A stretch of 64,000 bases of DNA, taken from Octopus vulgaris (lineage: Eukaryota). The position numbers were made by a program, and so were the translations under genes. This document shows positions 1 through 64,000 of the stretch, piece by piece (position 1 is the first letter of the stretch; the number at the start of each line of letters is the position of its first letter). The DNA lies in the NCBI GenBank assembly GCA_951406725.2, contig OX597820.1, positions 103,664,001 to 103,728,000 on the forward strand. The letters are read 5' to 3'. The notes beneath the pieces were generated by a model. That model saw nothing but the letters and a program-made list of their open reading frames with translations. It did not search any database and was not told the DNA's origin.

Positions 1-552
1 GGGGGAGTTAATTGATTTTATCTAACCCAGTGTTTAACTGGTATTTTATTTTATCGACCCTGGATGAAGGGCAAAGTGGACCTCGGTGAGATTTGAGTTA
101 AGAACGTAATGAGTCGGAAGAAAAGCTGCAAAGCATTTTGTCCGGCATGCTAACGATTCTCTTTTAACTCTAGGCACAAGGCCCGAAATTTGGGGGGAGA
201 GGACAGTTGATTAGATCGATCCCAGCAACTGGTACTTAATTTATCGACCTCGAAAGGATGAAATGCAAAGTCGACCTCGGCGGAATTTGAACTCAGAACG
301 TTGCGGCAGACGTAATACCTATTTCTTTACTACCCACAAGGGGCTAAACAGAGAGGGGACAAACAAGGACAGACAAACGGATTAAGTCAATTACATGGAC
401 CCCAGTGCGTAACTGGTACTTAATTTATCGACCCCGAAAGGATGAAAAGCAGAGTCGACCTCGGCGGAATTTGAACTGAGAACGTAACGGCAGACGAAAT
501 ACCGCTACGCATTTCGCCCGGCGTGCTAACTTTTCTGCCAGCTCGCAGCCTT
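1..552 (-). mobile_element. tRNA-derived SINE family A (Meta-domain-like core), nested/tandem copies
   Basis: On the minus strand: head ggcgagctggcagaa..gttagcacgccgggcg, B box gagttcaaattcc, core gactttgcctttcatcctttcggggtcgataaattaagtaccag. One unit with the long tail (320-500) is joined at gaaata|ggtatt to older copies. Confidence 0.85.
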
Positions 553-790
553 AGCGAAATAGGAAAATAGTATTTAAAAAATGTACCCAAACTAGTAAGT
601 ATTGGGTTGCCACCCTATCTTCCTCCAGCTTTTGCATTTTGGGCGTTCTGCTGGGTTATGTAAGACAGCGTAGGTGGAGAGGGTGTCCATGTTTGCGACG
701 AAACTGGAACCTAAAAAGCACCAGGGAAATGTATGGTGCATACAGAGTCTGGAACAACTGCGTGTGACAGCCGCATTACACCTTCATTAT

Positions 791-1010
791 GAATGTTGGT
801 AGAATCATTAGCACGTCGGATAAAATGCTTAATGACATCCCTTCCGGCTCTTTACATTCTGTATGAAAATGCCGCCAAGATTAACTTCGCTTTTCATCCT
901 CTCAAGGTCGATAAAATGAATAACCAGACCAGCACTGGGGTCGATGTTATAGACTTAACCCCTCCCCTAAAAACCATTATGAATATAAGGCATTGTGTGA
1001 CCTTGTAACA
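791..1010 (+). mobile_element. Degenerate SINE family A copy
   Basis: cttttcatcctctcaaggtcgataaaatgaataaccag...ggggtcgatg matches the family A core. Confidence 0.65.
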
Positions 1011-2425
1011 AATTGATTTATAATTATGAGAGTCGGTTTATTGTTGTTGTTTAACACTAGGTTAGACCCCCAACAAGCATGGCACGATAATATCATTTTT
1101 TCTTTTATATTTTAGACATAGTTTATCAAGGACTATATTATCCGATGTCTTCGTTTTAAGAGAGTATGGTAATTTGAAGGAAATTAGGCTGCTATTTCTG
1201 ACGTATCGAATGGCCACAAAAAGGTACTTGCTGGATTCATAAGATTCTCGATGATAAATACAGTAAAGGACTCCCGCAAAATCAACACAATATTCTGTAA
1301 CGTCCCAATGGTTTGCTTTGAAGTAATGCAAACAGTGATGTATTTGAAGCTAGCCTACTGTACTATTAATTTTTATATTTTACGTCTAATTATTTCTTTG
1401 TATAATAGTACTCACTTGCTTAGTAAATATTGCTTTCATTATTTTATCACAGTCATAATCTCTCTTTTTTTAAACAAACATCACGGTAGTCCAACAACAG
1501 AGCGAGAAGCAGCTTGTCAAGTTTTACCTTCCCCTCAAAGCAACATAGAGATTTCAATTCAGCATCCCATCTGTAAGCTTTGCAGTGTATGTGAGAGAGG
1601 AAGAACACTGCAAGCAATGACTGAAATAAGCATGAAATGAAAAAATCGTATAAATGAAAGGGCACTATTTCTGATGTATACGCCCTCGACTTTGTTGCCC
1701 CTTAACGTCCAGAAAAATGGATACTTTTTAACAAAATTTTCTATAAATACTGCTTAGATGTTGTGGCTTCAGAGTATATAGGGATCTATGGGAAAGAATT
1801 TTTTCAAGGGGGTGGAGAGAGGAGTTTCAGAAAATTCATTCGATCTGACTTTTTTCCCTCATAACTTTCAGGAAGATAGATATCTTTTTACTAAAATTTA
1901 TACAAATACCTTTCAAACGGCATAGATTACGATTATAAAGAAATTTGTGGGGAAAACTTTTTCGGGGATTTATCCCCATTTTTTTAAAACCACAGCCTTC
2001 GAAATGATGGGGTTGGGGGGATCTTTGTATGAAAAAAGTTTTGTAAACACATTTTTTTTACACCCTCATCGTCCTACTCCGCACCTATTTTGGCCAATTT
2101 TTTTTTTGCACTTCAAAACCGTGGGAAAAGCATTTTCGTTAAAAAAATTTTTTATTGTTAATATTTTCAGAGGATAAAGTGAGTGATTTAAGGGCAATTT
2201 GGCTGTTGTTTCTAGCACATCCAAAGATAATATCTCTATCACCCTTGCATGTATTAATGTTTTTCAATATTTTCCCCATAAAATGCTATAAAAAAGAAAA
2301 TTTAAGAAATTATGAATTTTTTGCAACCCCACTCCCTGCTCCCGATTGTTTCTGTTTAGAAATTAAAATATTGCAGAGCCTGAGAAGGTCATTGCTGCCA
2401 TTTATCCACAGTGATTTAAAAAAAT

Positions 2426-2660
2426 TACGGAGATGTACTTGCATAGCAAATGACTTGATCTGAGATCGTGTGCTGAAAGTAAAACAATTGCAGCGTGGAA
2501 GATATTTGTAAGCCATTCAAGAAAACCACAAATACAGTTAGTTTCACTTCAACATTAAAACTTCATTTGTGTCAAAATATTTTCCTCGCTTTGAAACCGC
2601 GACCTCTTCACTGACAAAACTTCACGAAAGTAATGCAGCACGAAGTTTTGTCAGTGAACA
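2426..2660 (-). mobile_element. Short non-autonomous PLE-type element, family B, copy 1
   Basis: Homologous to 45348-45620 and 48828-49077 (tacggagatgtacttgcatagcaa...). Terminal inverted repeat 2607-2623/2642-2658. Confidence 0.7.
2570..2616 (-). ncRNA. Degenerate minimal type I hammerhead ribozyme (family B)
   Basis: Minus strand TGTCA GTGAAGA G GTCGC..GCGAG GAAA ATAT T T TGACA. Two substitutions relative to the other two copies. Confidence 0.45.
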
Positions 2661-3013
2661 GCACACGTGCGCGCATGCACGCACGCACACATTCATTGCC
2701 TTTTATTTATGTGTATGTGTATCTATGTGTGCGCGCAAGTGTGTGTGTGTGTCACTATTGAAGTTGTGTTTGGAAACTGTGAATAAGGTGAAAGTTTCGA
2801 GTACTTGTCGGTAACATTTTGTTATTTCACTCCTCGTCTTTTAATAGCAATTACCCAACTTTCTAGGCTCTTCTCACAGCTATCCCACATTCAAAAATTG
2901 TACAAGTATTTAAAAAAATTTCATTCCATAAATAATGTTTTTACATTACATATACATAAAAAGTGAATTAAGACTTAAAAGAGAAAGTGAGAGACTTAGC
3001 AAATGAAAATGGT

Positions 3014-3938
3014 TTACGGAGTGCCGTAAAGCCCTGCTACTGTTCCGTCGCTCGGGTAATGCCAGCGGTTTTGGTACCACCGATTCTTTCTATAGCAGGT
3101 TGGTAAAGGCTGGAAATGATGAAGCTCTGGGGGAAGCACTGGATCTCGATGATAACCAGTTAGACAGTCTGTTCCAAAGGACATTCGGGCCGGGGACTTT
3201 AGATAACTTCCAAAAATTTCTGGCCTGGCAATGTTACTGAGGAGCCTCACCCGTTCGGGATAAGCTCACCAGACACGGCCAGCCTGGTCCATCGGCCTGT
3301 CAAAGATGTGATCAGGAAAGGGAAACCGTCCTGCACACTATTGTTCAGTGTCCGGAAGTGTCAGAAGTGTGGACTTATGCGGAACACCTGTTGTCGGATT
3401 TAAGAAGAGTACAGCTGTCGTCTGACTCAATTTAAAAAATTGATCTGCCAGATTTCCTAACGAAAGAAGGCAAGAATTGCAGTAGTAGCATTTGCGAAAG
3501 AGGCGATATGGAAGACGAGAAAGAAAGGAATGGCGACAGGCAACTTCATCTCCGGTCTCGAGTTGGTGAGATTCTTCACCTTTCACCTGAAAAGGAAAGT
3601 GAGGCTGGAGAAAATATGCCTGTCGGAGAGGATGTTTAAAGACAGATGGATGCGTTTAACGAGAATGCTGGGTGTGAAAGACTCCTCGTGAACGTGCCAT
3701 GAGGCTGAACAAAAAGGTACCGGTAGCAGAACAGGGCTCGTGGGATCGGAGCGTAACCTGTTTTTCTATCTCATTGTGCATGTGTAATTTTGTCTTTTGT
3801 AATGTATTTCATCCGACTATAATTCATCCGATTTTATTGTAAGCGTTTATAAATTTTTATTATCTTTTATATGTCTGAACCCAATCAGGCTGTGCTGTCC
3901 TCTCTACGTTGGCCCCCTATGGGCAATAAAGAAACAAA
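3014..3938 (+). mobile_element. 3' fragment of an L1/Tx1-clade LINE (ORF2 C-terminal zinc knuckle plus 3' UTR)
   Basis: From 3298 translates CQRCDQERETVLHTIVQCPEVSEVW (CxxC..ET..H....C...W motif of L1/Tx1 ORF2). Ends gccccctatgggcaataaagaaac. Confidence 0.75.
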
Positions 3939-5099
3939 TTTCTTAGAACATGAATTTATGAAAATATTTCCATACGGTCAACCCTTTAATAAATGGTTTC
4001 TTTTAGTACTTTTAGTAATTGTTACATACCTAATTAATAAGCAGCTTTCTCCATTATAATATAGAAAGTCGATTAAAATGAATGTACCATCCGCCCATCC
4101 CGAAATATTGGTTTTGCATTCGGTCAAACAAAATCATAGATAACGATCCCTAGTATGAATACTTTAAATATGAATGGGATCATAAATAATATACGTCTAT
4201 TTTCAGTAACAATGCCTTCAGTTTTCCCTTCATTAATTGAACCTTAACAGATTCACCGCTCAACTTTTCATGCATTTATATTGTTTGAATATTATATAGT
4301 CTGTTTAATCTATAACCTAGATTTGAATTTTCAATAGATTTCATTAAAGTTCATCTCACGGGCAGGTTTTAACTAAAAAAGCTACAAACTGCTGTTTTTA
4401 TGTCTTAAATTTATTTATTTGGTCTACGGCGTAGAAATCCATTCAGTATAAATATCTATGATTTCTTTTCATCGGGATCAATGGTAAATTTTATAGCAGA
4501 GAGAGTGAGTTATGGATTGAATGGATTACAATATATTACAGATATGTATATTATCAACCCTAGGAGATGAAGGCAGCATCGAGTTTGGTAAAATCTTAAT
4601 TCGGAAGGTAGAAAGAGAAGACTATGCAATTTTTACAGGTAGTAGTGAGTTTAAAACTGTGTATAGTAGACATGTGTATGTGTGTATGCATGTATGTGCT
4701 ATGTATGTATACATATGTATGCATATGTATGTTTGTCTGTGTGTGTGTTTCTTTGCGATGGACAGCAGAAAAGCCACCTTTCCCCTCTCTCCTTAAAGCC
4801 ACGTATTCCTCACATCCACACACCTTTCCCTTCCTCGGCATTTTAAAAGTTAGTTATGTGTAGTTCATGTGTGTACGTGTAGTGTGTGTGTGTGTGTGTG
4901 TATCTATGTATGTACGAAAGTATGTATGCAGCGTCGCATGTATATCCGTAAATGACAGCTGTATTAACGTTAACATCTCACTGCCACTCCATATTTGTCG
5001 CTAACACAACGATATTCCCCCCTTCCCTGATATCAGCCCACTCACTATGCCACTACATTTCTTTCACACTAACACTCTTTGCACCCTTTTCATTTTACC

Positions 5100-5282
5100 A
5101 AATAATATCCCCCCCCCTTCGAGGGCCCATTATAGATTTTTATTGAAATCCAATTAACCTATAATTGAACTGGCTGTTAGTTTAACATGTATGAAAAGTT
5201 TCGTCAAAATTGGTTCACTGATGTAGGCAGCAAAATGGTAACAGACAGATCGACAGACTGAAATTGCCATTTATGTATAAGA
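5100..5282 (-). mobile_element. Helitron-like 5' terminal fragment
   Basis: Minus strand starts a|tcttatacataaatggcaatttcagtctgtc with a ctgt microsatellite, resembling the 5' end of the adjacent Helitron. Confidence 0.45.
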
Positions 5283-5316
5283 TATATATAATTCACGCAA
5301 GTAAGAATATATAGAA

Positions 5317-6149
5317 CTAGCAGCATAGCCCGGCGTTGCCTGGGTATGTAAGAAACTTTGTCGATAAGCAATGCCCTTTACCTTTTTACCCTTTTTTATA
5401 CTCATTGAACCGTTATTTTGTAAAATCATGGTCGGTCTCAAAGTGATATGGTTTTGTTGATTTCTCCCAATACTTGTTAATTGCATTGACAAAAGGTCGT
5501 TAGTTTGACATTTAATGCAAACTTGATGTCCAGCATCGGTGTAGGGAAAATCTATGTGAACTTTCAAAAAATATCGCAGAAAAATCAGTTTGCTATGTGT
5601 GCCACATATGATGTAATTAACCGATTTTTTCCAGTAATAACGTATTCTATTGGAATCAAAGGGGCCATATAGCTCCTTGGAGCAGACATGATGCTCGCAG
5701 TGAATTTCAAAAAATTCCTGCCAGTTTGTTAAAGATATTGTCGAAAATATGTCAACGTGAATTTGAACGCGATTTCCCAAAATGGCATGATTTTATCGAT
5801 TTTCTTCTGATGGTAAGGTATTGCATGGAAAACTAACGTCAGAATTAAGTTCCTTAGGGTAACATTAAGCTTCACCATGAGTTTAGTGAAAATCGATTGC
5901 AAGTTGCGAAAACTACAACGGAAAATGTGTTGCATATGATAAGCTTAAATTCTCGACCCCATGTCGAATTTATCGATTTTTTCAGAACTGGGGAAACTTT
6001 TCAAAATTTTCGCTGCGTTAGTTTTGAATTATAACATTGGGCTATGTGTGTGTCAAGTTTCATCAGAATCGGTTGAAAGCCGTGGTCAGGGTAAGGGTAC
6101 AACCTGACAGATACACAGACAGACAAACTGCATTTTATATAGAGAGAGA
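5317..6149 (-). mobile_element. Non-autonomous Helitron
   Basis: Minus strand has a 5' A|TC start (tctctctctatataaaat), a 3' GC hairpin cccaggcaacgccggg (5329-5344) followed by CTAG|T, and no TSD. Confidence 0.75.
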
Positions 6150-6477
6150 TAATTGGTTTCGGTGTTGCAAATACACCTGGATCTCTGGATCTTAAAACGA
6201 ACTGTAGTTTTTAAATGTTTTAATTTTTCACAAATTTATTAAAATACCGGTTACAGAATTTTTATTTTTCAATGGAAAATGGATACAAGATAACAGTTTA
6301 AAAGAAAGTGAATATACAGAAGAAAATTTATAGCCAAACAAAAAGATAAAAAAAAGTCAAATATAAATGCAATTTCAAATATTCAATAAATTTCACAATG
6401 ATATAAAATGATAAAAGTTCAAGTTATCGTCAAATTTCATAGCAATAATATATGATCGAGGATTCAATAGGTTTCGA

Positions 6478-6920
6478 GTAATAAGCTTCCAGTATTTTTT
6501 TTTTTCAAGCTTTAATTAATAATACTTCAAATTATATACGAAATGTGTGTATTCATCAAAATATATTCCTTCATATTCTATTGTTTGTTGCTATCGTTGT
6601 GCCCGAAGCTCAATTCCACCCTTATACTGCTTAGATATTTTAGAAGCAAAAAAACTCCCTACACCCATTTTCAATTTCATACAAATTGTTGAAACTCCGT
6701 CCATGCAGAAAATGAGCCATGGCTCGCAAAAGGTGGTAATCTGATGGTGCAAGGTCTATGCATGGTGAGGCAGCACTCCCAGCCCTGCAACTTCCTCAGT
6801 TTTGTACTTGTGAGCTGGAGCATTCTCCATATACTCGCTGCATTTGTTGGACATAAAGGTTAGTGTTCACAGCATGACCATCTGAGATAGGCTCAAAATG
6901 TAACACCCTCTCAGCATTGC
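6478..6920 (-). pseudogene. Mariner transposase C-terminal remnant
   Basis: Minus translation DLAPSDYHLLRAMAHFLHGRSFNNLYEIENGCREFFASK...IEYEGIYFDE (mariner YSPDLAPSDYHLF motif). Confidence 0.8.
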
Positions 6921-8350
6921 ATCAAACACACAAAAGTACTTGTATGAGTGCGTATGAATGTGTATGGACATGTATAAATACATAATACGAAGATGTGTAT
7001 CTGTGCGTGCGCGGATGCATATATTTGTGTGTGCGTAAGTATATAATCTTGAATAGACACATTTGTAAGTTTATACTGAAATAGATGCTTGTAAGTTTAT
7101 AACTCCAGGTTAGTCTCAATCGAGAACACTTATAAAAAGCTATGACCGTTCGAAGTTACACTGTACCTCGAGCTTCATTATCTAGAGTATCCTTTTTTTT
7201 CAATGACATTACAGTGTAGTCTGAAGGAGACTTGGCTGTTATTGTTAGTTTCCTCGTATTTTATCAAGAAGTTTCATTGATTAGCCCCAGATAACTCGTG
7301 ATTGAACAGATTTATGAGGAGAAGCGTTCTAACCATGATGATCCTGTTTTATCAGATACATTGTATCCAGAACTACCTTATACAATGTACATCACGTTAA
7401 AAGATGTTAAAACGTGGTTTGGGGAAAGATTTGCTTGGTACTTTTGGATGGTAATGCGTGGTTCAGGGTGACATAGCTTAACTTTAATCATTTAATCAGG
7501 CAATCTACCGTTCTCTGATATCCATCGTTTTATATTCTATTGGTTTCTTGGCGAAGGAGAGAAAACTATCAAAGAAATCGCCCCTAAGATTTGATTGGTG
7601 ACTTATCTTCTCCCACATTATGAAAGACCTAAAAGTCTCTTGCCGTAGTTTAAACTCCACCACTTAGTAATCTGTTATCACGCAATAAGGACAAATATTA
7701 TTTCTACCATGCAGAGCATCAGTATGATACATAAAATTACTTCATTAAATCTTTAAAATTAGAAGTATTCATTAATTGGAGATTGATTCTATTAACTATA
7801 TTGAAAGAAAAGAACTTAGCTGCGTATATAAAAGAACTATGAAAAGCAATAAAATTTTAGTTCCGCTTTTGCTCGCCTGTAGCTTATCATGGACTCGTCT
7901 GTTTTATTCAGAGATATTATTGTTTGCCTATGTATTTGCCATCTAGGCTTTGTGTCGGTATTAGAAATCTTTATTAACAGTATTGTCACGTCACAAAACG
8001 TTGGATCTTTCAGACAATTTGTGCAAAATTTCTGGAAACAGCGTTATTCCAAATATAATTTTCTTGTTCTTTCTAACTCTGCAGTTAGGGTCATGCATGC
8101 TATGAATATAACCGTTGCTCTTATAAGACAGCATATGTCTGTTGGGCCAGATATTCAGCAAGGATCACAGACAACAGGTGGATCCGTGCAGTCGTCGAGT
8201 GTTGTCCAAGACATCGGGAGTGTTGTTCAAGACGATGGGAAGATGACAGTCTTTCGAGCCCAAATGGAAGAGAAGGGCATAATCAAGGAAAGAAGGGAAG
8301 CGCACTATGACCAGCGATGTATAAGGACATCGATATCTCGGTCGATTGAA

Positions 8351-8397
<47 letters not shown>

Positions 8398-8399
<2 letters not shown>

Positions 8400-8682
8400 T
8401 ACAAAGAAAGGAATGTTCTCTAGAGGAAAATTCCTCTAGAGAACATTCCTTTCTTTGTAGTTTGATCGTAGGTGATCTATTTCTTCTTTCCTTTCTTTGT
8501 AGTTTGATGGTAGGTGATCTACTTCTAGCACACGGCCGACCACCTAGTGGTCTTGTCCTTCAAACATACACATGTATTAGAATTTTCTCTGATATTTCAG
8601 ATTTTTGTATGCTAGGCTACTGGTTTTAAATTGATATTAATTAAATTAATATTCAATTTATCTCCCTCATTATTTAAAATTT
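8398..8682. repeat. (TA)n-flanked element starting with a perfect 31-bp fold-back and a 39-bp tandem duplication
   Basis: Arms 8398-8428/8431-8461; duplication 8446-8484/8488-8526; TA tracts on both sides. Confidence 0.7.
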
Positions 8683-9301
8683 ATATATATATATATATAT
8701 ATATATTGAAATACACTTTATCAACAGTAGTTACCTTCAATGCGATCTAACATGAAATGGTTTTCTACCTCTGTTATAGAATGTAATTCACAGGAAATAT
8801 GGCTGCTATTTTAAACTGGCCGAGCTCCCACCAACACGTTTCATTGCTGACTCAAACCTTACTCACCACATGTGAAATAACTAAACACTGTGTCCTTCAA
8901 AGCATAACTATATCACACAAATATGTCATAACGAATTCGCTTATATTTTTATTTGTAAACTATAAGCTATTCTATTATAATAATATTTTTTTATTCTTAT
9001 TTATTCAATTCAGAATTTTGAGAAAACATTTTCTTCCCATGGTAAAAGATATCCTTTTGTTCATACTAAAAAATAAAGTTGTTGGAGCAACTTTACTGCA
9101 CTTTACAAACACAAATTTTACTTATCAATTTATTTATTACCAAATTTATAACTGTTTTTTTTATTTTACGTAGGTGTAAAACTATTACTTAAAGAGGTCA
9201 CTCGTATACTTGGTGTTGTAAGTGAAACATTTTAATTAAAATTATGACTTCAGTGATGAGTACAATCACTATTTAGATGATTAATTCAGTTAAAACAAAT
9301 C

Positions 9302-9566
9302 GGTTCTACTTTAGCGTGTGGTCTACTGCTATCTCCATAGTCTACGCAGTGAAATACCCAAGTTAGGATTAGGGTTAGGGTTAGTGTTCGAGTTAGATTT
9401 AGGATTAGGATTAGGTTAGGTTTTCAGGGTTAGGGCGGGAGTTTTGGGCTAGAGTCAGGGTTTAGGGTAAAAGCTGGGGTTTAGGATTAGGGTTATACTG
9501 AGGGTTAGGGTTAGACTGAATGCTAAATTGTAAATGGCCAGGTAGACCGCACGCTAAAGTACCACC
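9302..9566. mobile_element. MITE with internal degenerate TTAGGG repeats
   Basis: TIRs tactttagcgtgtggtctac (9307-9326) / gtagaccgcacgctaaagta (9542-9561); ttaggg-like array at about 9363-9514. Confidence 0.7.
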
Positions 9567-10244
9567 AAAGACTCTACTAAGCCAACAGGGAGAATATTTA
9601 CGTAGCCGTTTGACTCTGTTAGAAACAGCAGTCACATGTCCTTCATATCACATCTTACCATCTAGAATAAGAAACATATTGGATAGTGTAGACCTAAAGA
9701 CTCGAGAGGAACACCTTTGATCATAGGTCTGCACAGACCTGACCTGGTGCTAAATAACAACAGCAACAACAACAAAGCTTTGTTGAGAAAATACCCTCTT
9801 GCATAGACACAAGGTCTTCAGGTAATAGACTGTAAATGAGCGGGGGAGTGGGAGAATAGGATAGTATAACGTTCGTGTCTTTGTCAATGTTATAGTAACT
9901 ATAGTAATTTCTCACCGGGAAATATTATAAAATACACGTTCACATTTTATAGGAAAGTTATGTAGGTATTATTGTTGTTATTGTGGTGATGGCGGCGGGA
10001 GTGGTGGTGGTGGTGGTGGTGATGGTGGTGGTCATCGTTCTCGTCGTCTTCGTAGCCGTCGTCGAGGTTGTTGTGCTTATGGGTGTGTACCTGGCGGATC
10101 GCTAACTTTGGCGGGTCCAGCCTAGATCTACCCACTCTTTATTTAGACTGTGTTCAGGACTACATATATTATCCAATGCGTCCATGGGTGTAATCTGAGA
10201 GGTATTTGGTCGTTATTTCTAAGAGGTCGAGTAATCACGTGAGG

Positions 10245-10870
10245 CAGCGGGCCCTAACCATTTTGCACCTCGGACCTGTTTCATGTATGACAGTTTTTCC
10301 ACTAATTGAGGGATCTCACGCATAGCAAAACACAATACAGTGCACAATACGCATTGTAATTATTACATACTTGTAACTATACACTTTGTAATTACTACAT
10401 ACTTGTAATTATACATACTCGTATATATTAAATATATGCATAATACATATATAATGTAAGAACACCCAGTAGACTGCAATAACCAATAAAACAAATAAAA
10501 TCTTAAAATGTATGCTTTCTATGCAGCCCGTTCTGCTCTGCGGCCAAGTACTAATCTGCGGCCCGGTACTGGTCTGCGGACCGGTGCTGGTCTGCGGCCC
10601 GGTACTGGCCTACAGCCTGGTACTGGTCTTCGGCCCGGTACTAGTCTGCAGCAGCCCATTTCTGTTCTGTAACTTGGTACTGGTCTGCGACCCGGTGCTG
10701 GTCTGCGGCCCGGTACCAGGTACTAGTCTGCATCCCGTTTCTGTTCTGCAGCCCGGTAATGGTCTACAACCCGGTAATGGTCTGCGGCCCGGCTCTGTTC
10801 TGCAGCTTGCTACTGGTCTGCGGCCCGGTACTGGTAATTATATTGTACATGATAAAACTATTGGTGGTTA
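10245..10870 (+). mobile_element. hAT/Charlie-like MITE fragment with an 18-bp minisatellite (ctgcggcccggtactggt)n at about 10525-10835
   Basis: Start cagcgggccctaaccattttgcacctcggacctgtttcatg resembles hAT MITE ends. The tandem unit is directly visible. Confidence 0.5.
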
Positions 10871-11041
10871 TTAAAATAAAATGGGACACAAGGAAGTCAT
10901 TCACTTCACTTGCAATGTATAAAGTAAATTTACAACTTGTATCTTTATTCATCTTTTACCATTTCATTATTAAAAGCTTTTACTATCCATTTTTAGAGTA
11001 TAATTTATAAATTACCATGTTAAATTAGTTTAGTCGTCATA

Positions 11042-11226
11042 CCTATTTCTTTACTACCCACAAGGGGCTAAACACAGAAGGGACAAACAAGGACAGACAA
11101 AGAGATTAAGTCGATTACATCGACCCTAGTGGATAACTGGTACTTAATTTATCGACCCTGAAAGGATGAAAGGCAAAGTCGACCTCGGCGGAATTTGAAC
11201 TCGGAACGTAACGGAAGACGAAATAC
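11042..11226 (-). mobile_element. Headless unit of tailed SINE family A
   Basis: Minus strand runs from gtatttcgtc to gtagtaaagaaata, followed by ggtat; about one repeat unit long. Confidence 0.8.
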
Positions 11227-12008
11227 ACCTCAGTCACCACTCAAGTGGGTGATAGGCATAACAACTACTTAAAAGTGGGGCCGCTACAGAAAAAATTAAG
11301 AACCACTGAGCTAAACCATTATTCGTAGTTCGATATGCCATAAATAGAGCTATACAATACAAAAAGCAAATTGTTCTCGACGAACTCTTTTTGTTTCTCT
11401 GTCAAGTTAGAAAACAGGTTTTTTAAGTCTTAAATGAATGGATGACCACACCTAAAAAGTGTCTCGGGTGTTGATGTCTACCCAAAGTGATTCACTGTGT
11501 GTTGTATCTGTAGTTTATCAATCTTCTTTTCATATGCGGCTGCTCGGACACTAAAAATTTCGCGAAGTAATATTTAGGCCAACTTAAACGTGGCTTTCCT
11601 CTGTTAGAACAAACTGTACTGCTGTAGAAACCACGAGAAAAATTCTCACATTAGCTTTTAGTCTCCCTGTTAACAATATAAACAAGGGAGCAGTTTGCAC
11701 CAAAAGCCTACGTCAGAGTTTCTCACCGTATCTACTGCACTATTGTTTGTTCTAACAAGATATACGCGTTTAAGTGGGCATAAATATTGATTTCAAATTT
11801 TGGCACAAGGCCAGCAACTTCGAGGGAGGAATAAGTCGATTACATCGACCTTCCTGTTCAAGTGGTACTTATTTTATCGACCCCGAAAGGATGAATAGCA
11901 AAGTCGACCTCGGCGGAATTAGAACGGAATTAGAGTATAAAGCAGGACAAAATGCCGCCACCACCTTAGAGAGGGTATAAATATTACCTCTTAGTATTAA
12001 TACTACCT

Positions 12009-12245
12009 GTGGAGGCGCGTAGCTTAGTGGTTAGGGTGTCAGCATCATGATCGTAAGATTGTGGTTTCGATTCCTGAACCGGACGACGCGTTGTGTTCTT
12101 GGGCAAAACATTCATTTCACGTTGCTCCAGTCTACTCAGCTGGCAAAAATGAGTAACGCTGCGATGGTCTGGCGTCCCGTCCAGCTGGGGAGCACATGCC
12201 ATAGAAACCGGGCCCATGAGCCTGGCTAGGCTTTAAAAGGGCGCA
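12009..12245 (+). mobile_element. tRNA-derived SINE family C
   Basis: A box tagcttagtgg, B box ggtttcgattcc, then ttcacgttgctccagtctactcagctggc. Homologous to 56760-57174. Confidence 0.75.
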
Positions 12246-12324
12246 TTTATTTTATTAATACTAGCTCTGTTGTTAATATATATATATATTACCCACGATT
12301 ACACCAACGGCAATAGTGAATTCA

Positions 12325-12800
12325 ATTTTGGGCATAGGGTAAAAAGTACTTTTATTTTATATTTTTGGTGGGGGATTCGATTACATCGATTCCAGCACTT
12401 GACTGGTGCTTACCTTATCGATGCGCCACGAAAGGATGAAAGGAAAAGTTGACCTCCGCGGAATTTGAACTCAGAATATAAAAATGACCGGAAGAAATAC
12501 CTATTTCTTTACTACCCACAAGGGGCTAAACACAGAGAGGACAAAGAAGGACAGACAAACGGATTAAGTCGATTATATCGACCCCAGTGCGTAACTGGTA
12601 CTTATTTAATCGACCCCGAAAGGATGAAAGGATGAAAGGCAAAGTCGACCTCGGCGGAATTTGAACTCAAAACGTAGCGGCAGACGAAATACCGCTAAGC
12701 ATTTCGCCCGGCGATCTAACGATTCTGCCAGCTCGCCGCCCTGACTGGAAGAAATACCGCTAAGCATTTTGTCTGACATGCTAACAACTCTGCCGGCTCC
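12325..12800 (-). mobile_element. Full-length tailed SINE A (12502-12741) inserted into an older SINE A head
   Basis: 17-bp TSD tgac(c/t)ggaagaaatacc at 12485-12501 and 12742-12758. The old SINE continues on both sides. Confidence 0.85.
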
Positions 12801-12902
12801 CTGTCTTAACAACAACCACAAAATTAATATTAATAACAGTGGCCACGCAATCAACTGGACACAACAGCGAAATCTGTTTTTAACCAATTACGTAGTCTTA
12901 GA

Positions 12903-13485
12903 AGGTGGTAAGCTGGCAGAAGCGTTAGCACGCCGGGCGAAATGCGTAGCCGTATTTCGTCTGCCGTTACGTTCTGAGTTCAAATTCCGCCGAGGTCGAC
13001 TTTGCCTTTCATCCTTACGGGGTCGATAAATTAAGTACCAGTTATGCACTGGGATCGATGTAATCGACTTAATCCGTTTGTCTGTCCTTGTTTATCCCCT
13101 CTGTGTGTAGCCCCTTGTGGGCAGTAAAGAAATAGGTATTTCGCCTGCCGCTACGTTCTGAGTTCAAATTCCGCCGAGGTCGACTTTGTCTTTCATCCTT
13201 TCGGAGTCGATTAAATAAGTACCAGTTACGCACTGGGGTAGATATAATCAACTTAATCCGTTTGTCTGTCCTTGTTTGTCCTCCCTGTGTTTAGCCCCTT
13301 GTGGGTTGTAAAGAAATAAGTATTTCGTCTGTCTTTACATTCTGAGTTCAAATTCCGCCGAGGTCGACTTTGCCTTTCAACTTTTCGGGGTCATTAAATT
13401 AAGTACCAGTTGCATCCTGGGGTCGATTTAATCGACTGGACCCATCCCCCAAAATTTCGGGCCTTGTGCCTACAGTAGAAAAGAA
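12903..13485 (+). mobile_element. SINE A tandem array (head, two tailed units, parental 3' end)
   Basis: Junctions aagaaata(g/a)gtatttcg at about 13130 and 13315. The last unit ends cccccaaaatttcgggccttgtgcc. Confidence 0.85.
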
Positions 13486-13677
13486 CAATGTAATCCTGGA
13501 TAATCCCTCAAGCAAGTTAGATGGAATGGTCATGGCTAGAATGCCTTTTTTCATAGCTGTGCTCGATCATGGTTGACCTAATGCTAAACAACAATAGCTA
13601 CTACAGCAATCGCAACAACAGCAATTATATATTTAACGAATTCATTCATATTATTCATAGAATACTTACCTGTTCAT

Positions 13678-13708
<31 letters not shown>

Positions 13709-13760
13709 TTAGAACATTCACCTCAATTCTTCATAGTTGCTCTATAACACCCACACACCA

Positions 13761-13791
<31 letters not shown>

Positions 13792-13888
13792 CATACTACA
13801 TACATACATTACTTCATATATGTATACATAAATGTGTTTCTGTGTATGTGTATCTCTCTATTTATCTCTCTCTTTCTCTCTCTCTCTT

Positions 13889-13929
<41 letters not shown>

Positions 13930-14563
13930 GTTAATGACGAATAGTCTTGAAAGATAATTTGATTTAATTGTGAAAATTATGTAGCTTTATTTGTTACATA
14001 TGACAGTAACTGATATTCAAGCCAAGACAACAATTGCAGCCGGTGTGTGAGAGAAGAGCTGAACAATTAAAGAAATAAATGCATAAATAAATAAATAAGC
14101 AGATAAATAAACAAAAGCAAAAGTAGAAGAAATAGAGAATTTTAGTTAGCACCTAGTTTTGTAACGTCATCTTTTTTTATATACGTATCCTGATAGTAGT
14201 AAAATAAAGGATCATTAAAATGGAGGTTTAAATGTGTTGCGTAGCATTATTCGTTCTGGCTCTCTCCGCTTTGACTTCAATTTCCACCCAGATCAAATTT
14301 GCTTTTGACACTTTCGGTGTTGATAAATAAAATAAAGTAAACATTGGAGTCCATCCTTCACTCTGTTTCTCTGTGGTGCATCTCTTGTTAAAGTCATCTC
14401 TACATATAATCTATAAGTACATCATTGATAATACCGTAACACTACGGTGACATACTTTTCAATTCCCCGTTTTCTCTTGTTTTATTCCGAGGTCTCCCTA
14501 TTTTTCGGGAGATTGTGGATCTGCACCACGAAAATTCTTATTTAAATCTGTAGAGATGGTTTT

Positions 14564-14803
14564 TAGCCAGCACTGATTTTCTTTTACGACGTTTTGTATC
14601 CGAGACGCCAAATGTAGACGATTATGAGATCGAATATGAAAAATGTGTTAGTGGATGATTAATGGATCGGATGGGTGCTAGTGAGAGAACAAAATTCCTG
14701 AAACATGGCGTATACACTCATTACCCATTTTTCATCTTCGATCTCGCTATTTACATCAAGCGTCACGGGTATGAAACGCCGTAACAAGAATCAGTGCTGG
14801 CTA
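14564..14803. mobile_element. MITE / fold-back element
   Basis: TIRs tagccagcactgatt / aatcagtgctggcta with longer imperfect arms. Direct repeats atctgtagagat nearby at 14546-14557 and 14819-14830. Confidence 0.6.
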
Positions 14804-15444
14804 TAATTTCTATAAAATATCTGTAGAGATAACTTTGACAAGTGTTGATATCACTGTAACACTGTAGAACACAGTATTGACTTTAAAATAACGTCTAATA
14901 TACTTTGTAGTATATTATTGTTGCATAAAGAAATATGATGTCTTTAAAGATCATTAATATTAGATAGTATTTGTAATTCAAAGGCTCAGTCTGATCATAT
15001 TGTGACATGCTGATTTGAACCGAGAATCGCGTTTAGTGCACAGCTGACTGTGGAATATTCAGCCGTTTATACGTTAATTTTACGTGCAGGGGTCAGTTAG
15101 TTGAACAATCAAATGTTCGTTGTCAAGACCCACACAATATCCTGGTGTCAATAGTTTTTAGAAGAGCTGGTGAGAGTGAGGTAAAAATTACGTATGACAC
15201 GGATATGATTCCTTTTTAATACCCCTTTCATAAATACATGTGTAGGAGTTTCGGTATTAAAAAGACATTCTGTCCTTGCCATGTATAATTTTAGCAACCC
15301 CGTCCCATCAACCAGTTATTGTACGACTCGCCAACACTGGAATGCGTAGATCTCGGCCAACAGCGTTTAATAATTCAACTAGCAAAATTAGTAATTAGGT
15401 TTATCTGTCTATCTATCCATAAGTATACACACACACGGAGAGAA

Positions 15445-15485
<41 letters not shown>

Positions 15486-15487
15486 AA

Positions 15488-16339
15488 CTAGCTGACGTAC
15501 CTGGTAATTCCCGGGAAATCGGGGCTTATCACTTGGTTCCGTTTTCATAATTGTTTCGCTAATCCAATAACAACAATACAAAGTATGTAGCCCTTAAAAC
15601 GGTTTTTGTGCATTTACAGAAAATACCGAACTGTCTTACACAGGATCTTGTTTTTAGAAATTCACAATAAGTTATGAATACCTAAATTGTGTAGTCAGTT
15701 ATGAAATGACATGAAATTAGTTACCCGATAGTAAGAATTCAAATAAAGTAGTCCCGAAAAGGTCTTTAATGCTTTCCAAGGGTATATAGAACATAGGAGG
15801 AAATACTAATAAGGTATGCATACTAAAATCGTGAAGCATGTTATGTAATAACAGGCTAATCAGATATGAGATAATAACAATTCAAAGTAAATAACTCTGA
15901 AAAGGGCTTTTGTGCATTCCCAGAGAATATTACCCTCAGGGGCGCTAGTGTTGGTATATTCGTGAATAAGTCACTAACCGAAATAAGCGGATCTATTGTT
16001 TAGGAAAATACTATTTACTTGCTTAAGGGTTGTACTGGATAAATTGCGAAAATAACTCTAACAGTTATCTCACTTCCAAAGATTTGGGTGCTATTTCTAG
16101 CGCGCCCTGCTACCATGTAACAGCTATTTGCAATAAAGGATTGGACATAACTGTTGCGCAGTATCAGGTCGTGCAAGAAATAGTAGCCAAGTCTTTCCTT
16201 TTCCGGGGAAAGGAGCCGTTTACTCGTTATTTTGATGTAACATTTGTTGGGAGCATGCGAAATAACCTGGAGAAGAAAAAACCCACGAAACAAAACTGAG
16301 TTTGTCGGTGACGCAATGGGTCACATGTAGTCTAGTCTA

Positions 16340-16340
<1 letters not shown>
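15488..16340. mobile_element. Segment bounded by two outward-facing Helitron-like 3' ends
   Basis: Left (minus): hairpin cccgggaattaccagg then CTAG|T at 15488. Right (plus): hairpin gtgac..gtcac then CTAG at 16332/16337. Confidence 0.4.
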
Positions 16341-16387
<47 letters not shown>

Positions 16388-16423
16388 TTATTTATTTATA
16401 TATATATGTGTGTGTGTGTGTGT

Positions 16424-16673
16424 TAAATTAGAGACGAACAGCTATTTAGTTACTCCATCAATAATGAAAAGATATTATCTATAATTACATAGAAATCAAT
16501 TAAATATCTTATAATTGTTATTCTAAAAACTCTTAACAAACCAATTTAATGTTTGATTTGTTATGAGCTTTTTAGAATAATAATTATAAGATATTTAATT
16601 GATTTCTATGTAGTTATTATAGATAATATCTTTTCACTATTGATGGAATAACTTAATTAGCGGTTCGTCTCTA

Positions 16674-16678
<5 letters not shown>
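16424..16678. repeat. Microsatellite-flanked fold-back with ~120-bp arms (PLE pLTR-like)
   Basis: taaattagagacgaacagc... / ...gcggttcgtctctaattta. The terminal motif aattagagac is shared with the hammerhead-bearing element at 49141. Confidence 0.7.
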
Positions 16679-16724
<46 letters not shown>

Positions 16725-16808
16725 GAATTTTGATTTAGTGTGCTAAATTGAAAGTTTTTCCGTTAGCTTGGAATTATTACTTGCCCTAACTATTAATAAT
16801 ATATTAAT

Positions 16809-16913
<105 letters not shown>

Positions 16914-16920
16914 TATATAA

Positions 16921-16957
<37 letters not shown>

Positions 16958-16961
<4 letters not shown>

Positions 16962-17145
16962 GTTCGGGCTAAATTTCAGAGTTTGCATAAAAAGGAAAGA
17001 GAACAATATCCCATCCGGCTGAAAGATAACAGTTTATTTAAAGCAGCCACCCTCAGCTTCCACTACCACAGCCTCAAGACGTTTCCGTGACTCAGCGCAG
17101 GCGTTCCTCACTTTGTCCCTAGAAAGATTTTCGAACACCTCCTTT
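16958..17145 (-). pseudogene. Tc1/mariner-superfamily transposase C-terminal remnant and element end
   Basis: Minus translation EVFENLSRDKVRNACAESRKRLEAVVVEAEGGCFK*, then a short end abutting (TA)n. Confidence 0.6.
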
Positions 17146-17589
17146 CGAGGATTTTGAAAGGCAACTATTGGTTTTCAGTTGAGTTAGACATTAGTTGAAT
17201 AGACTTGGGTGGTGTAAAATGATGTGTCATACCCGAGGATATAACGCGCTGCCCAGTCTAGGAATCGAACTCACATGAGCCGTAATCTTAGTCATTTGAC
17301 CACGAGCCTTCACACGCACGCACACACACATACACACATGCATGCATACATACATACATACATACATACATACATACATGCATCATGCATACATACATGC
17401 ATACATACATGCATACATACACACATACATACATACATACATACATACATACATACATACATGCATCATGCATACATACATGCATACATACATGCATACA
17501 TACATACACTCATACATATGTTCTTTTTCTCTTTTTGATTAAGAATAAATACTGACTGGCCACCTATTTTATAGCAAAGTTGTGAAGAA

Positions 17590-19640
17590 AAGCATCTTGT
17601 GTTAACTATCATCCTTTAAATCTCAAGGAGGTATTGCAACTTTTTGTAGTCCCATATATCGTGATCATTTGTAACGTATAAATTAAGGATTTGCATTCTC
17701 TCATTAACACCCCAAGTTCAGCCATACTTTGCTCTAGCCGGATTAGTATTAATCTTGTTGCTCCAATGATAATAGGTATGAAGCTGAAAGTGTATCTTGG
17801 TTACTGGATTTGCAAACTTCTTATCAATGATCCATAGATGTCCTTTCTCTCTTGTATTTTTCTAACCACATTGGTGTTTAGATGGCAGCTGATTTCCACA
17901 GCAGAACTTATCTTTTCCTTGTGGTCCCACGCAACAATATCTGACCAGTTGTGTTTTAACTTAGTGGCTGTTTTAATTTTTAAGTTTCACCAATATTCGT
18001 TTTACCCATCGGTCTTGATATGGTCAATTTCGTCTGAGGTTTTTTTTTCTTTTTTGTTATCTTATTCCAGGCTGTTCTGGCCACCGTATCATACCTCAGT
18101 GGGGAAATATCTGAAAGGCATTCTCTCGCAGTTGGCAATAATTAGGTTCGTCTTTTCCGTTTTAGCCTTAAACAACCTACCTTTGTTGTCTATCAACGTT
18201 CTCTGCCTTTTATGGTGTAGGTACCTGGTGGGAATCTCTTCTTAAATTGCATGGGAGTAGCTTTCAAAGTGGAATGTCATATATTTATCGACATTCCATG
18301 CCAAGCGTTTGATCAGTCCCTTCAATCTTTTGTGTTTTACGTACCAAGTAGCCATGTACTACCTTTTCAGCGAACCGGTCCATTTCTTTTAATTCTGTTT
18401 TTCTGATAAACATATTTTACTAATGTATCAGCTCTTATTTCATACCTCTCTACAAGTTCATTAGCTATCCTAATTATGCTGTTGATTTCATGCTCACTAA
18501 CTTGGACAAGAGAGTTACTGATCTCTTTCCTTTGCCGCAAATGTTGATTCAATGTTACAATATGTGCTTCATAGGACATCAATATAGATTTGCTAGGGAA
18601 GAATAGCATATCTACATCTCCATTAATGTTAATATTTTCTCTAACACTGAGAAGTTTGCGAGTTCGAACTTCTATCTCACTGAGTTCTTATAGTGACCAA
18701 TTCAGAAAGCCAAATCTAGGCATGAATACAAGCACTGCGAAGGTGTAGCGGGCAATATGCTTGTAAGCTGAGAGTTCTAATTGCCATACCCTCTTTACTC
18801 TTCTGAGGTATTCATTTCTGGTCCTCTCCTCATTTATGGGTCCATCATATCTGACATTCTCACCTTGTCCAAGATATCTATAATTGTCACCTGACTAGAG
18901 GTTGTATAGTCAAACTATTTATTTTTAAGTATTCAGAGAGCGCAACGTTTCCACGTTTCATTGTCAGTTATGCACATTTGAACTCAGAGAATTCCATTCC
19001 AATGTCTAGAAAATCGAGCTATGACGTCAAATTGATATTTTATGCGGTCGATATTTGGCCCATACAGTTTCAGGTCGTCGACAAAGAAAAGATGGGAAAC
19101 ACCTCTGGGTTCATTTCAATGATCACTAAGTTTTGTTAACAAAAGTGAGAGGACAAAGAGCAACATCGACAGAATATCACCCTGAAAGATACCTTTTAGG
19201 TAGTGAATGCTATCTCAATTTGTTCCTCATCACTCCTAAGGAGCAAAGAGGTGTGCCAAGCCTTGATCACATGTTCATAGCACTCACTAATGGTTATGAG
19301 AATTTGGCTAACTGTAAAATCTTGATAATCCACCCATGGATTATACTATCAAAAGCGTTCTGGTAGTCCAGTCACACTACATTTAAGTTACTGCAATCTT
19401 TTAGTGTTTCCTGGATCATTTTGTTAATTAGCAGCTGCTCTATACAGCCCCCACACCTTCTTCTTTCCTCCAGCTTTCTCAGGTGTTATAATGTTGTTAT
19501 TGGTGGCACAATGATCCTGCAAGAACAGATTGAGACACCCAATGTATAATTTGTACATGATGTTCTGGTTGGCTATCGGGCAGTAATTTTTAGCATGGGT
19601 GGTTTAACTATTTTTAGGAAATGAAAAGAGTAGTTGCAAC
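17590..19640 (-). pseudogene. Degenerate R4/Dong-like non-LTR retrotransposon (RT plus C-terminal restriction-like endonuclease)
   Basis: Minus-strand motifs in order: PIANQNIMYKL, GCIEQLLINKMI, LDYQNAFDSIIHGW, KGIFQGDILS, SHLFFVDDLKLYG, KHNWSDIVAWD (HNRPD-like), VEISC, FIPIIIGA. Many stops and frameshifts. Confidence 0.85.
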
Positions 19641-19741
19641 TGATAACCATTAGGGCAGTTTTTGTGTGCCCTTGATACTTTCGCCATACATCCGTATGAG
19701 ATCTCGCCGAGAGAGGAGATTTGCATGTATAGGTGATTGTT

Positions 19742-19972
19742 CTGCGGCGAGCTGGCAGAAGCGTTAGCACGCCGGGCGAATGCGTAGCCGTATTTCGTCT
19801 GTCGTTACGTTGTGAGTTCAAATTCCGCCGAGGTCGACTTTGCCTTTCATCCTTTCGGGGTCGATAAATTAAGTACCAGTTACGTACTGGGGTCGATATA
19901 ATCGACTTAATACCTATGTCTGTCCTTGTTTGTTCCCTCTATGTTTAGTCCCTTGTGGATAATAAAGAAATA
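19742..19972 (+). mobile_element. Full-length tailed SINE A monomer
   Basis: Head, core and tail ending aataaagaaata. TSD-like ta(g/a)gtgattgtt at 19730-19741 and 19971-19982. Confidence 0.85.
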
Positions 19973-20221
19973 AGTGATTGTTATTATTCCACAACAAAAA
20001 AGCTTACCTAGATCTGCACCTTAAATAAGAATTTTCGTGGTGCAGATCTACAATCTCCCGAAAAATACGGAGACCTCGGAATAAAACAAGAGCAAACGGG
20101 GAATTGAAAAGTATGTCGCCGTAGTGTTACGGTATTATCAATGTGTATTTTCGTATGTGTTGACATTTGATCCTATAATACAATTAATTTGGAACAGTAT
20201 TCTACCATGAAATTTTTTATC

Positions 20222-20427
20222 ATTTACTTGTTTCAATCATTGTACTGCGGCTGTGTTGGGACACCACCTTGAAGGGTTTAATCGAACAAATCGACCCAAG
20301 TACATTTATTTTTTTTAAGACTGATACTTATTGTCTCTCACTTTTGCTGAACCGCTAAATTACGGGTACGTAAACAAACCAACATCGCTTGTCGAGCGGT
20401 AATGGTGGACATAATACAAACACAGAT

Positions 20428-20459
<32 letters not shown>

Positions 20460-20635
20460 TCGCACACACACACTCACACACATGTATAAATATACAGATA
20501 TGCCCATACATACACCCGTATACATACATACGCATACAGATATACACACATATACATACACACACACGCGAGCGCGCGACGGGCTTCTTCCAGTTTCTAT
20601 CTACCAAATCCACTCACAAGTCTTTGGTAGGCCCA
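20222..20635 (-). mobile_element. tRNA-derived CORE-like SINE family D with internal microsatellite
   Basis: Shares blocks ttgctgaaccgctaaattacggg..cgtaaac and gggcttct..cagtttc..tctaccaaatccactcacaag with other copies. Confidence 0.75.
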
Positions 20636-22364
20636 ATGCAGAACCACCTGGTTGGACAGCAAGTGCTCAACAAGACAACCACACCTGCCTCAAATATAGA
20701 AGTGATCTTTATAATTAAATGTTCAGGTTTTCTTGTGCAGAATATCCCTGAATTGTTTTTTTTTTTGTGAATATGGAAATGGTTTAAGCTGAAGATTATA
20801 AGGTAAATTTTAAGATCGCTTAAAAAATAAATGGCATTGGTTCAAATGACACCATAATATATTTTAACGAGTGCAGAAAATACAAAAAAAAAAGTAGACA
20901 TAGTATAAAAGTATGTTAACAATCTATTCTGAATGTTTATAATCTCACTGGCTTAGTGCCGCCTCAACTTAAAAACATTAATTAGTAATTTCTGAACGGA
21001 TTTTCCAATTATCACGAATATGCCAATTAGCACACCCTCGTGTTAGCTGAGAAGCTTTTTCTACATGGTCGTGTGAGCGGTCTGTGACAGAACCATTACA
21101 GTCACTGGTTAAATTACTTTACTATATTCATTGATATCTCTTTGTGTTCTGAATTCAAATCCTGCCGAGAACAACCTTGCTTTTCATCTTTTCATAAGCA
21201 ATAATATAATAAATATAACTGCAAGGGTCAAGTTAATCCACTGTATTCTATCGCCACATTTCATCATTACAGCCATAATTATCATTGTTATGGCTGTAAT
21301 GATGAAATGTTAAGGTAATTATCATAGATATGAGTAACACGACAAGTATAATTAAAACACTCTCTGGTGGGGGTTTTAATTGTCCTAATCTGCGTAGTCA
21401 GTCTACGTTTCGTATTCTTTACTTGATTTCAGTCGTTAGATTATGGTCATGTTGGGGCACTGTCTTCTGAGATTTTAGTTGATTATATTAAATCCAATAC
21501 TTTATTCAATACATATTTTCTCAACCTCTATTTATCGAATGGTGAGGTTCGTATGAGCTTCGTCTCTTTATGGATATAAAGTGTTATAAAGTATTTCACC
21601 AATTTACAGAATTTTTTCCCTCCTTATCTTGAAGTTGTCTATCAATTTCAATGACAACCACTTCCTTATTCAATTATGATTATTTTGATGGATGTACGTC
21701 CGAATACTTGTGCTGCTTTGGTTAAAAACAGAACATTTGCTCTTGAACTTGCAGGATTAAACCTTATGTCGTAAAGTAATCTACCTATTTTACTTGATGT
21801 ATTTACTAATTAATCGTTATTTTAGACTATTAACTCACATTTGACATAAAATATGTTTTATTATACTAGTTTACACTACAAATAATATAATTTCTATATT
21901 TATTTAGATATATTATACGATTTGATGTGCTTCCAATTTAATCGTTAAAATTTCTTTAGGTGGAGCATTTTCAATATATATCTTAATTGTACATTAGGTA
22001 TTTAATAATTTAAAATGTATTTGGAATTTATATTTTTAATATAATTTTTAAACTTTTAATTTTAACTTTTACCCGTACATAATAATAATATACATAGCCT
22101 GGGGACGCACTGGTGAATTTATGTATTAAGTATAGCCTTAATATACACCCCACTAGTGCAGAAACACGTGTAGCGATTACTTATACTACCTTCTTTCCCC
22201 ACATATTAATAACAGGAAAGATATACTTATTTATCTAATTTTATTTTATTTTAATTATTTTTTAAAACTTTTCTCTGCGTGTACCATAAGGTTATCCTGA
22301 AATAGGAGTTGTTTATCGATTGATAAATATCTCAAATTTGTATTAATATATATACACATAGATA

Positions 22365-22680
22365 CTCTTTTACTATTTTATTTGTTTCAGTCATTTGACT
22401 GCGGCCATACTCGAGCACCGCCTTTAGTCGAACAAATCGACCCCAGAACTTACTCTTTGTAAGCCTGGTACATATTCTATCGGTCTCCTTTGCCGAACCG
22501 CTAATTTACAAAGACGTAAACACACCAGTATCGGATGTCAGGTGTCTACCTAATCCACTCACAAGGCTTTGGTCGGCCCGAGGATATAGTAGAAGACACT
22601 TGCCCAAGATGTCATGAATGGTACTGAATCAAGAACCATGTGGTTGCTAAGCAAGCTACTTACCACACACCCATTCCTGC
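22365..22680 (-). mobile_element. SINE family D
   Basis: tttcagtcatttgactgcggcca... and gacacttgcccaag (CORE-like cttgggcaagtg on the minus strand). Confidence 0.75.
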
Positions 22681-22685
22681 ATACA

Positions 22686-22916
<231 letters not shown>

Positions 22917-23685
22917 TACGTACATTTATATATATGCATATACAAACATATATATGCCTATATCCACGTACACATGTATACAAATATACACAAATATATG
23001 CATATATATATATACATGCGCACAAAAATGTATGCATATAAATACATACATACATGTGTGTGTGGAGATCATAGATACTTTTGCATGAAATTAGCAGAAA
23101 TAACCAGTCATCAGATTTTTCATTTGAATAGTTTTTAGGAATGAAGAAATATGTCCAAGATTTTTAATCCTAAGCATTAATATTTATAGAATTTAGACAC
23201 AACCACAGCTCGCACATTTTGATAGAATTTATAAAGTAGTTTCCATGTATACTGTTTGATTTTTTGTAGAATCATCTTAAAAATTTTATGGCACTCATAC
23301 ACAATTAGATACACATCCTCTGTTATATTTAACGATTAATCGAATCGCATTGTTGTAGTTTTCGAATGCTGATGCCACTGTGCTGGCTAGGCGAGCAGGC
23401 CAACATTCTCACTGAACAGAACTCCAGTTTGTCGTAGGGTTCCCCATGCACGTCCTCCATTTTCTTTAACGATTAATCGAATTAAATACAGTAAAATATA
23501 TTCTCGGTAAATAATTCATATCACTATATCGATCAGACTATCAAATGTTAACGTGCATTGCTGGTCACACTGCGCTTCCTCGCATTGTTGTAGCTTTCGA
23601 ACGATGATACCATGGTGCTGGCTAGGCGGGCAGGTCAACATTCTCGCTGAACAGAACGCCAGTTTGTCGCAGGGTTATCCAATCT

Positions 23686-23777
23686 ACCCCTCCCCTCCTT
23701 CAAACGAGCCCACAACCTACGTAACCTTCTGGCTCACACTTTCTTCCCTAACTCCCACCTCCCAACTTGGTTCGTTC
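23686..23777 (+). mobile_element. ~90-bp internal fragment of the Neptune-type PLE
   Basis: cccctcccctccttcaaacgagcccacaacct... matches about 39913-40003. Confidence 0.75.
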
Positions 23778-23805
23778 AGCAGAAGTGATTTACACTGTCA
23801 TTATG

Positions 23806-24371
23806 TGTGAGATATTTCCATTATGACTATTTAGGCTTAAATACCCGGATATCGGCTCCACTATCCTTTTCGTTCCAGCAGGTCACAAGACTTTGGGATT
23901 AGCTGAACTTGTTGTTCGCATTGGTTGGTTTGCAGTCGTCCAATCGTTTTGGCGCAACAGTTCGTTTTTCCTTACGCGGGAAATCAATCACCAGCTCTAG
24001 TAGCCAACTGATCCTTATAAGAACGACAGTTCTCGACTACTCTCGGTCTTTGGCACACGCCACTGACCACACGCAACTCATCTCTGACAGACAGTCTGCG
24101 CTATCGCCTCTACCAGACACCTGCCTGCATTGTTGTTGTATAAACACCACACGACCTACAGACCATAGGCTTCCTCTACACACCACCAAACAGTACGTCA
24201 ACTTTGTCTACAAGGGCAACAGTTTAGCCTAACCACGAAGTCTTTCACACATCATTGTTATAACTTTATTGTTTTACCTTATTTCATGTATGGTAATCAT
24301 TGTATTTTATAACGGAGAATAAATCGTCACTTACCAGTTCATTTCATCTCAAGTCGTATATTATTTTCACA
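23806..24371 (+). mobile_element. Putative solo LTR
   Basis: TG...CA ends with a short inverted repeat (tgtgagata / tattttcaca), TATA-like ttataa near 24015 and aataaa near 24318. No TSD found. Confidence 0.4.
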
Positions 24372-25609
24372 TTTCCCTTATTTATCATCTTCGTTATAAT
24401 ATGATAGAAGAAATGTGCTCAAGATGCTTCACACTGGAATTGCACTTTGAACCACGTGCTTGCGAAGCGTACCTCATAACGACGCCGTCACGTTCCTGCC
24501 TTTTAAGTTTTGAGTTCCAGTTCCTTTCGAGATCGACCAAATCTTTCATCCGTCAGAGATCGACCAAATCTTTCATCCGCCAGAAATCGATACATACAAA
24601 TACGAGAGTCAACTATAAAACTATGACCGAGAGCCAGTGTTAGAAATCTGCTTTTCCGTAAATCTGTATTTCTGCAAGTAAAAATATGTCGCTAACAATT
24701 TTGTTGTGATGCTCTTTGCTTTTCTCAGAAACTTCAGTGATTTCATTGAAGTGATGGGGTGTCCTTCAGCTCAAAAATCAAAAACCAGGTCACACAGTCA
24801 CTCGGTTCACTCGAATATTATCCCCTCGTCTGTACAGTACTCGGCACTTAATGATTAATACAATATTTTTATAGACAGGGAACAGCTTTCCTAATTGCCT
24901 CATAGGACTGGATAGAAGCTAAGAACCAGGATGCTTGTAATAGCCTTCCAATAAGGTGTCAGATACCATAACAGCGTAACAGAGGATGTTGGTTTTAAGT
25001 TTGGAACATATTTCCACTTAACAGTGTAATATTAATTAAGGAAGTGCTGCTGAAGTTGTATTTTAATTTCTTACTGTCTGCCACTCAAGCTTTAGATCTC
25101 AACAACCTTTGTACATAGAGCTGAAACACAGCGTATATCCTGTGTTCTCGGTGAAACCCATACAATTAAGTCACGGCTCTCTTTAGTCTCTGACGTCGTG
25201 GTTGTTGCAGTTTATGGTGTATTTGTTGTTTTTAGTGCACTGATGTTACTAAAAATATCAGAACATCAGTCTGAATGTTTGGCAATACTTAGTTTCATCT
25301 CTAGAATTACGAGTTCAAACCTACCGGCTTTGATATGCTCTGTAACTTTTATAGCATGTATTTTGTAAACAATAGTGGTTATGGTTATAGGTTTCCATCG
25401 CCAGTGTAACTCAGTGTGGCAACATACAGAACTCGTGGTATTGTATTCGAAAGCACCGGTTCCTTCACGTTTTCACGCTGATATTTGCAGCTTTTACTGA
25501 TATGCCTCGGCTTAATTCCGCAGACCGATACACAGGCATACATATATACATATACATATATGAAAACACACGTATATGAATATACGTGCTTAAACACACA
25601 TATTCATAA

Positions 25610-25934
25610 AGTTCTATATTTAAGAGATGAAGAATTATGTACATCATTTACATTATTTACATTTGATGGATATTTGTCCTCATCTTGTTTGTTGTTAACA
25701 CGTTTCGGCTGATATACCCTCAAGCTTTCATCAAGTGTCTTGGGGAAATTTCAAACCTGGGTTCTCATTCCTAAGGTATTTTCCGACGCTGTTGTTGTTG
25801 TTGTTGTTGTTGTTATTCAGCTCACTGCCTGGAATCGAACTCGGATTCTAGGGGTTAGTAGCCCGTGCTCTTAACCACTACGCTCTGAGAGAGCATGTGG
25901 CGTAGTGGTTAAGAGCGCGGGCTACTAACCCCTA
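25610..25934 (-). mobile_element. tRNA-headed short element with a hammerhead motif and an inverted partial 5' copy
   Basis: Minus strand: A box gcgtagtggttaagagc, B box gagttcgattcc, (aac)n, then acac TTGATGA a agcttg..tcagcc GAAA cgtgt. Inverted arms 25849-25883/25900-25934, then (TA)n. Confidence 0.7.
25697..25738 (-). ncRNA. Degenerate minimal hammerhead ribozyme
   Basis: Core TTGATGA..GAAA with a partially paired stem II. The cleavage-site/stem I region looks shortened in this copy. Confidence 0.45.
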
Positions 25935-26096
25935 TATATATATATATATTGGTTCAATACGGTAATAACGAATTTTTTAGAAATTTCTATCGGTTTGTTT
26001 CGAGACGCATAAATTATAATGGTAAATTGACAATTTTTGTCTTTTTTTTCGGCATATTTGGCATTAGAATTTTTCTTTTGCCCTTATATTGTAAAT

Positions 26097-26194
<98 letters not shown>

Positions 26195-26387
26195 CCTCCG
26201 TGGAATAGAACTCCTGCAAGTTACCACCTCTTGCTGCTGATGAAGCAACTGGGCTTCCTTCTAAGTATTTGTAATCTACTATTTCTTTTTTCACCCAACC
26301 CCGCTATGTACACTGCATTTTCCAATGAATAAGAATACTTTGAGGTGGTGGTTGTCATATATATTAGCGACAGAAGCAGTGTTAACA

Positions 26388-26624
26388 CCGAGCGGTAATA
26401 TTTATCCACAATTAAACGTGGATGTTCCGTTACAACAAACTATACCATGCGAGAAGCTCTCATATTGACTTTTGGTGCGATATATATCGCCTCCGCTGCC
26501 GTAATAAACAAGTGTGCATTTTGCGCCAAAAGCCAATATGAGAGTTTCTCTCATGGTATCTACCACAGTATAGCTTGTTCTAACAGAACATCCACGTTTA
26601 AGTGGGAATAGATATTACTTCTCG
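26388..26624. mobile_element. MITE / fold-back element
   Basis: Imperfect long inverted arms: ttaaacgtggatgttc / gaacatccacgtttaa and ctctcatattgacttttggtgc / gcgccaaaagccaatatgagag. Confidence 0.65.
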
Positions 26625-27029
26625 ATGATTGTCATATCTTTACAAAATCCATCGATCAGATTCTGCTACATCTAAAGTGTTTACAAACTTCATATAACAC
26701 GTATATGCTATGGAAGAATTGTGTTTATACTTTCTTTTACTGATATAATGAATTTCCTGAATTTCGTCCTTCGTGAGTGAAGATCGCTTACAGCATTGAA
26801 TACTTATTGAACCACTTAGGGAATGGTATATCGTTTCCATTTTTTCATACGAACATTTAATGCCACTGATACAGAAGATAGCAATGCTACTAATAATGCT
26901 ACTGATATAAATATAAACTTATGCTTACTCCTGATGTTCTATTTACATATTTAATGTAATCGGAAGCTGAGAAATACTTCCATGTACGTAAAAACAACTA
27001 AATAGTTAACAAAATTCATATTGTATAAT

Positions 27030-27639
27030 TTTTATTTCTTTATTGCCCACAGGGGGCTAAACATAGAGGGAACAAACAACGACAGAGAAACGGATTAAGT
27101 CGATTATATCGACCCCAGTGTGTAACTGGTACTTATTTAATCGACCCCAAAAGGATGAAAGGCAGAGTCGACCTCGGCGGAATTTGAATTCAGAACGTAA
27201 CGGCAGACGAAATACCTATTTCTTTACTACCCACAAGAGGCTAAACACAGAGAGGACAAACAAGGACAGACAAATGGATTAAGTCGATTACATCGACCCT
27301 AGTGCGTAACTGGTACTTAATTTATCGACCCCGAAAGGATGAAAGGCAAAGTCGACCTCGGCGGAATTTGAACTCACAACGTAACGGCAGACGAAATACC
27401 TATTTCTTTACTACCCACAAGGGGCTAAACACAGGGAGGACAAACAAGTACAGACAAAGGGATTAAGTCGATTATATCGACCCCAGTGCGTAACTGGTAC
27501 TTATTTAATCGACCACGAAAGGATGAAAGGCAAAGGCAAAGTCGACCTCGGCGGAATTTGAACTCAGAACGTAGCGGCCGACGAAATACCGGTAAGCATT
27601 TCGCCCAGCGTCCTGACGATTCTGCCAGCTCGCCGCCCT
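27030..27639 (-). mobile_element. Trimeric tailed SINE A inserted as one unit
   Basis: One head plus three ~180-bp tailed units. 18-bp TSD aaat(t/c)catattgtataat at 27012-27029 and 27640-27657. Confidence 0.85.
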
Positions 27640-28066
27640 AAATCCATATTGTATAATGCAATGACAACCTGACACACTTCAATGTATTCAGAGGAAATGG
27701 AGAAAAGTGTCAATCAGATCAGAAAATGACCGATAAAGTATTTGATAGAGGGATATCAAACGTATCTCGATAAGAGAAACAGGGTACGGTTGTTACAAAT
27801 ATTTTTATATTATAGATAATGCAGTAAAACTTTGCACAACAACGAAATTAGAACCGTCAAGATTACATAGTCACGTCTCCATCCCCCCTCTTTCTCTTTC
27901 TCTCTTTTCTCTCTCTCTCTCTCTCTCTTGCGGTAGACTCGCTCTTCCTCTCTCTTTCCTTCACTTTCAAATGACACCCTGCCGCGTTAAAAAACGTAGA
28001 ACACATTGATCATTGAAGTAATAGATATACAAATACAAGTGGGGGGCAATTGTAATGGCAAAACGG

Positions 28067-28092
28067 CAACAGCAGCAGCAGCAGCAGCAGCG

Positions 28093-28126
<34 letters not shown>

Positions 28127-28129
28127 CGA

Positions 28130-28168
<39 letters not shown>
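28067..28168. repeat. (CAG)/(CAA) compound microsatellite
   Basis: Direct inspection. Confidence 0.9.
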
Positions 28169-28170
<2 letters not shown>

Positions 28171-28402
28171 GCCGTAGTAGCAAAAATCAAAAAGCAGAAG
28201 TACTAAGATATTAGTATGTCAGTGTTTTCAAAAATACTGACAGATTTATTAATGATAGAAAATAGTATATCAAAACAATGGGGAAAGAAATACTGATAAA
28301 TATCAGCAATCGAGTAAATATAAAGACATACACAAAATTGAAGAACTTGAACAATCAGATACAGGCACAATGTCTCGGTTGAAAATATTATAATCCACGT
28401 AC

Positions 28403-28455
<53 letters not shown>

Positions 28456-28516
28456 ATATATACATATATATGTATGTATGCATGTATATATATACATATA
28501 TATGTATGTATGTATG

Positions 28517-28582
<66 letters not shown>

Positions 28583-28583
<1 letters not shown>

Positions 28584-28990
28584 TTTTATTCTTTTACTTG
28601 CTGCAGTCATTTGACTGCGGCCATGCTGGAGCACCGCCTCTAGTCGAACGAATCGACCCCAGGACTTAGTCTTTGTAAGCCTAGTACTTATTTTATCGTC
28701 TCTTTTGTCGATCCGCTAAATTACGGGAACGTAAACACACTAACATCGCCTGTCAAGCAATAGTTGGGGAACAAGCACAAACATATATACAAACACACAC
28801 ACACACATATATATATATATATGTATATGATGGGCTTCTTTCAGTTTCCATCTACCAAATCCACTCACAAGGATTTGGTCAACCCGAGGCTATAGTTGAA
28901 GACACTTGCCCAAGGTATCACGCAGTGGGACTGAACCTGGAACCATGTGCTTGAGTAGCAAGCTTTTTACCATACAGCCACGCACCGCCT
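28583..28990 (-). mobile_element. SINE family D, near full length
   Basis: Same blocks as 20222 and 22365, including the tRNA-like head at 28920-28990. Confidence 0.8.
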
Positions 28991-31745
28991 ATATGATTTG
29001 TATTTACCGGAATATTCTCCTGATGAGAATAATGAAAGTGTTGTGTTGTTTATATCCGTTATTCCATGATACGATATATGATATAGTATAATATCCTTTA
29101 TTTCACGATACGGTATATGATATAGTATAAGTTTCTGACTTCGAGAATTGATCAAAATTTTTTTTTAATTGTGAATTTTATGTCATGTCACCCGCAGACA
29201 GCGTTATTGGGAAGAGAAAAATATGAGTGATTATGGTAGTTTTATAGCAGTTTGCAAGGATCTTTGTCACCCTCTCCGTTGTAATTATGATTTATATATT
29301 TATTTGTTAGCATGCTTGACCATTGATATATTCATGGACAATTTTTAAATTAAAGTGGTTTGTTGCCAATTTAATGTGGCAGTCCCAGGAAAGGGAAGAA
29401 TGCTACTGCTATTTCAACCCCAAGAAACACCGTTTCTATTTGGCTACGTGACACAAGCGTTCTGTGTCCTTAAGTTTCCAAACAGGAAAGATAAGCACCT
29501 CCACCCAACAAAGCCAGCAATCAGAGACTAGTTTCAGAGTCATTGCTCTACATGTTCCAGCAAAACGAATGCACACATGTCTTTTTTAGTAGGGTTGAAG
29601 AAAAACTAGATAATAACAATAGCGATTAGGATCTATATCTATAGAAAAATATGAAGATGGTTAATACTAAAAGTACAGCAAAATGAATAATCGTTGCCAA
29701 GAAACATCTACAAAATCTTTGAATTGTTGGCAAAAGTGATACTACAAAATTTTCTCACCAGTCAAGTAATTTATGCATGACATAAATAACAGAAATGGGC
29801 GGAAAAAATGCACTTACAGATAAGTATTTTAATATATACAACCTATACATATTGGTTTAAACAAATATACACACTGTTCAAACACGAGAGTTATTGTATT
29901 TCATGAAATGCTTTAAATTCTCTTTGATAGCGTATCGTTTCCGAGAAATACTTTCCATATTTCATTATTTGATTACAGCCGTCAGATGTGCAGTCCAATA
30001 TAATATAACTTCATCGAGAGAAATATAACATGTTAAGTTGGTCTACGAATACTTAGCATCGGTGATAGATAATCAAATGAATTAGTTCATATATACCACT
30101 AGACGCTTTACTTCAAGTATCTAATTAGCATAGCAAGATTTTTTATAAAGTTATGAAAACCTTATTCGTAGGGAAGGGGCTACAGTCTATCTAAATGGTC
30201 CTTATAACATGACTGATACTTATTTTGTTGACGATAGCAGAAAGGTGCAATAAACCTTCTGAGATTTTGAACTTAGAACTTTGAAAGTGAAGAAAATATA
30301 TAAGTCAAGAAATTTTGTTCAGTTTTCAAGTATTTTTGCCACTACAGCTTTTCCGCCAAAATATGAAAAGGACAAAGAAAACGAATTAATATCGCTAGAG
30401 ATTCTACAGTTTCAACTTCTAATTCTTCTTCAGGAGTGGCCCTTGACCTTTTTGGTTGTACCCTTTTTGTGGGACATTTTGAGACCACAAGGAGACGGCA
30501 AATGTCATGAGAGCACTTTAGGAGGTGCTGGATGTTTAGAGTAGTCGTGATTTTTCTCAGAAATAACGTATTTAAACCAGGCACAAGACTTTACATTTGA
30601 AACACATTATCAAAAGAAACGTTTTCGGGATTAGAATATATGCAGGACATAGTGTTACCTGTGGAGAAAAGAACATGACAGATGATATGCCAAAGTCTCA
30701 TATAATTTCATAGTATAAATTTGTGCCTTGCTTTGTAATTTCCGTAAACATTTTAAATAGTAGATACTAGCCCACGCAAATATCTAAAAGGAGACAATGT
30801 TAGATGGAGGTAGTACAAAACATATAAAACACTGCTCAGAATTAGCTTCCTTTGATTGAAATATTATACCCTTGGGTGTATTTTTTTTTAATAGATACGA
30901 GGTGAAAGTGTTTGTAAAATGTCATTTAGTAAAAGGGGTCGCTGAAATACAAAAGATTGAAAACCACTATTCTAGAGAAAACTTAATTTCGTTTGTGACA
31001 AATTTAGAGTAAACCTAGTATCAGGTTCATGTGTATTTACCACGAACATAGAGCAATCCCAAAACCAATACACGCTTTTTATTTAAAGCTAAATATTTTG
31101 AACCACCTCTTTGCTATACAGTAACAGTGTGTAAGTCATTTCAGCCATAGACACAAGTCTAGAGCAGTGACAATAAACAGGATGCAAATCATTTGTGCCA
31201 CAGACACAAGTTTTTACTAAAAACACAGAGTGACAGTAACAGTATGCAAATTGCGGACTCGCCTGCTTACAGATCCGGCATTCTTATCCCACACAGATGC
31301 CACCCCCAGCTCTACAGTTGCTTCACTGATATTAATTGGTAGAAAAGAAACAAGCTTCTTCAACAAAGTGAAAAGTTGCTTTCGACAAAATAGTTTGCTT
31401 TGTTATGTAAAAGTAAAAATAAGATAGATTTTTAAAAAAAATGCATTTGAAGTATTCAGGACTTCATGCTTGTTATGTTTAAGTAATGAGTAAACAGTTA
31501 TAAAATATTTTTTAACAATTAATGCATTAGTTAAGGCTGAAAGCCGACTGTAAATAATCGTAAGTGAACATTTTATATCACACCCAGATAATTACAGAGA
31601 CAAAATATAACGTAAAAACAAAACATTACAAAGAAAATATTCCAGAATAATTTTGATATTTTTTAATTACTGCTCTCTGAAACCAAATGTGTTCCTTTTT
31701 TACAATGACGGTCTGTTTCAGCGTGTGAGCGTACACACACACAAT

Positions 31746-31817
<72 letters not shown>

Positions 31818-31932
31818 ACACACACACACATACATATACACACACATAGACTGACCGGCAAACAGAGATAGACGGACACACAGACAGACATAAGACAGGC
31901 AGACAGACAGACACACAGATAGATAGACACAC

Positions 31933-31979
<47 letters not shown>

Positions 31980-32237
31980 TAGAAAGATTGATAGAACACG
32001 CATTCAATGAAACATATATATCACTTATCATAAAATACAAATGTTCTTTTGTTCGGGGAGACAGAGGGATACTAAAATGACAAATGGAAAGAAAGTGAGA
32101 AGCAGTAAGAGACGTTAAATTCAGATGAGGGTAAGTGATAGAATTATAATAACAGTGGCTAGGGTAGCAGGCACTGAGATCAAAATGAAACTGCAAATAT
32201 CCCGTGTAGATTTTGCGACAAATATATTTCCCTTACC

Positions 32238-32625
32238 AGTGGCTGTGTGGTAAGAAGCTAGCTTCCAATAGTTCTGGGTTCAGTCCCACTGCGTGGAATC
32301 TTGGGCCGACCAAAGCTTTGTGAGTAGATTTGCTAAACGGAAACTGAAAGAAGCCCGTCGTATGTATATATGTGTGTATGTGTGTGTGTGTGTACTAGCA
32401 TGCGCGCGCGCGTTTGTGTATGCGTCTGTGTCTGTACCCCAATCATAGCTTGAAAGCCGATGCTGGTGTGTTTACGTCCCCGTAACTTAGCGGTTCGGCA
32501 AAAGATACCAATAGAAAAAGTACTAGGCTTACAAAGAATAAGTCCTGGGGTCAATTTATTCAGATAAAAAAAAATATTCAAGGCGGTGCTCCGGCATGGC
32601 CGCAGTCAAATGACTAAAATAAAAA
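32238..32625 (+). mobile_element. SINE family D
   Basis: ggctgtgtggtaagaagc...gggttcagtcccactgcgtgg...ggccgcagtcaaatgact. Confidence 0.8.
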
Positions 32626-33489
32626 AAAGAAATAATCCTACTACGTCCTGACACATTTACACGTAAACATAGCTTTTTATTGTTTTGTTTACTGAATTTT
32701 GTAAATAAGAACAGTTATTCTCATTTAGTCCTAGAATCCCAAGTAATGTCGTTTACTGAGGAAGCAAAACCATGACAAAACACCGGTGTTTGAAAGTCTA
32801 CTGACGTCGCTGGAGTGAGTATGTCGATTACACACACGATCTAAAGGGAGAAGCCCAATAGCAGAAAGCTCTGTTCACGTCCAAGTCTGCCGAGGTATGT
32901 TATGAATGGTTATGTACATCACTGTTTTGATCCTCAGTTTTGCGTGCTCATAGTAATTTGATATTTTGAGAAAATAAAGAGAATTGAAGGCAAAAGAATA
33001 TGTGTCGATCTTTAATAGTGGAGAGTTCACACACTGATACATGAGATCAAATACACACATGTGCGTGCTCGCACACACAGATATGCACACATAAGCGAAA
33101 CAATTTTTGTTTAAATAATAACAAAATACATTGAAGGTTGTTTCAGTACTAGTAACTTTAAAAAGCAAATTTAATATTCATTTCATATACGTGTGTGTGT
33201 GTGTGTGTGTGTGAAAGAGACAAGGTGGTAGGCGAACAAAGTGTAGTTGTGCCTGTAAGTAAAAGGTGTGAAAGTACGGGGCAGAGGTGATCGAAGTAAG
33301 GTGTATGTTTGTTTATGTATTAGCTGTGTTTGTGTATAGAAGGTGTGTGCGGTTGTGTGTATGAAAAATGAGGTGTGGGTCATAGGGAGAGTGAGGAGGG
33401 CGTGAATACTTTACAGTAGGGGCTGCGGGATAGAAGAAGGAGCAAAGAGAAAACGTGTATCATTCTCGAGAAGATGCAAAAAAGTGCAA

Positions 33490-33750
33490 GTTATAAAAAG
33501 TGAGGTGGTGGATTAAAACCAAAGTCCGTGTACGTTTTGAGTGAAAAGACGAGCTACTGTTCCTTCTAAATGTGAGTGATGGGACATCCAGTGTCAGAGA
33601 CCAAGCTGAAGAGCGACAGGTAATGGATGGAGTGGTCAGAGTAATGGAAATATCGAGAGACAGGTGACCCGTTGCCATACTGGGTGCTCCGGATGTACTT
33701 CACCAACATATCGGATGAAATTGCAGAGGGTATTGGAGTGCATTTATGAA
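33490..33750 (-). pseudogene. Degenerate Neptune-type PLE GIY-YIG C-terminal fragment
   Basis: Minus translation GSPVSRYFHYSDHSIHYLSLFSL...KEQ*LVFSLKTYTDFGFNPPPHFL* aligns with DTPVSRHFRSTGHSLQHLSVFGL...REQELIFSLRSYTPFGLNSPP of the 38.4-41.1 kb element. Confidence 0.75.
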
Positions 33751-33929
33751 ATTTTTGAGAGTACATCAGAAAGAGTTCATATATGTGTGTATGCGTGTGT
33801 GCGCGTGCACAAATGTGTATAGGAACTCTTTCTGATGCACTCTCAAGAACTTTATAAATGCACTCCAATGCATGTATACATACATATACATATAAATATA
33901 CATACATATATATATATATACATATATAT

Positions 33930-34010
<81 letters not shown>

Positions 34011-34096
34011 GATCTGTTGTATATAAATATATGCGAGTCTGGGTGCGAGTATTTGTATGAGTGTGTGTATGTACGTATATATATATAGTATATATA

Positions 34097-34182
34097 TTTC
34101 CTTTCCTGAGCGTCCAATAACACTATACTTGTTCCACGTCCTCACGTTGTTGTGTTTTTCCTTTGTGTTTTCGTGCTTGGAT

Positions 34183-34188
<6 letters not shown>
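34097..34188 (+). mobile_element. PLE pLTR 3'-end fragment in (TA)n
   Basis: tttcctgagcgtccaataa..cgtcctcacgttgttgtg..ttggattaac matches the minus strand of 58021-58095. tttcctgagcg is shared with the PLE 3' end near 41012. Confidence 0.65.
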
Positions 34189-34257
<69 letters not shown>

Positions 34258-34880
34258 GTATATATATATATACATGTATATATGTATGTGCATGCATACG
34301 TCTTGATATATGTAATATATTCATGGGTGTGTAAGCATATACATAAGCGCGTGCACATCTGTACATGTGTGTGTAAATGTAAATATGTGTGTGAGCATGT
34401 ATGTGTATATATGTAGATATATACAAAATGATGTACGTGTACTTGTAAGCTAACCAACAGATTGACCAATGAATTCTTGAAGGTCAGCCAAGGGCAATTA
34501 CAAGTATAACCAACCATGAAGAATATATCAACAGTATAAAGAAATCAAGTGCCATTCCATACACACAATCAAAGCAGTTTATCAACAGACTTTCACCGGC
34601 AAAAAATTTCTTGAAACACTCAGTGGCTACGACTAACTCGCAGGCCACGACAGACACAAAGGATGTACTTGAAGCCGAGCATTTGAGTTTACAGAGACAA
34701 TATTTATATATCGCCTGAAGTAACAACCGTATTTGATTTATATATCGCCTGAAGTTACAACCGCATCTGATTGTTCAAGTACATCAATTCTGTGTACGTA
34801 CATATATTTACTAGATTGCTGACATTTATTAATGGTCTCTCCCATTGTTTTGATGCACCATTTTGTATCAAACTTAAGTA

Positions 34881-35066
34881 ATACTAATAAAAAAGGGTTC
34901 AGCAAAGAATTGCTTCACCACACACCGAAGCTCAAAAATAGCAGCCAAAAATCTTAGCTATTTCTTCCACTTTAGAGTAGAAGAAATAGCTAAGATTTTT
35001 GGCTGCTATTTTTGAGCTTCGGTGTGTGGTGAAGCAATTCTTTGCTGAACCTTTTTTTATTAGTAT
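34881..35066. repeat. Near-perfect fold-back, ~87-bp arms, 12-nt loop, ending in (TA)n
   Basis: 34881-34967 versus 34980-35066. Confidence 0.8.
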
Positions 35067-35346
35067 ATATATATAACCAGCAAAAAATCGTTACTGATAA
35101 ATTTATCTACAGAGTGGGTATATTAATTATTTATGCAGTACAATGTTATAGTTTTATTTTAGCCGATTTTATCAATCAGTTTTGTACATGAAAGTCTTGG
35201 AAAGTATTAGCACTCATCTAAATGGATAGTGAGAAAAGTATGGAGTGCGCATTGGAGTTCAGAAAGTGCTATGTCCGGTTTTGAAGTGTCGTAAAAAAAC
35301 GGACCGAAAATTCCTTGGAGAAAAACAGAGTGGAAGATGTTGCTTG

Positions 35347-35760
35347 GGATCTTTTCGGTTTGAACGGCAGTTTTTTCTAGCGGTGTCATATGAAATTGTC
35401 ACCCATAATTATGACCCTAGTATTGATCTATTGCATTTCAATCTGTTTTAGGGTTAGGGTTAGGGTTAGGGGTGGGGGAAGAATATATTTTTTTCTTCAC
35501 AAATGTAAATAAACCAAAACTGTTTCTTAAACGAGGAACATATTCATACGGCACAGAATGCTTTTTACCTCAATAGAAATATTTGATTGGTTGAAATTGC
35601 AGAAATTGCAGAAAAAGAACAACAAATATCTTATAATTTTCTCAATAAAGCCAAGAGAAAAAGATGTTTTATAAACACATTCTACCAGTATACGAAGTTT
35701 AAAAGTGTTTAGTTACGTGGAAATTATTTTAAAAAACTGCCGTTCAAACCGAAAAGATCT
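35347..35760. mobile_element. MITE with internal (TTAGGG)n, copy 1
   Basis: TIRs gatcttttcggtttgaacggcagtttttt / aaaaaactgccgttcaaaccgaaaagatc; ttagggttagggttagggttagggg at about 35448-35472. Confidence 0.85.
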
Positions 35761-36176
35761 GTTACTTGTTAGAGATATGCCTTTTGATTCAGATCAGAAA
35801 GTGCTGTATGGTATATGAGTTAATGAAATACCTCTAGAATTGGGTTGGGCTGGGATGAAGATGAAGTCACTAGTGAGGAAAAGAGGGATAGTGGTGGGTC
35901 AATTTTACAATCATGTGTGGACGTGGACACATATTTAAATGTAATAAGGCTGCGTTTCGCAAACCACTCAGATTATGGTGAGGAGAAATATTGGTTGCGG
36001 AAGCTTTATCGTTTATATTTACAAGCGTTCCACCTCCAAACTCAGAATATTTTCATTCACATATATACATACACATATGTACACATACATATATAGATGT
36101 ATATACATACATATATATGTGTCTATATATACAATATTTAAAGGGATAATGCATAGATATAAATACACACAGATAC

Positions 36177-36339
<163 letters not shown>

Positions 36340-36681
36340 CCGACTAACACGTGTAGAGGAAGACAACACGTATCGCACACGTGTGCACACATTTGTGCGC
36401 TCACCCTCCCTCCCCTTCTCTCTCTTTCCCTCTCTCTCTCTCTCTCTCTCTCACTCTCTCTGTCCCTCTCAGATATATAAAACATAAGGAACAGGCAAAA
36501 AAAATTGGAAGCGTTGCGAATGAACCAGCTGTAATACTGAATGGAAATATCAAGTCAAATTAAGTGCACAGTCTGGAAGTGGTTGCTGACAACACGTGTG
36601 TTTAGACTTATAAAGGAAAAAATATTGAACGGTTTTATTGTAAATGAGGAGATAAATCTATCTTCAGTAAGCACTTCTAAT

Positions 36682-37122
36682 GGATCTTTTCGGTTTGAAC
36701 GGCAGTTTTTTCTAGCAGTGTCATATGAAATTGTCAGCCATAACTATGACCCTAATATCGATCTATTGCATTTCAATCTGTTTTAGGGTTTGGGTTAGTT
36801 AAGGTTAGTTCGGGTTAGTTAGGGCTAGAGTTATGGTTAGGGGTGGGGGGGAAGGGTATCTTTTTTTCTTCACAAATGTAAATAAACCCAATCTGTTTCT
36901 TAAACGAGGGACATATTCATTCGGCGCAGAATGTTTCTTTTACCTCAATAGACGTATTTGATTGGTTGAAATTGCAGAAATATCTCACAAACTATAGAAT
37001 TTTCTCAATAAAGCCAAGAGAAAAAGATGTTTTATAAACACATTCTACCAGTATACGAAGTTTAACATTTTTTAGTTACCTAGAAATTATGTTAAAAACT
37101 GCCGTTCAAACCGAAAAGATCC
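36682..37122. mobile_element. MITE with internal TTAGGG-like repeats, copy 2
   Basis: Same TIRs and body as 35347-35760, with a longer degenerate telomere-like tract. Confidence 0.85.
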
Positions 37123-37175
37123 CTTTTAATTTACGCATACCCTGACTCTCTGTCTGTTTTTCTGTCTGTCTGTCA

Positions 37176-37241
<66 letters not shown>

Positions 37242-37246
37242 ATATG

Positions 37247-37382
<136 letters not shown>

Positions 37383-38322
37383 CCTCCGTAATGGAATTAT
37401 ATCTATTAACATACCTACCCACATACTACTTCATAATTACATGGGTATATTCATACAGTAATGGTGATACTCGTTGGCGAATATCACCATCACCAATAAA
37501 TCTTATCCTTGATGTTAATGACAATGGCTATCTGCAATGATTGTGCTGAAATTTACAGCCAAATAACAGCTTGCACAACACTGCTTGGGCTTTCACCAGC
37601 AAAGCCAAGTAGTTCAGAAACAAGCAGGCGTGAGATCTGCTTCGCAATGAGACGGAAGTTATTCCGGAATCTCCTTCTAGAGAAACATCTAAACAAAGAC
37701 CAAGAGTCTGTCATTCCCAACTGTGTTTTATGTCCTGCGAAGATTTAACAGGGTCTCCGGTTTAGGCGCCAACAGCTCGTCCATGCGACAGGTTGTACTA
37801 GGTTACATATAACCAGTAGCATTAAGAATGATCTGACATACATATATATGTACAATCGTGCATACACATACATACGCATACAAACCATACAAACGCCTGT
37901 TTTACATATTTGTGTGTAAGTAAACCTAACAAACACACACGCACGCATAATTAAGTAAATATTTTATATGCGTCAGTGAAGACACATATATATATATGTA
38001 TGTATGTATATATTATGTATGTATGTATGTATGTATGTATGTATGTATGTATGTATGTATGTATGTATGTGGACTGAATGGACTATGCGCATACGCACAT
38101 AAGGAGCACACACGAGGACAGAAAGTGTCACCGGAGAGGTCACGAAAGATTTCCGGACAATGGACATAAGTTAAAATAAGAACTGTAATAAATGAATGAA
38201 GAACGAATATATAGTGTGTTTGTTTATTTGGCAAACAAAAAAATGACCGTCTCGAAATACAACAATATCTGTTTCAAAACGCGGTTTCACATCGGGAATC
38301 TTGCAACACAAATTCATAAACG

Positions 38323-38413
<91 letters not shown>

Positions 38414-38414
<1 letters not shown>

Positions 38415-40410
38415 AGGACTGCTTCACTGGCCTGGGCCGCCGACCATCCCCGTGGACGCCTGCCCCTGGCCAGATCCTAGCAGTGGATCTTTTCGCGGGC
38501 GCTTGTCAGCGTGCATTGGAGCGGTTCAACTTCTCCAGGCGCCAACGCCGCCTCAACATCTCCCCGGCTGAGCTCTTGGCTCTTCGTTCCCTCCAACGGC
38601 GCGCTGACATTATCATCAAACCGGCTGACAAGGGTGGAGCTGTAGTGGTGTGGCGCGCGGACCTCTATAGGGCCGAGGCTTTCCACCAACTCAATGACAC
38701 CTCCTTCTAGTCCCCTCTGCCCTCTAACCCCACACGTAGCTACCAACAGACGGTATCCTCTACTGTCCGCGACCTCATCTCGTCCTCCCGTCTCCCCCAC
38801 ACCGCATCCAACCTAATTGTGCGAACCCCACGTACCCCCACCATTTACTTCCTCCCCAAAATCCACAAACCCAACAACCCTGGCCGCCCCATCGTCTCCG
38901 CCTGTAACTGCCCCACGGAGCTCATCTCTAAATACCTCGACCATGTCCTTGCCCCCCTAGTGGCATCTCTTCCCTCCCACATCCACGATACCAACCATGC
39001 TCTCCGGCTTTTCAACTCTTTCTCCTTTCCTCCCGGCTCCTCCAAAATCCTTTTTACTATGGACATCCAAAGCCTCTATACTGTTATCCCTCACCACGAA
39101 GGACTGCAGGCCCTTCGACACTTTCTTGACCTCCGCTCTAACCCTGTACCTGACACCTCCACACTCATTCGTCTGGCCGAACTTGTCCTTACTCTGAACT
39201 GCTTCTCGTTCGCGGGCGAGTTCTACCATCAGGTCTCGGGAGTGGCCATGGGAACGTGAATGGGCCCCAACTATGAGAACCTGTTCGTTGGCTATGTTGA
39301 GGCCCAAATATTCTCTAATTTCACTGGTCCCACTCCTGAACTATATGGTCGTTACATTGACGACATTATCGGTGCCACCTCACTCTCCCGCGAACATCTA
39401 GATTCCTTCCTCTCTTTCGTCCAATCTTTCCATCCAGCCCTCCACTTCACTTCCACTATCTCCAACACCTCTGTCTCCTTCCTCGACATTTCGGTTAGCA
39501 TTCTTCACTCCACTCTTACCACCTCCATTCACTACAAACACACAGACTCACACTCATACCTCAACTTCTCTTCCTCCCACCCAGAACACACCAAGCTTTC
39601 CATCCCCTATTCCCAATTCCTCCGTCTACGTAGGCTCTGTAGTGACGACCATGACTTTGAGACTCAGTCTCAACGTATGGCTCACCACTTCACCCTACGT
39701 GGATACCCCCTCACCACTATCCACACCGCCCTTGCCAGAGCACGGTCCGTGGACCGTGTATCTGCTCTCTCTCCCCGAACCCGCCCTGTAGTCTCCCGCC
39801 TCCCTTTTCCCCTCACTTACCACCCCACGACCCTACGTCTCCAACGCACCATTCTTCGAGCTTTCCGTCATCTCCAGTCCGACCCGTCCACTTCACACCT
39901 CTTCCCTAACCGACCCCTCCCCTCTTTCAAACGAGCCCACAACCTTCGAGATCTTTTGGTCCATAGCTCCTTCCCTGACCCTACCTCCCAACCCGGCTCG
40001 TTCCCCTGCTCCCGCCCACGTTGCCGCACTTGCCCTTACCTCTCCAACACCACCCGCCTCACTAGCACCCACCATCGACCCTATCCCATCATCCACTCCT
40101 TCACCTGCACCTCCAGCAATATTATCTATTGCATCTCTTGCTCTCTCTGCAATTCCTTGTACATCGGACAAACGGGACGCCGCTTGGCTGACCGGTTCGC
40201 GGAACACCTTCGTGACATCCACCTTGCGAACGACACACCGGTCTCACGCCATTTCCGCTCCACCGGTCACTCCTTGCAACACCTATCTGTGTTCGGTTTG
40301 TCCTTACACAGAGGCCATCCGGATTCCCGTTTGCGCCGTGAACAGGAATTAATCTTCTCTCTTCGCTCTTATACGCCATTTGGTCTCAACTCTCCCCCCT
40401 CCTCATCTAA
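38414..40410 (+). pseudogene. PLE reverse transcriptase / GIY-YIG endonuclease with two in-frame stops
   Basis: Single frame: SPWTPAPGQ, IIKPADKGGAVVVW, LPKIHK..PGRPIVS, MDIQSLYT, GVAMGT*MGP, RYIDD, CSRPRCRTC, IYCISCSLC..YIGQTGR..RFAEH, PFGLN. Stops TAG 38708-38710 and TGA 39257-39259. Confidence 0.9.
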
Positions 40411-40958
40411 CCCCCCTCTCCCCCTCCTCACCTATCCTTTTCCCCCGACCCCTACTTCTTCAGTCCTTCATCCTTTCACCCCTACTCCCCTTCCCTTCTT
40501 CCCTCTTTCTCCCTCCCTCTTCCCCTTCCCTCTGCTCCCTCACTCCCTCTCTCCCCTTCTCTCTCCCCCTCTCCCTCTTTCCTCCTTCATCCCCCTCCTC
40601 CCCCTCCTCTCCTCTTCCCCCCTCTCCTCCCCCTCTTCTACCCCTCCCCTTCTCTCCCCCTCTTCTCCCCTCCCCCTCTTCTCCTCACTACACCACATGA
40701 CTTTACACATCACATCACATATGATGTGCCATACTAATACATACACCAACCCTATACATACACACATCCAGACCCCTTCTACGCACTATTAGCTGGTCCC
40801 TCAACCCTTTTATCAACCCTATTATCTCCCCTTATTTCGTTCTCGCGTCTCATGTTTGATCTTTGACCTCTGGCCGAAATCAGATCGCCATGTTGATTCG
40901 TTAGCTACTGCACGCATTTTTTTCTCTCCTTCTTTCTGTGTTTTTCTCTCTCTGTGTA

Positions 40959-40996
40959 TCTTTCTGTTGAAGAGCGTAGGTTCGAAACGTTAAAGA
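40959..40996 (+). ncRNA. Minimal type I hammerhead ribozyme of the PLE pLTR (A6U core variant)
   Basis: TCTTT CTGTTGA A GAGC gtag GTTC GAAA CG T T AAAGA. Stem I 5 bp, stem II 4 bp (one G-U), palindromic stem III AACGTT. Confidence 0.65.
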
Positions 40997-41104
40997 CTTG
41001 TTTTATTTATATTTCCTGAGCGCCATACTAATACAATTGTTCGTTTGTTTTCCACCTGCCTTCGTCTTTTGTTTATTTTCATAAAGCTTCCCGTTATATA
41101 TATA

Positions 41105-41625
41105 TGGTAACTGCTTCTTCTCTGATTCCTTCTCTCCCTCTCTCTCTCGGTCACTGCTTCTGTCCTCGCCTTCCACCCTCCTTGGTCCCCTCTCTCTCTT
41201 ACCCCCTTCCCTCTCTTACCCCCTTCTCTCTCTTACCCTCTTGCCACTTGCTGCCTCAGCCATTCTGTTTCCATCGGCCGCTTGTTCAACATGTGTCTTA
41301 TCACCGAAAAGATAATTATTTTTCCACGCTTGCTGATATTGTTTTTGTGTCTCTCTTTTTGTCTCAAAGCCGTAGGGCGCCTGTGTCATCCATGTTTTTA
41401 ACCGTTACTGTCTCTAAAAAAGATTTTTCGTTTCATGTTCGTCTCTGTTGCGTTCCATTCTTTCCTTCTGTGGCTGGCTGATTCAGAGCGGATTTCAGAA
41501 TTAAACAGCCGAAATCTGCGATGAGGGATCAGTTTCTGACTGAAGAATGAAGGCTTTGAATGAGCCGTTTGTCTTTTTGTTCGTCCCTTCGTGTATTTCA
41601 TGTTATTTATTTATGTAAAGGTTTA
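41105..41625 (+). mobile_element. Second pyrimidine-rich pLTR-like segment stacked between (TA)n tracts
   Basis: CT-rich tract followed by a T-rich tail ending at (TA)n, the same architecture as the adjacent PLE 3' end. Confidence 0.4.
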
Positions 41626-41947
41626 TTATATATATATATATATATAAGCATGCATATACAGGCTGGTGTCCGCGCGTTTCTGTATATGTGTGTGTTTAAA
41701 TAGGGAGGTGATTTTGTTTCAAGTAGATTTTAATAAAGACACGACTATGTTCAAGTTTAATCTTATTTGATTCTTTTAATTAAAGATATTTTATATAATC
41801 TTACTATTTTGTTAGTCCTCTGCCTTCAGCTTGAAACAATAGCGTTCCTAAATCTATTAGACCAAGAATATTTCAAAACTTTCCCAGTCCCATCTTTACT
41901 ATAATTTGATAGTAACAATTGTACGGTTTTCATGTGTTTTCCTGTAG

Positions 41948-42043
41948 GTTGCAAAGGATCAAGAGAACAGTCTTATAACTGATAAAATCATCAACGCCGG
42001 ATCTCTAAATTATACAACTGTTGCATTTTGGTTGATCTCATGA
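41948..42043 (+). CDS. Candidate terminal coding exon of an unidentified host gene
   Basis: Acceptor ttttcatgtgttttcctgtag| followed by the open frame VAKDQENSLITDKIINAGSLNYTTVAFWLIS*. No homology recognised. Confidence 0.2.
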   Translation, partial: VAKDQENSLITDKIINAGSLNYTTVAFWLIS

Positions 42044-42962
42044 TATATTTTTCGTGTGATGTACAAATGTGTTGAGTTTTGGTTTAAAGCTACCGTTGTT
42101 AATCTCTCTAATGTTTCTGAGAGTGTGTTTTTGTAATTTTATATACAATTATTGAGCTGATATTTAAGTTTTTCTCTCTAATTTCAATTTGCTGTATTAT
42201 GATGCATTTGGTTGTAAGCGTGTATGTATATTAAGTGGGACACTCATATACATATACACACAAACTCATTCATATCCAGGGGTATATTCATGTCACTCCA
42301 TATGCGTGCGTGTTTGTGTGCGTGCGTGCGTGCGTGCGTGTGTGTGTGCATACGTATGTGTGTGTGTATACTACAGCCTCAGATGAACCAATGTCTTGAG
42401 AATGAACTTTAGTAGATGCATGCGTGCATATTTGCGAATGCGTATGTGCGTGTGTATATGTATGTGGGAGTGTGTGTCGGTGTGGATGAGGAATTCTTGT
42501 ACGTGCTTGTGATATGAAAACGTATGTGTGTGCGTGCATGCGGAAAAAGAGTCATGATTGGCTGTTTTATTTGTTGATACCATGACATCATTTCCGGACC
42601 CTCCATAGCATAGAATTTCTTCTTGAATACAAATTGCCATTCACTTCTCTTCTGAGGAATTCTTATATACAATAAACTCTTATATTGACTAATACACTAG
42701 AAACTGGGATATCAATATAGCTAAACTTTTGGACTGGGGAAATTATAATGGATATAGATATAGTTTATCATTACTATTCTTATTATTTGTATAAACATAA
42801 GTATTAACTTTCTTCTTCGTTGTTCCTTCTTTTTTCTTCTCCCTCTTCTTGTTTTTATTATTGTTTGTTATTTCGAAGCTTTCTGAGTTTCATCAGTCTG
42901 TGTATGCATATACAAATACATATACACGTGCATGCATTTACATATATACTTGTATACAGTAA

Positions 42963-42995
<33 letters not shown>

Positions 42996-43038
42996 CAGCA
43001 GCAGCAGTAGCAGCAGTAGTAGTATTAGTAGTAGTAAC

Positions 43039-43085
<47 letters not shown>

Positions 43086-43164
43086 CAGCAGCAGTAGTAG
43101 TAGTAGCAGCATCAGCAGTAGTAGTATTAGTAGTAGTAACAGCATCAGCAGTAGTAGTAGCAGC

Positions 43165-43250
<86 letters not shown>

Positions 43251-43281
43251 CAGTAGTAGTAGCAGTAGTAGCAGTAGTAGC

Positions 43282-43336
<55 letters not shown>

Positions 43337-43357
43337 ACAGCAGCTGCAGCAGTAGTA
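42963..43357. repeat. (AGT)/(AGC) trinucleotide microsatellite
   Basis: Direct inspection. Confidence 0.95.
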
Positions 43358-43564
43358 ATAGTCCAATACGTTATCTCATTTCTTAAATCTGGAAGTTTAT
43401 CACCATGAAACCGTTCGGTGACGTTAATTGGCCGTTATAAGACTATAATATATCATTAATAATACTTCTGATAATATATATGTTTGTTACTTTTTTGTTT
43501 CTGTCACACTTGATTAAGAAGCTCTATTGTACTTTATCTTTGTAATGTTGTAAATAATCATTTC

Positions 43565-43757
43565 TAGTATAAGCACAGGGCCTGAAATTTTGTGTGTGTG
43601 GAAGTTTATCGATTACATCGACCCAAGTGATCAACTGGTACTTATTTTACGACCCCGAAAGGGTGAAAAGCAAACTTGAATTCAGAACATATAGATAGAC
43701 AAAATGCCGCTAAGCATTTTGTCTAGCGTGCTAACGATTCCACCAGGTCACTACCTT
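43565..43757 (-). mobile_element. Degenerate parental (untailed) SINE A
   Basis: gcacagggcctgaaatttt...actggtacttattttacgaccccgaaagg...gctaagcattttg. Confidence 0.7.
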
Positions 43758-44438
43758 GATATGGTAAATAATGAAAACTTATTACAAGGATTGGGCTCGA
43801 AAAAGCGATGCGGGAACCGACTCACCGTAGTGAAGTTGATGAAATGATATTCAATTGAAACGTCTGTAAATTAATGCCAGTAGATAACAATCCTGAGTAT
43901 CGGTTACAACATCAAAATTTTGTGGGGCAAAGCTCACAGTACGCACGACCAGTGAGAAAATTTGTCACGGCTGATCTAGGTGGCGGTGTTCGAAGTTTAA
44001 AACGTGTCTTGCAGGTAGCAGGACGCATTTTAACTTTTATATAGAAGACAGTAAAACAGTACATCTGCTATTGAGTTTGTGATTGTATGTTACACATTGG
44101 TACGGGATTTATTGTCAACTAGCAGGCTGGTTCTCTCATTGTTATTCGATGCAGTCTATAATGTACCAGCTGCACCGTTCTACATTTCTAATTGATGATA
44201 GAACGTGGGTAACGTTTGTGCTTTGTATGTGGCTAAAGCAATTGTTCAGGACTGGTGTATTGTGTGTGTGGTGACTTGACAAATATGAAGAGTTAATCAA
44301 GCAAACATTCTAATATTTATAACTTCCATCAGGTGAGTGAGGACACTGATTCAAATCGCCACTCATGACGCACAAATTTGTATATGTACGTGTCTGCTCG
44401 TGTGTGTGTGAGTATATATATATGTGTGTGTGTGCATG

Positions 44439-44488
<50 letters not shown>

Positions 44489-44616
44489 TGTGTGTGCGTT
44501 CGCGTGTGTGTGGTGAGAGAGGGAAAGAGAAATAGATGTATACGCACACACACACATACAGAAACACACTGATACATGCATACATGCGTACATACATGTA
44601 CATATATACACGCGCT

Positions 44617-44672
<56 letters not shown>

Positions 44673-45347
44673 CTTGCATGTATGTATGTATGTATGTATG
44701 TATGTATACACTGGCATATATACTTATATGTACAAATTTATAAATGTGTGCATGTGTGTATGTGTGTTTATGTGCATATGCATGTCCGTCTCTTTATACA
44801 CGCAGTAAAAGTTCACATATATACACAAGTAGTGAAGTTATAACGAATATCGATCACCAATATGACAGATTTTTTCAGCGTATCAAAATCTGTTTCAATC
44901 CCTACCCATGATCGTATCGAACTAACATACTGAGACGATACTTATATACTTCGGTATAAAGAAATGATTAACAACGAAATAAAATCGAACTGTTCTCCCA
45001 CGCAGCCCCTTTTCTCCTTTTTCCTTTTTACATAAATGAAATAAAAAGCAAAGAAAAATAAACTGAGAAATTAGTTTTGAGCCAACAATCCCGTAAAGGC
45101 AGACATGCAGGCGATATACAATATCGATTAGAAAACCGACAATGCAACTGTTCAGAGGAGCATTTGCCTTAACCGTGAATGAGACGCTATTGCAAGCAGC
45201 TGTGTCAGACGAAGGCACTAAATACAAAGTTGTCGCTGTTTACGTTACCATTTGTTAGTATTCTGCACCTTTACAATGAGAAAGAGAAATTAGGCAAAAC
45301 AAAAGCAGTTGTGCAATTCACTTTGTTCTTTGTGCATGCACTAAAAA

Positions 45348-45620
45348 TATGGAGATGTACTTGCATAGCAAGTGATTTGATCTGAGATCGTGTGCTGGAA
45401 CGAAAACAATTGCAGCGTGGAAGGTGTTTGTAAGCCATTTAAGAAACACACAAAAGTCGTTCGATTCACTTCAACATTTAAGTTTAATTTTTCAAAATAT
45501 TTTCGTCGCTCTAAGACCGCGACCTGTTCACTGACAAAAATCCGTGATGCATCACAGATTTTTGTCAGTGAACGGGACTTTTGTGTGTTTCTTAAATGGC
45601 ATACAAACACCTTCCACACT
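45348..45620 (-). mobile_element. Short PLE-type element, family B, copy 2, with nested inverted repeats
   Basis: Palindrome 45526-45573; 45576-45620 is the reverse complement of 45414-45458. Confidence 0.75.
45490..45536 (-). ncRNA. Minimal type I hammerhead with G3-C8 core swap
   Basis: TGTCA GTGAACA G GTCGC ggtcttaga GCGAC GAAA ATAT T T TGAAA. Perfect 5-bp stem II; one mismatch in stem I. Confidence 0.6.
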
Positions 45621-45689
45621 AAAAATATGCTAATTTCGAATGTCAGTCTTAATCTTGGCCTTAGTTCTTCCCGTGCAGTTGGTTTGTAC

Positions 45690-46040
45690 ACTGGGCCGCC
45701 AGACGTCTCCAATAATCCTGGTTTATGCATTATCGCCTGCATCTTCCTAGATGATGCCAAGTTGCTTTAGATCTTTGATGGTGCCACGCCATCTCTTCTT
45801 GAACTTCCTTGCTTTCCTCCTCCCTCTGGTTGTACGCTTTGCACGGCTATCTGTTATGGTTATTCGTTCTTCTGGCAGTTGAGGAAAATGACCAACAAGT
45901 CTCACTCTTTTCTTCGTCAACCATCTCCTACAGGCTACGCAGATTGGTTCTTTTAAGGGCTTCTTTGTTTGTGAATCTGTCCCTTGCCCCTTGAGTATCT
46001 TGAGTATTCTGCGTAGAAACCATTGCTGGGATACAGAAGT
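45690..46040 (-). pseudogene. RTE-clade LINE 3' fragment
   Basis: QQWFLRRILKI...RVRLVGHFPQLPEER...RKARKFKKRWRGTIKDLKQLG resembles the RTE ORF C-terminus. Confidence 0.65.
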
Positions 46041-46871
46041 AAGACTTAGCAGTAGACGGACGTGGGGGTCAAAAGAGTAGCTGATGTATGTGTGAGTGCA
46101 TGTGTGTCGCTGTGTGTGTACGTATGTGTTTGTGTATGTGCGTATGAGTGTGTTTATGTGCGTATGAGTGTGTGCATGTATATACTTGCATGTGTGTTTG
46201 CGTATGAGTGTCTGTGTACGGGTGTGCATGTCGGTATGGGTGAGGAGTAAACGTGGGTGGGTGTGCAGTAGATATGTATGTTGTGTGTGAGAGGGTGTAA
46301 GTTATGTATGTAGGTGTGTGGAAGTGCGTGGAAGATAAGAGGAAAGAAAAAAGGAGGGGAACTGCAGAAGAAAGGAGAATGAGAGAGAAGGAAGTTGAAA
46401 CATGATAACCAGACAGTTAATGAATTGCTGAAATGAATTGACAGGTGTATGTTTGTATGTATGTATGTATGTATGTTTATATGCATGTATGATGTATTTA
46501 TGTATGCATCTATGTATGTATGTATGTATGTATGTATGTATGTATGTATGTATGTATGTATGTATGTATGTATGTATATGCAGATTTGTATGATTTATGT
46601 ATGCATTCTCATGCATATAGTTGCATATCTAGACATGCTCATCTATGTTTAAATGATAAAATTCTGGAAAGTTTTACAGATTTTTACAGTTCCAGTGATG
46701 GATTGGATCTGTACTCTTCGAATTGACTTTCTCTGTTCCTCGATTGTGTTGTTACTGACGTTGTGTTTAGCCATGTTGTTTGTAGTAACTCTCTGCATTC
46801 TAAATTCAAGTTTCAGTCGAAAATGTATGTATGTATGTATGTATGTATGTATGTATGTATACGTGTGTGTG

Positions 46872-46925
<54 letters not shown>

Positions 46926-46977
46926 CATATATATATATATATATACACACACACATATATATCTGCATATATGTGTG

Positions 46978-47121
46978 TGTGTGGTTAGAAGCTTGCTTTC
47001 CAACATGGTTCCGGGTTCAGTCCCACTGCGTGGCACCTTGGGCAAATGTCTTCTACTATAGCCTCAGGCCGACCAAAGACGTGTGACTCGATTTGATAGA
47101 CGGAAACTGAAAGAAGCCCGT

Positions 47122-47125
<4 letters not shown>
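46978..47125 (+). mobile_element. SINE family D, 5' part
   Basis: ggttccgggttcagtcccactgcgtggcaccttgggcaaatgtc. Confidence 0.75.
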
Positions 47126-47207
<82 letters not shown>

Positions 47208-47439
47208 CGTGCATGTGTGCACATATGTGTGTGAGTGCGGCGTTCTACAGTCGTCATTTATTTTAATCAATTTGTGAAAATATTCACGAAACTTTCACTC
47301 ATTTTTTTCATTTAATCCCCATTTTCATTTTCAAAAAAGTTTCTGAGAAAAATGTTCTCAATCTATACAAGAGGAGTCGGAGTAAGTGTAGATGATCAGT
47401 ATTCTACAGTGAAGCAAATACGAGTACAGATAGCCACAG

Positions 47440-47745
47440 TAAGGTCACTAGAGACCCCTGCACGAGGAGCTGATTGAGAAGGTTCCTCGAATAGTCTTGG
47501 AATGCCGTCGCGTAACAATCCAGGAAGTTGTTCACGAAGTGGGAACAAGCACAAGATCAGTGTATTCAATTTTAATAGAGGACTGTGTATGCGGAAAGTG
47601 TCGGCGAAATTCGTCCCCAAAGTGCCGGCGAAACACCAGAAGTAACTCAGCATGGAAATCGCTCCGGACATGCTGGACTGTGCAAGCTGCGACCCAGCCT
47701 TCATGAAGATCATCGTTACCGGTGAGGAGACATGAGTTTATGGGG
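47440..47745 (+). pseudogene. Mariner transposase N-terminal remnant
   Basis: CRRVTIQEVVHEVGTSTRSVYSILIED (HTH), SAKFVPK, MKIIVTGEET*VYG (ITGDETWV motif). Confidence 0.75.
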
Positions 47746-48012
47746 TTTGTTCGATATGTTCGGTGACCTTGTGTGAAAATCCGACTATCACCTATTACAT
47801 GCCTGTACTCTAGGCGAAACAGCCAGAAACTGGAGCAGCCTGCCGGCTCGAAAAGTTTCATTCATATTCTTGAAGGCTGGTGTCACCTCCCAGCCAAAGG
47901 ATTTTGCCAACGCGGCACTAGTTTGCGGAGGAAAGAAATTATGTTAGATACTTAATACTTTTTGGACGCATGTGTGTGTATGGGTGTATGTATGTATATG
48001 TGTGTATCTATG

Positions 48013-48049
<37 letters not shown>

Positions 48050-48495
48050 GAGTAAATGTAATGAGAAGCAAGTTAGCCAAGTCGAGAACACCTGTCTCTA
48101 ACCTATAACATATATATATATATATATAAATATACACAAAAACAGCCATACCAACATACCTCATCAACAGCTGCCCGACGGATATAATTATGGTTTCGAC
48201 ACCTGCGGTGTCAACAGCACTAGAATAAGTGTTGTTTAGAAACAAACATACCAAAGAAACCACACCTTTCAAACACATTTACCCTATGTACAACCGTATC
48301 GGTAAATAAATTCAATAAGTAAATTACAGCCAACTCCTAAATACGTAACTAAACTGCGAGCAATCCATTAAGTCATACAAAAATTATATTCCTTACCGCC
48401 TTCCATAGTACAACATAAAAGTGAAAGCTTATTAACCACATTCAGTCAATCAGTTAAATTACAGGCAGGATTAAACACTAACTTTAATAAAATTG

Positions 48496-48537
<42 letters not shown>

Positions 48538-48692
48538 AATAATAAATAATTTGGACAAATAAGTAAAAGTCGATTAGTATGTTTAATTGCTGAGTAGAGC
48601 ACAGGCACAGTTTAGGCTACCTGTTGTCATCCGCAGTCGTGGTACACTTCTGTTGGGTTTACTTCGGGAACTCTGCAGTGACAGTTAGGGTA

Positions 48693-48795
48693 ATAATATT
48701 AATTAACAGGTGATGGATTTGGTATTAAATCTTTATTGGGTCAAAACATATATTGTACCCAATGAAGATTTAATACTGAATCCATCTCCTGTTAA

Positions 48796-48805
<10 letters not shown>
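48693..48805. repeat. Fold-back with ~49-bp arms next to (TA)n
   Basis: 48693-48741 versus 48757-48805; ends in taatattaatta like the element at 49141. Confidence 0.7.
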
Positions 48806-48826
<21 letters not shown>

Positions 48827-48827
48827 C

Positions 48828-49073
48828 TACGGAGATGTACTTGCATAGCAAGTGATTTGATCTGAGATCGTGTGCTGAAACGAAGACAATTGCAGCGTGG
48901 AAGGTGTTTGTAAGCCGTTTAAGAAACACACAAAAGCCGTTCGATACTTCAACATTTAAGTTTAATTTGTCAAAATATTTTCGTCGTTTTAAGACCGCGA
49001 CCTGTTCACTGACAAAAATCCGTGCTGCATCTTGTGTGTTTCTTAAATGGCTTACAAACACCTTCCACGCTGC

Positions 49074-49077
<4 letters not shown>
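48828..49077 (-). mobile_element. Short PLE-type element, family B, copy 3, flanked by (TA)n on both sides
   Basis: 49032-49077 is the reverse complement of about 48888-48933. Confidence 0.8.
48966..49016 (-). ncRNA. Minimal type I hammerhead with G3-C8 core swap
   Basis: TTTGTCA GTGAACA G GTCG cggtcttaaaa CGAC GAAA ATAT T T TGACAAA. Stem I 7 bp, stem II 4 bp, palindromic stem III. Confidence 0.65.
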
Positions 49078-49140
<63 letters not shown>

Positions 49141-49149
<9 letters not shown>

Positions 49150-49545
49150 TTAGAGACAAAACCACTATTATGCAAATCAAACAAAGAAAGACTTAATCCA
49201 ATACATAAAAAATTTTATATAGATTAAATAAAATTAAATTCTCCACTACAATTGTTTCGTGTCTCTTCTAAGGACATTCATAACTTAAAATTGAATAGAA
49301 GATCTGAATACCACCTGATGAATGTCCTTAGAAGAGACACGAAACAATTGTAGTGGCGAATTTAATTTTATTTAATTTATATAAATTTTTTTATGTATTG
49401 GATTAAGTCTTTCTTTGTTTGATTTGCATAATAGTGGTTTTGTCTTTAATTAATATTATATAATATTTTACTATAAAATTGGATTCAGTCCTAAATCTGA
49501 TCTTTCCCTGTAAATTTGGATTTATTCCCTAATATTTATTATTAT
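49141..49545 (+). mobile_element. PLE pLTR-type element with ~140-bp inverted 5' copy, in (TA)n
   Basis: Arms 49141-49281 and 49318-49458; hammerhead at the start of the right arm. Confidence 0.8.
49311..49356 (+). ncRNA. Minimal type I hammerhead ribozyme, canonical core
   Basis: CCAC CTGATGA a TGTC cttagaaga GACA c GAAA CAATTG T A GTGG. Stem III is the palindrome ACAATTGT; GUA cleavage triplet. Confidence 0.8.
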
Positions 49546-49569
49546 TATATATATATATATATATAGGAA

Positions 49570-63690: not shown

Positions 63691-64000
63691 TTAACAGCAA
63701 CAACCCCAGATATGCTCTTATTGAACTGACTAAACTATGACAAAACGCATTCCAGCTGTGTCATCCTGTCTTTAATTGTTTTTCAAGACCAATCTATAAA
63801 AATATCTTAGTCTGTGTTGTTCCATTTGTGAGAAACTAGGATATGATTTGAAGTTGATTTGACAGTTATTTCTACCAGGTCAAGTGACTGCATAGAGACC
63901 ACCTAGATGGCTTGATAATACAAGTTTTTGTTACGCTGTTATTGTTGTTGTTATTGTTGTTTTGTTGTTGATGATGATGATGGGGGCGGGGATGAGAAGG

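Follow-up and report, generated by a model that had tools for sequence, protein, structure and literature searches.

A hammerhead-like motif with a G3-C8 core pair at the 5' end of a Neptune-type Penelope-like retrotransposon in Octopus vulgaris

The closest described relatives of the motif analyzed in this study are the minimal hammerhead ribozymes found in metazoan Penelope-like elements (PLEs); they belong to type I, lie in the pLTR, carry an extra nucleotide between position 9 and the G10.1-C11.1 pair, have a palindromic stem III, and occur in thousands of solo copies (Cervera and De la Pena 2014, PMC4209133; this and the other sources are cited from excerpts). In the excerpt, the 56 representatives carry C3-G8, except for two S. 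mansoni families with U3-A8 and one Saccoglossus row with U3-G8, and G3-C8 occurs in none of them. Natural U3-A8 hammerheads are a known case of compensatory change in the 3-8 pair (Perreault et al. 2011, PMC3088659); they retain a pyrimidine at position 3 and a purine at position 8, whereas G3-C8 reverses this order and needs two transversions. As a laboratory variant G3-C8 has been described (PMC3884650), in the standard hammerhead the double mutant shows partial activity (review PMC8495972), and the C3G/G8C double mutant partly restores cleavage of the hammerhead from a green anole PLE, Poseidon (Frangieh et al. 2024, PMC11167929). In the latter system, hammerhead cleavage needs the element protein, which also cuts and extends both DNA strands; reverse transcription begins at two internal sites at the start of the open reading frame (ORF), and the template for insertion is uncut RNA. 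In the literature searched, as far as these excerpts go, we found no report of a natural G3-C8 hammerhead, the largest survey of variants (Lunse et al. 2017) lying outside the coverage of that search. Natural covariation at positions 3 and 8 and laboratory rescue by G3-C8 are known already, and G-C as the natural state may be new.

The motif occupies positions 48966..49016 of the minus strand in a 64-kb stretch of the octopus genome (hereafter, the window), where it is the sole intact copy of a minimal type I hammerhead fold with a G3-C8 core, as judged from the sequence and the minimum-energy fold. It consists of the 5' strand of stem I (49016-49010), the core GUGAACA (49009-49003, with G3 at 49009, C8 at 49004, and A9 at 49003), an extra G (49002), stem II (49001-48998 with 48986-48983), GAAA (48982-48979), the palindromic stem III AAUAUU (48979-48974), U17 (48973), and the 3' strand of stem I (48972-48966). 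The conventional hammerhead numbering places the predicted cut between 48973 and 48972. All of U4, G5, A6, A9, G12, A13, A14, A15.1-U16.1, and H17 are present, as are the extra nucleotide that separates position 9 from 10.1, the G10.1-C11.1 pair, and the palindromic stem III; the extra nucleotide is G, whereas the excerpted consensus of PMC4209133 has H and a single G row. Positions 3 and 8 are G and C, a combination that would form a Watson-Crick pair, so that the motif fails the literal consensus CUGANGA with its C3 and G8 and nonetheless keeps the pair. Stems I and II are present in the minimum-energy fold, stem II having four pairs in this copy and five in most others; the stability of the fold shows no excess over shuffled sequences (z -1.23, with 24 of 200 shuffles equally good).

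The long arm of this insertion (48828..49032, minus strand) extends from the inferred cap site at 49032 to the far 3' end (+206) and corresponds to the pLTR and tail of a PLE. Its segment 48828..48918 carries the first ~30 codons of the PLE ORF, with ACG at the start codon where the family has ATG; the encoded N-terminus is 38% identical over 85 aa (E 2.5e-16) to the ORF of a sister family. An inverted short arm (49032..49077, plus strand) contains element positions ~101-146, reaching to the near 3' end, and has (TA)n flanks. The second copy has a long arm (45348..45554, minus strand) with a G3-C8 core at 45531-45525 and one broken pair in stem I, and an inverted arm (45546..45620, plus strand) with element positions 1-31 followed by 98-140. 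The third copy (2426..2619, minus strand) is older, being 84-86% identical to the young ones; its core at 2611-2605 is G3-G8, its G10.1-C11.1 pair is broken, and in its inverted arm (2633..2661, plus strand), GUGAACA is found at 2654-2660, after which the arm ends. The initial annotation had reported a type I hammerhead on the minus strand of all three copies and GUGAACA in two of them and in the inverted arm of the third. This reading of the core and of the parts of the fold agrees with ours; the fold itself is intact only in the 48828 copy, one of the three, a pair of stem I or the G10.1-C11.1 pair being broken in the other two. Elsewhere in the window, a dispersed repeat with a B-box-like word (227-552, 11032-11226, 12902-13445, 19779-19975, and 27027-27590), composed of two to three tandem 184-bp units, is presumably a tRNA-related SINE, and the region 58650-61000 is a long array of short-period repeats with a strong G skew.

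The hammerhead motif had been attributed to a separate family of dispersed mini-elements. However, the ~205-bp unit is the 5' end of an autonomous Neptune-type PLE, comprising the cap site, the hammerhead, and the first ~30 codons (pLTR and tail), with which it is colinear. In loci L104 and L134 the unit continues into the PLE ORF, and the ATG at +114 of the unit is the start of this ORF, which identifies the unit as the pLTR and tail of the element. The translation contains YVDD and DKS, which we take to be motifs of the PLE-type reverse transcriptase; the ORF had no match to a reverse transcriptase domain in Pfam and no match in the PDB. The single ORF encodes a C-terminal GIY-YIG endonuclease (Pfam PF01541, above the cut-off) preceded by a C-x3-C-x2-C linker. 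Both the endonuclease and an upstream CX2-5CxxC linker, which this sequence fits, are common to the endonuclease-containing Neptune and Nematis PLEs (PMC8557442, in excerpt); placement in Neptune is by these described features, and the linker also occurs in Nematis. Of 5,952 candidates in a protein search of the genome, the 150 that were scored are 86-100% identical, and their open frames reach 1,025 aa. Upstream sequence is common to some of the copies; in locus L024 it leads to a GIY-YIG endonuclease ~0.8 kb before the unit. The G3-C8 motif was found 1.1-1.5 kb downstream of the GIY-YIG domain of this family in 27 of 30 fetched loci, and all 47 motif arms from the 35 loci with that domain are G3-C8. 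The hammerhead therefore sits in the pLTR, as in the described minimal hammerheads. Inverted 5'-truncated copies, an optional 3' tail, and AT-rich or (TA)n targets were all found for this PLE, with 63 of 83 long ends passing into AT-rich DNA; partial tandem and inverted insertions, the tail, and microsatellite targets are likewise described for Neptune and Nematis (PMC8557442). Another segment of the window (38801-39079, plus strand) has a weak match to a PLE protein (28%, E 7e-4) and is possibly an old reverse transcriptase fragment.

The copies also record how they were inserted. Among 241 arms, 113 start at +1, the 3' ends cluster at ~+146 and ~+206, and 44 of 47 back-to-back pairs combine one long and one short arm. 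An extra G precedes the boundary AG in 16 of the 27 solo copies that keep this AG (binomial p 2e-7 against the flank composition), and in all 32 read-through copies, where element sequence continues upstream, this place is C or T; we infer that the extra G at +1 is a reverse-transcribed cap. The 5' boundary was also considered as a 3' splice site, there being a branch-point-like motif and a pyrimidine tract, but the retention of AG and the addition of G in the solo copies are as expected for a capped start and disfavor this interpretation. Six of the 47 pairs (L006, L008, L154, L171, L176, and L251) show at least two differences between their arms at sites diagnostic of subfamilies; overall, differences between arms were found at 46 of 352 diagnostic sites, which had been chosen for variability, versus 248 of 4,867 other sites. 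The differing arm haplotypes suggest that two RNA templates may be used in one insertion, although the haplotypes may also stem from a second insertion or from gene conversion at a later time.

These observations are consistent with a pathway in which transcription would start ~57 nt before the cut site, the PLE protein would bind its own RNA at the 5' end, and reverse transcription would start inside the beginning of the ORF, at +146 and +206, so that uncleaved capped RNA would give rise to thousands of ~205-bp stubs and inverted arms. Exactly such stubs are expected if the mechanism described for the Poseidon PLE (PMC11167929) operates on a transcript starting in the pLTR. The logic of the two systems is the same, with an ORF start near the motif, two internal starts of reverse transcription defining the tail, and an uncut template; the tail is ~60 nt here versus the 30-40 nt described there. 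In the least secure step of the pathway, occasional cleavage would remove the capped leader or trim read-through RNA, and it could tune translation or RNA supply while being dispensable for insertion.

Across the genome (227 contigs, 2.8 Gb), 7,252 matches to the pattern TGTCANTGAANAGGTCGC were counted, versus one for the reversed control, and the motif is therefore present beyond chance. After subtraction of variant cores, at most 6,634 of these matches (91%) have G3-C8, which is thus the state of the family. The variants comprise 256 matches with G8 and any base at position 3 (among the 100 listed, by hand count, 83 G-G, 10 T-G, 5 C-G, and 2 A-G), 194 with C8 and a base other than G at position 3 (among the 100 listed, approximately 62 A, 28 T, and 10 C), and 168 with G3 and A or T at position 8. 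The complete intact fold with G3-C8 is present in 98 of the 140 arms that span the whole motif and were unselected for core variants. The motif is also spanned by assembled contigs from four runs with four organism labels, in which positions 3 and 8 do not vary among the matches listed; such contigs carry no information on RNA ends.

Homologous elements in the same genome have other core pairs. A sister PLE family with 1,312-aa frames, 54% identical over 814 aa to the G3-C8 PLE, has at the corresponding place a C3-G8 hammerhead that shares the extra G and the stem II ends and carries C at position 9; it was identified by reading, as the structural scan demanded a perfect palindrome and A9. A C3-G8 pattern that keeps this extra G and these stem II ends has 5,460 matches (81 in the control), which adjoin homologous ORF starts on the upstream side. 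Among the 100 matches listed, the C9 core CUGAUGC is the commonest, and CUGAUGA and CUGAAGA also occur; CUGAAGA differs from GUGAACA at positions 3 and 8 only. C9 is characteristic of the young sister family (L131 on the minus strand, L132, L133, and L181-L209), which has intact 1,310-aa frames, and A9 of more diverged copies of the lineage. In an old PLE family (L230, L233, and L277-L304), the cores are mostly U3-G8, that is, a wobble pair. The window itself contains a decayed pLTR stub of a C3-G8 sister family at 38120-38323 (plus strand), in which loop II is deleted and the ORF start follows. A further segment (40959-40997, plus strand) resembles a canonical minimal hammerhead of a different family in decayed form, with a short stem II and the palindrome ACGU; similar motifs are present in loci L145 and L147.

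Comparison of G3-C8 with the homologous C3-G8 and U3-G8 families upholds the earlier proposal that the swap is compensatory. In 16 hand-picked representatives, whose kinship inflates their shuffle test, the 3-8 pair is CG in nine, GC in three, UG in two, and unpaired in two; 87.5% of the cells are paired, versus 24-50% in slid controls, and six of the 12 pairs, including 3-8, change on both sides. Stem III of these hammerheads is stable only as a dimer. A pairing count over 100 rows (75 paired versus 49 in shuffles) was set aside, as the rows are related and six of the 30 loci read resembled chance matches. Another 97 matches have C or U at position 7, with 72 G3-C8, 10 A-C, 5 G-T, 4 C-C, and 1 G-G by hand count; of 30 such loci read, eight fall within the present family as a U7 subfamily; the other 22 form an older branch, in which stem III is AAUU versus AAUAUU in the present family and loop II is shorter. 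Nine of these 22 loci are long enough for comparison, and their identity to L104 is 63-76%. A tree was built from 37 chosen rows and a short alignment of 196 columns after masking of positions 3 and 8; it places all 18 rows of the G3-C8 lineage on one side of a branch (SH-aLRT 100), with the U3-G8 family joined to this lineage (97) and the C3-G8 families outside; the root is assumed from C3-G8 as the general state. The tree indicates that the G3-C8 swap arose once, long ago, and was then kept while position 7, loop II, and the length of the palindrome changed. Such a single old event followed by retention points to selection on the 3-8 pair, and the swap has very probably been kept by selection. 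At the same time, a single origin means that the counts of covariation are not independent: the covariation is found between families, as one event rather than many.

The G3-G8 cores deserve separate consideration. About 212 copies (~3%) have this core, approximately ten times the background C-to-G rate of 0.28%. They occur genome-wide (for instance, at 2605-2611 of the window and in loci L003, L217, L234, and L235), are often discordant between two arms, and constitute 10 of the 100 matches listed for an older subfamily. An ancestral half-way state was considered and rejected: on the tree the G8 copies lie scattered, needing 22 changes for 26 rows (among old copies, 64 shuffles out of 300 are as low), and only one of the 97 C7/U7 matches, which include the older branch, is G3-G8. 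Given the tenfold excess over the neutral rate, either unpaired cores are propagated or they arise at a hot spot; the excess may be caused by polymorphism of the source, template switch with RNA of the CUGAAGA family, or a hot spot.

The location in the pLTR, the extra nucleotide, the G10.1-C11.1 pair, and the palindromic stem III support the earlier assignment of the motif to the PLE-type minimal type I class, and it is almost certainly a homologue of the PLE hammerheads. In Rfam, no hammerhead was found among the window matches listed (150 of 270) or in the 85 rows for L104, L131, L196, and L289, where the canonical-core relative in L196 was missed too. Since Rfam also gave no hammerhead match in loci with the C3-G8 and U3-G8 relatives, this is probably explained by the minimal architecture and not by the swap. 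The suggestion that CUGANGA-based searches would overlook the motif is thus right for a literal descriptor and does not extend to the Rfam result. A PDB search returned nothing relevant.

We favor, with a little more than even confidence, a leader hammerhead of a Neptune-type PLE that likely still folds with its G3-C8 pair and likely cleaves, though slowly and just in dimeric form or with the aid of the element protein; measurable cleavage by the G3-C8 motif would be somewhat more probable than not. The core pair is the same as in the rescued Poseidon hammerhead (PMC11167929), but there it is engineered and here it is wild-type. A hand-built dimer of the swapped motif has -15.8 kcal/mol versus -15.2 for two monomers, that is, 0.6 better. 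The arm starts were considered as fossil evidence of cleavage and rejected as such, since genome-wide controls give at most a small, 1.3-fold excess. In the hand-classified genome-wide set there are ~43 junctions at the predicted cut (+58) versus ~29 at +57 and ~27 at +59 (estimated from 41, 27, and 13 of 100 listed and totals of 104, 109, and 210, respectively), where a uniform model expects ~34 (p ~0.04). Exact starts at +58 number only two among the 241 arms, and an unbiased sample of 40 arms contains no start at the predicted cut. The alternative that the motif is a catalytically dead descendant, whose fold and 3-8 pair are kept for recognition by the element protein or the translation machinery, is rather unlikely, though it would account for the derivation of insertions from uncleaved RNA, the occurrence of cut-site junctions in less than 1% of copies, the drift of cores in this clade (U3-G8, G3-C8, and C9), and the indifference of in vitro insertion to hammerhead mutants reported for Poseidon (PMC11167929). 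It fits poorly with the retention across families of U4, G5, A6, G12-A14, A15.1-U16.1, a non-G at position 17, and the palindromic stem III, which are what catalysis needs, and with the survival of the palindrome through a 2-nt change in length. The conservation of the other catalytic positions and the palindrome in the G3-C8 lineage counts for catalysis; insertion from uncleaved RNA, the ~3% of G3-G8 copies, and the C9 sister family count against strong catalytic selection.

G3 and C8 persist between the old branch and the youngest subfamily in spite of 24-37% divergence, in which position 7 is variously C, U, or A and the leader, the UTR, and loop II have changed; this makes it improbable that drift fixed both changes in a founder with a dispensable hammerhead, the G-C pairing being coincidental and the copy number reflecting the success of the founder. 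Drift would nevertheless agree with the single origin of the swap, with the G3-G8 copies at ten times the neutral rate, and with the fact that, after the first change, one in three second changes restores a Watson-Crick pair by chance. Least credible, and disfavored, is an independent non-autonomous element (SINE or retrozyme) processed by the ribozyme to unit-length or circular RNA. The 11,242 matches to a 19-nt start-codon pattern, versus ~10 close matches deeper in the N-terminal part of the ORF, could be read in this way; however, the unit is colinear with the 5' end of the PLE and runs into its ORF, it begins at the cap site and not at the cut site, and the 60 loci examined contain no head-to-tail arrays, the second arms being inverted. 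Returning to the leader hammerhead of the PLE, a bolder version of it, which we regard as unlikely, is that of an active, unpublished natural G3-C8 hammerhead in a clade that has tried C-G, U-G, and G-C, with insertion carried out by a protein dimer holding two RNAs, each DNA strand primed at a different site, and the two hammerheads meeting there in trans via the palindromic stem III. If true, it would explain why minimal hammerheads need a partner and a protein.

The C3-G8, U3-G8, G3-C8, and C9 variants on one scaffold form a natural series of mutants, which makes it possible to ask whether, in PLE hammerheads, selection acts on the rate of cleavage or on the fold. The copies themselves record the mechanism of insertion, that is, the cap site, the two priming sites, and possibly, in some cases, two different RNAs, in a form testable in the existing in vitro PLE system. 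If G3-C8 is active, CUGANGA descriptors miss thousands of PLE hammerheads per genome, and a hammerhead may be present in some of the PLEs scored as hammerhead-less.
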